Assembly: GCA_048882045.1 (NCBI GenBank)
Contig: JBHLRZ010000021.1
Span: 1 to 58,672, forward strand
Direction: 5' to 3'
DNA length: 58,672 bases
Source of the DNA: Candidatus Thorarchaeota archaeon
GTDB taxonomy: Archaea > Asgardarchaeota > Thorarchaeia > Thorarchaeales > Thorarchaeaceae
Positions within the stretch are counted from its first letter, which is position 1, and each line of letters opens with the position of its first letter. Made by a program: the position numbers and the translations under genes. The notes beneath the pieces were generated by a model. That model did not search any database and was not told the DNA's origin. It saw only the letters and a program-made list of their open reading frames with translations. Shown here piece after piece: positions 1-58,672 of the stretch.

Positions 1-107
1 CCCATACCAGGACCCATAGCAGTCGCTGTTGATGCTGTTGTTCCCAGAAGTGCTACCATCAGGAACAGTCCAATAATCAATTTTCGAATATTCCTCAGAT
101 TATTCAC
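1..107 (-). CDS. N-terminus of a secreted/surface protein (partial, runs off the window)
   Basis: Hand translation from GTG at 107: MNNLRNIRKLIIGLFLMVALLGTTASTATAMGPGM. Basic N-region, hydrophobic stretch and A-x-A are signal-peptide-like. Confidence 0.65.
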   Translation of the reverse strand, partial: MNNLRNIRKLIIGLFLMVALLGTTASTATAMGPGM

Positions 108-253
108 CTAAAAGAGAGTTTCATTCTAGTATTTATAATGACCATTTTGTAGCAAATCAAACTAGGGCATCAAAACAGAGATATGATGGCCCTTTCCAGA
201 TATTGAACCTTTATGGATGCTTTAAAGCCTTAGAGGAGTAAAATATCTCTGGT

Positions 254-586
254 TTGAAAGAGAGTCGAGAATTTATTAGGTTCCATGAGAGCGTGCAATC
301 TAGGAGAACACGATTCATTTTGGCAGCAGATATCGAAGAAAGAACTCAGTTTGACTGGTTCAGTATAGCGAGAATCCACGAAATCCGTGGACAGCATGAA
401 GATGCATTGAAAGCATATGAAGAATCGGTCAAGTTGGATCCGACTTATGCCAAAGCCTGGTTCTATAAGGCGAAACTTCACTACAAGTTAGGTCAGAAGA
501 AAAAGGCAGAGGACTGTGTAAAACAAGTACTCGAACTGGAACCAGACTGGAAAAAGTACATCGAGCAGTATATGCCAGGCCTTTAG
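254..586 (+). CDS. TPR repeat protein
   Basis: TPR consensus (ALKAYEESVKLDPTYAKAWFYKA; VLELEP). Confidence 0.85.
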   Translation: MKESREFIRFHESVQSRRTRFILAADIEERTQFDWFSIARIHEIRGQHEDALKAYEESVKLDPTYAKAWFYKAKLHYKLGQKKKAEDCVKQVLELEPDWKKYIEQYMPGL

Positions 587-1030
587 TTACTTGAGAGCGG
601 CGGACGAATCAGGATAGAGAAGAACATAGACAGCTTGGTTGAGGGTCAAGATCTTCCTGTCGACCCACTCCATGACCATCTTCACATTCTCAGCTGATGA
701 CACACGAGTGAGTGCCTCAATTGTAGGTTCCTTACTCATAGGTAGTTTGAGAAGTTCTTCAATGGTCTGTACCAGAATCATTTGACGGACATCAGGAGCT
801 GTCTTGGTTAGCCAATAGAGGACATTGTCTTTTGTTTCCTTGTTGACTCCAGATGAGGCCTCATTAAGAGCATTGGAGATCTCAGACTCGGTGTCGCTTT
901 CCTTCAAATCCTTGAGTTCGGCTGTGATTATCCTAACTATAGCCTCAGTGTTTGCAGGATCATGACTGAGGATATCGATAAGATCTGAACGAGCCTGCAA
1001 TGGACCCTCAAAGTCTTCATCTTTACTCAA
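587..1030 (-). CDS. Hypothetical helical protein
   Basis: 147-aa ORF with GGAG upstream of the TTG start; an internal sequence repeat is possible. Confidence 0.7.
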   Translation of the reverse strand: MSKDEDFEGPLQARSDLIDILSHDPANTEAIVRIITAELKDLKESDTESEISNALNEASSGVNKETKDNVLYWLTKTAPDVRQMILVQTIEELLKLPMSKEPTIEALTRVSSAENVKMVMEWVDRKILTLNQAVYVLLYPDSSAALK

Positions 1031-1137
1031 GGTCTAACATCTCCTGTTTTTCTTCCGTGGTGTACAGGGATGAACTCTTGCTAGTGGTTAATATGTGTGT
1101 CTTGTGGGTATCATTTGTACTAGAAAATACGATTTCT

Positions 1138-1881
1138 CTAAATCATATCAACCATATCAGATACTGATTCCAGAATATAGTCAGGTGTCGAACTCACACC
1201 ATGTTTTTCCACAAGGTCTGAGAGGGACCGTTCCCTATTGTTGATCCAAATAGTAGTCATCCCTGCTCGTTTGGCCCCAACCATGTCAGCATAGTATTCA
1301 TCTCCGATATAGACGATCTTTGAAATATCCACATTGAGGTTTCTTGCCGCTTGTTCGAATGGTATTCTTGATGGTTTGTAGGTCTGGATCGATTCGCCAT
1401 CCAGAATAGTTGAGAAATAATGTAGCAGGTTCAGGTTTGTCAGTATGATTCTGGCATGACCTTCAAAACTGTTTGAGATGACTCCAAGTTTCTTGCCTTT
1501 TGCTGTGAGGGATTCAAGCACTTCGACGACATTGTCTCTAACCGTTGACAACTCGATATGCAATGATTTGAAGCGGTAAAATGCCTCTTCGATCAATTCA
1601 GGGGCTACATCGAGTTTCAATACGGACAAGCTATATTCCATTGCTGACCTGACGATGTCTGACGGATTTCTGTAAGGAGCGCCATCCACAATCTCCTGGA
1701 TTGCCTGACGATATCTTATTACAAGAGTCCGAACATAGGTGCTCATCTCCTCTTCAGAGTAATGACCGGATTTCCTGAGGAGCCATTCACTAGCAATCAT
1801 TGGATAGTCTTGTGTGTTGGTCAGAGTGGAGTCAAGGTCAAAGACCACTGCCTCAAATCTAGCAAAGTCGATCGAAACCAA
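1138..1881 (-). CDS. HAD-superfamily hydrolase (IA)
   Basis: FDLDSTL motif I, ISN motif II, KP, IGDEYYAD motif IV. Confidence 0.9.
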   Translation of the reverse strand: MVSIDFARFEAVVFDLDSTLTNTQDYPMIASEWLLRKSGHYSEEEMSTYVRTLVIRYRQAIQEIVDGAPYRNPSDIVRSAMEYSLSVLKLDVAPELIEEAFYRFKSLHIELSTVRDNVVEVLESLTAKGKKLGVISNSFEGHARIILTNLNLLHYFSTILDGESIQTYKPSRIPFEQAARNLNVDISKIVYIGDEYYADMVGAKRAGMTTIWINNRERSLSDLVEKHGVSSTPDYILESVSDMVDMI

Positions 1882-1901
1882 AGCGCGTCACTCTCCAGCG
1901 C

Positions 1902-2672
1902 TCAACTACCTTTGCCAAGATAGATTCCGTTAGGGTCGAGTTGATGCATGATCTCGAGCTGATCTTGGGTTGGTTCTGATGTGGTTGGCACTTCATCTGG
2001 AATGATCAGGTCAAACATCACATTATCCAAGATGTCCTGAGCTGTATAACCAGGATGAACAGATTTTAGTCGAATCTTGAGAGTTTCAGGTTCGAAGTCC
2101 ATTTGACACATGTCTGTAATGACTACATCTGGACCATTCCCAACCATGGACCACTTCTCACGAGACCCAGGGCCCTCAAGATGACCAGGGGAGGTCATGT
2201 AATCGAGTTCTTTCACGAACTTACGTTTGTCATGAGTCATCATGACGATTAGCCGTTTTGCCGAGGAGGCGATATCGTTGCCGCCACCGGATCCAGGCAG
2301 CTTGACCTTTGGTTTCTCATACGGACCGATGTAGCTAGTGTTGAGGTTTCCATACTCATCAATCTGAGCGGCACCGAGGAATCCTACATCAATGCGGCCA
2401 CCTTGAAGAAGGAACCCAAGGGTTTCGATGAGACCTATGGAAGCTGAGCTGCCATAGTAATAGCGAGTGTCCGCTACTGAAAGTGGTACCTCTCTGGGAC
2501 GGGCATCGATAAATCCAGCCTCTGATATCAGGTTAGATCGAGGAGCGTGAGTTTCCTTGGCAAGAAGGGCTGCAAGTAAAGGCATCCCGGTCCCACCGAA
2601 CACATTCTCTCCGTCACGCACATGGCTTGAAGCACAAGCGATGAGAAATTCGGTCTTAGTATATTCCACCAT
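1902..2672 (-). CDS. Family I CoA-transferase beta subunit (glutaconate/3-oxoadipate type)
   Basis: SEAG catalytic Glu, GAAQIDEYGNLN, GSGGGND. Start placed at MVEY just after the alpha-subunit stop. Confidence 0.9.
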   Translation of the reverse strand: MVEYTKTEFLIACASSHVRDGENVFGGTGMPLLAALLAKETHAPRSNLISEAGFIDARPREVPLSVADTRYYYGSSASIGLIETLGFLLQGGRIDVGFLGAAQIDEYGNLNTSYIGPYEKPKVKLPGSGGGNDIASSAKRLIVMMTHDKRKFVKELDYMTSPGHLEGPGSREKWSMVGNGPDVVITDMCQMDFEPETLKIRLKSVHPGYTAQDILDNVMFDLIIPDEVPTTSEPTQDQLEIMHQLDPNGIYLGKGS

Positions 2673-2674
2673 CG

Positions 2675-3589
2675 TCAGTACCCCCATGGTTTCGTTGCCT
2701 TCAGTTGCATTAAACGTGGCCAACCAACGAGGTCCAAGTATCCATAATGGTCATCCACACCTAAGATGTATCCATTCAGGTATTCTTGCCAACCTTCCTC
2801 TGTTTGAGTAAGTTTGTGGAACATCATCAGATGCTCCAAATCGTAGTCATAGTAGTCATGGCACATCATTGGATGAGCCACATAGGGCAAGACAACAACA
2901 TGGTCAACATACATAGCTGGAATCTTTGTCTGGTCAGGGCGAGACCGCACTTCTTCTTCATCTATGATTTCTTCAGCCAAAACAATTAGTTTCTTTCCAC
3001 ATCGTGATCCTTCGATGTCCTCTCCCACGATGCCATCAATTTGGGCATTCCCAGTCTTGTCAACTCGCTGTACGTGCACTATACTGAAGTCAGGTTGAAG
3101 TGATGGAACAACAGTAAGTTTCTGACCGGTAAAGGGACAGTCAATGACCTTTAGCTTGTTTTCACCTCGATATCTAGACTTACGAACCATGTCCGTACCC
3201 ATCATGCTACGGAGAGGCATGAATGGAACATTGAGCGACCCACCCAAGAACCTCATTGCCATTGCGAGGTTCGTATAGTCTTCCACCTCAAGAACTCCCT
3301 CTGCTACTCTGCGGCGTATGTTGTTGGAAAGTCCAAGAGCTTCTATTGCAGAGAAAGCAATCTCGTAGCGATTGACAACTCCAGCCCCAGCCATGATCTC
3401 TAAGTCCACCTCAGACCCACAAGTGTACACTGTGATGTTTCGCTTCTTCTGACGCACTAGCTCATGAGAGAATGCGATTGGGGGTCTCTGATATCCGAAA
3501 CCACCCCAAAAAATACCATCTCCATCGTTCACCTTCTTTGCAGCTTCTGCAAGGGTGATACGTTTGTCTTCAACTTCAGACTCTGTCAA
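2675..3589 (-). CDS. Family I CoA-transferase alpha subunit
   Basis: GGFGYQRPP, PFMPLRS, CPFTG, HVQRVD..GN; adjacent to the beta subunit. Confidence 0.9.
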   Translation of the reverse strand: MTESEVEDKRITLAEAAKKVNDGDGIFWGGFGYQRPPIAFSHELVRQKKRNITVYTCGSEVDLEIMAGAGVVNRYEIAFSAIEALGLSNNIRRRVAEGVLEVEDYTNLAMAMRFLGGSLNVPFMPLRSMMGTDMVRKSRYRGENKLKVIDCPFTGQKLTVVPSLQPDFSIVHVQRVDKTGNAQIDGIVGEDIEGSRCGKKLIVLAEEIIDEEEVRSRPDQTKIPAMYVDHVVVLPYVAHPMMCHDYYDYDLEHLMMFHKLTQTEEGWQEYLNGYILGVDDHYGYLDLVGWPRLMQLKATKPWGY

Positions 3590-3670
3590 ATTATCTCACC
3601 TGGAAGATGTGTCTTCCGGATTAACTGGGCGGGTCAGTAAATATGTGCCTTTTATCTTTGACGTGCCAGC

Positions 3671-4042
3671 TCAAGAGAATATCAAATCGAAAAGTGAGAA
3701 GAAGAATATAATCCAAGAGATAACAGGGAGTATGAAACACAAGATGCAGAAGATTATACAACCTCTTCCACAATCATTTGCCTGTGTAGAGGGACTCTCC
3801 ACAGTCCATGGAACCTGAGTTTCATAGATGCTTGGATCATCGTATCCATAGTCATCAGGACCGTGATATTGAACGGATTCGCGTCTGTCCTGTTCAGGGA
3901 GAGAGAAAGATCCGAATCCTGGCATGTACTCGAAAAGTCCACCACAAGAACTGCATCTCAGTTTTATCTTGTTGTCGTAGTCAATCTCTCTCTGAGTTCG
4001 TACGGTCTGTCCACAGTATGGGCATTCAGTAGATTCTGACAT
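3671..4042 (-). CDS. Zinc-ribbon protein with C-terminal membrane anchor
   Basis: CPYC...CSSC, then a Cys-rich hydrophobic C-terminus. Confidence 0.75.
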   Translation of the reverse strand: MSESTECPYCGQTVRTQREIDYDNKIKLRCSSCGGLFEYMPGFGSFSLPEQDRRESVQYHGPDDYGYDDPSIYETQVPWTVESPSTQANDCGRGCIIFCILCFILPVISWIIFFFSLFDLIFS

Positions 4043-4128
4043 AGTCTTCAGGTCAGCTTAATTTGAGCAGTTTTAAACCTGACTCGATGATACCTAAAAA
4101 TAAAAGGGGGTTGTTCTTCGCGACGATT

Positions 4129-4758
4129 ATGTCTGCTTATGATAGGTGTCCATCAACGACATTCCCTGGGATTATGGGAATTCTTGGACCATTTGTTGCA
4201 TTGGTTTCAATCACTATAGCGATTTTACTTTCTATTTCGTGGTTCACTTGGGATGGAAATGCCCTTAGTGACCTCGGAAACTATGACAATGGACTGCCAG
4301 CCGCAATCGTGTTCAATGTCGGTTTAGTCCTGACAGGAATCCTATTGCTTGCTTTCACCATCTGCTTCGTAAGAACAATAGCAGACAAACCAACGAAGAT
4401 TGGTGTGATCCCGTTCTTTATAGCGCTGGTCTTCCTCATCTTGATTGGCATTTTGTCTGAGAATGCAGGAAGGATTCACTACTATGTATCTGTAGGTTTC
4501 TTTCTCAGTTTTCCATTTGCAATGTGGTTTGTGGGAATCGGATGGCTCAGATTCAGAAGACTGTGGTGGTTTTCATTGATATCCATTCTTCTTCCTTTCT
4601 TCTGTCTCTATATGTGGTTAGGTTGGTATGGGGGTATCTTCCCCTTCTGGACAGGTAATGCAATTCCTGAGATTACAACAGCCTTCACAGGAATTGGGTG
4701 GCTCTGGATAATATGGATGCTTTATCACAAAGAGAAACTTCCAGAAATTACCGGATAA
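4129..4758 (+). CDS. DUF998-like membrane protein
   Basis: WF.W..NALSDLG, FN.GL, H..VS..FF, IPE motifs; multiple TM segments. Start uncertain (4063-4129). Confidence 0.8.
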   Translation: MSAYDRCPSTTFPGIMGILGPFVALVSITIAILLSISWFTWDGNALSDLGNYDNGLPAAIVFNVGLVLTGILLLAFTICFVRTIADKPTKIGVIPFFIALVFLILIGILSENAGRIHYYVSVGFFLSFPFAMWFVGIGWLRFRRLWWFSLISILLPFFCLYMWLGWYGGIFPFWTGNAIPEITTAFTGIGWLWIIWMLYHKEKLPEITG

Positions 4759-4822
4759 GTCGATCTGCAACTAAACAAATGAGTTATGAGCAAATTATGG
4801 AACTTGTTCATGGTGTTTCAGT

Positions 4823-5485
4823 ATGGGAGTGAAAATAAGATGGTTGGGTCATGCTAGCTTTCAGATAAAATCAGACGACAATGTGATATATCTTGACCTC
4901 TATCGCTCAAAGAATCTGAGAAAGCGTGTTCCGGATAAGCTCGAACCAGCAACAATTGTCCTAGTTACACACGCGCACAACGACCACTGTTTTCCAGAAG
5001 CGATCAACGAAGTACGGGGTGACAAAACCTATGTTGTCGCTCCTAAGAACTGTGGAGATAAACTGGATTATCCATTTGATTCACTACAACCTGGGGAAGA
5101 GAAGACAATCAACGACATCAAGGTCAAAGCAGTGCATGCATATAATGTGAAACGTTTTCGGTCACCTGGAAATCCATTCCATCCCAAGGGATTTGGAGTG
5201 GGATATCTATTGACTATTGGAGAAAAGACAATCTACTTCGCTGGAGATACTGACGTGATCCCAGAGATGAAAGACATAGGACCTGTAGATGTAGCCCTTC
5301 TTCCCTGCGGTGATACATATACTATGGACAACAAAGATGCTGCAGAGGCCACTCTATTGATTAATCCAAAGGCAGTCATTCCAATGCACACTTGGGACAA
5401 AAGTGTAGACGATTTCAAAAAGGGGATAGCAGACACAAAGACAGTATTCATACCTCTGCGAGAGGGAGAAGTATACGACCTCTAG
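4823..5485 (+). CDS. Metallo-beta-lactamase-fold hydrolase (UlaG-like)
   Basis: WLGHASF, THAHNDH, YFAGDT, IPMH. Confidence 0.9.
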   Translation: MGVKIRWLGHASFQIKSDDNVIYLDLYRSKNLRKRVPDKLEPATIVLVTHAHNDHCFPEAINEVRGDKTYVVAPKNCGDKLDYPFDSLQPGEEKTINDIKVKAVHAYNVKRFRSPGNPFHPKGFGVGYLLTIGEKTIYFAGDTDVIPEMKDIGPVDVALLPCGDTYTMDNKDAAEATLLINPKAVIPMHTWDKSVDDFKKGIADTKTVFIPLREGEVYDL

Positions 5486-7641
5486 CTGACTTCAACCCAT
5501 ATTGGTCCGATGTATGTTGTGCGTCCATTGCCCCCAACAATGCGAATGATGTAAAAATCCACTCCATTAGTGTGGAGGGTAGTGGGATCAATAGGATTGT
5601 CGCTGTACTCATTGATATAGTACTGACCGTTAATCAGAACGCTGCTTTCAACCCCGTAGCTTGCGCCAGTCACTGCAGTTGAGTCAATATATGTTAGATT
5701 CACCACAGGTTGGGCCACAGTGATGCTAGTAAGAAGTTCTCCATTCTTAATTATCTCAACTCTCGCATTCCAATCAGGAACCCAGTTTTCTGTAACCGTA
5801 GCGGCGAGGGTGCGGGTTGCTGCTGGTGCACCATCTTGAGCTAAAATAATCTGTAGCACTCTTGGATCTAAGCCATCACTGACCGAAACAGTTGAGTTGC
5901 CACCCACACCTACACCATTGATTGTGAAATTGAGAAGGGGGCGACCATAATCGGAGGTTGCGTAAATCATCTGTCGTTCTAGTGCTGTAAAGATAGAATC
6001 ACGTGTGAGGTCAGAAGCATAGACTGCAGTCAGACCTCCAGGATATGGATGCTCATTTCGGGTATGCCAAACACTCCAGGGTCTTTGAATCCCAATGAAT
6101 GCAGGTGTGTGACTCAGGGAGTGACCAGGATGTCCATCATGTTGGTCACTTGCAGCATAGAGTGTCATCCGATAACCCATTCGAAATGCATCAATTATTG
6201 ATGTCCCATTCTGATACATTGGAGGCGGCGTGATCAATCCAACATAGTTTAGAGGATGACGTTGTTCATAGAGACACTCCCCGTGGACTGAGGTCACTTC
6301 AGCGATTTTTACATACCTCGGATTAATGTATGTCCAGTCATGTAGATATTGCTTCTGTGTGGTGTGATGGGGGAGTGCTAATGCTCTACAATCATTCTCT
6401 TCAGTAAAGTTATCAAGCGCATCCCATAGGCCATCTGTTGTTGGAATAGTCAGATAAGAGAGAAGAGGATCCTTGAGTAACTCCCCTCCGCTAAAGATGC
6501 AGGTGTAGTGACCTGTGCGTGTATTTGTCCACTCAATTCCGTGAAAGGTGACGAACTGATCAGGTGCATAGGCTGCGTTTGTTGCCTGCTCCAAGACATT
6601 GAGACTGTTGACTCCAAACAGCATTATTTCGCCGTGGTCGGTCATTGATATGAAGTCAAGACATGCCACATATCGACCATAATAGAAACCATGCTCCGCG
6701 GATCCTGTCCCATCCGATAGCTCAGAGTGATTGTGTACATCGCCCCAGAAGATGTCCAAGCTACTGTCGCTAGGCTCACGGATAATGACTGGATTACTAT
6801 AGTAAGTGTTCTCAGTCAATGAGTCATGAACTAGGATATAGTGAATTCCGGGAGTGTCGATTGTAACTGAGAATACATGGAGACCGTTGTCATTGCCATC
6901 TTGGACCATATATGCGATATCGGAACCAATCTCATGACCCGTGAATGTATAAGATTGTGGAAGGTCAGAAATAGCGTCTATTTCGATATAGGTAGAGCAG
7001 TTGTACGACTCGATTGAGAAGGTCACGGTTCCCTTATACGTGGCACTCAGCCGCTCGTAAGAGTCCCATGCTTCAACAGTGATCTCGAAACTCTCAGAAG
7101 CTACTGCTGTTGAGGGACACTTCACCCAGAGTAAAGTGGGTTCGTTGTTGAACATAACTCCATAATCCAAGTTGACACTAGACCACATGATGATCGGGGA
7201 GATGAGGACCATGAAGACAGAGAACTGGACAAGATTTTGTGACAATGTTCTCCTTCTTTGGTTGATAGATTGGACTAGAGCGGGAGTGGACCTCCCAAAA
7301 CGAAACCATGCCCAGTGTATGGAGGATGCGAGTGAATAGAAAGCAAAGATGGCTATTGAGGAATATACTGCTGTGGTCAAAGGAGCCATTGTTTTGACGT
7401 GATGTGCGAGAAGGGGAGAAACACCTGAGGATATGGTCAGAATGACTCCGTGTCTTGACCACGCAGTTCCCTGAAATACTTTGAAGAATACAATTCCAAT
7501 GAAAAGTCCAATGAAACTGAAGAAGAACCAGCAAGTGCTGAAAATTCCGAAGAAGAAGACTAGGGGTTTCAGAATTCGTACAAGTATAGCGGCAGTTGGG
7601 TGAGCGCTGACTGTCGATCCATCAGACACTTCTGTGCACAT
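5482..7641 (-). CDS. Membrane-anchored PHP-domain (DUF3604-like) metallohydrolase
   Basis: WGDVHNHSELSDG, TDH, GIEWT, PHHT, SDQHDGHPG; N-terminal TM helices. Confidence 0.8.
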   Translation of the reverse strand: MCTEVSDGSTVSAHPTAAILVRILKPLVFFFGIFSTCWFFFSFIGLFIGIVFFKVFQGTAWSRHGVILTISSGVSPLLAHHVKTMAPLTTAVYSSIAIFAFYSLASSIHWAWFRFGRSTPALVQSINQRRRTLSQNLVQFSVFMVLISPIIMWSSVNLDYGVMFNNEPTLLWVKCPSTAVASESFEITVEAWDSYERLSATYKGTVTFSIESYNCSTYIEIDAISDLPQSYTFTGHEIGSDIAYMVQDGNDNGLHVFSVTIDTPGIHYILVHDSLTENTYYSNPVIIREPSDSSLDIFWGDVHNHSELSDGTGSAEHGFYYGRYVACLDFISMTDHGEIMLFGVNSLNVLEQATNAAYAPDQFVTFHGIEWTNTRTGHYTCIFSGGELLKDPLLSYLTIPTTDGLWDALDNFTEENDCRALALPHHTTQKQYLHDWTYINPRYVKIAEVTSVHGECLYEQRHPLNYVGLITPPPMYQNGTSIIDAFRMGYRMTLYAASDQHDGHPGHSLSHTPAFIGIQRPWSVWHTRNEHPYPGGLTAVYASDLTRDSIFTALERQMIYATSDYGRPLLNFTINGVGVGGNSTVSVSDGLDPRVLQIILAQDGAPAATRTLAATVTENWVPDWNARVEIIKNGELLTSITVAQPVVNLTYIDSTAVTGASYGVESSVLINGQYYINEYSDNPIDPTTLHTNGVDFYIIRIVGGNGRTTYIGPIWVEVS

Positions 7642-7806
7642 CCAATTACGAATTAGTAGTAGAATTACTGATACTCAACCGACATTTAACAACATTCATT
7701 CCTTGTTTTAACGAAAGTTCATATTCTTTCAAGAAATAGCTCTCTTGAGTTTGACTTTTCGGATGACTCGTGGAGGGAATTTGTCATAGGAGCCGCTCTC
7801 GATACA

Positions 7807-8517
7807 TTGGTTACCCTGTTGATATACAGCACGATCTCAGTTGTTGTTATCATGCTGCCAACAGTATGGGGGAGAGCCCTGAAAGGCAATTTGAAGACTA
7901 GCATACTCAGAAAAAAACCACTCCTAGTCCCATCATTGGTCTTCGTCATCACGACATTGGTGGTGTCGGCATATGTACCCCTACCAATGTCAGTATATCA
8001 CGGATCGCATCAACAGGATGTGAATTTTCTTGGGGAAGGAAGGTTCGCAGTGTACGAAACTATCGCTTATGATAATGCTCGGATACGAATCAGACGAAGC
8101 TTGGAAGTTGATGAAAGAGTAGAGTTCTTCGCGAACTTCTCTCAGGATGGCGAAGTGATTCAGTATCTGGCTGTGAACATTACATATAATGATCTTGATG
8201 AAAACTATATGGTCAACGAAATTCTCAGTCTTGAACCCGGGTTGTATGATTTTGAAATGACGTATACATTCTACAAGTCAGATGTCATTCAGAGTGACGA
8301 ATATGTGGACATCTTGCTTTATCAGCCGATCAATTCATCATTCTTACCAGAAGTTATTGATTGGGCATCATATCAATTCATACTAGGTTTCGGGCTTCTC
8401 TTCTTTTTCCTCGTAGGACTCATCATAGGAAGGGAAAGGAAGTCCAGAAAAAGTGAGGAACCAGTTGATCAAGAACCTCCCAGAGATGAGACCTATAGCA
8501 AGAGATACAAAGTATAG
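7807..8517 (+). CDS. Hypothetical membrane protein
   Basis: TM segments at both ends. The frame is open upstream to ~7690, so the start is uncertain. Confidence 0.7.
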   Translation: MVTLLIYSTISVVVIMLPTVWGRALKGNLKTSILRKKPLLVPSLVFVITTLVVSAYVPLPMSVYHGSHQQDVNFLGEGRFAVYETIAYDNARIRIRRSLEVDERVEFFANFSQDGEVIQYLAVNITYNDLDENYMVNEILSLEPGLYDFEMTYTFYKSDVIQSDEYVDILLYQPINSSFLPEVIDWASYQFILGFGLLFFFLVGLIIGRERKSRKSEEPVDQEPPRDETYSKRYKV

Positions 8518-8528
8518 GATTTGGCATG

Positions 8529-9482
8529 CTAGAGGAAGGGCAAGACACTATGGACAAATTTCTCACTCATTTCAATCTCTCTTTCGTAGGGGAATAGAAG
8601 AGGAAAGTGAGTGAATCCCATCCCTAGTAGATGTTCATATTGAGCGGATATCTCCTCTGGAGATCCAGCCCAGGATCCAGGAAGACTGGACTGTTTCTCT
8701 AAATATGCTGCTACTGAGATTCCTTGTTCATGGGCACGTTTTTGATTGAACTTATGAATCTCATTTTCATCCTCTGTGATCAGACAGTACCCTAGGAAGG
8801 TTTTTGAAATCTCATCGAAATTACGATTCAGATCCCTGCAATGTTGTTTCAACACCTTCAATAGTCTATCAAGTCGCTCTGACGCCCAAGGTGAGAAGTT
8901 GCTCATGTCCCCATATTTCGCGACCATACGTAGTGTCCGTTTCTCTCCGTGTCCGCCTATCAGTATTGGAGGATGGGGCTTTTGCACAGGCTTAGGAGCA
9001 AAGACCGCATCACGCAACTGATAGTATTCACCGTCGAAGTTTGCGCGGTCCTCAGTCCACAGAGCTCGAATGACTTGAAGAGCCTCCTCAAGTCGGTCCA
9101 TCCGTTCTTTGAGGGGAGGGAATCGATATCCGTATGCTCTGTACTCGACCTCTTTCCATCCTGCTCCAATACCAAGTATCAGACGTCCCTCTGAGATCAT
9201 GTCAAGTGTTGCAGCAATTTTAGCGAGCATCGCTGGGTTTCGATACGAGTTACCTGTAACCATTACTCCAAGTTGCATACTAGAGGTCTTTGTGGCGAGA
9301 GCAGTGAGCAAGGTCCATGCCTCGAGACTGTTCGTATCTATAGAGTCTTGGTCCTTGAAGAAATGGTCGCAGGTCCATACTGAGTCAAATCCTAAACGCT
9401 CAGCTTTCAGAGTGATTTCCTCAATCGTCTTGTAATCAAATCCGAAAAGCGGCTCGAAGTGGATGCCAAACTTGGGACGCAT
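8529..9482 (-). CDS. LLM-class (probably F420-dependent) oxidoreductase
   Basis: WTCDH, EAWTLL, YRNPAMLAK, LGIGAGW..EY..YG, PKPVQKPHPP. Confidence 0.9.
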   Translation of the reverse strand: MRPKFGIHFEPLFGFDYKTIEEITLKAERLGFDSVWTCDHFFKDQDSIDTNSLEAWTLLTALATKTSSMQLGVMVTGNSYRNPAMLAKIAATLDMISEGRLILGIGAGWKEVEYRAYGYRFPPLKERMDRLEEALQVIRALWTEDRANFDGEYYQLRDAVFAPKPVQKPHPPILIGGHGEKRTLRMVAKYGDMSNFSPWASERLDRLLKVLKQHCRDLNRNFDEISKTFLGYCLITEDENEIHKFNQKRAHEQGISVAAYLEKQSSLPGSWAGSPEEISAQYEHLLGMGFTHFPLLFPYEREIEMSEKFVHSVLPFL

Positions 9483-9636
9483 AATGATACCCAAAAGTGG
9501 TTTCTCAATATGACTGAAAAGGCTTCGGAAGAAAAAGAAAAGGACATGCATTTAGACAAGTCCTCTCTCCTGTTGTTCATCCAATTAATAGGAACAACTA
9601 ATACCCAGCGATTGCTCTCATGGTAGAACCAACCTG

Positions 9637-10848
9637 GTGGAGAAAGATATGACAGATGAGCCCAATCCATCCGAATCTTCTGGATTTAGATGGGTCATCC
9701 TCACACTTGCATGGCTCGTCTATTTCGCCTTTGGACTGATTCTTTCTTCCATACCACCTTTAGTGAGTGTGATAGCTTCAGATCTTTTGTTATCCTACTC
9801 AGAAATGGGGGTCATACTGGGCAGTGTCATTCTAATGTACATACCACTTTCAGTTCCAATTGGAGTGGGGATAGATCGTCTTGGACAGAGAAGGATGATA
9901 TCAATTGGACTTCTCTTCGTTTCCTTGTCAGCAGTTCTACGTTCATTTGTTATCAGTTTTGAAACACTCTTTCTTGTAGTTCTACTCTTCGGATTGGGTG
10001 GTCCAACGATATCAGTCGGTTTAGCAAAAGTAGTAGCTTCATTCTTTGAAGGGCGAGAGCGGGGAATCGCTTCAGGCATCTACATGACTGGATTTTCTGT
10101 TGGTTCCGCTACCGCTTTGGCATTGACCAACTCTGTTCTTCTTCCGCTTGTCGGAACATGGCGCAACGTCTTCTCACTATACGGATTGGTCGGCTTCATT
10201 ATAGCTATGGTATGGATTGTCATTTCTCAAACCGCCTCTCCAGAGCCAGAAGAAAAAGAACGACAACCTCCAATTCGAGATATAATATGGGATCTACTAA
10301 TGGACAAACAGGTCTGGATTGTAACAATCATTGGCTCGACATCATTTTTGGTCTTCTACGGTTTTGGAAATTGGCTTCCAACCCTATTGGAAGGAAAAGG
10401 TTTCAGTCCAGCTGATGCGGGGTATCTGGCATCAATACCCACATGGATTGGACTCATAGGGAGTGCAGTCATCCCGGGTTTAGCATTAGCGGGATCAAGA
10501 AAACCAATCATTGTTGCGATTTTATTGATTGAAGGAGTCTGTATGTATGTTGTTGGAATATCAACAGGTTCCTTTCTTCTCGTTTCATTGATTGTGTTTG
10601 GTGTAACCAGTAGCGCAGTTATGCCGCTCATGCTAGTGGTGATGATGGACCTCCCTGTGGTTGGAGCTGAAAATACAGGAATTGCCAGCGGACTATTCTT
10701 CTCAATCGGACAGATCATGGGCTTCATGGGTCCTCTTCTTGTGGGTTATTTGACGGACCTAACAGGCAGCTTCATTCCAGCGTTGATTCTCTTATCACTC
10801 ATTGTAGGCGTTGTATGTAGTCTCACTCTGATTCTTAGAGAGCACTAG
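9637..10848 (+). CDS. MFS transporter (CynX-like)
   Basis: About 12 TM segments; G..IDRLGQR MFS motif A. Confidence 0.9.
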   Translation: MEKDMTDEPNPSESSGFRWVILTLAWLVYFAFGLILSSIPPLVSVIASDLLLSYSEMGVILGSVILMYIPLSVPIGVGIDRLGQRRMISIGLLFVSLSAVLRSFVISFETLFLVVLLFGLGGPTISVGLAKVVASFFEGRERGIASGIYMTGFSVGSATALALTNSVLLPLVGTWRNVFSLYGLVGFIIAMVWIVISQTASPEPEEKERQPPIRDIIWDLLMDKQVWIVTIIGSTSFLVFYGFGNWLPTLLEGKGFSPADAGYLASIPTWIGLIGSAVIPGLALAGSRKPIIVAILLIEGVCMYVVGISTGSFLLVSLIVFGVTSSAVMPLMLVVMMDLPVVGAENTGIASGLFFSIGQIMGFMGPLLVGYLTDLTGSFIPALILLSLIVGVVCSLTLILREH

Positions 10849-10885
10849 GTCACAATCTTTTAGTGAGATATGAAAACAAGAATAA

Positions 10886-10912
10886 TGCCACAGAGGTTCA
10901 ACCTCCGTGGCA
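10886..10912. terminator. Inverted repeat between convergent genes
   Basis: TGCCAC-A-GAGGT-TCA-ACCTC-C-GTGGCA. Confidence 0.5.
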
Positions 10913-10921
10913 ATCTATTAT

Positions 10922-12229
10922 CTATAGTAGCTCGTCTAGAACTTCAAGCAGCTCTACAACTTTCAGCTTCGAGCCCTGATTGGATAGATCCTTACCGGTT
11001 TCTTCCTCTTCTTTCTTGAGAGCCTTGACTGCATCGTTAAAGTTAGTCACACAGAACGGACAAGATGTCATGATCTCATCTGCGCCTGTGGACGCTGCTT
11101 CTTTCAACCGTTCCTTCGCTGCGAACATGGCCATGTCTGGGAACTGTGCTTTCACACCACCACCAGCACCACAGCAGAAGCTGTCGCCCTTGATGCGGTA
11201 CATCTCTCTGAGTTCCAACCCAGGAATACTGTTGAGAACCACACGAGGCAGCTCATAATGAGCCTGCTTTGCCTTCTCAGCATTTCTGCTGTCAAGCAAC
11301 CAGTTCTTGGATTTCGAGAGAATGTCCTTCTCAATTGCAATCCCGACATGTCGAATGCTGTGACAAGGGTCGTGCCAAGTGACCTTCCTGTTGTAAGGTT
11401 TCTCAATCTTGATCTTACCTTCCTCAAGTAGATCGTAGACAAACTCCACAGCATGACGTGTCTTGAACGGAAGTGGTTCGCCACTCATGTCAGGATAGTC
11501 ATTACGAAATGTCTTGTAGCAACCAGCACAGCTGAAGAGAACCAGGTCAAAGTCCTTGAACATCTCTAGGTTCTCCTCCATGACCTTGTTGAAGACATCT
11601 CTCTGGCCAGTCCTCAGAATTGGACTGCCACAACAGACCTCATCAGAAAGAACTGTGTACTCTATACCAAGCTTGTTCAGGATACTCTCGGTGTGTGTAG
11701 CAATCTGTTGCTGTCTATATGCAGCTGTGCAACCCACAAAGTAGGCAATCTTAGCATCCTTGTTGTCCACAAGCCCACTGAACCATTTGGTACGGTCCTC
11801 ACGTGGTTCATTGTAGGGATTCCTCAACGCATCGTCCCCGACCCGCGTTCCGAACCCCTTGTGTTTGTCAAGTGGTTCAACTCCAGCCTCTATCACTGCT
11901 GCTCTGAGTGCCTCAGTTATATGAACCGTTTCGATGTAGTTCGGGCACTGGGTCTCGCACATTCCACATGTTGTACAGGCTTCAGCAACCTCAAGCAGCT
12001 CCTTGGATGCAGGAAGCTCTCCGTTGAGAAAAGCGCGAGCCATCCATTGTTTACCACTATTGAAGTAGCCCTCCCAGCCAAAGTACAAACCAGCAGGGCA
12101 TCCCTGAAGCATCCCGGTGTACTCCTCTGTTTCACCCTCCTTATCGGGCTCTCCGGAGTATGCGTATTGGCATGCTCGGCAGTGGATACAGCGTGCGTTG
12201 ACTCTGCGAAGGTCTTCTAGACTTGTCAT
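10922..12229 (-). CDS. Fe-S/CCG-domain oxidoreductase (HdrD/GlpC/GlcF-like)
   Basis: CIHCRAC, CTTCGMCETQCP, CCG motifs (VCCG, FCCGAGGG), HDPCH, SCPFC. Confidence 0.9.
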   Translation of the reverse strand: MTSLEDLRRVNARCIHCRACQYAYSGEPDKEGETEEYTGMLQGCPAGLYFGWEGYFNSGKQWMARAFLNGELPASKELLEVAEACTTCGMCETQCPNYIETVHITEALRAAVIEAGVEPLDKHKGFGTRVGDDALRNPYNEPREDRTKWFSGLVDNKDAKIAYFVGCTAAYRQQQIATHTESILNKLGIEYTVLSDEVCCGSPILRTGQRDVFNKVMEENLEMFKDFDLVLFSCAGCYKTFRNDYPDMSGEPLPFKTRHAVEFVYDLLEEGKIKIEKPYNRKVTWHDPCHSIRHVGIAIEKDILSKSKNWLLDSRNAEKAKQAHYELPRVVLNSIPGLELREMYRIKGDSFCCGAGGGVKAQFPDMAMFAAKERLKEAASTGADEIMTSCPFCVTNFNDAVKALKKEEEETGKDLSNQGSKLKVVELLEVLDELL

Positions 12230-12300
12230 CTCAATCCATCCTCCTTGTATCGTAAGCGTATTTAGTGGTTATGTTCTGTAACATATTTTCCACCTAGGTT

Positions 12301-13818
12301 TCATTCCTTTGCAGGATTGGGAAGGTCCGTTACGCTTTCCCATGGGATTGCGAGCCGACCTGGGTGCATTATCATATTCGGGTCCAAGACCTTTCGGAAC
12401 CTGACCAGCATCTTGTAGTATTCCTTGGCCTTGCTGAAGGTCTGAGGTGCGTGGACGAAGGGATCAGGTCTGTAGTTGAGCCAGCCCTTCTTCAGAAAGC
12501 TCTTTGTGGTCTCGAGGTTGAACTCCCTGATCTTGTCCAGGATGCCAGGTTCTGTCCAGTCGAAACACAGGATTGGCATGACGATTGCCTGTCGAGCATG
12601 GTCGATTGATGCCACCCACATGGTCTCTGGGAAGCCGTGATCAGACATTGCTGCACAATATTCCTCCATCATCGCTGCTGACTCAAGCCATGGACAGTAC
12701 CAAGTGATGAACAGGAAACCAGCTTGCCATAGTGAGTAGGGGATAGCAATCTTGTTGGGTTTCTTCAGACGGGAAGCAACCTGTTTTGGATGCAGATCCT
12801 GCTTCTTGCAAACTCGCTTCTCTCTGACCTCGTAGTCCTTGTAGATCTTGTCGATGCCATTGAGGGTGAAGTCTAGCTCTTCCTGAGACCAGGCCCAGCA
12901 CTCGTAGTTCATCCACTTCTTGTCCACACCGATCTTGTCGTAAAAGCTATAATCGATTGGCACATTCTCCTTGGGCCAGCGAGTCATGACAAGCTCGTAG
13001 TTTCCACCTTGGACCATGACTGTGCGCTCACCGATGCCCATCTCATGCTTGGATATCTCCCATGCGGGCTTGACGATATCATCCCAAGTTTCTCCACCAT
13101 ATGCGACCACAGTCTTGTAGTGTGGGTGCGGGACCATCTTGATGGCACATTTGGTGATGATGCCCATTGAGCCCTGTGAGCCCAAGAACAGACCATCAGG
13201 ATTGGGACCAACTCCCCAGCGATAGAATGGCTTTGCACCTGGGAGAGCCCAGGAACCGGTGTGAAATATCTCACCAGTTGGGAGTACTATTTCCATGCCC
13301 ATGATCATATCAGCTTGAGGACCGTATACACCTGTGACAAGTGAGAAGCCACGCTCGATGGCATCACCCAACACAGTCGCCGCGGGTGGTGCACCATCTG
13401 GGATTGGTGGTGCCCAATCAGGATATTTTGTTTTGAAAATTCTCCATGCGTCTCCAGACCTGACACCTGGTTCAACAATCATGACCCTGTTCTCAGTGTC
13501 TACTTCCATCTTGTCCATGCGGGTCAGATCAAGATAGATTCCTCCAGGTTCAATTGCTGGTAACGCGAAGCCTCCGCTGAGGCCTCCAGCCGCCGGTGTT
13601 ACCGGGCTCAGGTTGTCGTTCGCCACGACGAGGATTTTGGAAACCTCCTCAGCGCTTGCAGGTCGCACGATGACCTCTGGCACGACAGCTTCAAGCCCCA
13701 TAATTCCGCGAGCCATATAGCTGTGACGAAGTGGTTCACTGGTTGTAACATATTGCTCACCACAGATTGCAGTGAGCTTGTTGACCACGTCGTCGGTGAC
13801 CTTGTTGTACTCTACCAA
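12301..13818 (-). CDS. FAD-binding oxidoreductase (GlcD/VAO-PCMH family)
   Basis: P..AEEVS, EPGV, GSQGSMGIITK, LDPNMIMHPG; upstream of the Fe-S partner. Confidence 0.88.
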   Translation of the reverse strand: MVEYNKVTDDVVNKLTAICGEQYVTTSEPLRHSYMARGIMGLEAVVPEVIVRPASAEEVSKILVVANDNLSPVTPAAGGLSGGFALPAIEPGGIYLDLTRMDKMEVDTENRVMIVEPGVRSGDAWRIFKTKYPDWAPPIPDGAPPAATVLGDAIERGFSLVTGVYGPQADMIMGMEIVLPTGEIFHTGSWALPGAKPFYRWGVGPNPDGLFLGSQGSMGIITKCAIKMVPHPHYKTVVAYGGETWDDIVKPAWEISKHEMGIGERTVMVQGGNYELVMTRWPKENVPIDYSFYDKIGVDKKWMNYECWAWSQEELDFTLNGIDKIYKDYEVREKRVCKKQDLHPKQVASRLKKPNKIAIPYSLWQAGFLFITWYCPWLESAAMMEEYCAAMSDHGFPETMWVASIDHARQAIVMPILCFDWTEPGILDKIREFNLETTKSFLKKGWLNYRPDPFVHAPQTFSKAKEYYKMLVRFRKVLDPNMIMHPGRLAIPWESVTDLPNPAKE

Positions 13819-13986
13819 ATGACTAATCCTCCCATTTCAGCCCGAAAGGCTGATTCGGTATTTGTCGAAAGCAAGGGTTGGCTGGAGAAATCTATCATAA
13901 ATAGGATTCGGATATTCAAATAACTCAAGAAACATAGAGAGGGCTTCACTAGGGATGAGTAGCTAATTCTAGTTTTGGCCCTTCAC

Positions 13987-14940
13987 CTAAGCAACCTTTG
14001 AGGAACAAAGAGAAACGGACTGTTCAGAAGCATCGAATAGAGATCCACTGATGTACTTTGAACCCGAGTCAGCGAGTAGAACGACTATCATTGAGTCAGA
14101 TGCACCATCATCGTGTAGATTCTTTGCTACCTCCAGGGCACCAGTAACTGCTGCACCAGCACTCTGTCCGACAAAGAGCCCCTCATTCAGTGCAAGATTC
14201 CTGGCTGTGCATTCTGCAGAAGTATCATTGATGTATAACCGCTGATCAAGACGAGTTTCATCGAAGATGCCTGGCACATATTGAGTTTTCAGGTCTTTCA
14301 GTCCAGCTATAGGAGATCCTGTTTCAGGCTCTACAGATATTATCCTGATTTTGGGATTGAACTCTTTCAACCCCTTTCCAACTCCCATCAAAGTTCCTGA
14401 GGTCCCAAGACCTGCGACGAAATGAGTCACTTTACCATCTGTGTCTTCAATTATCTCTTGAGCTGTTGTCTGATAGTGGGCGAACCAATTCATTGGATTG
14501 TCAAACTGGTTTGGATAATAATACATCTCTGGTGATTCCTTCAGTCTTTCATTCACATAGTCTTGAGCCCCATCCATACCTAGTTCAGCGGATGTGAGTG
14601 TGACAGTAGCACCATAGGCTTCCATAATTCTGCGTCGTTCAATAGACATTGACTCAGGCATGACCAGCTCACAGCTGTATCCTTTAATGGCACAGATCAG
14701 CGCAAGACCGATTCCAGTGTTCCCACTGGTTGCTTCTATGACTGTTTTGTCCTTTGTTAGGACCCCTTCCTGAATTGCATTTTCGATCATGGACTTGGCA
14801 ATACGGTCCTTTACACTTCCACCAGGGTTTGAACTCTCAATCTTCGCCAATATCGTGACCTCTGAGAATGGGTTCAAATGATTGATTCTCACAAGTGGAG
14901 TGTGCCCTATCATTTGGATTGCGTCTTTGTAGAATTTCAT
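13987..14940 (-). CDS. Cysteine synthase (PLP-dependent, CysK/CysM family)
   Basis: NPGGSVKDR, ATSGNTG, GLGTSGT. Confidence 0.92.
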   Translation of the reverse strand: MKFYKDAIQMIGHTPLVRINHLNPFSEVTILAKIESSNPGGSVKDRIAKSMIENAIQEGVLTKDKTVIEATSGNTGIGLALICAIKGYSCELVMPESMSIERRRIMEAYGATVTLTSAELGMDGAQDYVNERLKESPEMYYYPNQFDNPMNWFAHYQTTAQEIIEDTDGKVTHFVAGLGTSGTLMGVGKGLKEFNPKIRIISVEPETGSPIAGLKDLKTQYVPGIFDETRLDQRLYINDTSAECTARNLALNEGLFVGQSAGAAVTGALEVAKNLHDDGASDSMIVVLLADSGSKYISGSLFDASEQSVSLCSSKVA

Positions 14941-15072
14941 TGTGTTCTCCCCATTATTTTCCTATTTACTAATAGGGTTCTCTGCAATATTTGCCCTGAA
15001 TAACTGCGCAGACATGGTGATTAATTATGAAGACTTACTATCTGAAGTAATGTTGACAGAACCACCTAGAGG

Positions 15073-16065
15073 ATGGTTGCTTTGAAGGTTGGAATCCAGA
15101 TTGAGCCTCAGATGGGGTATACATACGAAGAAATCGTGACTCTAGCAAAGGCTGCTGAAGATGCTGACTTCTACAGTCTCACGGTTTCGGACCACTTCTT
15201 TGGAAATCCGAGGAGTGTAGAGAAGAATGCTTATGATGCATGGACACTTCTGGCCTTGTTGACCCCACAAACGGAACGTATACGCTTGGGAACGTTGGTT
15301 ACTTGCCATTCATATAGAAATCCTGCACACTTGGCTAAGATTGTAGCGACCTTGGATAACGCATCGAATGGGAGAATAGACTTTGGTATTGGAGCAGGCT
15401 GGAAGGAGTCAGAATACAAGGGATACGGGTACCCATTTCCCTCCGCCAAGACAAGAGTTCGCCAGCTTAGAGAGGCTATCCAGATTATCAATCTGCTCTG
15501 GACAAAAGAGCGACCCAGCTTTGAGGGAGAGTATTACAGCATCAAAGAAACCATGTTCCTTCCGAAACCAGTACAAGAGCCGCGTGTTCCCATCTGGGTT
15601 GGAAATATGAAGCTAAAGACTCCGATGATGGAGGAGATAACCGCTCGTTATGCTGATGGCTTGAATTATGACTCCAAAACACCAGAAGATTTCGCAGAGA
15701 AAAAGAAACGCGTGAGAGAAGCTTGTGAGAGAGTCGGACGTGACTATGAGGAACTGAGATGGTCGATGTATCTCTCAACATCTGTAATAGGGGAGGATGC
15801 GGATGACTTTGAAGAGAGGAAGAAGGACCGTTTGAAACAACACTGGTTGTTTGAAGAGATATCTAAGGAGATGAAACCAAAGGTCCTGGAGGCCATGCTC
15901 AAACAGGATATCTCTGGTCCAGTAGATGAAGTCGTTGAGAAACTCTCCAAGTACAGAGATGAAATCGACATTCTAGTTCTAGGTCTTCCTATGGTCGGCA
16001 ACCTTCTGAAGAACGGGCAAGATACCATCAAGATATTGGGAGACCATATCATTCCCAAACTTTGA
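15073..16065 (+). CDS. LLM-class (probably F420-dependent) oxidoreductase
   Basis: SDHF, YRNPAHLAK, GIGAGW, PKPVQ; paralog of 8529-9482. Confidence 0.9.
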   Translation: MVALKVGIQIEPQMGYTYEEIVTLAKAAEDADFYSLTVSDHFFGNPRSVEKNAYDAWTLLALLTPQTERIRLGTLVTCHSYRNPAHLAKIVATLDNASNGRIDFGIGAGWKESEYKGYGYPFPSAKTRVRQLREAIQIINLLWTKERPSFEGEYYSIKETMFLPKPVQEPRVPIWVGNMKLKTPMMEEITARYADGLNYDSKTPEDFAEKKKRVREACERVGRDYEELRWSMYLSTSVIGEDADDFEERKKDRLKQHWLFEEISKEMKPKVLEAMLKQDISGPVDEVVEKLSKYRDEIDILVLGLPMVGNLLKNGQDTIKILGDHIIPKL

Positions 16066-16084
16066 GTAAGGTAGATTAGCTTTC

Positions 16085-17239
16085 ATGTCAAAGTTGAGAT
16101 TGAGATATCATTTGAAAGATCGGACAATAATCATTCTTCTGATTCTAATTGCACCAGCAGCCTTCATACTTAGTTTTGCAATAGGGACTTTTCTTAGATA
16201 CCCCAGGGCTGAACCTTTCTACTTCCTGATGACTTTCATGCTAACGTATTACCTTCTTGTCATGCTAGGGATATTTGTTGAGAATTGGCTTTCCAAAGGT
16301 GGTACTGTTGTGAAATATCTTAAGAAGACCTTTAGTCTGAGAAAATTGGAAATCAAAACAACAGGACTCAGAGAGTTCTTTCACAATGATTTTACGATTC
16401 CTGAAAGGTTGAACATACTTTCATTTCTTGTTGCATTAGTAATCAGTCTTGGTGTGTGGTTTTTCCTAGGGATGATTGAATCGATGTTAAGTCGAAGAGT
16501 ACTTTTTACTGTTGGAGCCTTTCTTGGTTCTGCATTTGGAATGTGGTTGCTAACCGCTGATATCTCCATTCGATACTACAAGGAGGCAAGAAAGCAGAAA
16601 ACTGGCATAACAAAGGAATTGGACTTGGAAAGTTCCCGTATTCATGAGTTTAGTTTCGAGGATGTTCAAAATCTAGACGAACTCCAAAGAATCAGTCTAG
16701 GAAGTAACGAACTGAGGAAAATCGATCTCACTCCTCTTGCAGGGAACACTAACCTGAAGGAGTTGATTCTCTACATGAATCACCTGGAGTCTATTGATCT
16801 CTCTCCGTTAGCGTCCTGCCCTAATCTCGAGTATCTTGACCTAACTTGTAATGACCTTGAAACGATAGACCTTGCACCTCTCTCATCTTGCCTCAAACTT
16901 TCCGGTCTGAATATTGGTGCAAACAAAACATCGGAGCTCGACCTGAGTCCAATATCAGAATGCAAAGAGATGGAAGTTCTAAATATCGATGGTATGAATC
17001 TTAGAGAGATCGATCTCTCACCTCTAAGAGGCTTCACGAAGTTGTGGTTCCTAAAGCTAGATGAAAATGAGTTCACTTCTCTCGACATCACACCCTTGTT
17101 TGAATGCACATCACTGACAAATCTCCAAATTGACAATATTGAACTTACAACGACAATAATTCTACCAATTGAGGATTGGCCCGAAGGTGTGAGAAAACAC
17201 AAGAAAAGATTTCGTAGAGAAGAAAGACAGATTAGCTGA
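16085..17239 (+). CDS. Membrane protein with C-terminal leucine-rich repeats
   Basis: Four TM segments, then ~7 LRRs of type L..L.L..N.L..IDLSPL..C. Confidence 0.88.
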   Translation: MSKLRLRYHLKDRTIIILLILIAPAAFILSFAIGTFLRYPRAEPFYFLMTFMLTYYLLVMLGIFVENWLSKGGTVVKYLKKTFSLRKLEIKTTGLREFFHNDFTIPERLNILSFLVALVISLGVWFFLGMIESMLSRRVLFTVGAFLGSAFGMWLLTADISIRYYKEARKQKTGITKELDLESSRIHEFSFEDVQNLDELQRISLGSNELRKIDLTPLAGNTNLKELILYMNHLESIDLSPLASCPNLEYLDLTCNDLETIDLAPLSSCLKLSGLNIGANKTSELDLSPISECKEMEVLNIDGMNLREIDLSPLRGFTKLWFLKLDENEFTSLDITPLFECTSLTNLQIDNIELTTTIILPIEDWPEGVRKHKKRFRREERQIS

Positions 17240-17260
17240 AGGACCCTCTAGAAAACCTAC

Positions 17261-18130
17261 GTGATGGAATTGAGAGCGGAGGACCTGTACAGAATTCTGG
17301 ATGATGAATTTGAAGTCGGAAAGTTCGAGAAAGAAGAGTGGGGCTTCTCAGACACGGATGAGTATGTCACAAATAGCTTCAAGGAAACAGGTAAGGGCGT
17401 TGTGCTAGACAATACAAAAGAGATTCAGAAGGTCTACACAGCTGTGTTTCCTGACGAACCAGTGCTTGACAACCTTATAGCTACTGATGAGAGGGATATA
17501 TTACTATTTACTCATCATGCAGCAATTTGGGATTCTAACATGGAAGGTTTTCCTTTTCGGGGTATCCCTGACGAATATAAAGAGAAGATGAGGGAACATG
17601 CGATCTCTCTATATTCAATCCATATTCCCCTGGACAAGAACGGTCCTTACAGTACTGCAACATCGTTGACTAGAGCAATAGGGGTCGAACCAGAGAGAGA
17701 GTTTTTCGAATATGAGGGAGTCATGGCAGGCATCATTGGAACAACTGATTGCAAGACAGTGTCCGAGATGGCCAAAGTGGTTCGTGATGCTGTTGGTCAC
17801 AAGGTGAAGACATGGGAATATGGTTCATCCAAAATCCCCAATCAAAAGGTCGCTGTAATAGGAGGGGGAGGTAATTTCCCGGAAATTGCAGAAGAACTCG
17901 CAGCAACAGATGTCAAGATGTATGTCACTGGAGTAACAAAGAAGAACCCTGCTTGGGAACCATCATTCAGGTTCCATGAGATATGTGATGAGCACAAAAT
18001 CAACGTGGTAGCAGGAACACACTACTCAACAGAGAAGTTCGCTTGTATTGCTATGCTGAAGTTTTTTGACTCACATGGAATGTCAAGTGAGTTTGTTGAT
18101 GGCAAACCAAATTTCCACGACTACGAATAA
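17261..18130 (+). CDS. Nif3/YbgI-like dinuclear metal-centre protein
   Basis: THH, HIPLD, GGGG, GTHYSTE. Confidence 0.85.
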   Translation: MMELRAEDLYRILDDEFEVGKFEKEEWGFSDTDEYVTNSFKETGKGVVLDNTKEIQKVYTAVFPDEPVLDNLIATDERDILLFTHHAAIWDSNMEGFPFRGIPDEYKEKMREHAISLYSIHIPLDKNGPYSTATSLTRAIGVEPEREFFEYEGVMAGIIGTTDCKTVSEMAKVVRDAVGHKVKTWEYGSSKIPNQKVAVIGGGGNFPEIAEELAATDVKMYVTGVTKKNPAWEPSFRFHEICDEHKINVVAGTHYSTEKFACIAMLKFFDSHGMSSEFVDGKPNFHDYE

Positions 18131-18227
18131 AGTTGCTCAAACATTTCTCGGCAATATGTGTGAAAGGATAAACAATGCTTGCTTTCATCGAAAATATATT
18201 ACTCAAGGAATTCGAGGAGATAACGGA

Positions 18228-20132
18228 TTGTGGTTTGCTTTGAGGAGATACGAGAGGATAGTCTGGATTATACTAATCATAACATGTATCCTTACATTTC
18301 CCAATGCTACCAATGCAGAACAGAGTACCATTGCACAAGAAGATATTCAGAATGGTCCACACATTGACCAAGTCATATACAAGTACGTTGGAACGAACAT
18401 TGCAGATCAAATCAACGCTTTCTTGAACGATGAGATTGACCTGCTTGTTGGCTCTGTGGAATATCAAGAATTTGGCACTCTTGATTATACTCCGGATATC
18501 GATCTGTACACAGGATTGAGAAATAGATATTGGTGTTTTGACATTAATTGTCGTGACTCACCATTGAAATGGACTGCCCTTCGTCGGGCTTTTGCTTATG
18601 CTTTTGACAAGACAGGAGTGGTGACGGATCTCTATGGTGGGCTCTCGACTCCGCAAGATTCCATTGTCCCCCATACTAGCCGATTCTGTATCGAGGGGGA
18701 CTTGGAATGGCATTACTACACAAGTCGGACAGACATTGGCAATCAGATTTTGAACAATTTCGGATTTGAGATAGATCCAATTACAGGGTATCGGAATGAT
18801 CCAAACGGCAATCCAATGCACATTGTGATTGGATATGCACCATCTTCAGGAGAAATTGGAGGCGGTTTCGCCCAGGCAGGTGTTAATGCTCTCAATGCGC
18901 TGCACATCTCTGCAGAAAAGCACCAAGAAGACTTCAACGCATACATCTCGAACCTATACTGTACCTGTAGTTATGACATCGTAGTATATCAAGCAAGTTT
19001 CGATAGTTCCAATCTGCTAGGAAGTGTGTTCTGGAAAGAGACCACGGAAGTTCTGCGGAACGATTGCTACTTCAGCAATTCCACCTATGACATATACTTC
19101 GCGGATCTACTCTCGAAACCAGGTTTCTACGAAGTCTATGATGCAGCAGCAGAGATACAGAAGATAATCCACTTTAACGTACCAAGGTTGGTCATATGTC
19201 CAACTCCAGTCATACAACCATACAGGACTGACAGATTCATGGGACTAATTGAGGATCTCACCCGAGGTGTTTCAGGAGTCTGGTCTCTCTGCAACATGTA
19301 CAGCATAACAGGGAATCCTGGGGGTTCCGTTCGCATTGGGTTTACCAGTATGCCAGGAAGTTTCAACATCTATACTGCATATCTAAATACCAGACCATTC
19401 TTTGAGAATCTCTGGCCAACGTTGTTCTCAATTGGTCCAGACATGGAGCTCATACCCAATATTGCAACTAGCATGTCTGTTGAAAGACATGCAGACAATC
19501 AAGACATTCCTGAGGGTCATACTCGTCTGACAATAGACATGATTCAGAATGCTACATGGTCAGACGGAATTCCCCTCACTGCTGAGGATGTTGTATTTAC
19601 ACACATGTACGAGCTCGAGAGTGGAGCATTTGGAAATCCAGCAGCGCAAGATCTCCAAGGTATTCTATCCATTTATGCACCTACTCCGTATAGGGTAGTC
19701 ATTGAGTACAGCACTGAGTCTTTCTGGTATCCATACAATGAGGCAGTCAGATATATTATACCAAAGCGCATGTTCAGTCTGGGTGGAATTGGCTATGAGA
19801 GATGGGAGGATTGGAACCCAGTCCGGGATCCTGATGAGCCACATATCACATGTGGTCCCTTCATTATGAACGAGTTCATATCCACTGAAAACACGATGGA
19901 GTTCACAATGAAGAAGAACCCAAACTACCACTACAATGCGTCCGATCTCCCGGATGTCAATACCGCAACACCATCAACAACTGATGCAACTCTACCAAAT
20001 CCAACAGGTCTTCAGCCTTTGATTCTCAATCCATTTCAGTTTGTATCAGTAACCATATCCACTAGTTCGTCTGTTGTGATTCTGGGAGTTCTGATTCAGA
20101 TTTTAAGGCATAAAAGGAGAAGTGTAAGGTAG
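18228..20132 (+). CDS. Family-5 (oligopeptide) ABC solute-binding protein with C-terminal TM anchor
   Basis: LRRAFAYAFDK, WSDGIPLTAEDVVFT, GPF, NPNY. Signal peptide follows AGGAG + TTG at 18228; Thr/Pro linker, TM and basic tail at the end. Confidence 0.85.
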   Translation: MWFALRRYERIVWIILIITCILTFPNATNAEQSTIAQEDIQNGPHIDQVIYKYVGTNIADQINAFLNDEIDLLVGSVEYQEFGTLDYTPDIDLYTGLRNRYWCFDINCRDSPLKWTALRRAFAYAFDKTGVVTDLYGGLSTPQDSIVPHTSRFCIEGDLEWHYYTSRTDIGNQILNNFGFEIDPITGYRNDPNGNPMHIVIGYAPSSGEIGGGFAQAGVNALNALHISAEKHQEDFNAYISNLYCTCSYDIVVYQASFDSSNLLGSVFWKETTEVLRNDCYFSNSTYDIYFADLLSKPGFYEVYDAAAEIQKIIHFNVPRLVICPTPVIQPYRTDRFMGLIEDLTRGVSGVWSLCNMYSITGNPGGSVRIGFTSMPGSFNIYTAYLNTRPFFENLWPTLFSIGPDMELIPNIATSMSVERHADNQDIPEGHTRLTIDMIQNATWSDGIPLTAEDVVFTHMYELESGAFGNPAAQDLQGILSIYAPTPYRVVIEYSTESFWYPYNEAVRYIIPKRMFSLGGIGYERWEDWNPVRDPDEPHITCGPFIMNEFISTENTMEFTMKKNPNYHYNASDLPDVNTATPSTTDATLPNPTGLQPLILNPFQFVSVTISTSSSVVILGVLIQILRHKRRSVR

Positions 20133-20281
20133 AATATAATGCGTTTTGAACTCTTTTGAAGTATGATAAAGCTTCATTTCGGATTTAAAGGATTATGAAC
20201 CCTAATTTACACCATAGTTTGTAAATTTGCTTCATGGTCATTATATATTCACTTTCTACTGTGTTGTAACAGGTGATCTGA

Positions 20282-20563
20282 ATGGAAGCACGCATTGTAG
20301 AAGCCTATAACGGAGAACAGATCGTTCTCAGCACAGTCCCTCCTCTTGTTGAGGATGCAATATTATTGTCCTTTGGACACTCGATTCTAGAGTTTGAAGC
20401 CACCCTCTATGAGAAGTTCATGCATCTGACAAAGGGAGTTGTTGTCACTTGCAAGGAGTTCAAAGAACATCTCAAGAACATGGAAGAGAGAGGTTTGATC
20501 GTTTCAGCTGTGTTTATGGGAAAGCCCTGCTGGGCAAGGAATATGAAACATGGGTTTGAATGA
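20282..20563 (+). CDS. Small hypothetical protein (possible winged helix)
   Basis: AGGTGA RBS; L..MEERGLI pattern. Confidence 0.65.
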   Translation: MEARIVEAYNGEQIVLSTVPPLVEDAILLSFGHSILEFEATLYEKFMHLTKGVVVTCKEFKEHLKNMEERGLIVSAVFMGKPCWARNMKHGFE

Positions 20564-20615
20564 GCATTGTGATTGTTACATTGGTCATCTATGTGAAAAA
20601 GAGGCAGACTCAAAA

Positions 20616-21125
20616 TCACGTATTTGACATGAGTGACTTAGCCATTATTGTGAAGGTATCATCAACACCCTTGTTCAGTTTGACCGATGTTTCCGTGTAG
20701 TCTGCCAGGAACTTCTTTGCGAATTCTTCACCCTCTTCGCTTGACACCCTTCTATCTTTTTCAAGGTCAGTTTTGTTCGCAACGACAAGAGATTTGACTC
20801 CCTTCAATTGAGAATCTACCTCTTTTTTCCATGCCCAGAGTTCTTCGAGACTCTCGGGTTGAGTGACATCAAACATGTAGATGACCCCTCTAGCTCCATG
20901 ATAGTATCCAGCCCGTACATGTCCAAGGAAATCTTGAGACCCCAAGTCCCATATCTGAAGCTTGACCTTGTCCATTCCTATTTCCATACTCTTGATTGAG
21001 AAGTCTGCGCCAAGTGTAGGTGCATAATATTCGCGAAACTTACCAGTGGTATAGCGAATGATGATGGATGTCTTACCTACTGCAGATGATCCGACTGTAC
21101 ATATTTTGAACAGGTAGCTTGCCAT
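20616..21125 (-). CDS. Rab-like small GTPase
   Basis: G1 GSSAVGKTS, G2 YAPTLG, G3 WDLGSQ, G4 NKTD, G5 ETSVK; Rab-like KLQIWD and YYHGA; no CAAX motif. Confidence 0.93.
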   Translation of the reverse strand: MASYLFKICTVGSSAVGKTSIIIRYTTGKFREYYAPTLGADFSIKSMEIGMDKVKLQIWDLGSQDFLGHVRAGYYHGARGVIYMFDVTQPESLEELWAWKKEVDSQLKGVKSLVVANKTDLEKDRRVSSEEGEEFAKKFLADYTETSVKLNKGVDDTFTIMAKSLMSNT

Positions 21126-21180
21126 TCCACACGACCGAGTCCTCGGTGTGTAGGAGAGTATTCAATCTTTCTACAAATGG

Positions 21181-21516
21181 TCAAGGATTCCAAGGAAGGA
21201 AATCCTGTAGTGATTCCAAGAAATCCTTGACGCCCTTCTTCTTTCCAAGTATCTCTTCCGGTAGGGTAACGTCATATTGCTTTGACAGAATCAGAATTGT
21301 CAACTTCGCTGCTGGACTGAGTTTGGAATATCCAATCACAAAGTTCCGCAATGATACATCAGAGTCTGGATCACTTATATCGAGTGAATCCATGAGAGAT
21401 ACACCTGTCCTTGAACAAAGGTCGACAATTGTCTTCCTTCCATAGATTGTTTGACCCCTGCGACTCAACGTTTCTGCAAGTTTCAGCATAGGTCTCTCAT
21501 CAGTCATCACGATCAC
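21181..21516 (-). CDS. Small hypothetical protein in the GTPase operon
   Basis: GTGA overlap with the upstream gene's stop; 111 aa. Confidence 0.75.
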   Translation of the reverse strand: MIVMTDERPMLKLAETLSRRGQTIYGRKTIVDLCSRTGVSLMDSLDISDPDSDVSLRNFVIGYSKLSPAAKLTILILSKQYDVTLPEEILGKKKGVKDFLESLQDFLPWNP

Positions 21517-22781
21517 CTCCCAATGGAGTTCATCTCCAACCAGTATGAGATTTCCTCAAATCCTCGGAGGTCTTCAGCAGTATACCTTTTCAGAAGATAA
21601 GAGGCATATGCCTCAGTGAGTCCTTCCGCGTAAACTCGCATCTTCGATTTGTCTAGTATGGCTAGAAACTGAGCAAGGAGCTTGACCCAATCAGCGTAGA
21701 GCTCCATGAGTCTACGGGGATCAAGACCCTCAAGCAATCGAGAGCCATAGACGACCTCCCACTTACCGTCTGTGATAGGAACTTCTCCAACAACCTCAGG
21801 CACAGAAACCTTTGCCAAGGTGGATTCGAGCCAACTGTAGGTATCTGTTTCTGAATATACATCCTCAGCCACCTTGATGGCAATCTCCACAGCTTCCTTT
21901 GTCAGGAGAATCCGGCGTTTCTCTGGAGTTAATACGTCTATTGCCTTACTCTCCAGGAGGAAATCGAATGCCTGCATCAGAACTCGTTCAGAATATTGAT
22001 CGGTCAAGAATCTAGTTATTGCACCAACAGTCCTTCGACCATCAAAGAGTGTAGACATTCGTGGGACAACAGCCAGAATATCAGGATGGGTCCTTGCCAG
22101 TTCTGCTCTCTGAGGTGACGATGACTGAAGGAACCTGTCGAGCCTTGACGTTGAAACCACAACGTCATTCGGATCAAGAATGCTACGGAACTGGACTGCT
22201 CCAAGAGCCCAAAGACGTGTTATTTCCATTGTCACATCTTCACGACTAAGCCCACTTTCGTGTACGATTTCATCGACATTCCTTCCTCCATCAATGAAAG
22301 GCAAGACAACACTGTCCTGAGTGGACTGTCCCATTGTGCCTACATTGAAGGGGATCCAACTACCGAGGATTTGCCTAAAAGTCAGATTCTGAAGGAGTCC
22401 CTCTCGGAATTCTAAGAATCCAGTATTTAGGTCCAGAGAGTCCATTTCCTCACGAGTGAGATCCTTTATCCATACGGTTTCGAATTCATCGAGAAGAGAA
22501 CTGAGTGTCTGAATGACCTCTTCTTCACACTCGCCCAAACTCACCGCAACAAGATCTGCTCTTTCTCCAGAAAGCACTGTGAAGAGTCGGGCGCCATAGT
22601 CTACTTGGAATCTTGAACTCTTTCGGTCCACTACTTCCTTTGAGAATGTCTGAATAGCTGTGAAGAACCCAGACACAAGCATTGGATCCAATTCTTGGGC
22701 ACGGGGGTCCAATTTCATAAAGAATAGCGGAATCCCTCCACGTTCCATAATCAGAATTGCTTGGATGTTGTGCCCAGCCAA
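21513..22781 (-). CDS. Longin-like domain + winged-helix protein (NPRL2-like architecture)
   Basis: N-terminal ILI...GGIPLF...LVSGFFTAIQTFSKE longin pattern; two wH repeats (LPFIDGGRNVDEI, LFDGRRTVGAI). Confidence 0.75.
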   Translation of the reverse strand: MAGHNIQAILIMERGGIPLFFMKLDPRAQELDPMLVSGFFTAIQTFSKEVVDRKSSRFQVDYGARLFTVLSGERADLVAVSLGECEEEVIQTLSSLLDEFETVWIKDLTREEMDSLDLNTGFLEFREGLLQNLTFRQILGSWIPFNVGTMGQSTQDSVVLPFIDGGRNVDEIVHESGLSREDVTMEITRLWALGAVQFRSILDPNDVVVSTSRLDRFLQSSSPQRAELARTHPDILAVVPRMSTLFDGRRTVGAITRFLTDQYSERVLMQAFDFLLESKAIDVLTPEKRRILLTKEAVEIAIKVAEDVYSETDTYSWLESTLAKVSVPEVVGEVPITDGKWEVVYGSRLLEGLDPRRLMELYADWVKLLAQFLAILDKSKMRVYAEGLTEAYASYLLKRYTAEDLRGFEEISYWLEMNSIGR

Positions 22782-22891
22782 CGCGATTAGCCTCGATATT
22801 GGAGCCTTTAGAATCGTATTAAGGTTGGCGGGTTATCCGACTTGTTGCGTGATGGTAAACGAACATATATTCGAAAACAAGAGGGTTCGCC

Positions 22892-25066
22892 GTGACCGTT
22901 TCGCAATCTCGTCTACTTGCTTTACCATTCATTATCGGAATTCTGGTCCTCTCAGTTTACACTCCCAACGCAGGCACTCGACCAGTAGACGAGATAGCTT
23001 TCGATGTAAAGGGAGTCGATAAAACAACGGTCGCATATACAGTTCACGAATCCATCAGCATTACTACTGATTCTGATTTTCTGATTCAAGGATGGCCAGG
23101 TCTAGGCACTCCAGAAAGCCCATTTGTAATAGAGAATCTTGATATTACCACAGCGCTAAATTGCATCCTTATTGCCAATACGACCAAGCATGTGGTGATC
23201 AGAAACTGCTTTCTCTCTGCTACTAGTACAGTTTGGGGAGAGGGAGTAATCCGACTGGACAATGTCACCAATGCACGAATCGTGAACAATCATATCAATG
23301 GATACCATAGTGCGATTTCTGTCTTTGATTCATCTGACTGTGGATTTACTGATAACTTCATCAACACTGAACGATTCGGGCTTTACGCATTCAACCTCAG
23401 CAAGTCTTTCTTTGCACATAACAACCAGACAAATCAGAAAATGAGATATGCAATTCATGTTCAAGGTGCGCAACATCTGACTGTGAGAAACAACGACTTC
23501 CACAGTGTAGTAAGTGAAGGCATTAGACTTGTTGGAGGGTATGATTGTATAATTGAGGACAATCGGTTTCGATGTGCTGGAGCGACCTACCTAGGTCACG
23601 CTGGCGCACTCCTATTGGAGTCCGAAGAGTGTCATTTTGCAAGAAATGTGTTGAGCGGGTTTGATACAAATCTCTATATCCTTAATGGATTCAACAATTG
23701 GGTTAACAATAATACCTTCGTACAAAGTAGAAGAGGAATCCTGCTTCGAACGACGAGTACAACCGTCAGTAAAAACAGGATTGAGACCACACAAAATGGA
23801 ATCGAGATGGGCTGGTCAAATAGCTGTGTATTAGAATCAAATGACATTCAGAGCTATCTCCTTCATGGAATCGAGGCGCGAGCTGGGAATGGTTCATTAT
23901 TTAGATGGAACGAGATTCATGATTCTGAAATAGGAATTCTGTTGCAAGGTGGAATGAATGACAGAATTATCGAGAACTATGTTAATGACTGCGTGACTGG
24001 AGTAAGCCTTGAGGAATATCCAGGCATGTCATATGAAATGATCATGGAACAAGGGCAATATGAGTGGGGGGCACCAATCAAAGGAACAGTTGCTAACAAC
24101 TCCTTCTTGGAATGTGGTGTAACTCTATCGATAAACTATCCTGATGGATTCGATCAGGTCATCGAAGGAAACAGGATAAACGGAGGTCTCTTGGGCTACT
24201 TCTACAACTGGTCGACCAAAGTAATAGATGGAGATTCCTATAGGCAGATAATACTTGCAAGATGTTCTGACATGACGGTTGTAGGAGGAAACCTCAGAGG
24301 CATCACCATGATTTTCTGTACAAATATAGACATCAGGAATGTGAACATCAGTCAGACAGAAGTTGGCATATTCATTGACAGGTCCGAAGGATGCCTTGTG
24401 AGTAATTCAGACATATTGAACAATGAGATAGGAGTGCATATCGCCGAATCAGACTCTTGCTACGTTTATCAGAGTCATATTCATCACAACAATCACGGCG
24501 TATATTTCTATGAAACCAGCAACTCCATGGTTTACGGATGTGAAATCTTTCTGAACAGTTATGCAATCGTGTTCACAGGAACTATCAACGGCATTATTGA
24601 ATCGAACCGTGTTCACACGAATCTTGAGGGGATTTTCCTTCTACGATCAGACAACACCATGGTGGGGAACAATGAGGTCGTTTACAACAATGGAACTGGA
24701 ATTCTTGTCAATCGACTGTCGGATGCAAACATGATTTTTGGAAACAGTTTTGGTTGGAATGGAGTGAATGCAGTCTGTACAGTAGCGGACAATTCTTGGG
24801 ACAACGGCTATGGACAAGGGAATAGATGGCACAACTACTTCAACACACCGACTTATGTCATCGAGGGGGGCGCGGGTTGTGAGGATAGGTTTCCAAGTCT
24901 CCTCGGTGATGGACCATCAATACCGTTTCCTACAGACGATACCAACTCTACGATGGAAGACCCTATCAGTCTCTCCCCTCTACAGACAATTGTAGCTATT
25001 GGGATGATTGGGGGGATACTTGTGATAGCAATTGGAAACTACATAATGAAACGGTTTCCGATGTAA
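22892..25066 (+). CDS. Surface protein with right-handed parallel beta-helix (NosD/CASH) repeats
   Basis: GWPG.GT..PF.IENL.I, repeated N.I.....GI, N.WDNG...GNRW; N- and C-terminal TM. Confidence 0.88.
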   Translation: MTVSQSRLLALPFIIGILVLSVYTPNAGTRPVDEIAFDVKGVDKTTVAYTVHESISITTDSDFLIQGWPGLGTPESPFVIENLDITTALNCILIANTTKHVVIRNCFLSATSTVWGEGVIRLDNVTNARIVNNHINGYHSAISVFDSSDCGFTDNFINTERFGLYAFNLSKSFFAHNNQTNQKMRYAIHVQGAQHLTVRNNDFHSVVSEGIRLVGGYDCIIEDNRFRCAGATYLGHAGALLLESEECHFARNVLSGFDTNLYILNGFNNWVNNNTFVQSRRGILLRTTSTTVSKNRIETTQNGIEMGWSNSCVLESNDIQSYLLHGIEARAGNGSLFRWNEIHDSEIGILLQGGMNDRIIENYVNDCVTGVSLEEYPGMSYEMIMEQGQYEWGAPIKGTVANNSFLECGVTLSINYPDGFDQVIEGNRINGGLLGYFYNWSTKVIDGDSYRQIILARCSDMTVVGGNLRGITMIFCTNIDIRNVNISQTEVGIFIDRSEGCLVSNSDILNNEIGVHIAESDSCYVYQSHIHHNNHGVYFYETSNSMVYGCEIFLNSYAIVFTGTINGIIESNRVHTNLEGIFLLRSDNTMVGNNEVVYNNGTGILVNRLSDANMIFGNSFGWNGVNAVCTVADNSWDNGYGQGNRWHNYFNTPTYVIEGGAGCEDRFPSLLGDGPSIPFPTDDTNSTMEDPISLSPLQTIVAIGMIGGILVIAIGNYIMKRFPM

Positions 25067-25069
25067 TCC

Positions 25070-25300
25070 TTAGATAATCTTCAGAAGGTCATCTCGGGCA
25101 AGGACTTCATATCCGTTAGATTTTACCATCACTTTGGATTCCAAACGGAATACCTCGCAGAAACGGAGAGCATGAACAAGATCTTTTTGGTTTCTTGTCC
25201 AAGGGAGAACTGTAAACCATTCATTCTTTTGGTGTCCAATTGCTCTATCTATGGCTTGAATCTTTAGCTTACAAAGTCCGTCAGGGCATTCAGAGGTCAT
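25070..25300 (-). CDS. Small hypothetical protein
   Basis: 76-aa ORF filling the gap and abutting the convergent stop. Confidence 0.5.
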   Translation of the reverse strand: MTSECPDGLCKLKIQAIDRAIGHQKNEWFTVLPWTRNQKDLVHALRFCEVFRLESKVMVKSNGYEVLARDDLLKII

Positions 25301-25483
25301 CGATGTCTTGCGTCCGCAGTTGTCGTTGAAGTCGTTGAACTTCAGGCTCGCGCATTTAATACCCTAATAATATCGTTTCGGTAGCACGTCAGTGTGCGCA
25401 GGCTCATTTTGAACACTTCATCGGCTTCTGAGAAGTTGAGAAGACCTATATTCGTTCAGAAGAATAACGAGTGTGGAAGGAAA

Positions 25484-26131
25484 ATGGAGAAAGACAAGGT
25501 TGTAGTTGAGAAGGATTCAATCACTCGGTGTGGATGGTGTGGCACCTTCTATAGTCCTCAGTGGCTACAACCTGGATTTGGTCCGAAATATTGTAGCATC
25601 GAATGCATGAACGCTGCAAGAAGTAGCAAATCTGAAACAGAAATATTCCTAGCCAAGGGATTCATCATTCTTTCATTTGCCAGCATGCTTTTCTGTGCAA
25701 CTCTACTTCTCATTGCTCCTGCTCATTTTTCTCCCCTTTATTTTGAGATTTTGGCCTACGGGCTAATCAGTTCCGTGTGTTGCTTATGTGGAGGAGTTGG
25801 TACAAGGATATCAAACAAAATGTCTCAGCAATATCTCTATCGTAAAGACATGTATCGTGACAGTCATCACGTGCTGATTGAATGCGAATTCTGTTCTCAT
25901 CTGAACCCACCTGATGTTCTTGATTGCCAGCACTGTGATGCTTCATTGAGAGATGCGACTCTCGTGCAGGGGGAGATTCCTGAATGGTTTAGACAGGATG
26001 AAACCTTATCCCGAAACAGAAAGAAGTGTACACACTGCGGTGCCATCTATGGATACGATAGACCAAGGGAAGATGGGACTGTCGTTTGTCAAAACTGTGG
26101 AAAACCGTTCCGCATCTCTAATGCTTCCTAG
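25484..26131 (+). CDS. Membrane protein with multiple zinc ribbons
   Basis: CGWC...CSIEC, two TM segments, CEFC/CQHC/CTHC/CQNC. Confidence 0.75.
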   Translation: MEKDKVVVEKDSITRCGWCGTFYSPQWLQPGFGPKYCSIECMNAARSSKSETEIFLAKGFIILSFASMLFCATLLLIAPAHFSPLYFEILAYGLISSVCCLCGGVGTRISNKMSQQYLYRKDMYRDSHHVLIECEFCSHLNPPDVLDCQHCDASLRDATLVQGEIPEWFRQDETLSRNRKKCTHCGAIYGYDRPREDGTVVCQNCGKPFRISNAS

Positions 26132-26137
26132 TCGGTC

Positions 26138-27820
26138 CTAGAATATCTTGGGTTCTTCCCATTCTCCCCACAAGTCACGCCAGACCTCGAATATCTCTCC
26201 GATTGTAGCATACTCCCTAACAGCATTGACAATGTGAGGCATGACGTTGTCCTCACCCTCAGAAGCCTTTCTGAGGCCATTAAGTGCTTCATCAACCTTC
26301 TTGTTGTCCCGGGTGTTGCGTATCTTCTGAGTCCTCTCGATCTGACGACGCTCAACCTGCTCGTCAATCTTCAAGACGGGAATTGTAATCTGCTCATCCT
26401 CTAGGACATAGTCGTTGACACCTACGATAGTGCGCTCGCCGCTTTCAATCTCTTTCTGGTATCGATAAGAAGCGTCAGCAATCTCACGCTGGAAGAATCC
26501 CTTCTCAATTGCAGCTACAACTCCGCCAAGTGCCTCGACACTGTCGAAGTACTTGTAAGCTTCTTCCTCCATTTCATTGGTAAGAGCTTCGACATAGTAA
26601 GAGCCAGCAAGTGGGTCGATGGTGTTAGCTACACCACTCTCATAGGCTAGTATCTGTTGAGTCCTTAGAGCAACTCGGACTGCATCCTCAGTGGGCAGAC
26701 ACAACGCTTCATCCATTGAGTTCGTGTGGAGTGACTGTGTTCCACCCAGCACCGCGGCGAGGGCTTGATAGGCTGTTCGAACTACATTCACCATTGGTTG
26801 CTGAGCTGTGAGAGAGCATCCAGCAGTCTGTGTGTGGAATCGCATCCATAGAGACCGCTCCTTTTTCGCACCGAAAGTTTCCTTCATCTCTCTAGCCCAG
26901 ATACGACGGGCTGCTCGGTACTTGGCAACCTCCTCGAAGATGTCATTGTGAGCGTTGAAGAAGAAGGATAGACGGGGTGCAAAGAAGTCAACATCGAGTC
27001 CATGTTGGATTCCTACTTTCACATACTCCATACCATTGAGCAGCGTAAATGCCAATTCTTGTGCTGCCGTAGAGCCAGCCTCGCGAATGTGATATCCTGA
27101 GATCGAGATTGTGTTCCACCTTGGGATGTTCCTGGCGCAGTACTCCATTATGTTGCCTATAATTCGAAGGGATGGTTTGGGAGCTAGAATCCAACTCTTT
27201 TGCGCCATATACTCTTTGAGCAGGTCGTTCTGTATTGTACCCCCGATCTTGTCAGAGGAAACACCCTGTTTTTCAGCAGCCACCATATACATAGCAAGAA
27301 GAATGCTAGCAGGTGCGTTAATCGTCATGGACGTTGTGACCTTATCGAGGGGAATCCCATCGAATAGGATCTCCATGTCCTTCAGAGTGTCAACCGCCAC
27401 CCCAAGTTTACCGACCTCACCATGTGAGAATGGATGGTCAGAGTCTCGAGCGAATATCGTAGGAAGGTGAAAGGCTACACTGAGACCGGTCTGACCGTTG
27501 GCTAAGAGGAACTTGAAACGTTCATTGGTTTCCTCGGCTGAACCCATTCCTGCGAACTGACGCATGGTCCAGAAACGACCGCGATACATACTGGGTTGCA
27601 CTCCTCGAGTGTAGGGATACTCGCTTGGGAAACCAAGGTCTCTCATATAGTCAAAATCTGGAATATCGAGAGGTGTATAGATAGCCTTCACAGGTTTGCT
27701 AGAAGTCGTCAGAAATTCACCCCGCCGATCAGCGTGTTTCTTCTGATGGGGAGAGAGTGTGTTCTTCTCCCAGTTACTCTTGGCAGCACCAATCTTCGAG
27801 TCAGCCTTGTCAGTGACCAT
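26138..27820 (-). CDS. B12-dependent acyl-CoA mutase large subunit (MCM family, isobutyryl-CoA-mutase-type residues)
   Basis: [42 protein letters not shown]; no B12-binding domain. Confidence 0.93.
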
Positions 27821-27893
27821 TTTTGGTTCCTCCAGGGTGTGAACAAGAGGACGTCAAGGAGAGTGAATATTAACTGTTCGATTTGTGAAGGTG

Positions 27894-28454
27894 TTAGTAC
27901 TCGAATCCCTTTCTAGCTTGGACTTTTTTCTCACCAAAGTAGTGCTTTACTTCCCTCATTTCAGTAACAAGGTCAGCCAACTCAAGGACCTCTTTTGCAG
28001 CATACCTACCGGTTATTATGAGTTCCATTTCTTCTGGTTTTGATTTAATCAGACCAAGAAGGTCATTCAACGAAATGAGGTTCCACTCAACAGCTACATT
28101 GATCTCATCAAGAATCAACACATCGCATTTCTCGTCACGAACAACTTCCTGTGCCAATTTCAACCCGTCTCGAGCCATTTGAATGTCAATGGGGTCCGGA
28201 TTCTCTTTGTCGACAAAGGTCTCTCTTCCCACAGGGTAAATGGTAAAGTTTGGAATCAAGTCAGTGGATCCGAACTCGCCATAGTTGATATCCTCACTAT
28301 CACCACGAGTTGCTACCTTGGCTTTCATGAAACAGATCATTATGACCTCATGCCCATGACCTGCGGCACGTAGTCCTGCCCCCAGAGCACTCGTTGTCTT
28401 TCCTTTGCCATTACCAGTATAGACCTGGACCATTCCAGAGTGGGGCATAATCAT
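27894..28454 (-). CDS. cobO: ATP:cob(I)alamin adenosyltransferase (CobA/CobO/BtuR type)
   Basis: YTGNGKGKTT, ILDEIN, TGR.A, ADLVTEM..KH, GFEY. Confidence 0.92.
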   Translation of the reverse strand: MIMPHSGMVQVYTGNGKGKTTSALGAGLRAAGHGHEVIMICFMKAKVATRGDSEDINYGEFGSTDLIPNFTIYPVGRETFVDKENPDPIDIQMARDGLKLAQEVVRDEKCDVLILDEINVAVEWNLISLNDLLGLIKSKPEEMELIITGRYAAKEVLELADLVTEMREVKHYFGEKKVQARKGFEY

Positions 28455-29077
28455 TCACCGGGACTGAATCGCGATGCCACTTCAGCAACTCGTTTCCCGA
28501 GGAGTCGGCTTCCTCTGATAGCAAGTACATCATCTTTCACAGCCCTCCAGTTGCCATCATCGGTCTGAAGGCTTCCAGAACCGAAAGTGCCATCCTTCAC
28601 TGGACTACCAGTACCTCCCACAACAATCATCCCTTGTCCAAGAGCATAACGATTCAATACATCAATGACATGTTCCTGTCCACCGTACTTTAGACCAGCA
28701 TGGGTGATGGCTCCAAATATGGTATCCTTTAGTTTGCCTCCGTTCATCTTCATATGGCGAGAGCGGTCAATGAAATCCTTGAGAATACCTGGGACAGAAC
28801 TAAAGTACGAAGGAGCTGCGATGATGATACCATCTGCATCACAGAGTTCTTTCTCGAGTTTGGGCATGTCATCATTTGCACTCTGGGGACACGGCTTTCT
28901 TCTGACACAGGAGTCACAGCCTTTGCAGTGGAGGATATTGAAGTCCCTGATGTTCAATAATACTGTTTCAACCTTGTCTGATAGAATTTCACCTGCAGCT
29001 TCGAGAGCTTGTTCCAGTAAGAATCTGGTGCTAGACTGTTCACCTTTGGGAGACCCACATATACCAATTATTCGCAA
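28451..29077 (-). CDS. Iron-sulfur flavoprotein (flavodoxin family)
   Basis: GSP, CKGCDSC....C, P.YF, FIDR, GGQE. Confidence 0.88.
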   Translation of the reverse strand: MRIIGICGSPKGEQSSTRFLLEQALEAAGEILSDKVETVLLNIRDFNILHCKGCDSCVRRKPCPQSANDDMPKLEKELCDADGIIIAAPSYFSSVPGILKDFIDRSRHMKMNGGKLKDTIFGAITHAGLKYGGQEHVIDVLNRYALGQGMIVVGGTGSPVKDGTFGSGSLQTDDGNWRAVKDDVLAIRGSRLLGKRVAEVASRFSPGE

Positions 29078-29130
29078 TCTGAGACCTCTAACGTGTCGAC
29101 TATTAGTGTGGTACTTGTGTCTTTCGTCAC

Positions 29131-29814
29131 CTATGGGTCGTAAGGATGGGGCAGACTGTCAATCTTGGTCCGAATCTCTTCAGCCTTTGATTGGTATGTT
29201 GAAGCTTTGTCAGGAGAATCCATCTTGGTGTAAATTTCTGCAAGAAGATCGCACGCTGTCACACATCCGAGATAGTCACCAACATGAAGCAATGTGGAGT
29301 ATGCATCCTCAAGTATTCGAGCTGCTTGGTCATAGAAGCTCTTCCCATCCAAGACATGTCCTCTCACGACTAGAGTCTGACCTACAACAGTCTGCATCTC
29401 TTTATCATCTGGATACTCCTCTGCAAGTAGAAGAAGACGTACCCACTGTCGTTCAGCACCATGAACATCCCCAGAGTTGAGAAGTCCAATTCCAAGTGAC
29501 AAAAGGGCTCGTGCAACTTGGACATCACTGCCCGAGGTTTCAGCAAGGGTCAGTGCTTCAGTGGTCCTATCGACGCTATATTCATGGTCTCCGAGACCAA
29601 CATAGGCGTGGTCAATCCTAAGAAGACACTGTGAGAGTGTTCTTCTCCTCTGTTTCTCAAGAATTGGATCGAGGTCAGCAAGTCCTTCAAGAATTATCTT
29701 TGCCTCAGAACAAAGTGTAAGCTCACTCTTGAAGTCCTGTTCATATGTTCCTCTCCAGATGGCTTGGTCAATCAGTTCTTCAGCATTAAGAATTGCTCGT
29801 TCAGGACTCACCAA
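29131..29814 (-). CDS. TPR-like helical repeat protein
   Basis: A..L..LG..L...G and A..Y..KA repeats. Confidence 0.7.
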   Translation of the reverse strand: MVSPERAILNAEELIDQAIWRGTYEQDFKSELTLCSEAKIILEGLADLDPILEKQRRRTLSQCLLRIDHAYVGLGDHEYSVDRTTEALTLAETSGSDVQVARALLSLGIGLLNSGDVHGAERQWVRLLLLAEEYPDDKEMQTVVGQTLVVRGHVLDGKSFYDQAARILEDAYSTLLHVGDYLGCVTACDLLAEIYTKMDSPDKASTYQSKAEEIRTKIDSLPHPYDP

Positions 29815-29861
29815 ACTGATTCACCATTGGATGTGGATATTGTGCGAATCAGATAAAACTC

Positions 29862-30599
29862 CTACGACATCTTTTCATCAAGCGCGTGTGCAATCTCACC
29901 TACTGTACTAACTGCATGAAGATTGCTCTCCCCTGGCTGGGAGGCCACTACTACTGTTAGGGAGTGAACCTTCAGCATCTGTAAGACATGATCTCCCGAC
30001 CTGATAGTTGAGGGAACGATGTCTATCACTGGTTTAATCACACCTTGTGATATCTCAACCTGAATTCGGAATAGGTATACTTCCGGAACGTTTCCTCGGA
30101 GCAACTCGCCCTCTGAGTCAAAGACACCGACAATGGCTATCTCTGGTTGTTTCAGAGCTTTGTTGACTAGTCGCTCTATCGCCTTGAGTATCTCTGAGGA
30201 GGGCTGATTTAGATCAAGGGACACATAGTTGTCAATTAGTTTGTTGATGTCGACAATGTCGCTCATGCTTCCACTCCAGGTTTCAATCAACTCTCCATAC
30301 TGGTAAGCAATTGCACGACCCAAAGAAGACATGATGTTTTTAAGCTGTGAAATGGATTGGTCTATGGAAGACATAGAAACAAGAGCGAAAGTATGGAAGA
30401 AGGAATATGCCCAGACACAATCATCCATCTCGAGTATGTAAACCCTTTCAGGAGACGTGCTTGAGCTGGACTGCATCATTGCTACTGAATTGCGTACGAG
30501 TGATGGGAGCATGTTTATGTCGATACATGAGTCATCAGTAATGGAGCGTCCATAGAGAGGTTCTCCATCGTTTCTGACCACGTATACACAAAGAATCAT
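29862..30599 (-). CDS. Longin-like + roadblock-like domain protein
   Basis: N-terminal CVYVVRNDGEPLY...W.G (longin-like); C-terminal VGVFDSEGELL (roadblock/LAMTOR-like). Confidence 0.65.
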   Translation of the reverse strand: MILCVYVVRNDGEPLYGRSITDDSCIDINMLPSLVRNSVAMMQSSSSTSPERVYILEMDDCVWAYSFFHTFALVSMSSIDQSISQLKNIMSSLGRAIAYQYGELIETWSGSMSDIVDINKLIDNYVSLDLNQPSSEILKAIERLVNKALKQPEIAIVGVFDSEGELLRGNVPEVYLFRIQVEISQGVIKPVIDIVPSTIRSGDHVLQMLKVHSLTVVVASQPGESNLHAVSTVGEIAHALDEKMS

Positions 30600-30738
30600 G
30601 TTGGCCTCGACTCGCAGAATCAAAGCATGTCTTCTGGGTCATAAGGGTTGCTGGTGGATAGTTCCAAACGCAAGTACATCGCCGACGTCAGTAAATTCAT
30701 ATCCTCATTCGCAGAGGCTCACTAGAGGCCAGCAGGGA

Positions 30739-31077
30739 ATGTCAGATGATGAACAACCGAAGACGAAAACGAAGAAGAGGAAGAGGAAAGATCTTCAAAA
30801 GAGGACTCGGTATGACATCTATGCTGAGCTACTTCGGGTAATCTATATCTGGGGATTCTGTCCGCTGACTCGTGCAGCGAGATCAACAAACATGCCTGTT
30901 GACCGTGCAAAAGAATCAATCACAGAGCTAGTCGATAGGGGACTTCTCGAAGAAGACGACGATGATGGGATGAGGGTCTACAAGGTCACTGTGAGGGGTC
31001 ATCAGTATCTTGAACTGTATAAACGCATGGCTGGACTTGTTGGGATCCCAATACCTGAGCCTATCATTGGGATGTGA
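30739..31077 (+). CDS. Winged helix-turn-helix transcriptional regulator
   Basis: RTRYDIYAELL...LTR.AR..N...L.DRGLL...YKVT.RG; basic KKRKRK N-terminus. Confidence 0.85.
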   Translation: MSDDEQPKTKTKKRKRKDLQKRTRYDIYAELLRVIYIWGFCPLTRAARSTNMPVDRAKESITELVDRGLLEEDDDDGMRVYKVTVRGHQYLELYKRMAGLVGIPIPEPIIGM

Positions 31078-31190
31078 TTTTGACGTGAATGACATTTCAG
31101 TAGTAACAACAAGTGACCCTATTTTGTGGCCCCGCTTTATATAGTAAATTTGGGAGATTTTAATCAGAATAATTTAGGTGACGGCCGAAG

Positions 31191-32513
31191 ATGACAGACA
31201 AATTTGAAGCAAAGAACGAGGATTTGGTCGAGTTGACCACCGTAGACGGTGATGTAGAAATTCGAAACTGTAGAACTTTGACCAATCCTGAAGGCGACAC
31301 CGTTGTAATCAAAGGCACACTTCGGGTCATTGACGAATTGCAAGTCGATGGAAATCTCGAATGCGGACGGCTCGAGTCGAAATCTAGAGACCGCATCACT
31401 GTTAATGGAAACCTCAAGGTAGAGAGAGCTGTTAGTATCCCAAGGGGTAGTCTTGTTGTCGAAGGAAACGCTACGGCTAGAGATATCGAAGTAGGTTCAA
31501 CGTTGGTCGTACGACAAAATCTAGAATGCGTATCGGCGAAGGCTGGTGGTTCTGTAAAAATTGAGGGCGACGCAAAAGCCCAAAGAATCACTGGCGGTGG
31601 ATCAGTCAAGATAGAAGGAAACGTGGATGTTGAGAGAGTGACCGGTGGCGGTTCAGTCGGGATCTATGGACAGATTAAGGCTGAAGAGTTTGACGCTGGT
31701 GGATCTGGAAAGACTGCAACTGGTTATATCAAGAAGGTCTCTGTCGGTGGTAGTTTCAAAGCCGAAGATGCAATTGAGATCGAGAGTCTCGATGTTGGTG
31801 GAACTGCAAAGGTTGGTCCAAATTCAAATATCAGCTCCGTCGATATTGGAGGAACTTTCAAAGCTGGCGACGGTCTCAAATTTGGCGAGATTGATGTTGG
31901 AGGTACAGTGAAGATTGAGGGCAGTGCCTCAGGTAAATCAATTGAGGTTGGTGGCACTGTCAAGACAGAAGGTGACCTAGAAGTAACTGAAGGATTGGAT
32001 GTTGGCGGAACTGTTTCTGTACAGGGCAATCTGAAGAGTGATGGAAAGATCAAAGTTGGCGGGACAGTTAGAGTCGAAGGAAGGATTGATACCTTCCGGA
32101 TAATTGTTGGTGGTGCAATCCGTGCAGATTACATCCGAGCAACTGATGGTTTCCGAATAGGCAAAAGGGCGGAAGTTACAGGATTTGTGGAATCAAATGA
32201 AATCCTGATTCGAGAACGCGCAAGAACTGGCACATTATATGGAAAAGATGTCAGAATTGAAGAACGAGCAAGAGTTGGTAGTATCTATGGAGAATCCATC
32301 TACATAGAGAGAGATGCTGTTGTTGAGGGAGAAGTACTCTACACAGACATTCTTGAGGCAGAGGATGGTGTAACATTCAGACAAGAACCAAAGAAAGTGG
32401 ATCAGCTGCCACCTCCAAATCCATCCAAGTCGCCGCGCACTTCCACAGACCATCCTGAACCTCCCGAACCTCCAGACCCCCCGGAACCTCCTAGACCGAG
32501 AGATATGGATTAG
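31191..32513 (+). CDS. Bactofilin-like beta-helical repeat protein with Pro-rich tail
   Basis: ~17-aa repeats of type I.VGG.VK.EG; PEPPEPPDPPEPP tail. Confidence 0.72.
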   Translation: MTDKFEAKNEDLVELTTVDGDVEIRNCRTLTNPEGDTVVIKGTLRVIDELQVDGNLECGRLESKSRDRITVNGNLKVERAVSIPRGSLVVEGNATARDIEVGSTLVVRQNLECVSAKAGGSVKIEGDAKAQRITGGGSVKIEGNVDVERVTGGGSVGIYGQIKAEEFDAGGSGKTATGYIKKVSVGGSFKAEDAIEIESLDVGGTAKVGPNSNISSVDIGGTFKAGDGLKFGEIDVGGTVKIEGSASGKSIEVGGTVKTEGDLEVTEGLDVGGTVSVQGNLKSDGKIKVGGTVRVEGRIDTFRIIVGGAIRADYIRATDGFRIGKRAEVTGFVESNEILIRERARTGTLYGKDVRIEERARVGSIYGESIYIERDAVVEGEVLYTDILEAEDGVTFRQEPKKVDQLPPPNPSKSPRTSTDHPEPPEPPDPPEPPRPRDMD

Positions 32514-32546
32514 TTGCTGTAAGCGTCTTCACCTTCATATTTTATA

Positions 32547-32573
32547 GAGAGGGATCTTGTTCCAGCCCCTCTC
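32547..32573. terminator. Hairpin between convergent genes
   Basis: GAGAGGG...CCCTCTC. Confidence 0.4.
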
Positions 32574-32578
32574 AGTGC

Positions 32579-33358
32579 TTATTTTCGAAGAATGAATATC
32601 CTACGACCTGAGTCTAATGTGAAAGAATTCCTTTCGAAGTCACCATATTCTTCCTCAATCTGGAAACCTGATTCTGTGATAAGAGACTCGACATCTTGAT
32701 TGAAAATGAGAGCTGCTCCAGAAACTACATTTAATTCATCAATCACAACACCCTTGGAATCTTCAACAAGATATCTAAGTTCGACACGCATAATTTTCCT
32801 GTCAAAATCAGACGTGATTACTCCAAACCTGGTGACGATTCTGCCATCTGGTAAAGCCGTTGGTACATCTTGAAATTTGGCATTCTCGTACTGATGTTCG
32901 CCAGGAAAGATGTCAAGAACAAAGATTCCTTCATCGGTCAAATGTTCTTTCACACAGAGAAGCATCGATAGTTGGTCCTCACGTGTCATTAAGTGGCCAA
33001 AAGAGTTGGGCACTATCACAAGAGCGAATTTCCGATTCAGAGAAAACTTGCTCATTGTTCCTTTTATCAACTCGATTCTACTACAAACCTCTTCTGGATT
33101 GGATTCTAATTTCTCGCGAGCAACTCCAAGCATTGACTCTGATTGTTCGAGTGCAACGACTTCAAATCCTTCTTGGGCAAGTGCAAATGTGATTCTACCA
33201 GTTCCAGCTGCTAAGTCAAGTATAGGAGACCCTGCTCTTTTTGCACACTCTATGAAGAAGGGAATATCGGAATTATCAGCGAAGAGGTCGTAGAACTCAC
33301 CTACACCTTCATAACCTGGAGCGAGGTTCTCGTAAAGATCTTCGTTATTGTGTGACAA
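32579..33358 (-). CDS. Class I SAM-dependent methyltransferase
   Basis: ILDLAAGTGR, L...GIFVLD; start uncertain. Confidence 0.88.
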   Translation of the reverse strand: MSHNNEDLYENLAPGYEGVGEFYDLFADNSDIPFFIECAKRAGSPILDLAAGTGRITFALAQEGFEVVALEQSESMLGVAREKLESNPEEVCSRIELIKGTMSKFSLNRKFALVIVPNSFGHLMTREDQLSMLLCVKEHLTDEGIFVLDIFPGEHQYENAKFQDVPTALPDGRIVTRFGVITSDFDRKIMRVELRYLVEDSKGVVIDELNVVSGAALIFNQDVESLITESGFQIEEEYGDFERNSFTLDSGRRIFILRK

Positions 33359-33380
33359 GACATACACGAGCCTAGACAGG

Positions 33381-35123
33381 TTACGCTGGAACAGATGTCG
33401 AGTCAATCACTGTCTTCTTTTCCAGATGTGCACGATACCTCTCTGGTACAGGATAGTTATGGAACTTGTGTGAGTACCAGGCATTCATCTTCTGTTCGAG
33501 TTCTTTGTTGATTCTTGCCCAGAGGGACTCATTGATCTCTGGATGAGTTGTCATTACTCCCTCATTTGGTACACCCTTCACCTTACCCTTCTTGGAAACT
33601 TGCTTTCCTCCGAGGAATGTGAGGAATGATTCAGAGAACACCTTGATGATCTTGTCCGGATTCTTCGCGAGGTCTACTTTCGTAGTGTCCACATCATAGA
33701 CTGAAACATCTGCGTCAGCACCAACTCCGAGATGACCTTTTGATTTGTCAATGCCCAGAATCTTTGCTGGAGAAGCACGTGTGGAAATCACAACATCCTG
33801 CAGAGTCCACTCTCGATCTATGGTCGGAAGGATTGTCCTCTCATGAGCAAACTTGTGCATGTCTTCCATCCAAATGTCTCGTTGCTTCTTACTCATGAGC
33901 CATGAGAAGACCAATGGATACTTTGTGAATGGTCCGGCATTCGGATGGTCTGTACTGATAATACATCTCCATACATCATCAACACTGAGAGCAAACTCCA
34001 ATGGAATTGCCCATTGTACCGAGTTGCCAGCAGCCTTTGGACTATAGGTGTAAGGCACAATTCCAGCTCCTCCTGGGAGCTCCACATCAACAGCAAGACT
34101 GACCCACTTTCCACCTGTCAACTGGTAGAGATAGAACTCAAAAGGTCCGTCTCCTGTCATCGTTGTGGCAGGACCGAAGGTTATCTGACCCATGTCTGCA
34201 GTGAAGTGCTTATTCTTGTTCATGTACTGTGCAAACTTGTAACCACCTGATTGTATATCAGCCCATTCCATTCCTGCACCCTCTACACTACTCAGAGTTT
34301 CAAACGACATGTGAGTAAGATGGCAGATGTGCTTACGACCTCCATGACCTTTGAGGTCCTTTATCATGTCGAGTTGGGCAATTGTGGTATCCACATTTCC
34401 CACCCTACCAAGATTGTTGGGATGGTAGTGCATCATGTGAGGTAAACCTAGTGATTCAACAGCTCTACAGACACTTCGAGTGATTTCCTTTGGACTGATT
34501 CCCCATCCAGGTACCTCACCCTCATGATCTCTCAGGTCCACACCGTGAGCCCATGCGTAGGTACCACCAGGATTGACCATTTTTACCCCAAGACCGCCTA
34601 CTTTCTGAAGAGTCCATGCAATGAATGCAGCGAGTCCACTTAGGTCACCTTCCTTCACATAGTCGAAGGTAATCATACTGTTGCAGAACATTGGAAGTAG
34701 TCCTGAGGTGAGGTTGGGTAGGTCCTCCATCTCCTCCCATGAACCAAGAGCTTTGAGGGCGGGTAACGCTGGTTCTACGACTGTTGTGTACCCCATTGAG
34801 GAATAGCGATAACCAATGACGTAGGAGTTTGGCATTGTATATCCGACGCCACCACGAGTGTCCTTTGTCTTGGGGACTGGATCCTTTCGATGATCTTCAG
34901 GACATATTGATCGCCCAACACCCACCTTGCTTCCAACTATGTGGGAGTGCATGTCGACTCCACCAGCCATTACAAGCTTGCCTTTCAGGTCAATTTTCTT
35001 GGCTGACCCATTGACCTTTTCGACGATTTTTCCTTCTGACATGCAGATGTCCATGACATCGCCTTCGATCCCGTGCATTGGGTCATAGATTCGACCATTG
35101 GTGAGAATTACATCTTTACTCAT
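33381..35123 (-). CDS. fwdA: Formylmethanofuran dehydrogenase subunit A
   Basis: GGVDMHSH, KMVNPGG, H.NNLG, STDHPNAGPF, GHLGVGADAD. Confidence 0.95.
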   Translation of the reverse strand: MSKDVILTNGRIYDPMHGIEGDVMDICMSEGKIVEKVNGSAKKIDLKGKLVMAGGVDMHSHIVGSKVGVGRSICPEDHRKDPVPKTKDTRGGVGYTMPNSYVIGYRYSSMGYTTVVEPALPALKALGSWEEMEDLPNLTSGLLPMFCNSMITFDYVKEGDLSGLAAFIAWTLQKVGGLGVKMVNPGGTYAWAHGVDLRDHEGEVPGWGISPKEITRSVCRAVESLGLPHMMHYHPNNLGRVGNVDTTIAQLDMIKDLKGHGGRKHICHLTHMSFETLSSVEGAGMEWADIQSGGYKFAQYMNKNKHFTADMGQITFGPATTMTGDGPFEFYLYQLTGGKWVSLAVDVELPGGAGIVPYTYSPKAAGNSVQWAIPLEFALSVDDVWRCIISTDHPNAGPFTKYPLVFSWLMSKKQRDIWMEDMHKFAHERTILPTIDREWTLQDVVISTRASPAKILGIDKSKGHLGVGADADVSVYDVDTTKVDLAKNPDKIIKVFSESFLTFLGGKQVSKKGKVKGVPNEGVMTTHPEINESLWARINKELEQKMNAWYSHKFHNYPVPERYRAHLEKKTVIDSTSVPA

Positions 35124-36430
35124 TTCTTCACCCTCCTTAGCTCAGAGTATATCATCTTGAGAATCTCCCTATCGGGCTGGAAGTCCTCTGGAGGGTCTAC
35201 CACCTTCTTGAGATAGAGTGGAAGACCGTCCATACGCGTTGCAGCACCATCACATTCGATTCCAGCAATGGCTGTGGGAATGTTGACCTCTGCTAATAGT
35301 GAGGTCATATTTTGTTTTGGATCAAGATTGATGATAGGTATGTTGGCCATATGTTTGAGAGCTTCTCTCGGGAAGTGAGCGGCAGGATCTGCCGCAATGT
35401 TCAGGAGAACATCAACCTCGCTCCTGACAAGCATATCTACTGCTGTGAACTCTCCAGGCTGATATCTGGGATAACCTCGTGAATAATCAACAGCATATGG
35501 ATAGCCCGTCTGCCAGGTCGATGTCTTATTAGCTCCTGCAACATTGTAGTGACCTCGCATTGGTAGCATACTCCACTTGGTATGACGATTCAAGTCTTGT
35601 ATAAGACGAATTGCTGCATCGATGTTTCGGTGTCGACCCTTGGACTGAGTTAGTCCTAGGCCAAAGAACAGTACTCCATATTTGACTGTCTTCATGGTTT
35701 CAACTAATTCTTTCAGATCTTCGACTGATTGTCCTCCTACCTCATCGACATCCAGTTTCTTCCCTCTTGCGAGTGCACGTAGCGCAGATATGACTTCAAG
35801 GTCTGTGCCAGGCTCAATCTGTATATATTTATCAGCTACACCAGCACTGATCGTCTTTCGAATATCAATGACCCATATTTTCCGTTCTTTCTTTGGGTCC
35901 TTGATGTACTCTCCTGCTGCCCTTGTGTGGAGATTCATATGACGTGGATGGGCAAACTGAGGATTTGAACCCCAGTAGATGACCAAGTCCGACCGGTGTC
36001 TGACCTCAGCCAATGCAGCTACCGCTTCTCCAGACTCCTGAGCTCCTAGAATTGTGGGTCCGTGACAGACTGACGATGTGTTGTCAACGACGCCTCCAGC
36101 CTCCTCAGCGATCTTATAGGCCTCTCTGTGTGCGTCGTTCTCTGTTGAACTGAGTCCATAGACAAGCAGACGCTTGGAATTGGCGATTAGATCCACAGCT
36201 CTAGAAACCGCCTCCTTCAGGCTAACACTTGTTGTGGTTCCATTTGTTCGAATCGAAGGACCTCCAAGTCGGTCTTCAGCATGATGTAGGAACTTTGCCT
36301 TACTGATAGCACAACCATTCTCATTGCTGGTGATCTTGTTGTCTTTGACCTCAAGCTTGATATCATCACAGAGACAACCACAGAATACACAAACAACATT
36401 CTCATGTGTTTCCTCAGTCATCAATATCAC
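35120..36430 (-). CDS. fwdB: Formylmethanofuran dehydrogenase subunit B (Cys form)
   Basis: CVFCGCLCDD, DNTSSVCHGP (TGT codon), AHPRH, MRGHYNV. Confidence 0.95.
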   Translation of the reverse strand: MILMTEETHENVVCVFCGCLCDDIKLEVKDNKITSNENGCAISKAKFLHHAEDRLGGPSIRTNGTTTSVSLKEAVSRAVDLIANSKRLLVYGLSSTENDAHREAYKIAEEAGGVVDNTSSVCHGPTILGAQESGEAVAALAEVRHRSDLVIYWGSNPQFAHPRHMNLHTRAAGEYIKDPKKERKIWVIDIRKTISAGVADKYIQIEPGTDLEVISALRALARGKKLDVDEVGGQSVEDLKELVETMKTVKYGVLFFGLGLTQSKGRHRNIDAAIRLIQDLNRHTKWSMLPMRGHYNVAGANKTSTWQTGYPYAVDYSRGYPRYQPGEFTAVDMLVRSEVDVLLNIAADPAAHFPREALKHMANIPIINLDPKQNMTSLLAEVNIPTAIAGIECDGAATRMDGLPLYLKKVVDPPEDFQPDREILKMIYSELRRVKK

Positions 36431-36822
36431 TCCACCATTTTCTTAAGCAATTCCTTGACGCTCAGGACCTTTTTACCCTTGGCGGGGAAAATCTGAGCCC
36501 GTATACTCTTGAAATCGGGCATCCCTGTACCTTCTGTATCAGAACCTGTGATTGCGTTTGCATATGGTCCACACGGGATGAACACAACGCCTGGTTCAGC
36601 TCTCCGATCTAGTCTACTCGTCACTATTACACTGCCATGAATGGTCTCGACCCTAACTGGATCCCCGGCCTCAATTCCCAATGCGTCAAATGTTACTTGA
36701 TCCATCTCACAGACTGAAACTTCTTCAAAGTATTCTGAGGAAAGTTTTCCAATTTCCATTCCTCTTCCTTGTTTGAGGGTCCGACCGGATGTGACCAATG
36801 CTTTTACACCGACTGCGCTCAT
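36427..36822 (-). CDS. fwdD: Formylmethanofuran dehydrogenase subunit D
   Basis: SGRTLKQG, FIPCGPYAN, GTGMPDFK. Confidence 0.92.
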   Translation of the reverse strand: MSAVGVKALVTSGRTLKQGRGMEIGKLSSEYFEEVSVCEMDQVTFDALGIEAGDPVRVETIHGSVIVTSRLDRRAEPGVVFIPCGPYANAITGSDTEGTGMPDFKSIRAQIFPAKGKKVLSVKELLKKMVE

Positions 36823-37181
36823 CAACAGACACTCCCAGATATGTGTCAAATAGCCCATTACAAACCACAATAAGAACTCTTAGGGAAACTCAAATATCGA
36901 TAAAACAGAATGAAGTAGGGACGAGGAGGGAATTTTTGATCCATTCAGATCACCGTTCCAAGCGCAACTTCTATTCTCCACATCCCTACGTGAGCGGGAG
37001 TACAATTCCATTATTTACATTTAATGTGTGCCTAGATACACCATCATTTATCCATGCTTTCATCATATGATACTCGGTTTCTAGGTGCAATATGAGAGTC
37101 TGGTGATATATCGGTCACTTCGAAGACTTTATAGATGAAGTATCGTCGAGGCCCCCGTAGGCTCTCAATCAGACGAGGTAG

Positions 37182-38168
37182 TTGATTGAAACAATGACAG
37201 TTGACAAGAAGACATTGAAGGAGCTATTCACTAGAACCCTTAAGGTCCGAAGATTTGAAGAAAAAGTTTGGGACCTGTTTGGAGAAAACATTGTGCCTGG
37301 CACTCTTCACTTGTATCTAGGACAGGAAGCAGTAGCTGCTGGAGTTACTGCAGCGTTGAAAAAGACAGATTGGATCCAAAGTACTCACCGAGGGCATGGT
37401 CATGTAGTTGCAAAAGGAGCAGACATGAATGCTGCCCTGGCTGAATTGCTTGGAAAGGAAACTGGTTCCTGTAAGGGTAAAGGAGGTTCAATGCACATCA
37501 CACAGTTTGATGTCGGTGTCTTGGGTGCAACAGGAGTTGTAGCCTCTGGGCTCCCGATAGCAGTTGGAGCAGCTCTTTCATGTCAGATGAGGGGTACTAA
37601 GGATGTGGTTGCATGCTTCTTCGGAGATGGTGCATCGAACAATGGTACCTTTGGGGAGTCGCTCAACATGTCAGCAATTTGGAAACTTCCACTAGTGTGG
37701 ATTGTTGAGAACAACCTCTATGCCATGGGTACTCCAATCAAAATGATGTGTCCTAGTGCTGATATTGCACAGAGAGCAGATGGATACTGTATTCCCAGCA
37801 TGGTAGTTGATGGAAACAATGCCTTGGAAGTCTATGAAGCAACGGTAGAGGCTGTCAGGAGAGCCAGAGCTGGAGAGGGCCCAACCTTGATAGAGTGTAA
37901 GACTTACAGGATGAGAGGGCACTCACGATTCGATCCAGCCAAGTATAGACCAGAGGATGAGGCGAATCAATGGTTGAGTGAGGAGCGAGACGCTGTCCGA
38001 ATCATTCGCCAAATTGCTATGGAACAAGGAGCCTTGACAGAAAAGGAAGCAGACAAGATAGACGAGAAGATAACGAAAGAAGTTGAAAAGGCGGGAGAGT
38101 TTGCCAAGAAGTCAGAGTATCCAGCACCAGAGGACGCTCTCACTGATGTATATTCGGAGGTGCTCTAG
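37182..38168 (+). CDS. 2-oxoacid/acetoin dehydrogenase E1 alpha (TPP-binding)
   Basis: HLYLGQEA, STHRGHGH, GKGGSMH, GDGA...ENN, TYR..GHS..D. Confidence 0.93.
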   Translation: MIETMTVDKKTLKELFTRTLKVRRFEEKVWDLFGENIVPGTLHLYLGQEAVAAGVTAALKKTDWIQSTHRGHGHVVAKGADMNAALAELLGKETGSCKGKGGSMHITQFDVGVLGATGVVASGLPIAVGAALSCQMRGTKDVVACFFGDGASNNGTFGESLNMSAIWKLPLVWIVENNLYAMGTPIKMMCPSADIAQRADGYCIPSMVVDGNNALEVYEATVEAVRRARAGEGPTLIECKTYRMRGHSRFDPAKYRPEDEANQWLSEERDAVRIIRQIAMEQGALTEKEADKIDEKITKEVEKAGEFAKKSEYPAPEDALTDVYSEVL

Positions 38169-39143
38169 ATGCCCGAGATAACATATAGAGAGGCACTCAA
38201 GGCAGGTCTCCGTGAAGAGATGCTTAGAGACGAACGAGTTTTCATCATGGGAGAAGATGTTGGTCTGAACTGGGGCGGTGCCTTCAAGGTAACAAAAGGG
38301 CTCGCAGAGGAGTTTGGTGAAGACCGAGTGAGGGACACTCCAATCTCAGAGAACACAATCGCGGGTGCTGCTGTGGGTGCAGCAATCACCGGACTGATAC
38401 CAGTTGCTGAGATTATGTTTGGAGACCTCATTACATTGGCGATGGACCAAGTCTGTAACCAAGCGGCAAAAATGCGTTACATGTTTGGTGGACAGACATC
38501 AGTTCCGTTAGTCCTTCGAAGTGTATTTGGCGGTGGAAAGAACATTGCTTCACATCACTCACAGAGTCTGGAGTCATGGTTTATGCATACGCCCGGACTC
38601 AAGATTGCAGTCCCAGCGTTTGCCTCTGATGCTAAGGGTCTCATAAAGACAGCAATCAGAGACCCAGACCCAGTCATGTTCTTCGAACACAAGCTTGTCT
38701 ATGACAAGAAGGAAGAGGTTCCTGATGAGGAATATACTATTCCTTTTGGAGAAGCAAAAGTCAGAAGAGAAGGCGCAGATGTGACTGTGTGGGGAACCTT
38801 CTTCATGCTCCATAAAGCGCTCGAAGTAGCGGATGATCTTGAGAAGGAAGGAATTAGTGTAGAAGTAATCGACCCTCGGACACTTGTCCCGCTGGACAAA
38901 AAGACGTTGATTGAATCAGTCAAAAAGACAGGAAGGCTTGTCTTGGTGACTGAGGAAACTAGGACTGGAGCGACCACTGCAGAGGTAGCAGCCATTGTCC
39001 AGGAAGAGGTGTTTGATTGGCTTGATGCACCCATCAAGAGAGTGAACGCTCCAGATACACCAGTACCATTCAGTCCACCCCTAGAGAACTACTTCATTCC
39101 TGATAACAAGCGAATAGCTGAAGCCATTCGAAGTGTAGTGTAG
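38169..39143 (+). CDS. 2-oxoacid/acetoin dehydrogenase E1 beta
   Basis: GEDV, DTPISE, HSQS, EHK, IDPRTLVPLD. Confidence 0.93.
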   Translation: MPEITYREALKAGLREEMLRDERVFIMGEDVGLNWGGAFKVTKGLAEEFGEDRVRDTPISENTIAGAAVGAAITGLIPVAEIMFGDLITLAMDQVCNQAAKMRYMFGGQTSVPLVLRSVFGGGKNIASHHSQSLESWFMHTPGLKIAVPAFASDAKGLIKTAIRDPDPVMFFEHKLVYDKKEEVPDEEYTIPFGEAKVRREGADVTVWGTFFMLHKALEVADDLEKEGISVEVIDPRTLVPLDKKTLIESVKKTGRLVLVTEETRTGATTAEVAAIVQEEVFDWLDAPIKRVNAPDTPVPFSPPLENYFIPDNKRIAEAIRSVV

Positions 39144-39148
39144 TATGG

Positions 39149-41083
39149 TTAAACCGAAGAGCCATTCTGACCATATCTCATTCTCCTGTAACTATCAAGG
39201 ATCATATAGATAGGAGCCGCGAGAAGAATGATTAAACCCTCTCTCAGAATATTGTTACTGAAATGCCACGTCTGGACATAATTCAGAGATAGAATGATTT
39301 CAAAGACAGATAGAATGAGAAGCCAAAAAATCGACATCAATTGCAAATATGTATGTTCACCAAATGGGACTGCAATTCGAATGACAAGATAGATCCAGGT
39401 AATCCAAAACAGAATTTCGACTGTCCACCAGAACTGGTGTATACTCAAAACATGATGTGGATAAATCCCGAATCTGATTGTTGCTAAAGTATCATTACTA
39501 TGAGTGATGACAGTGTTCAATGCTGGATAGATATCACGATACGCAGTACCACCTTGATAGAATGACTGGATGTATTCATCCGATGTAATCCAAGGAACGA
39601 ATATACTCAGAGTAACAAGTAAGAAAGGTATAACTTCTGGCTTCAACAGGAACCGTTTGAAATCCTCTCGACTGGGATTTGATATGTAGAGAATGGTCAC
39701 AATAAGAGTCATGAGTCCCGTTATGACCCACAAGGGAAGGCCAACGGATGCCACCAGTCCTTCGTAGGTCAATACAATATTCCCTAGTGTCACTATCTGA
39801 GCATAGCTGATGTTCAGATGCCAATTGGTATTTGTATCCATACTGAAATATGCAATACTACGGTAGTAATATTGACCAATTGTGTTTTCATATGTGAAGG
39901 CTCTTATTTCGATAATGAAACTCTGAGGATTGTTATTTCCTTCAATGAGCGGGATGTATACATATTTCCAATCTGAACTTCTGGAACCCAGATATAACCA
40001 CCAGTAAAAGCGCATGTCTGAATTATAATCTAATCGTAGTTCGAAATACGGGATCTCAGGTGCGAATGAGATATGTAGTTCTGTAAGAGGGAATTCAACT
40101 TCAATAAACGTACTTGTTTCATTAGCCAAGGTAAAACTTGAATCGTAGCGCCAGAAGTTTGAATATATGCTGCGATAGAGCCAACTGGCTGTAAAATTCA
40201 TGTTTGTAGGCCGAGTGTATATTGTTTCATTTACTCGATGTGCAGTAAAACGTGCGTACCTTGGAGTACCGTTGGTATTCCTTGTCAGATTTATCATTGG
40301 GTCAAGCATGAGATGCTGTGTGTTCGGATTTTTGTAGATAGATTCACCTTCTTGTGTTTGGACATCAATAGTCAAAGGAACCAGTTCATGAGACGAAGAT
40401 GCCTCTATCGTCACCAGGGGTTCGAGAATCTGCCCGAGTGTCTCGGCATTGAAACCAATATGAACCGTCATCGGAACCAACCATTCACCTGGTTCTTGAT
40501 CCAGATCACTCATGATTGGGACAATATGCAGGGATGCGTTTTGACCCCCTTCCAGTTCAATTCTTTCGATATGCTCCAAGTCACTACTGTAATATTCCGA
40601 ATTTCTTCCATCAATGGAAACCCGGAAATACACTGACACCATTCCTACAACGCAACTCACGTTCAGTGTGACAGAGAATCCATCATAGTCCTCATATGGA
40701 ATCATGACCGTAGTTCTAAAATTGGAATGTACGATATTTAGGACTCCGTCCGTCACACCTAATGTGTTGTTCACAATTGCGCTTAGGCTAGTGTAGGGTT
40801 CAACAACCCAAAAGGGGGATCCGTAGTTTAGAGTTTCATTCATGATCACAACAGAATTCATAGAATTGAAGGGAGTTTGAGAAATACGATGGCCATTGGG
40901 TTCTGAAATTGGATCAAGTGGTGTAAGTTCAAAGGAGGGTCTGGGATCATCTGCAAAGTCAGCACCAAAAGTGGACGTCAAAGATGCCCAGATGAACAAT
41001 GGGGTGGTCCAGATGATAATGAGAGAAATGCAGAGAAGCAACTGCTTACGATTCGGACGTTTCCCCGAATAACTAACTCCCAT
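39149..41083 (-). CDS. Hypothetical membrane protein with large extracellular domain
   Basis: N-terminal TM, many N-x-S/T sequons, ~5 C-terminal TM segments; antisense between E1b and E2. Confidence 0.75.
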   Translation of the reverse strand: MGVSYSGKRPNRKQLLLCISLIIIWTTPLFIWASLTSTFGADFADDPRPSFELTPLDPISEPNGHRISQTPFNSMNSVVIMNETLNYGSPFWVVEPYTSLSAIVNNTLGVTDGVLNIVHSNFRTTVMIPYEDYDGFSVTLNVSCVVGMVSVYFRVSIDGRNSEYYSSDLEHIERIELEGGQNASLHIVPIMSDLDQEPGEWLVPMTVHIGFNAETLGQILEPLVTIEASSSHELVPLTIDVQTQEGESIYKNPNTQHLMLDPMINLTRNTNGTPRYARFTAHRVNETIYTRPTNMNFTASWLYRSIYSNFWRYDSSFTLANETSTFIEVEFPLTELHISFAPEIPYFELRLDYNSDMRFYWWLYLGSRSSDWKYVYIPLIEGNNNPQSFIIEIRAFTYENTIGQYYYRSIAYFSMDTNTNWHLNISYAQIVTLGNIVLTYEGLVASVGLPLWVITGLMTLIVTILYISNPSREDFKRFLLKPEVIPFLLVTLSIFVPWITSDEYIQSFYQGGTAYRDIYPALNTVITHSNDTLATIRFGIYPHHVLSIHQFWWTVEILFWITWIYLVIRIAVPFGEHTYLQLMSIFWLLILSVFEIILSLNYVQTWHFSNNILREGLIILLAAPIYMILDSYRRMRYGQNGSSV

Positions 41084-41236
41084 TTCGATTCACAGAGGGT
41101 ATTTCAGAGATAATGAAAAATCTTCGCACCCAAGAGTTTCACACCTCTTAAGTGAGTTAACACTAGCGTTATATGTAATCAAAATCTAGGCGCGAGCGTC
41201 AGTAGGACCTTTACTCGGTCTTGGAGTTGAAAACAC

Positions 41237-42466
41237 ATGGTTGCAACAATGATCATGCAACGGATGAGTGTCGCTATGGAATATGGTGTGATACTCAAGT
41301 GGCTGAAGAAAGAGGGTGACAAGGTTAAGCAGGGAGAACCCATCGTCGAGATCTTCGGTGAGAAGAACGAGTTTGAACTGGAGTCTCCGGCAGACGGAGT
41401 CCTGCTCAAGATCCTATGTGACGTGGATGATGAGATACCCATCAGTGAACCAATTGCATTCATCGGCAAGGAAGGTGAAGAGATTCCTGATGTTCGACCT
41501 CAGAAACTGAATGCCGCTGCAGCCAAGCCCACTACTCCCGTAGCCCCCGTGACAACTCCAGCATCAAAAGCCACAACAAAGGCAGCCATAGCTCCAGCAA
41601 TCGACACTAGACTACCAGGAGGAAAGATCAAAGCCTCTCCACGAGCCAAGAAGAAGGCCAAAGAGATGGGTGTTGATTTGGCCACAATCGCTGGTTCGGG
41701 ACCAGATGGGCGAATCATAGAGAAAGATGTAGTTGCCGTCCCTACTGCTCCGCAAGTCATGATCTCAGACGACCGAAACGTGAAAGAAGTCATGACTATG
41801 TCTCCACTCCGTAGGACCATAGCACGTAGGATGACCCAGAGCTATCAGAATCCACATATCACCATGATTACTGAGATTGACATGACTGAAACAGTGGAGA
41901 TTCGAGCAGAGATCAATGAACGAGTAGAAAAGAAACATGGCATACGGGTATCGTTCAATGACATCATCGTAAAGGCTGTCGCTGACACGCTCGAAAAGTT
42001 CCCAAAGTTCAATGCAACACTGAGTGGCAATGACCTTCACATCTTCAAAGACATCAATATTGGAGTTGCTATTGCAACTGACGAGGGGCTCATAGTAGTA
42101 ACTGTAAGAAATGCAAACAAGAAGTCGATAACCGACATTGCTGTCGAAACAAAAGAGTTTGGAAAGCGAGCAAAGCAGAATGCTCTCAAGCCCGAAGAAC
42201 TCACTGGCAGTACATTCACAGTGTCTAATCTTGGACCATTCAATGTCGACCTGTTTATTCCAGTCATCAATCCTCCAGAAACTGCGATACTTGCTCTCGG
42301 TCAGATCAAGAAAAAACCAGTCGTGATTGATGACAAGATCGAGATCAGATCGACAATGATGGCCAGCTGTGCTGTTGACCACAGAGTCTTAGACGGAGCC
42401 CCTGCAGGTGAGTTCCTTGCTGCACTGAAAGAAACACTCGAGAATCCTTACATGATGAAGTTCTGA
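41237..42466 (+). CDS. Dihydrolipoamide acyltransferase E2
   Basis: Lipoyl domain (EIFGEKN), peripheral-subunit-binding domain (ASPRAK...GSGPDGRI), catalytic DHRVLDGA. Confidence 0.93.
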   Translation: MVATMIMQRMSVAMEYGVILKWLKKEGDKVKQGEPIVEIFGEKNEFELESPADGVLLKILCDVDDEIPISEPIAFIGKEGEEIPDVRPQKLNAAAAKPTTPVAPVTTPASKATTKAAIAPAIDTRLPGGKIKASPRAKKKAKEMGVDLATIAGSGPDGRIIEKDVVAVPTAPQVMISDDRNVKEVMTMSPLRRTIARRMTQSYQNPHITMITEIDMTETVEIRAEINERVEKKHGIRVSFNDIIVKAVADTLEKFPKFNATLSGNDLHIFKDINIGVAIATDEGLIVVTVRNANKKSITDIAVETKEFGKRAKQNALKPEELTGSTFTVSNLGPFNVDLFIPVINPPETAILALGQIKKKPVVIDDKIEIRSTMMASCAVDHRVLDGAPAGEFLAALKETLENPYMMKF

Positions 42467-42515
42467 GTTCCAAAGCATTATCTATCTTCGAGCTGATAGT
42501 TCACCTGATAGGGAG

Positions 42516-42839
42516 ATGATTAACACTAACACCTGTCCAAAGTGTGGAGGAAACAGAATAGCTGGACCTCACAAGATTTACGGGCAGCATAGTGTTAGGA
42601 TTGATCTTCCTGGAGTACTTACGGCTACCCTTGAGTCGTTCACATGTGCTGACTGTGGATACACAGAACTATACTCTGACAGAATAGGATTAAAGAACAT
42701 CAATGAGGCTGGGCGATTCCTATTGGGTACTGAATCAACTTCATATCCTCAAAATGAGCCACGAAGCTGTCCTTACTGCGGTTCTCAACTAAAAGCAGGC
42801 GCCAAAAGCTGTCACGAGTGCGGGCAATACTTATCTTAG
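42516..42839 (+). CDS. Double zinc-ribbon protein
   Basis: CPKC...CADCGYTELY; CPYC...CHEC. Confidence 0.8.
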   Translation: MINTNTCPKCGGNRIAGPHKIYGQHSVRIDLPGVLTATLESFTCADCGYTELYSDRIGLKNINEAGRFLLGTESTSYPQNEPRSCPYCGSQLKAGAKSCHECGQYLS

Positions 42840-42864
42840 TTTTCGACTCAAATTATCAGGGGGA

Positions 42865-42987
42865 CCTTATATTCTAGGGAGCAGACCCAATGTCGACACG
42901 TATCATTTCGTGTCAGCCTCGAATACGACACTCATACTCCTTATTTTGGAGCAGACAACATGATCACTCCAACCCCAATTGTTGGAG
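42865..42987 (+). repeat. Left copy of island-boundary repeat
   Basis: CCTTATATTCTA-N18-GACAC-N10-GTGTCAGCCTCGAATAC (core 42910-42926), then CTCCAACCCCAA; matches 49391-49481. Confidence 0.75.
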
Positions 42988-43060
42988 GTATTCTTGCGAT
43001 AGTAATCACCGCTCTGATGAAATTCGATGAATGAATAATGATTGATCAGCATTTGCTTTT

Positions 43061-44767
43061 CTAGGGTTTCCATCTTTCCTTCCGAAGTGACCAATGGAAT
43101 GCACAATACCAGGGGTCTGGAATAAAACTTTCATCGCTTGGACGGGACATACAGCAGGCTTCGTTAGAACAATACAATTCACGCCATTCCCACGCCCACC
43201 AATCCCAATAATATTCAATTATCCCAGCGAAGTGCCCAAACTCATGAAGTAATACAGATCTAGCAACATCAATGTAGTCTCCGTAGCCCTCCCCAAGTGG
43301 TGGGTCCAACGAATAAAGATATAGAGCATGATGGAAGATTGCGCAACCCCATTCATAGCCATTTTCTTCATAGTATGCTCCTCCTGTATACTGGCTGTAG
43401 TAGAAAGAATTTCCAATCAAGAGCCACTGATAAATCGATGATCCCTGATGAGAGTAATAATCGAGATGAAGAGCCTCCCATTCTAATACAGTGAGGGGCG
43501 AATAAGATTCTTCAAAAGGGATTGCGCTATCTATGTAATAATCAGGTCTTTGATATCCATGAAGTATGTAGTACGTTTTGACATATTCTAACATGTCATT
43601 CATGTTACTAATACTCATCAATGGGTTCCCACCAGAATCGGTCATGTAGTCCACTTCCAATTTCACTTCACGATAATTCACACAATTGTAAGTCAGCTTC
43701 TTCTGATAATATGAAGCGGGATTTTCAAGGAGTTTCAACCTGATATAGTAGTCTGTCGTGATGTATCCCATGTATAGCCTGTATGGAACACCTGAGGAGA
43801 TTGATGTTTTGAGATACCAAGAAGAGGAGTAACTTGTTTTAAACCAAATTTCAATTGTCCGAAACGGGGAACCGCCTTCATTCTCAATATAAATGTCAAA
43901 GTAGGTAGATTTGCCCGCCATAACTTGGTAATCTAGCGTCGGATTGATGTCATCTGCATTCCCTCCGGGAAAATACTCCCAAAAATCTGGGATTGGTTCA
44001 TCAGGCCAATTAGGAATGTCTATCCAGGGCCAAATATGGGTCATCTTCCATTGGTTCTCTTTCCAGCCGCACCAATTGATTTGAACTTCAACCTTATGGG
44101 TTCCAGCTGGAATATATGAAATCGGGATTGAGCCATGGAATCCCCCAGATCCGATGACAGCCTGATAGACGATATTACCGTCAAAGTAGACAGTGAGGGT
44201 TCTCGAATAGATATCTTGGTCCCTTTCAATGTCAAGACAAATATAAGCATATAACAAATAGCTAGGATAGTCCCATTCAAATGCTAGAGCAGAGTAGCCC
44301 TTCTTACGGAACCAATGACCGCTCTTGGCAGGACTCATGGGTAACGCAGGAAACATTTTTGTTGGAGGTGGAGATGTTAAGAGAGAGTTCTCATTGAGTG
44401 TCCCAATTGGACCATCGAATACATCTCTGGGATCTTCAACACTTGAGTTACCGTACTTACTAAATAAGACAATGGGGTCTACTGTTTCATTATAATCTTC
44501 TGTATGGATAATCCTCTCTCTCTGAACGGGAATGAATTCGTCATTATCTTCCGTTTCACTTAAACTGTCCGGTGTCGACTCAGTCCAGTTTAAGGCCATA
44601 AAGTCTAGGACCTGATTCTCCGCTCTCATTGCATTATAGGAGATGATTTTCTCCACCTCAGATACTGAAGGAGAAACCAGTGTAGGTGATTCAGCTGGAC
44701 CTAACAAAGCTACACTCTGTGGACACAAAAAGGAAACAATCAGAAATAGAACAAGAACGCTTCGCAA
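43061..44767 (-). CDS. Secreted zincin metallopeptidase-like protein
   Basis: Signal peptide; HEFGH followed by an archaemetzincin-like C....CCM...C..H. Confidence 0.7.
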   Translation of the reverse strand: MRSVLVLFLIVSFLCPQSVALLGPAESPTLVSPSVSEVEKIISYNAMRAENQVLDFMALNWTESTPDSLSETEDNDEFIPVQRERIIHTEDYNETVDPIVLFSKYGNSSVEDPRDVFDGPIGTLNENSLLTSPPPTKMFPALPMSPAKSGHWFRKKGYSALAFEWDYPSYLLYAYICLDIERDQDIYSRTLTVYFDGNIVYQAVIGSGGFHGSIPISYIPAGTHKVEVQINWCGWKENQWKMTHIWPWIDIPNWPDEPIPDFWEYFPGGNADDINPTLDYQVMAGKSTYFDIYIENEGGSPFRTIEIWFKTSYSSSWYLKTSISSGVPYRLYMGYITTDYYIRLKLLENPASYYQKKLTYNCVNYREVKLEVDYMTDSGGNPLMSISNMNDMLEYVKTYYILHGYQRPDYYIDSAIPFEESYSPLTVLEWEALHLDYYSHQGSSIYQWLLIGNSFYYSQYTGGAYYEENGYEWGCAIFHHALYLYSLDPPLGEGYGDYIDVARSVLLHEFGHFAGIIEYYWDWWAWEWRELYCSNEACCMSRPSDESFIPDPWYCAFHWSLRKERWKP

Positions 44768-44884
44768 AACCTCTCTCCTCCACGCAATACACCATAGATT
44801 TACACTTTATTCTTAATAGTTCTTTTGTTCATCTAATTTTTTTTTAAAAAAATAGAATATATTTGGAAATTTAGTTTCTTCTAC

Positions 44885-46129
44885 TCATTCAACACTTCGC
44901 AGTATCTGTTTGTATCTGCGTTTGTACCACAATATGCATATCCCTGAAACTACGAAACTCCCTGAAAATATCATTACCACGACAGAGAGTATGTTGGAGA
45001 TGACAACCGGGTTCTCAAAATAGAGTCCAGGATGTAAATCATGAAAGTGGCCACTAATTGCATCTACTTCCACTGCATATTCCCCACCCACCTCAATATC
45101 GCCTAAAAGTAAACTTGTTACTCTAAATGTCCAAGCCAATTGGAATTGAATGCTCTGTTGTCTATAAAGGTCAAGTCGCACGAGACGCAGAGTACCATTT
45201 CCCCATTCAACCGAAGCTTCTGGAGGTTGAAGATAATTCTCCAATGCTGATCTTCGTGCTGCTTCAACATTTAGGATTCCTACCTCGTTAACATCTATGT
45301 ACGGTATGTTGATGAGATCGTAGAAGAAGCTGATGATTCGTCCCGTCGAGGCACTTATTCGTAGTCGAATGCCTGAAGATTGTTTATCCGGGAAGACATT
45401 GCCAACAGGCGTGCTTATTATAATTTCATACAAATCAGGGCTCACGGTTGAATTGTATTCTTCCTGCATGAGATCATAGAAGTGTTCGTCTGTGATTTTC
45501 TGTGTAGTTCTGATGTGTCTTGATGTAGGAAGAAGAGTATAGTTATGTGACTCAAGGAAATCAGCTGCAATCAAGGTTACCTGTGACTCTGATAGGGGCT
45601 CTGTATCCTTATATGGGTAGAAATCTAGTAGGTTGGAAGAAACATTGGATTTTTCATTCCAGAATTCCTCATATCCAATTATTTCCCCGGATATAGAATT
45701 GATTATTACTTGAACTACAAGACAAAGCACTTGATTTGTGTAGTTTTCAAAAATAAAACTCCAGCGAGTCGAGTCGTTGGTGAAGGAACGGGTATATTCG
45801 AGATGTTGCAGCATACTACTATTCACAAAGGATTCAGCGTATTCTTGTGCAGTTTCCAGAGATACCCTGTCACTTGATAATCTCAGAGAGAGCCGATATG
45901 GGTTTTCTGAGTCCAAGGACCAAGCACCATTGTACGCCGCCGCATGAAGAGTTGAGTCGACTAGCTGTGCAAAGAGTGTTTCTTCGAGAGGTGAACCAGG
46001 GAGTGAAATTAGACTGTTGTCCATCCTAGTAGATAGATATGTGATTCGCGGTAAGGTTGAACCAGCCAGGATTGATATAAGCATTATAACAGCAATTAAT
46101 CTCCTAGACTGGAATCGATAAATCAACAT
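44885..46129 (-). CDS. Membrane-anchored surface protein with PepSY-like repeats
   Basis: INSISGEII, ISASTGRII, VDAISG; N- and C-terminal TM. Confidence 0.6.
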   Translation of the reverse strand: MLIYRFQSRRLIAVIMLISILAGSTLPRITYLSTRMDNSLISLPGSPLEETLFAQLVDSTLHAAAYNGAWSLDSENPYRLSLRLSSDRVSLETAQEYAESFVNSSMLQHLEYTRSFTNDSTRWSFIFENYTNQVLCLVVQVIINSISGEIIGYEEFWNEKSNVSSNLLDFYPYKDTEPLSESQVTLIAADFLESHNYTLLPTSRHIRTTQKITDEHFYDLMQEEYNSTVSPDLYEIIISTPVGNVFPDKQSSGIRLRISASTGRIISFFYDLINIPYIDVNEVGILNVEAARRSALENYLQPPEASVEWGNGTLRLVRLDLYRQQSIQFQLAWTFRVTSLLLGDIEVGGEYAVEVDAISGHFHDLHPGLYFENPVVISNILSVVVMIFSGSFVVSGICILWYKRRYKQILRSVE

Positions 46130-46224
46130 TCTGCAATCATGTAATATTTGAGAATATCTCTATATAATCCTAGGTCTTGAGCTTCCCTAAGATTCACATA
46201 CCAAGAGGTGTACAACTTTTTGTA

Positions 46225-46692
46225 CTACTGGAAACCTTTCTGTAATATCCACCTAGTTTCGAAAAGGAAAATTGTAATCGCGATTAACAAGACTAGCACT
46301 AGTGTAATGTCCGACGGATGAATCGTCAATTGAAGGAAGAGGAAAGATGATATGAGCAATGAAACGAAAAATAAAGCATAGAAGAGGAATCGAGGAATCA
46401 ATCTGTTACCGATATCAATGAAATAAGTAAGAACACCAGCACGTACCCTTCTTGTAGCAATGAACATTCCATCCTCATTAACATCCACTAGACCTATTTC
46501 TTTGAGTTTGTCAAGGTGGTAGAAAGATAGGCTTGGACTTGAGAAACCAAGCTTTCGATATATCTCCCGTCCTGACCATGGTTGTCCAGTCCTAAGAAGG
46601 AGATAGTACACTTTCAATGTTCTCCCTCTCAATACCTCTGAAAGGTCTTGTTCATCAACTTTGATGCTTTTCTTTGAAACCATCCTCCACAC
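46225..46692 (-). CDS. Membrane-anchored winged-HTH regulator
   Basis: TLKVY..LL...REI.RKLGFSSPSL..YHL.KL...GLV, plus two C-terminal TM segments. Confidence 0.8.
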   Translation of the reverse strand: MWRMVSKKSIKVDEQDLSEVLRGRTLKVYYLLLRTGQPWSGREIYRKLGFSSPSLSFYHLDKLKEIGLVDVNEDGMFIATRRVRAGVLTYFIDIGNRLIPRFLFYALFFVSLLISSFLFLQLTIHPSDITLVLVLLIAITIFLFETRWILQKGFQ

Positions 46693-46749
46693 AGACCTAA
46701 ATCACAATCCAATAATTTGATTTTATATCTTTACAGCTATCTCTAAAAA

Positions 46750-47985
46750 CTATTCAGAATTCTCAATGGTTCTAAGTTTCATGCATCGCTCGTAGTACTC
46801 TCTTCTTACTCCCCCTCCCAACTTCCATAACTCAATATCACCAGGTATAATCTCAAAGGCTTGTTCAATCTCTTTATTCGATCCTTCTGAATCACCATGA
46901 CTCATTAATACCTCAGCTTTTAAAACTCGGGCTATGAAAAGATACCACTTTACGTCCTCATCTTCCAAGTCCATATTCATGAGAAGTGAGATATTTCCTT
47001 CGGCCTTCTCGAGTGCAACATCAAATCTATTATGTCTGACATAATGCTCCACGAGATGATTTGTATGAGAGCACACAGCCCTTAGCTTACCGGCCTCCTG
47101 ATATTCCTCGATATCCGCCAATAATTCCGCCTCTTCACGGTCAACACTATTTATTTCTTGTTCATCGTCATCAAAAATCTCTCTCAGCATCATTCTGAAC
47201 TCCTCCTTATTCTCAATTGTGTATTCAGATAATGTGAACTCATCAAGGGCATCAATCACTGATTCAGCATCATCATCACTTGGTGTGAACTCTTCTTCAA
47301 ATATTACAACCTCGTTCTCTCCAATGGAACTCAAAGATATTTTCAACAAAGCACCAATTTGAGTTGCATCAGCACGACACTGTGGTTTCTCATTTCCCCA
47401 TCCATAGTCCCTGAGTCCTTTTCTTATACTACTAAGTTCCGCATCATAGTTGGCAATGTTGTTTCTTGATGCACTGACATTCTCCAAATCTCCGACCAGT
47501 TCTTCTATCATCTCCTTAAGGTTTAGAGATCCGTTCAGTTTCGTACTGAAAGTCTTACCCATCCAAGACTGGTTTGTCTGTGGTGAAATCAGAGTCCATA
47601 GAATCTCACCCGCCTTGAACCGACTTGATAGCACCCATTCACCCTCTGGGAGTGACAGAACCTCTTCCTCATGCTCTTCTTCGATAGCTCTAATGGACCG
47701 AGTAAGTTGCGAATCCTCAGCAACACCTGAAGGTAACCGCACACCTCTTAGTTGACTCACATCGATATCAAGCGTGAACTCTTTTCCAATGCTGGCATCA
47801 ACCAATCCCTCACACTCAACGAGTAGCTCCAACTCATAGGGATTAATCCACTCACTCTCAAGACTCTTGATCTGTGAATTCTTTGGTAATCCTTTGAGCT
47901 TGACTGTGATGAAATTGAAATCTCCACTGTTTCGACGGACCTCATCCACCTCTGCTACAAGAATGATTGTTCCTCCACTCGACGC
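46750..47985 (-). pseudogene. Probable 3' fragment of a larger acidic protein
   Basis: The frame stays open past the called GTG (47949) to a TAA at ~47986-47988, into the 5' end of the divergent tnpB ORF, so there is no room for a promoter. Confidence 0.5.
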
Positions 47986-49310
47986 TTACTATGACCTCCC
48001 TCCAACCCGAGCTTGAGATTCGACACTGGTTGAAGCTCAGAGACTCTCTGGATTCAGTCAGTGAGGGGCGCGTTAGACATGACAAGCTCATGATTCCCCT
48101 CTCCATTTCTTCTTATCATCTCAATCGAATGAATGAGAGAGAGGTAAAGACAGTCCGTATCTTCAAGGACTCTCTTCGTAAGTGGTGGGCCATCTTCACG
48201 GTTACTCTTGAAGCTGATAGTATAGATACTGTTGGAAAGCTCCCTGCTGTGTTGTCCATTGACCTTGGAATCAAAAAGGCCGCATGTTCTGTCCTTCTTA
48301 CCAAAAAAGGATACAAACAGGTTCAATATTGGAAACAGGAAGACAAGCTCCAACGAATGAAGGTATTGGATGAGAGGGTTGCCTCCCTCCAGCGAGAGAA
48401 GGAACAACTCATTGCTAAAAGAGAGAATCCAGATAAGGTGACAGTCCAGCTCAGAGATCTGAGTGGAAAACGAGAACGTGTCAGCAAAGAATATGATAAG
48501 AAGCTTGTCAGAGATATCTCCGACTACATCAAAGAGATGACCAAGCAGTATGACCTCTATGTTTCAATTGGGAAGTTGAAGGGAATTAGGAATACTGCTA
48601 GAAAAGGTAACTATAGAGGGAGATGGTTCAGAGGAATGATCCACAGCTGGGCCTTTGCTAGAATTCGTGATAAGTTGGAACACAAACTCACATCCATTGG
48701 CTTTGACTCCAAGAAGTTCATTGCTGTCCCTGAGCAGTGGACCTCTATCATGTGTCACAAATGTGGACACAAAGGAATGCGACCAAAGCAGAACCTCTTC
48801 ATCTGTACAACCTGTGGATACAAAGCAAACGCCGACCTGAATGGCGCTCTCAACATCGGGAAGCGCCTCATCATACTCATCCCATCACTGAGAGATGAGA
48901 ATGGACTAGGGATGTGGCTTACTCCCAGAGATAGAGCCATACTGAAAGCCCAGAGGATGACACGTTCTTCTGATGGGAAGTCCGAACTCTCCCAGAGGAC
49001 ACCAGCCTCGAAGGGGGAGTCCGTGGCCGACTGCTATGACCAGACTTCACTTGTGGAGTCTGCGAGGAGTGAAGACCTTGCCATGGTAAATGCTGTGGAA
49101 ACACCGACTGCCATCATACCGTCTGGTGGGTGTGAATCAACGCAGCGGACAGAAGCCGGGTCCCATTGGAGGAACGATGTTCCTGTGAAGAAGGGCAAAG
49201 CTTGCGATACTTTGAAGGACACCGGTCTTTCAGATACTGGTGACAGTAGTCGTAAGAAAGGTGGAACACAGAAGTTTCTTGACGTGAGTTCACTCACTCT
49301 TGAATCATAA
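47967..49310 (+). CDS. tnpB: TnpB-family RuvC/Zn-ribbon nuclease, likely 5'-truncated, with long C-terminal tail
   Basis: SIDLG (RuvC-I D99), W.F..I..KL, EQWTS..CHKC...CTTC (ZnF), NADLNGALNI (RuvC-III D290). Confidence 0.88.
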   Translation: MFLHSTLTMTSLQPELEIRHWLKLRDSLDSVSEGRVRHDKLMIPLSISSYHLNRMNEREVKTVRIFKDSLRKWWAIFTVTLEADSIDTVGKLPAVLSIDLGIKKAACSVLLTKKGYKQVQYWKQEDKLQRMKVLDERVASLQREKEQLIAKRENPDKVTVQLRDLSGKRERVSKEYDKKLVRDISDYIKEMTKQYDLYVSIGKLKGIRNTARKGNYRGRWFRGMIHSWAFARIRDKLEHKLTSIGFDSKKFIAVPEQWTSIMCHKCGHKGMRPKQNLFICTTCGYKANADLNGALNIGKRLIILIPSLRDENGLGMWLTPRDRAILKAQRMTRSSDGKSELSQRTPASKGESVADCYDQTSLVESARSEDLAMVNAVETPTAIIPSGGCESTQRTEAGSHWRNDVPVKKGKACDTLKDTGLSDTGDSSRKKGGTQKFLDVSSLTLES

Positions 49311-49321
49311 GAAATGGTCTT

Positions 49322-49471
49322 ACGACATCTGCTCCAAGCCAATGAATTGTGTTGATTTATGCTCCTAAATATCAACAACAGATTATTGGTCCTTAAATTC
49401 TATAATTGAAATTCATTAATGACACATCCATTATGTGTCAGCCTCGAATACAACGACATCTGCTCCAAGCC
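49322..49471 (+). repeat. 19-bp perfect direct repeat ACGACATCTGCTCCAAGCC (two copies)
   Basis: Copies at 49322-49340 and 49453-49471. Confidence 0.9.
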
Positions 49472-49481
49472 CCAACCGTTG
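49391..49481 (+). repeat. Right copy of island-boundary repeat
   Basis: CCTTAAATTCTA-N18-GACAC-N9-GTGTCAGCCTCGAATAC (core 49435-49451), then CTCCAAGCCCCAA. Confidence 0.75.
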
Positions 49482-49528
49482 CTCTGGGGCCTCCAGCCGG
49501 TGGAGAGCAACCTAATTATTCCACCGGC
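49469..49528. ncRNA. Putative structured RNA: two hairpins with complementary loops
   Basis: Stems GCCCCA/TGGGGC and GCCGGTGGA/TCCACCGGC; loops GTTGCTC and GAGCAAC are complementary. Confidence 0.45.
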
Positions 49529-49582
49529 AAACAACAAGCTAATCAGTCACGGAGATAAACGACCAGCAAGAGTGTTTGACTG

Positions 49583-50377
49583 ATGTCTTGGCGCTTAATT
49601 GAAGAGATGGATAATGATGTTTTCCACAACCTAGCAATAGACGAGAGTCTTGCCAGAACAATATCAGTTCAAGACGAGAAGAGGAACACACTCCGATTCT
49701 GGAGATCCGCGAGCGCGGTGGTCATCGGTCGATTCCAGTGTGTGCATAAAGAGATCAACCTAGACTATTGCAAGAAGAATGACATTTCCATAGCCAGACG
49801 ATTCACCGGTGGAGGAACTGTTTACCAAGATATGGGAAATCTCAACTTCTCCATTTGTGTGGACAAAAGAGAGAAATACGTCCCTGCGTCATTGAAAGAG
49901 ATCTATGAGAGGTTCATTGGAGGATTGGCCAATGGTCTACAGTCAATCGGTATTCCAGCAGAGTATGATCCTGTTCGTTCTTGTATCAGAATTAGAAGTA
50001 TGAAAATTACCGGAACTGCTGGGTGGCTCAAGCGAGGAGTAGCATTTCTTCACGGAACACTCTTGGTAAGTGCGAATCTCAAAAAGCTCAGAGAGTGTCT
50101 GAATCCTCCAGAGAACCAGACAGTCTATCTGAGAGACCGGTCTAGAATAAGATGCACTGAGAGCAAGAGGGACAATGTGACAAACATTGAGGACGCTGTG
50201 CGTGACTGTCCTAGTCTGGATGAAATCAAACACACGGTCATAGAGGGTGTAAAAACTATTTCTGGACAATCTGTTGAAAGAGGGAGGTTGACCAAGGAGG
50301 AGAAGGACACTTCACAGGTTTTATATCAGAGCCGCTATTCCAAGTCCTCGTGGAATCTGGGGACACCAGCCCCATGA
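49583..50377 (+). CDS. lplA: Lipoate-protein ligase A (catalytic domain only)
   Basis: NLAIDE, RRFTGGGTVYQD.GNLN, KITG, HGTLL. Confidence 0.9.
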   Translation: MSWRLIEEMDNDVFHNLAIDESLARTISVQDEKRNTLRFWRSASAVVIGRFQCVHKEINLDYCKKNDISIARRFTGGGTVYQDMGNLNFSICVDKREKYVPASLKEIYERFIGGLANGLQSIGIPAEYDPVRSCIRIRSMKITGTAGWLKRGVAFLHGTLLVSANLKKLRECLNPPENQTVYLRDRSRIRCTESKRDNVTNIEDAVRDCPSLDEIKHTVIEGVKTISGQSVERGRLTKEEKDTSQVLYQSRYSKSSWNLGTPAP

Positions 50378-50401
50378 CCCTATTATTACGAGGAATGATT
50401 A

Positions 50402-50755
50402 ATGACAACTGACGATGTTGAGAAGACCCTAAAGAGCTTCATGAGACACTTTGGTGCATTGAACAGGGACATACCCGATGTCAGAAATGCATTCACAGAC
50501 CTGCAGAAATCTGTTCATCAAGACGGAGCACTGTCTGCGAAAATGAAGGAGATGATGTGTATTCTGGCTTCGATCCTATCACCCTGCGAAGAATGCATGG
50601 TCTATCATACCAAGCAAGCCCTTACATTAGGTGCAACCAGAGAAGAGATCATGGAAACATGCTCTGTAGCAATTGTGATGGGGGGAGGACCTGCAGCTTC
50701 GCACATTGCAACAATTCAGGACTGCCTTGATGCCTGGGCACCTAAGAAGAAGTAA
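50402..50755 (+). CDS. CMD/AhpD-family protein
   Basis: GALSAKMKE, CEEC..YH...A...GATREEI.E, MGGGPA. Confidence 0.88.
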   Translation: MTTDDVEKTLKSFMRHFGALNRDIPDVRNAFTDLQKSVHQDGALSAKMKEMMCILASILSPCEECMVYHTKQALTLGATREEIMETCSVAIVMGGGPAASHIATIQDCLDAWAPKKK

Positions 50756-51089
50756 AATCCCTGACGCAGAGAAACTTCACCGGTTCGATACTATGATTGA
50801 AGAACTGGTGAGGTTCATTTCCTTTTATGTGAAGCACATCTCCTGGATGAAGATGTAACTCCTGTTCATTCACCACTACTGTCACTTCTCCGCTTAGCAC
50901 ATACACGCCATGTTCATGGGGATGTATATCATAAGACGTATGTCCCTTGGATTCAATGATGTATGCCCGAAGTGCAAAGTTCTTGGCAGAGTTTTCTGGA
51001 TTGATGAATCTCTTACGTCTGACTCCCTTCATACCCGGATTGTCATAGACCTCATAATCTTTCGAATCGATATCACTGGTTAGATACAT
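50742..51089 (-). CDS. Cupin-domain protein
   Basis: HPHEHG.YVLSG, PGD...I...EPHQF.N. Confidence 0.88.
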   Translation of the reverse strand: MYLTSDIDSKDYEVYDNPGMKGVRRKRFINPENSAKNFALRAYIIESKGHTSYDIHPHEHGVYVLSGEVTVVVNEQELHLHPGDVLHIKGNEPHQFFNHSIEPVKFLCVRDFTSS

Positions 51090-51105
51090 GAATTCACATC
51101 CTTCT

Positions 51106-52149
51106 TCACTCGAACTCTTTGAAGAGTACCTTGATTGCTTTTTGACTTTCCATTAGTTCGAATCCCTTCTCCCACTCAGAGAGGGCTATTCGATGAGTTA
51201 TGAGTGGTTTGACATCGAATTTCTCTGAAGCTAAGAGACGGAGTGTAGTGACCCAAGATGAGGGGAGAGTGCCCCATGTTCCAGACATGGTTAGCTCCTT
51301 GGTGATAATTGGGTCCAGATCTATATTTGCAGGTTGACCTCTGACTCCGAGGAGTGTGACATGACCTGCAACCTTCACAAAGTCCAAAGCTTGACTACAG
51401 GCAACACAAGCGCCAGATGCTTCAATGACAGCATCGGCTCCAACACCATCAGTCTCAGAGTTTATGATACCCATAGGATCGGTTTCGGTCTGAACATCAA
51501 TTGTCAAATCTGCTCCAAGTTTGGTTGCGATCTCAAAACGCCATTCATCAGCGGTTACACCAGTGACTATGATTTTTCCTGCTCCCATTGACTGAGCAAG
51601 TTCAATGGCCATCAGTCCCATAGTACCAGGACCCTGCACAACAACGGTATCTCCAGGACAAATCGGAGTCTTGTCAATCACTGAGTGCACAACGCATGCA
51701 AGAGGTTCAGCAAGTGCTGCCTCTTCGAGTGAAACCCCCTTTGGGACTTTGTGAACAATGTAATCGGGAACAACCAAATATTTGGCAAAAGCACCATCAG
51801 CATTAGAAGTTCCAAGTATCCTCTTGTCTTTGGCTGTACACCTGTTCATATGTCCAGTCTTACACTGGAGACACTTTCCACAGAATGCAGTTGCTGGTGA
51901 AACAACACGTTGACCAGTTGCAACAGAAGTGACATCTTCACCTACCTCGACTACCTTGCCACTGTATTCGTGTCCCAACACGACAGGAGGCGTGTAGAAA
52001 GCTTGGTCATGCTTGATATGAATATCAGTCCCACATATGCCAGCAGCTGCAACCTCGATCAAGACCTCATCCCTTTTTGGCTTAGGGACATCAAGTTCTC
52101 GGAGTTCCAAGTTGCCAACGCCTCTGGCAGTCTTCATGAGTCCTCTCAA
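51106..52149 (-). CDS. Zn-dependent medium-chain dehydrogenase (sorbitol/threonine DH-like)
   Basis: GICGTD, GHE, CGKCLQC...C, EP, GPGTMG. Confidence 0.92.
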   Translation of the reverse strand: MRGLMKTARGVGNLELRELDVPKPKRDEVLIEVAAAGICGTDIHIKHDQAFYTPPVVLGHEYSGKVVEVGEDVTSVATGQRVVSPATAFCGKCLQCKTGHMNRCTAKDKRILGTSNADGAFAKYLVVPDYIVHKVPKGVSLEEAALAEPLACVVHSVIDKTPICPGDTVVVQGPGTMGLMAIELAQSMGAGKIIVTGVTADEWRFEIATKLGADLTIDVQTETDPMGIINSETDGVGADAVIEASGACVACSQALDFVKVAGHVTLLGVRGQPANIDLDPIITKELTMSGTWGTLPSSWVTTLRLLASEKFDVKPLITHRIALSEWEKGFELMESQKAIKVLFKEFE

Positions 52150-52207
52150 TCTGGTGACCTCTAGGTTTTGATAGTGACTGTGTTATAGAATTTTGCGGAA
52201 CCTCTTC

Positions 52208-52486
52208 TCAGTTGTCATGTTCCAAGGAGTTGAAAAAATCAGCTGGTTCATCACCTTGGTCAAGAGACCGAACCCTGTAGCCATTACTCAGTTCGCCGCG
52301 GATCTTACCTGCAACCTGTGCTCCTACAAACCGTTTTCGAACATTGGCCTCTCGGCCCAACCAGATGTATACACTCTTGTTTGTATTATCAACGATGCAG
52401 AAGACTTTCTCTTCATGTAGACCCTCTTTAGTAAGATTCACATCTAGAGTGGTACCATCTTCCAACATCTCTAATGCATTTACCAT
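52208..52486 (-). CDS. Single-domain gelsolin-like protein
   Basis: L....VF.IVD.....YIWLG..A.....F.G...A...........LDQGDEP.DF. Start placed at MVNALE. Confidence 0.82.
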   Translation of the reverse strand: MVNALEMLEDGTTLDVNLTKEGLHEEKVFCIVDNTNKSVYIWLGREANVRKRFVGAQVAGKIRGELSNGYRVRSLDQGDEPADFFNSLEHDN

Positions 52487-52642
52487 CCGGTCTTCCTCTT
52501 CATTTAGTAAGATGCTAATTTCTGGTACGAGGTCTAAATACTTTGCCCCACGTGGTGTCTCTGTACCATTCTCACTTCTACTTGAGATGTTATAACCTAA
52601 GTGTGGATGTGTTATTGCGGCATTGGCAGAATAATATCTCAC

Positions 52643-53011
52643 TCAGATGCGCTCGAAAGAGGCTCTTACTGAACCTCCGCAATAGTTGCATTTGGCCTCT
52701 AGGGGCCCCGTCCAGTCAATTCCTTCATGGGACAGTCCTGCCCCACAGGATGGACATCGTTCAGGCAACCGAACTGTTCTGATCTCAGACCCATCTGAAC
52801 GTTGATACCCGCGATGTTGCTCAGGGATTACAAATGAGGGGGCCTCGACAGTAAAGCCACGAGCAATCTGCGAAGCCACTCCGGTCCCAGCTCTACACAC
52901 TGTGAAGAAGATGATGACCACGACGATAACGAATATGATTGGAATAATCATGAATATGAGTGTGAATGTTCCAAACATATCGCCGAATATATCGAAAAAG
53001 TCAAACTGCAA
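52643..53011 (-). CDS. Membrane-anchored zinc-ribbon protein
   Basis: N-terminal TM; CPSC...CNYC. Confidence 0.78.
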   Translation of the reverse strand: MQFDFFDIFGDMFGTFTLIFMIIPIIFVIVVVIIFFTVCRAGTGVASQIARGFTVEAPSFVIPEQHRGYQRSDGSEIRTVRLPERCPSCGAGLSHEGIDWTGPLEAKCNYCGGSVRASFERI

Positions 53012-53166
53012 CCAATTCTCTCCTTAGGGGTTGTGTTTCATGTACAAACGAACCTCGAGGACTTATACCTTTTGTGACCAAAATTCCCCCAAAACACATG
53101 TTCGGAACTTATAAAAACGAGGCCGATTGCAGGCGGTCATAGTAATAATTGGAGGCTTATTGACAA

Positions 53167-53526
53167 ATGCAAATTCCAGCGTTCCTCTTGAGGAAGTTAT
53201 ACATCAAAGGCAGCCTTGAAAACGTCGAGGGTGGCTTTTCGTTAAAACTGAAGAATTCGCTTTCTCCTGGGACTACAACAGCAGTAGCACCAATCAAAGT
53301 GGATGGGAACGAGTACCCGTTAGACACACTTGTTATTCGATCAGTCGATGGTGAAGTTCTTGGATCTGAGATTAGTGAGGACAACACCTTTCCAATCAAG
53401 GTTGGAGTTGAAATAGAACTCTTCGTCAAAGGAGATTCTCTTTCCGAAGGTGAGCATAAAATCGACCTATCACTTACCACAAAGGAAGCAGGTACTCTAG
53501 CTTTCGATGTCACAGATGCGATATAA
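53167..53526 (+). CDS. Conserved hypothetical beta-rich protein
   Basis: P.FLLRKLY.KGSL.N...GF...LKN; GGAGG RBS and upstream TATA-like box. Confidence 0.75.
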   Translation: MQIPAFLLRKLYIKGSLENVEGGFSLKLKNSLSPGTTTAVAPIKVDGNEYPLDTLVIRSVDGEVLGSEISEDNTFPIKVGVEIELFVKGDSLSEGEHKIDLSLTTKEAGTLAFDVTDAI

Positions 53527-53535
53527 AGAGTAATT

Positions 53536-53557
53536 GCAGAGGGCTTGAGCCTTTTGC
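53536..53557 (+). terminator. Hairpin downstream of 53167-53526
   Basis: GCAGAGGGCT-TG-AGCCTTTTGC. Confidence 0.45.
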
Positions 53558-53576
53558 CATCACTTCTAAATGAGTT

Positions 53577-53747
53577 TTATCTAGTTATGAGAAAAACAAC
53601 TAGGTAGAGAAAGGGGACTACAAATAGCATAAAGAAGACAAGTGCATCCCCGGCTTTCTTCAATCTTCCATGACTAAATGGACACACTCCTCCTTCACTC
53701 GAATCAGAAATTGTGATTGTCAAATCAGTAGATTCGTTGTCGTCCAT
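53577..53747 (-). CDS. 56-aa tail-anchored small membrane protein (not in the ORF track)
   Basis: MDDNESTDLTITISDSSEGGVCPFSHGRLKKAGDALVFFMLFVVPFLYLVVFLITR*; GAAGGT upstream. Confidence 0.6.
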   Translation of the reverse strand: MDDNESTDLTITISDSSEGGVCPFSHGRLKKAGDALVFFMLFVVPFLYLVVFLITR

Positions 53748-53858
53748 TTACCTTCAGTTTAAGCCAAGGTATTCCATCTTTTGATATTTGGGATATGTCT
53801 TCTATAACGCCAGAAGAGTTTTCAACATAAAACTCCACACTTTGGTCGGTGGTAGCCA

Positions 53859-54770
53859 GTGTATATCAAGATTCGAACTGATGGCTCTCTCGGAATTGGC
53901 CGCGGAACCGAGGGAAGTGCAGAAATCACCTTGGGTTATGGAGAAGCTCATATGGTTGCTGCAGCTTTAGAGAAACTTGCACAGACAGCACGCAGCTATA
54001 AGCAGGAGTATCTTAAAACCACAAGTGTGGGCGGTGGAAACAAAATCACGTTTAGTCGTGACGATGATGGTACGATTACAATCTCAGGAGACAGACAGAC
54101 CTATGTCTGCACAGAAGCAGAAATCAGACAGATGGCTGAACGGTTGAAGCATCTACCTCCTGTTGAGGTGGCACCACCCTCGGATTACGTTAGAAAGATC
54201 AAGCCATCGGAGGGCATGTGTCTAGCAATCACTAATGGAGGAAACACAATCAATGTCAGACTTCCGGAGGCAGCTGTCATCAAGACTGCCCTTCGAAGTA
54301 GTATCGATTCAAGGTTCTATGAAGAACTGATTGCGGTTGGCCATCGTAGGATTGCTCTCACAAGAAGTAGTGATCTGAAATGGCAACTAAATGACGGAAC
54401 TAATACAGTACGGTTCACTGCGTATGAGATAGAGGCATTCGTTGCAGGACTTCACAATGGAATCCTGGATGTCCTCATGGATATGGTCAAGAGCTTTGGA
54501 GCTGATGACGTTTCGGATATTCGTGTAAAGAGTCAGCTAAAGCGTGTTGAACAAGAAACGACCGAATTATTCGCTGAGGATAGGAATGCAAAGGGGATGG
54601 TAAGAGATCTCGCAAAGCGTACTAAAAAGATCATTGGCATTGATGAGTACGCAGATGAGCGGGCAGACTGGTTCATCGAGATGTGCAATCATGTCTATGG
54701 AAAAATGGATACAAATTATGTCGAACCATTGTTCAACCTCTTCTCAAAGATGTTTGTAGTTGAAAATTGA
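53859..54770 (+). CDS. Hypothetical protein
   Basis: 303-aa ORF with repeated beta-beta-alpha-like units. Confidence 0.75.
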   Translation: MYIKIRTDGSLGIGRGTEGSAEITLGYGEAHMVAAALEKLAQTARSYKQEYLKTTSVGGGNKITFSRDDDGTITISGDRQTYVCTEAEIRQMAERLKHLPPVEVAPPSDYVRKIKPSEGMCLAITNGGNTINVRLPEAAVIKTALRSSIDSRFYEELIAVGHRRIALTRSSDLKWQLNDGTNTVRFTAYEIEAFVAGLHNGILDVLMDMVKSFGADDVSDIRVKSQLKRVEQETTELFAEDRNAKGMVRDLAKRTKKIIGIDEYADERADWFIEMCNHVYGKMDTNYVEPLFNLFSKMFVVEN

Positions 54771-54925
54771 GAGTAAATCTTCTTCAACAAAGCAAATACC
54801 AAAGCGGATATCGCTACCTGATAATCGGGAGCGCCTCCATCAAAATGTTTAATTCATTAGTGAATCATTTCCTCCGTTTAGTCACGTTTGAGAACGATGA
54901 CAAAGGTTAGGGAGAATAAGAAAAG

Positions 54926-55225
54926 TTGCAACCTATGTTTGCTGTAAATATACCAAGTCTAATCATAATTGGATTTCTAATTGGAATCATATTGATCATT
55001 GTTGGGAACAGAGAAAGGGATGATATGTCTAGAAGAAACAAATTTCTCAGATCCGGGATTATTGTCGTGGGAATCATGATACCTGTCACACCAATCTCAT
55101 GGTATGGATATTGGGCATTGAGTAGCAGCGTCACATTAATGCTCCTTGATTACATCATCATAGCAGTAGCGATAGTGATTGGAATTCTTGTGATAGTCCA
55201 AGGATTCAGATCGACCAGCAAGTGA
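54926..55225 (+). CDS. Small 3-TM membrane protein
   Basis: Three hydrophobic segments; GGAG upstream. Confidence 0.7.
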   Translation: MQPMFAVNIPSLIIIGFLIGIILIIVGNRERDDMSRRNKFLRSGIIVVGIMIPVTPISWYGYWALSSSVTLMLLDYIIIAVAIVIGILVIVQGFRSTSK

Positions 55226-55229
55226 CTTG

Positions 55230-55631
55230 TTATCTACCCTCAACTAGTTCAATCACATATTTGTCCCTGGTGAAGAGGAAACATATCTTTCGTTCGTCAA
55301 AGAGCGGGGCTTCTATAGGCTTTGATATTATAACAGCCCCGTTCTTGCGAGCCCTCTTCATGGCTTCATCAATGTCAGGAACTTCATAACAGAGATGATA
55401 CAATGACTGTCGTTTCTCCAATAGGTTTGATACAGGGGAGTCTTCAGTTAGTGGGGAAATGAGTTCTATTTTTACGGGATCATCCTCAGAGATCCCCATG
55501 AGCACAACTCGTACTTTCTGGGTTGGATCATCAACAATTGGCCCTAATTGCTTGTATCCAAAGAGCGCTTCATGGTTCTTGATTCCCTGTTCGATGTCTT
55601 CAACTAGGATACCAATATGACTGAGCTTCAT
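55230..55631 (-). CDS. VOC-family protein, methylmalonyl-CoA epimerase-like
   Basis: HIGI.V, Q.V.V, IELI.P....SP, HLCYEV.DI, IELVE; AGGTGAGG RBS. Confidence 0.85.
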   Translation of the reverse strand: MKLSHIGILVEDIEQGIKNHEALFGYKQLGPIVDDPTQKVRVVLMGISEDDPVKIELISPLTEDSPVSNLLEKRQSLYHLCYEVPDIDEAMKRARKNGAVIISKPIEAPLFDERKICFLFTRDKYVIELVEGR

Positions 55632-55670
55632 TACCTCACCTGAATCTACGAAATGTTGTGGTTCATCCAT

Positions 55671-56629
55671 AAGTCTGTCGGAATCGTTGTTTGCAAACTA
55701 GACAAATTTGAACTGTGATTTTGTTGGATTTTCAGGAGATGGTTTATAGAGGTTTAAAATATGAAATTGTTTTAGAGTTCTGGTTCTCTGCCATGTAGCT
55801 CTTTCAGGTTTTCTCTGTTAGCCTGAAGGAATTGAACGAGGTTATCGATTTTTCTTCTAGATTCGGGATCATCCTTACTTATTTCACGAGCTTTTTCTAA
55901 AGCTTTCTTTCCCTCTATGTAATTTCCAGATCGATAATTATCAATAGCTAGATTCATCCAGGCTTCTAATGATCCTGGTGCAGCAAGAGTTGCATTCCTT
56001 CTTGCTTCAATCGCCTTCTCAAAGTCGCTCCTTTCCCAAAACAAAGTTCCTAGGCGTGTCCATAATTCTTCAGCATCGAAATTCCCCTTCTGTAAGACAG
56101 CTTTTGCTTCATTTGGTCGCCCTCTGGAAGAATAGAACTGTGCAAGTCTAATCAAATTCTGCTTGTCTTGAGGCATCATTTGAGTCAGCAGTATGTATAT
56201 CTCTTCAGCTAGCTTATCTTCACCATCAGAATCAAGCATCCGTGCATATCGGATGACCGTTTCACCGGGCCCTGTAAAAGGAGGCAATCCATCATCAACC
56301 AAGAGCGGCTTTAGTTTCCTGTGAGCTTCTCTAGCTTCATCCCACCTCTCAGCTCCCAACAATGCCAGAATTAATGAACTCCAAGTTGATTCGTCTCTTG
56401 GTCTATGTTTGACAAGCTTTCGGAGCAATCTGATAGAATCTTCATACTCCTTGTTTCTAAGAAGTGAAACTGCACGCTCAAACAAATCATCTAGATCTTC
56501 GCTAGACCTTCCTTTCTGGAACCTCATCATATCGCTCTCTGTTAAAACTATGAAGAAATGAATGAATTAGCTTAAATCTCCTTCCCACTTACGACTCTTC
56601 ATCAACTTAAATCCAAGTCTGTCGGAATC
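55671..56629 (+). repeat. 15-bp direct repeat AAGTCTGTCGGAATC flanking a TPR gene
   Basis: Copies at 55671-55685 and 56615-56629. Confidence 0.85.
55772..56530 (-). CDS. TPR repeat protein
   Basis: W..LG..., A...P....AW.NLA TPR patterns. Confidence 0.85.
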   Translation of the reverse strand: MMRFQKGRSSEDLDDLFERAVSLLRNKEYEDSIRLLRKLVKHRPRDESTWSSLILALLGAERWDEAREAHRKLKPLLVDDGLPPFTGPGETVIRYARMLDSDGEDKLAEEIYILLTQMMPQDKQNLIRLAQFYSSRGRPNEAKAVLQKGNFDAEELWTRLGTLFWERSDFEKAIEARRNATLAAPGSLEAWMNLAIDNYRSGNYIEGKKALEKAREISKDDPESRRKIDNLVQFLQANRENLKELHGREPEL

Positions 56630-56679
56630 CTTTTGAAAGAGTCCTCTGAGGCAAATGTACTAAGAAACTGGTGTAGATT

Positions 56680-57549
56680 GTGTCACGGTCGAACTATCCA
56701 AGACAATTGGCAAAGAGATGGGGTTTCAGAGCTCCGAGGCAGTTGGTCCGTATGATGAAACTCCACAGGACACCATTCCAGACAATTCTACATAATATGT
56801 TCGCAGTTCTCGAGGAGGTTGATGGACGCTTCGCATTCCCAACAATCGCAGCGGTGGCGAAGATGAAACCAGATCTTGTGAAGATGATTGTTGATGAGGG
56901 CCACGAGGTTGCGAGTCATGGGTATAATCATGTGAGATATCCAACACTGACAAGTGCAGAGCGAGAGAGAGATCTCAAGCTGAGTCTTCAAGTGTTCAAG
57001 AAAATGGGTATCGAAGTCAATGGATTCAGGGCACCTTACGATAACTACACCGATGATATGCCAGAGCTGATAGAACAGACTGTGCTTATCTGGGATGGAG
57101 GATTTGGGTATAGAGCTGAACACAGAGAGAAGACTCATTTCTTCCACGCAGATATCAGTGGACAGAAATCAAGAGTGACATACATTCCACTCAATATACA
57201 AAGTGATGATCGCTTGATTGATAGTATGGGTCTGAACCCGCAAGAAGTGACCAAGACACTGAATGCGGAAGTAAGTAACGCGGCAAAGACAAATGGGGTA
57301 ATCATGTTTGACCTTCATCCAATCAGAATGGGGCAACCTGATTATGTTGGGTGTTTCAGGGATGTGACACAACATGCTATAGGTCTGGGTGCATGGTGTA
57401 CAACACCAACAGAGGCAGTGAAATACTGGAACACTCATGGTAGGTGGAAAGGAGACAGTACTTTCTGTCTCCTCCTCACTGGCGATATAGACAATTGGGT
57501 CTTCTCAGATTACCTGAGAAGAGTTCTATGGCGCAGAGATAGAAGGTGA
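56680..57549 (+). CDS. Polysaccharide deacetylase family protein
   Basis: HEVASHGYNH, GFRAPY, DLHP. Confidence 0.88.
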   Translation: MSRSNYPRQLAKRWGFRAPRQLVRMMKLHRTPFQTILHNMFAVLEEVDGRFAFPTIAAVAKMKPDLVKMIVDEGHEVASHGYNHVRYPTLTSAERERDLKLSLQVFKKMGIEVNGFRAPYDNYTDDMPELIEQTVLIWDGGFGYRAEHREKTHFFHADISGQKSRVTYIPLNIQSDDRLIDSMGLNPQEVTKTLNAEVSNAAKTNGVIMFDLHPIRMGQPDYVGCFRDVTQHAIGLGAWCTTPTEAVKYWNTHGRWKGDSTFCLLLTGDIDNWVFSDYLRRVLWRRDRR

Positions 57550-58001
57550 ATGACATGGGTAAAATGCTCGGGAGATTTCTGCGGATACTCGCATGGTTAG
57601 CACCATCATACCAATTCAGGGCAAGTGTCTATCGGAAATGTGGCGTCAAAATAGGAAAAGGCGTCTACATGGGATTTCAAGTTTTGATAGATGGAGAATA
57701 CCCTGAGTATATCGAGATTGGAGACTGGGCAAGTATCGGTCCTGGTGTGAAAATCATGGCACACTCCGGGGCAAGTCCATATCATCAGAGGAAGCAGATA
57801 TTCCATGAGGGGCCAAAGAGAGTTGTGATAGAGAAAGGCGCATGGCTTGCAGCTGGGGCGATTATTCTACCAGGAGTTACTGTTGGAGAGGGGGCAATTG
57901 TTGCTGCAGGCGCAGTAGTGAGTAAGGATGTCCCCCCTTTGACAATGGTCGCGGGAAATCCTGCACGTGCTGTTCAGAAGCTTGAACCAAAGAAGAGCTA
58001 G
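57546..58001 (+). CDS. Hexapeptide-repeat O-acyltransferase
   Basis: I.PGVTVGEGAIVAAGAVVSKDVP....AGNPA. Confidence 0.9.
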   Translation: MNDMGKMLGRFLRILAWLAPSYQFRASVYRKCGVKIGKGVYMGFQVLIDGEYPEYIEIGDWASIGPGVKIMAHSGASPYHQRKQIFHEGPKRVVIEKGAWLAAGAIILPGVTVGEGAIVAAGAVVSKDVPPLTMVAGNPARAVQKLEPKKS

Positions 58002-58097
58002 GATATACCATCACTCCTGACGATGACGAAATTGAATCACAAAGCCGGAAGACTTAAGCCAAAGTACTGAACAAAGTTGAGTTTCAGTGTTGCAAAG

Positions 58098-58672
58098 ATG
58101 AATCAAAATAAGTCACGTCTTATCGTTGTGATTGTTGTCACACTCTTACTATCATCTCCCACGTATTTCACCTCACAGGGATTTTCAAGCAGTGAAGAGG
58201 AGCTTTCACCAGATACAATAATTCACAACGGCACAATCATCACGATGGAGCAATATCCCGAGCAAGTTGAGGCTTTGGCCATCCAAGGCGAATCCATTCT
58301 CGCGATCGGTAATGAGAGTGACATCATTGCAATGGCTGGACCAAACACCCACTTTATTGACCTTGATGGGAGAGCCCTTACTCCAGGCTTTATTGATTCC
58401 CATGCTCATTGGATACGTCGTATAGATGTTGTGAATCAATCAATACCAGATGAAGCGATGGAGAGTGCCCTGAGCAATGGATGGACAAGCATTACAGAAA
58501 TGACTGCGAATCCGAATACCTTGGGTGAACTGATAGACTTAGATCAGCAGGACAGTCTTCGCATTCGTGTCAATGTCTATCTCACAATGAGTCGAGGTGG
58601 GATGGATTTTGGAGATTGGTATCAAGCATACCAACCCAGACAAGAATTTAGTTCAATGTTAAGGATTGCAGG
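58098..58672 (+). CDS. Secreted amidohydrolase (YtcJ-like), partial
   Basis: Hand translation: signal peptide, IHNGTIITM, EALAI, IDLDGRALTPGFIDSHAH; runs off the window. Confidence 0.85.
   Translation, partial: MNQNKSRLIVVIVVTLLLSSPTYFTSQGFSSSEEELSPDTIIHNGTIITMEQYPEQVEALAIQGESILAIGNESDIIAMAGPNTHFIDLDGRALTPGFIDSHAHWIRRIDVVNQSIPDEAMESALSNGWTSITEMTANPNTLGELIDLDQQDSLRIRVNVYLTMSRGGMDFGDWYQAYQPRQEFSSMLRIA

Follow-up and report, generated by a model that had tools for sequence, protein, structure and literature searches.

The window, that is, the whole 58,672-nt stretch of Candidatus Thorarchaeota archaeon DNA analyzed here, carries towards its 3′ end the larger part of a tnpB gene and, on the opposite strand, the remnant of a second, much larger gene (Table 1). 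The tnpB open reading frame (ORF) matches the Pfam family Cas12f1-like_TNB well above the cut-off (5.9e-15) and OrfB_IS605 weakly, and 449 homologs were collected from Thorarchaeota, where the source annotation is TnpB. A full-length relative scores 98.8 bits against the NCBIfam guided_TnpB model, which has a cut-off of 100.

Table 1. Features of the tnpB locus, in window coordinates
Feature	Position	Strand	Remarks
Remnant of the ~1,880-aa orphan partner gene, C-terminal 394 aa	46750..47949	-	DNA homology to intact copies at 46770-47977
tnpB ORF, 447 codons, TTG start	47967..49310	+	3′ three-quarters of tnpB (family residues 147-577); part of WED, RuvC-I/II/III, zinc finger, read-through tail
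Deletion junction, ~29 nt of filler	47977..48005		34-mer 47980-48013 also on contig C15 (from 17182)
RuvC-I Asp, D99	48261..48263	+	DLG motif; placed by script; invariant
G202, at the canonical RuvC-II Glu position	48570..48572	+	ends modelled strand 195-203
E256, alternative RuvC-II Glu	48732..48734	+	six residues before C263, directly after strand 251-255
C4 zinc finger	48753..48815	+	C263, C266, C280, C283
RuvC-III Asp, D290	48834..48836	+	NADxN motif of 'derived' TnpBs (motif class from PMC10691335)
Predicted ωRNA scaffold, ~423 nt	48899..49321	+	under codons 311-447; boundary, covariation, no codon periodicity
Predicted guide, 19 nt	49322..49340	+	directly 3′ of the scaffold; conservation ends at 49321 (25 copies)
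Second copy of the 19-mer, possible target	49453..49471	+	directly after the right repeat copy, 49429-49454

Truncation of the tnpB copy

The initial annotation had read the gene as an Asgard TnpB; the gene is not intact and proves to be a deletion remnant. The first 13 codons of the ORF are non-TnpB sequence, and homology to the family begins only at window position ~48003, equivalent to residue 147 in full-length relatives of 578 to 580 aa. The window locus consists of two blocks of an intact locus (L057) that are separated there by 5,103 nt, the first of which (window 46775-47976) aligns by blastn with L057 1169-2373. The partner gene would have been joined by its 3′ end to tnpB codon 147 through a deletion of 5.1 kb, the joint containing 29 nt of filler. 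Lost in this deletion are tnpB codons 1 to 146, the promoter, and ~1,470 codons of the partner gene. In the model of a full-length relative, residues 1 to 146 account for the opening strands of WED and for REC, which is helical; this N-terminus is retained by full-length relatives but missing from the window copy. Because the 5′ start, the promoter, the first WED strands and the REC lobe are deleted, the window copy is most likely a dead nuclease gene. The remnant ORF shows no stop, no frameshift and no sequence decay yet, and its divergence from the orthologous locus in genome G016, which retains both genes, is 0.118, 0.094 and 0.387 at the first, second and third codon positions, a purifying pattern; judging from the open frame and this pattern, some residual function is possible.

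The junction lies within a 34-mer shared with contig C15, and it is conceivable that the truncation was produced during assembly, by the joining of unrelated contigs at this 34-mer, and that the true tnpB is intact. In runs X1 and X3, which stem from two studies, the Logan contigs all end at 47976-48013; the assembly graph has a 34-nt node of double depth at the junction, with two paths entering and two leaving; and one gene call in a protein collection begins exactly at the homology boundary, as it would at a contig end. However, filler that is not TnpB sequence already makes up the first 20 nt of the tnpB contig, which means that both paths through the graph truncate tnpB at codon 147. The alternative path goes through a FAD-oxidoreductase-like gene on C15, a 526-aa ORF that reads intact through its copy of the 34-mer, which leaves the window join as the other path. 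Moreover, the four arms are all at single-copy depth (21 to 24), and the join restores the order E2 ... partner gene / tnpB ... lplA, which is split over two contigs in G016. An assembly artefact is thus regarded as very improbable.

The rearranged RuvC-II site

A script placed the motifs SIDLG at residues 97-101, YVSIGKL at 198-204, AVPEQWTS at 253-260 and NAD at 288-290, and the CxxC pairs at 263-266 and 280-283. D99, G202, E256, D290 and the four cysteines are invariant among 47 sequences, down to 52% identity. The motifs noted in the initial annotation are confirmed: both catalytic aspartates are intact, glycine stands at the canonical RuvC-II Glu position, and a conserved Glu, E256, precedes the zinc ribbon. 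In the full-length relative P0006 the equivalents of D99, G202, E256 and D290 are D233, G336, E390 and D424. When solved Cas12f proteins are aligned by HMMER, their catalytic Glu falls opposite G202, and the P-E-Q-W of the window TnpB corresponds to the residues that precede their conserved TS; G202 also aligns with the Glu of four canonical-type relatives. In the AlphaFold2 model the strands that end at G202 and precede E256 (Table 1) give these residues the topology described in PMC10691335. Here, the glycine would end β4 at the usual place of the Glu, and the working Glu would sit just past β5, six residues before the zinc finger.

An alternative Glu followed by six residues and CxxC (ExxxxxxCxxC) is the definition given in PMC10711439, and the position of E256 is that of the published TnpB2, Ealt or RIIr class. 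The Thorarchaeota TnpB family is therefore a member, by sequence, of a class with a relocated RuvC-II Glu that is already known. The best 150 cluster representatives yielded 108 related clusters at 50% identity, among which mixed Glu states do not occur: the alternative Glu is present in 104/108, paired with Gly in 103 and with Ser in one, and the other four have the canonical Glu and carry Ala or Pro in place of the alternative one. The combination of Gly with the alternative Glu is thus widespread among prokaryotic TnpBs. One distant relative of the Gly/Glu clade, among the cluster members listed, is from a Heimdallarchaeota metagenome-assembled genome (MAG).

The closest counterparts are TnpB2/Ealt proteins such as Thermoplasma volcanium TvTnpB (PMC10530073) and the D-phi-G plus Ealt group (PMC10711439), which share with the family a prokaryotic host, two intact aspartates, an inert Gly or Pro at the canonical Glu position, and an alternative Glu ~45-55 residues further on, six before the zinc finger. 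TvTnpB lies within an IS605 element with TnpA, whereas TnpA was not found with the Thorarchaeota family; unlike TvTnpB, the Thorarchaeota protein also reads through an RNA scaffold of ~420 nt, to which it owes its length of ~580 aa, and is paired with a giant orphan gene. Rearranged RuvC-II clades, some nearly confined to archaea, and TnpB groups linked to Asgard archaea have been described previously (PMC10691335, PMC10530073). With RIIr-5, a branch of the TnpB tree that has Gly for Glu, and with RIIr-6 and RIIr-8, which are nearly restricted to archaea (PMC10691335), the family shares the change of Glu to Gly and a new Glu after the next strand. It resembles, by its published description, the 'derived' NADxN clade of the same study in having NADxN in RuvC-III while keeping the C4 finger. 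The activity of ExxxxxxCxxC enzymes has been published (PMC10711439, PMC10530073), and the alternative-Glu (TnpB2) members tested in PMC10530073 lacked collateral cleavage. By analogy with such tested members, intact members of the Thorarchaeota family should be active guide-dependent DNA cutters.

The best fold matches of the family are ISDra2 TnpB and Cas12f, both of which carry the canonical Glu; ISDra2 TnpB has DRDxN in place of NADxN, and Cas12f uses CRISPR arrays. The likeness to ISDra2 TnpB extends to the ω/reRNA scaffold, which extends over the 3′ end of the nuclease gene up to the right end of the element, to be followed by the guide. The scaffold of the Thorarchaeota family is two to three times longer than the ISDra2 type and lies entirely within the open frame.

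Relationship to Fanzors

Fanzor2 (mimivirus ApmFz2, PDB 9b0l), Fanzor1 (SpuFz) and the cyanobacterial pro-Fanzors have the alternative Glu and the WED-REC-RuvC-zinc-finger build in common with the family. In PMC10711439, however, Fanzors and pro-Fanzors are defined by the alternative Glu together with DPG at RuvC-I, and they occur in an IS607 or eukaryotic transposon context. The RuvC-I motif of the window copy is DLG, as in 84/95 related clusters (the rest having DFG, DMG, DIG or DVG), and DPG was found in 0/95; no IS607 serine recombinase or eukaryotic transposase context was found for the family in its own genome and five relatives. A family profile searched against solved proteins matches Cas12f and TnpB at 3e-12 to 2.5e-10 but mimivirus Fanzor2 only at 4.6e-4, Cas12f and TnpB scoring 8-9 orders of magnitude better, and has no match to Fanzor1. 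Foldseek with a full-length relative gives 1e-15 to Cas12f and TnpB; in the Foldseek lists Fanzor2 ranks 20 to 22, and further Fanzor ranks are 37 or lower.

The active site had been called Fanzor-type in the initial annotation, and of this the alternative Glu is genuine, while the second mark of that type, DPG, is missing. An intact Asgard TnpB from a lineage near the origin of eukaryotic Fanzors, as had been suggested, would be in keeping with the invariant alternative Glu, with an Asgard-type archaeal host (by homolog names, and with the relative in the Heimdallarchaeota MAG) and with mimivirus Fanzor2 being detectable as a structural match. Nevertheless, the window copy lacks residues 1 to 146, the Gly plus alternative-Glu site is published and common among prokaryotic TnpBs, and Fanzor2 matches far more weakly than Cas12f and TnpB. 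Judged by the RuvC-I motif and the profile and Foldseek scores, a special tie of the family to Fanzors is not supported, and such an origin is highly unlikely; the suggested bearing on where Fanzors came from falls away.

The tail as a predicted ωRNA scaffold

The initial annotation had noted a tail of ~145 aa that looked disordered and might overlap the ωRNA; the former is borne out and the latter strongly supported. AlphaFold2 gives pLDDT below 35 and no secondary structure for residues 334-447, the first ~20 residues of the tail being modelled as a helix with moderate confidence. Divergence at the three codon positions of the tail is 0.145, 0.134 and 0.164, as against 0.12-0.15, 0.09-0.11 and 0.38-0.44 in the rest of the gene. 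The predicted RNA fold has 121 pairs with 96.8% of cells paired, and 33 of the pairs show compensatory changes, compared with 13.2 +/- 2.1 in shuffled alignments (0/500 as high) and 8-13 in slid controls; entire stems are swapped through such changes. The AGTTCACTCA motif, at 49287-49296, is inside the terminal hairpin. A scan of 47500-49700 against Rfam, with E up to 1, returned no family.

At least 13 scaffold copies stand alone with their own leader. The sharp 5′ boundary of the scaffold is common to 13/13 of those examined, and their codon-position divergence is 0.108, 0.120 and 0.124. The leader contains an AT-rich box. That these solo copies arose simply by deletion between the left and right ends of the 7.6-kb unit described below was considered and rejected, since their leader does not resemble the sequence that lies past the partner stop.

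The tail could instead be chiefly protein, a conserved disordered C-terminal extension, in which case the solo copies would be genes for 136-aa proteins and the RNA structure would be secondary or absent. Frame 1 of the tail is free of stops in 25/25 copies, whereas frames 2 and 3 carry 3 to 14 stops, and random placement of the same substitutions would leave only ~7.9 of the 25 open. Tail indels are multiples of three, an in-frame ATG is found at the leader/scaffold junction in 13/13 solo copies, and positions 1 and 2 have diverged about as little as those of the catalytic core, to which the modelled helix may be added. The openness of the frame and the indels in threes imply that translation of the tail matters somehow. 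On the other hand, third codon positions match the first and second in conservation, in linked and solo copies alike, whole stems are exchanged by compensation, and the 114 residues of low pLDDT belong to a tail with only four invariant residues, compared with dozens in the core. A mainly protein tail is considered unlikely. The overlap of the tail with an ωRNA is strongly supported by the sequence comparisons: the last ~136 codons would be primarily RNA-coding, specifying a multi-helix ωRNA of ~420 nt that ends in the AGTTCACTCA hairpin, and the protein frame would run on through the scaffold and be kept stop-free.

The ends, strand and expression of the scaffold RNA are presumed. DNA run X7 covers 48934-49280 only, and a metatranscriptome contig of RNA run X8 covers 48961-49160 only, where missing coverage of other parts carries no weight; the X8 contig may reflect carry-over of DNA or stem from a relative. 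A short run of T closes many of the copies and, if it is a terminator, would stop the transcript before the flank and leave it without a flank-derived guide.

The putative guide and the island repeats

The 19-mer immediately downstream of the scaffold, the candidate guide by its position, is identical to a second copy 131 nt further downstream (Table 1), and both copies are identical at the orthologous locus in G016. The locus lies in an island flanked by a 26-nt direct repeat (left copy 42904-42929). ARAGORN detected no tRNA in 42000-50500, so the flanking repeat is not a tRNA. When flanks were scanned with 14-mers, such repeats were found only in the window, its ortholog and one further locus (L008), and allowing one mismatch in a scan with 13-mers added L060, whose weaker repeat lies 66 nt downstream. 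For the flanks of two solo copies no second copy was found in their genome, from which it follows that guide-target pairs are not general.

The two-gene unit

The partner remnant corresponds by tblastn to residues ~1469-1874 of open frames of 1,876 to 1,884 aa in relatives. In 17 of the fetched loci the N-terminus of the partner lies divergently upstream of tnpB, and the pairing persists while identity drops to 42-55% for TnpB and 28-49% for the partner; the intact pair of the own genome, on contig C11, is among them. The whole unit measures 7.6 kb, with the two genes diverging from a spacer of ~240 nt, and is present in multiple copies, with up to 23 matches within one genome. Some full-length tnpB copies and a Heimdallarchaeota relative are without the partner. 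The partner protein has no sequence match in Pfam, NCBIfam, PADLOC or the PDB, alone or as a seven-member alignment; it still gives no Cas1 signal when E values of up to 5 are allowed, and its value in an Atlas feature search is 0.78, under the useful range. A D...ExK motif lies near its residue 400.

The own genome, 93% complete, yielded neither a Y1 transposase (PF01797) nor a serine recombinase (PF00239). Five relatives likewise lack a Y1 transposase, and none of their serine recombinases neighbors tnpB; Cas1 (PF01867) had no match in any of the six genomes. Asgard TnpB groups associated with aCas1, Cas1H-Asgard-1 and -2, have been reported with a conserved GTTCACTCA motif (PMC10691335), and this motif is found at window 49287-49296 and in every copy examined. 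The Thorarchaeota family thus shares with them Asgard hosts, a tnpB locus with GTTCACTCA at its 3′ end and, in some cases, flanking repeats. In contrast to the Cas1H-Asgard groups, no Cas1 is detectable by Pfam (though a strongly diverged one may have escaped), the constant neighbor is the ~1,880-aa protein, and the segment that leads into the motif is short, at 10-23 nt, and shows no hypervariability between closely related copies.

Overall, the locus is best read as the right-hand remnant of a two-gene unit that would exist in many copies in a Thorarchaeota-like genus and would consist of a ~580-aa TnpB RNA-guided nuclease and a divergent ~1,880-aa orphan gene. The account as a whole, namely a deletion remnant of the known alternative-Glu class with a tail that serves as ωRNA scaffold, is given a probability of about 0.8.

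A different role for the unit would be that of a two-gene RNA-guided system other than an insertion sequence, in which TnpB and its partner act in homing, addiction or island defence and the two 19-mers are guide and chromosomal target. The constancy of the divergent pairing at low identities, the intact pair on C11, the lack of Y1 transposase and Cas1 in the own genome and five relatives (and of any serine recombinase in the former, or next to tnpB in the latter), the orthology of the locus in two species, and the recurrence of the 19-mer just beyond the right island repeat, unchanged in G016, are all consistent with such a system. Its multiple copies, though, are as expected of mobile DNA, the partner is absent from some full-length copies and the Heimdallarchaeota relative, and the solo flanks without a second genomic copy do not fit. 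Furthermore, the partner has no recognizable domain, so no mechanism can be argued. This role is doubtful.

Implications

Several features are of wider interest. An RNA scaffold and an open frame that share ~400 nt provide a clean natural example in which both constraints are measurable, and a long ωRNA supported by covariation could help in engineering the alternative-Glu family. The solo scaffold copies with their leader resemble guide-only genes. It is tentatively suggested that the TnpB family, its constant ~1,880-aa partner and the ~420-nt frame-preserved ωRNA may together constitute an undescribed RNA-guided two-gene element of Thorarchaeia, with leader-bearing stand-alone guide-RNA genes (the solo modules) spun off from it and, at this locus, a guide that matches a chromosomal site just outside its island. 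The deeply conserved pairing of TnpB with a giant protein in which no domain is detectable is, in any case, a tangible starting point for finding a new TnpB-associated function.

Active site of TnpB and the question of a Fanzor link

A script run on the tnpB open reading frame (ORF) placed every residue named in the initial annotation where it had been described: D99 within SIDLG, G202 within YVSIGKL, E256 within AVPEQWTS and D290 within NAD, with CxxC motifs at 263 and 280. The protein matches the Cas12f1-like TNB domain of Pfam (5.9e-15). In HMMER alignments G202 lies opposite the catalytic Glu of solved Cas12f structures, and P-E-Q-W lies opposite the residues ahead of their conserved Thr-Ser. 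In the AlphaFold2 model strand 195-203 ends at G202 and E256 comes after strand 251-255 (mean pLDDT 80 for the full-length core model); in RuvC-II-rearranged TnpBs the new Glu likewise follows the next RNase H-fold strand (Altae-Tran et al., PMC10691335). Those authors named several such branches, including a Glu-to-Gly major clade, some of them nearly archaea-only.

More than 400 homologs were recovered, labelled TnpB, Candidatus Thorarchaeota, by their sources. D99, G202, E256, D290 and the four Cys are invariant in 47 aligned homologs with identities down to 52%. When 1.84 billion cluster representatives were searched with a profile, 5,662 matched, and 108 of the best 150 span both Glu positions. 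Gly with the alternative Glu occurs in 103 of these 108 and Ser with the alternative Glu in one; four have Ala or Pro at the alternative site and the Glu at its canonical position. Both Glu or neither was found in none; this fits the mutual exclusion predicted by a relocated catalytic residue. Jiang et al. described RuvC-II Gly or Pro with a Glu about 45 residues on, the killing of ApmFNuc by E467A, and DNA cutting by an archaeal TvTnpB of the alternative-Glu type (PMC10530073). Yoon et al. defined the alternative Glu as six residues ahead of the zinc finger (PMC10711439), exactly the spacing of E256 to C263. The description of a Gly at the canonical position and a Glu before the zinc finger is thus upheld by the alignment and by the published definition, and this active site, of an already known type, is shared by the family.

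The proposal that such a lineage bears on the origin of Fanzors was not borne out. In Fanzors, as in their cyanobacterial precursors, the alternative Glu is accompanied by DPG at RuvC-I (PMC10711439), whereas the window TnpB has DLG. Among 95 related clusters from the best 150 of the 5,662 matches, 84 have DLG and the rest DFG, DMG, DIG or DVG; DPG was not found among them. Against solved proteins the family profile matches Cas12f (3e-12) and TnpB (2.5e-10) ahead of mimivirus Fanzor2 (4.6e-4), with no match to Fanzor1. Foldseek searches with models of the window copy and of a full-length protein rank Cas12f and TnpB first, Fanzor2 at 20 and 22, and Spizellomyces Fanzor1 at 37 for the first model and outside the top 50 for the second. 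Read from the sequences, the Fanzor inference fails its single testable sequence criterion, and the family would have no special tie to Fanzors.

A deletion remnant

By comparison with its relatives, the window tnpB copy is evidently a deletion remnant. Its full-length relatives, 578-580 aa long, start with MGRSKG, and the window protein aligns only from their residue 147; the 399-aa ORF upstream, on the opposite strand, corresponds to the last 394 residues of 1,876-1,884-aa proteins in relatives. Window 46775-47976 matches 1169-2373 of an intact locus in a relative (L057) and window 48006-49297 matches 7477-8764, and therefore 5,103 nt are missing; the lost segment comprises some 1,470 large-gene codons, the divergent spacer of about 240 nt and tnpB codons 1-146. 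Between the two blocks lie about 29 nt of filler, and a 34-mer at 47980-48013 exactly copies C15:17182-17215, part of an unrelated FAD-oxidoreductase-like gene on another contig of the same genome; the filler looks like templated DNA at a repair junction. Logan contigs from two studies all stop at the 34-mer, a two-in, two-out node. The join is considered right because 20 nt of filler already stand at the start of the tnpB-bearing contig, the C15 ORF runs uninterrupted through its 34-mer copy, and all arms have single-copy depth. The order E2, large gene/tnpB, lplA is common to the window and a relative, G016, in which large gene and tnpB both continue up to contig ends.

In the full-length AlphaFold2 model both the first strands of WED and the helical REC region fall within residues 1-146; with these gone, the remnant would be unable to hold a guide-target duplex. 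The remnant has no stop and differs from its G016 ortholog by 0.118/0.094/0.387 at the three codon positions; the deletion probably occurred recently.

The tail as an RNA scaffold

Across eight copies the tail diverges almost evenly by codon position (0.145/0.134/0.164), against 0.11-0.15/0.09-0.11/0.38-0.44 for the N-terminal, core and RuvC/zinc-finger parts. For 25 aligned tails RNAalifold predicts 121 pairs, with 96.8% of cells paired; 33 pairs have changes on both sides versus 13.2 +/- 2.1 in shuffles (0/500 as high), and sliding the 3′ partners as a control gave 8-13. Helices 10 and 20 each exist in two fully compensated versions. Rfam held no matching family. From residue 334 the polypeptide is modelled at pLDDT below 35 without secondary structure. 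Both earlier suggestions, a disordered-looking tail and its overlap with the omega-RNA, are thereby supported. Frame 1 is open in 25/25 tail copies (about 8 expected) and copies differ in length by multiples of three; given this open frame, the tail is read as an RNA scaffold obliged to remain translatable, and its peptide may have an extra role.

A hairpin carrying AGTTCACTCA lies close to the scaffold module's 3′ end, and copies with and without tnpB stop shortly after it; the same motif has been reported downstream of aCas1-associated Asgard TnpBs (PMC10691335). One 201-nt contig of a sediment metatranscriptome covers 48961-49160, the rest of the stretch being without contigs, a weak hint that the tail RNA is expressed.

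Solo copies of the module, at least 13 in five relatives, all start at the equivalent of 48899. Their common leader, 38-60 nt long, contains an AT-rich box about 25-30 nt ahead of the module, and an in-frame ATG lies at the junction (13/13 examined); flanks differ between copies, and two (G008, G024) occupy orthologous sites. We infer that they are separate transcription units; they may represent guide-RNA genes that stand alone or, alternatively, a MITE-like derivative.

Element ends, partner gene and surrounding island

Inter-copy conservation stops at 49321, directly before the predicted 19-nt guide. Both copies of this 19-mer are unchanged in the G016 ortholog, with different flanks; the second directly follows the right-hand copy of the 26-nt island repeat. 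At one locus of a relative (L008, on G023:C56) a 2.13-kb tnpB element lies between two copies of an 18-nt direct repeat (one mismatch), the first some 390 nt upstream of the ATG and the second immediately past the 3′ end, like a target-site duplication. Such duplications are not known from IS200/IS605 or IS607 elements. L060 has a weaker repeat 66 nt downstream (13-mer scan, one mismatch allowed), and the flanks of two solo copies have no second copy in their own genome. Full-length loci also carry a short inverted repeat, GGAGTGAACTC at about -57 from the tnpB ATG, near which inter-copy homology begins, with AGTTCACTC as its 3′-end arm (window 49287-49296). TATA-like AAGTTTAAAT boxes at about -27 and -118 co-vary within a copy.

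In 17 fetched loci the N-terminal end of the large protein is encoded upstream of tnpB in divergent orientation; over these loci identity falls to 42-55% (TnpB) and 28-49% (partner), and they include an intact pair on C11 of the window's own genome. The partner is absent from a Heimdallarchaeota relative. Searches of the approximately 1,880-aa protein detected no domain; a seven-member alignment has an invariant D399 ... E421-x-K423 (L057 numbering), which we take to resemble a PD-(D/E)xK nuclease motif. Six genomes of the genus yielded neither Cas1 nor Y1 transposase, and the serine recombinases of relatives do not adjoin tnpB.

The 26-nt direct repeat, whose hairpin is compensated (GACACG..CGTGTC versus GACACAT..ATGTGTC), flanks a 6.5-kb island that has the E2 and lplA genes on either side. 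Its cargo includes three protein genes: the 568-aa and 414-aa products have no family match and the 155-aa product has weak HTH matches. In G016 the same site is filled with partly different cargo. The 107-aa protein beside the island is conserved in G016 and has a faint match to the TnpB TNB domain (E 0.004).

Coordinates of features in the window and of related copies elsewhere
Feature	Position	Strand	Remark
tnpB ORF, 447 codons	47967..49310	+	TTG start; from sequence
399-aa ORF upstream of tnpB	46750..47949	-	matches C-terminal part of large partner in relatives
Intact partner copies	L057:1150-6786; L060:4372-10002; C11:73472-78133		
Predicted guide, 19 nt	49322-49340		directly 3′ of conserved scaffold
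Second, exact 19-mer copy	49453-49471		131 nt from first
Solo modules, ~420 nt	L033-L046, e.g. G015:C121:763-1172		window equivalent 48899-49321
26-nt direct repeat	42904-42929 / 49429-49454		similarity extends over about 90 nt
Lipoyl-dependent E2 acyltransferase gene	41237-42466		
lplA	49583-50377		
107-aa double zinc-ribbon protein	42516-42839	+	just left of island

Overall, the initial observation is confirmed and its interpretation partly supported; what deserves attention is the long dual-use omega-RNA together with its solo copies, and the conserved giant partner.
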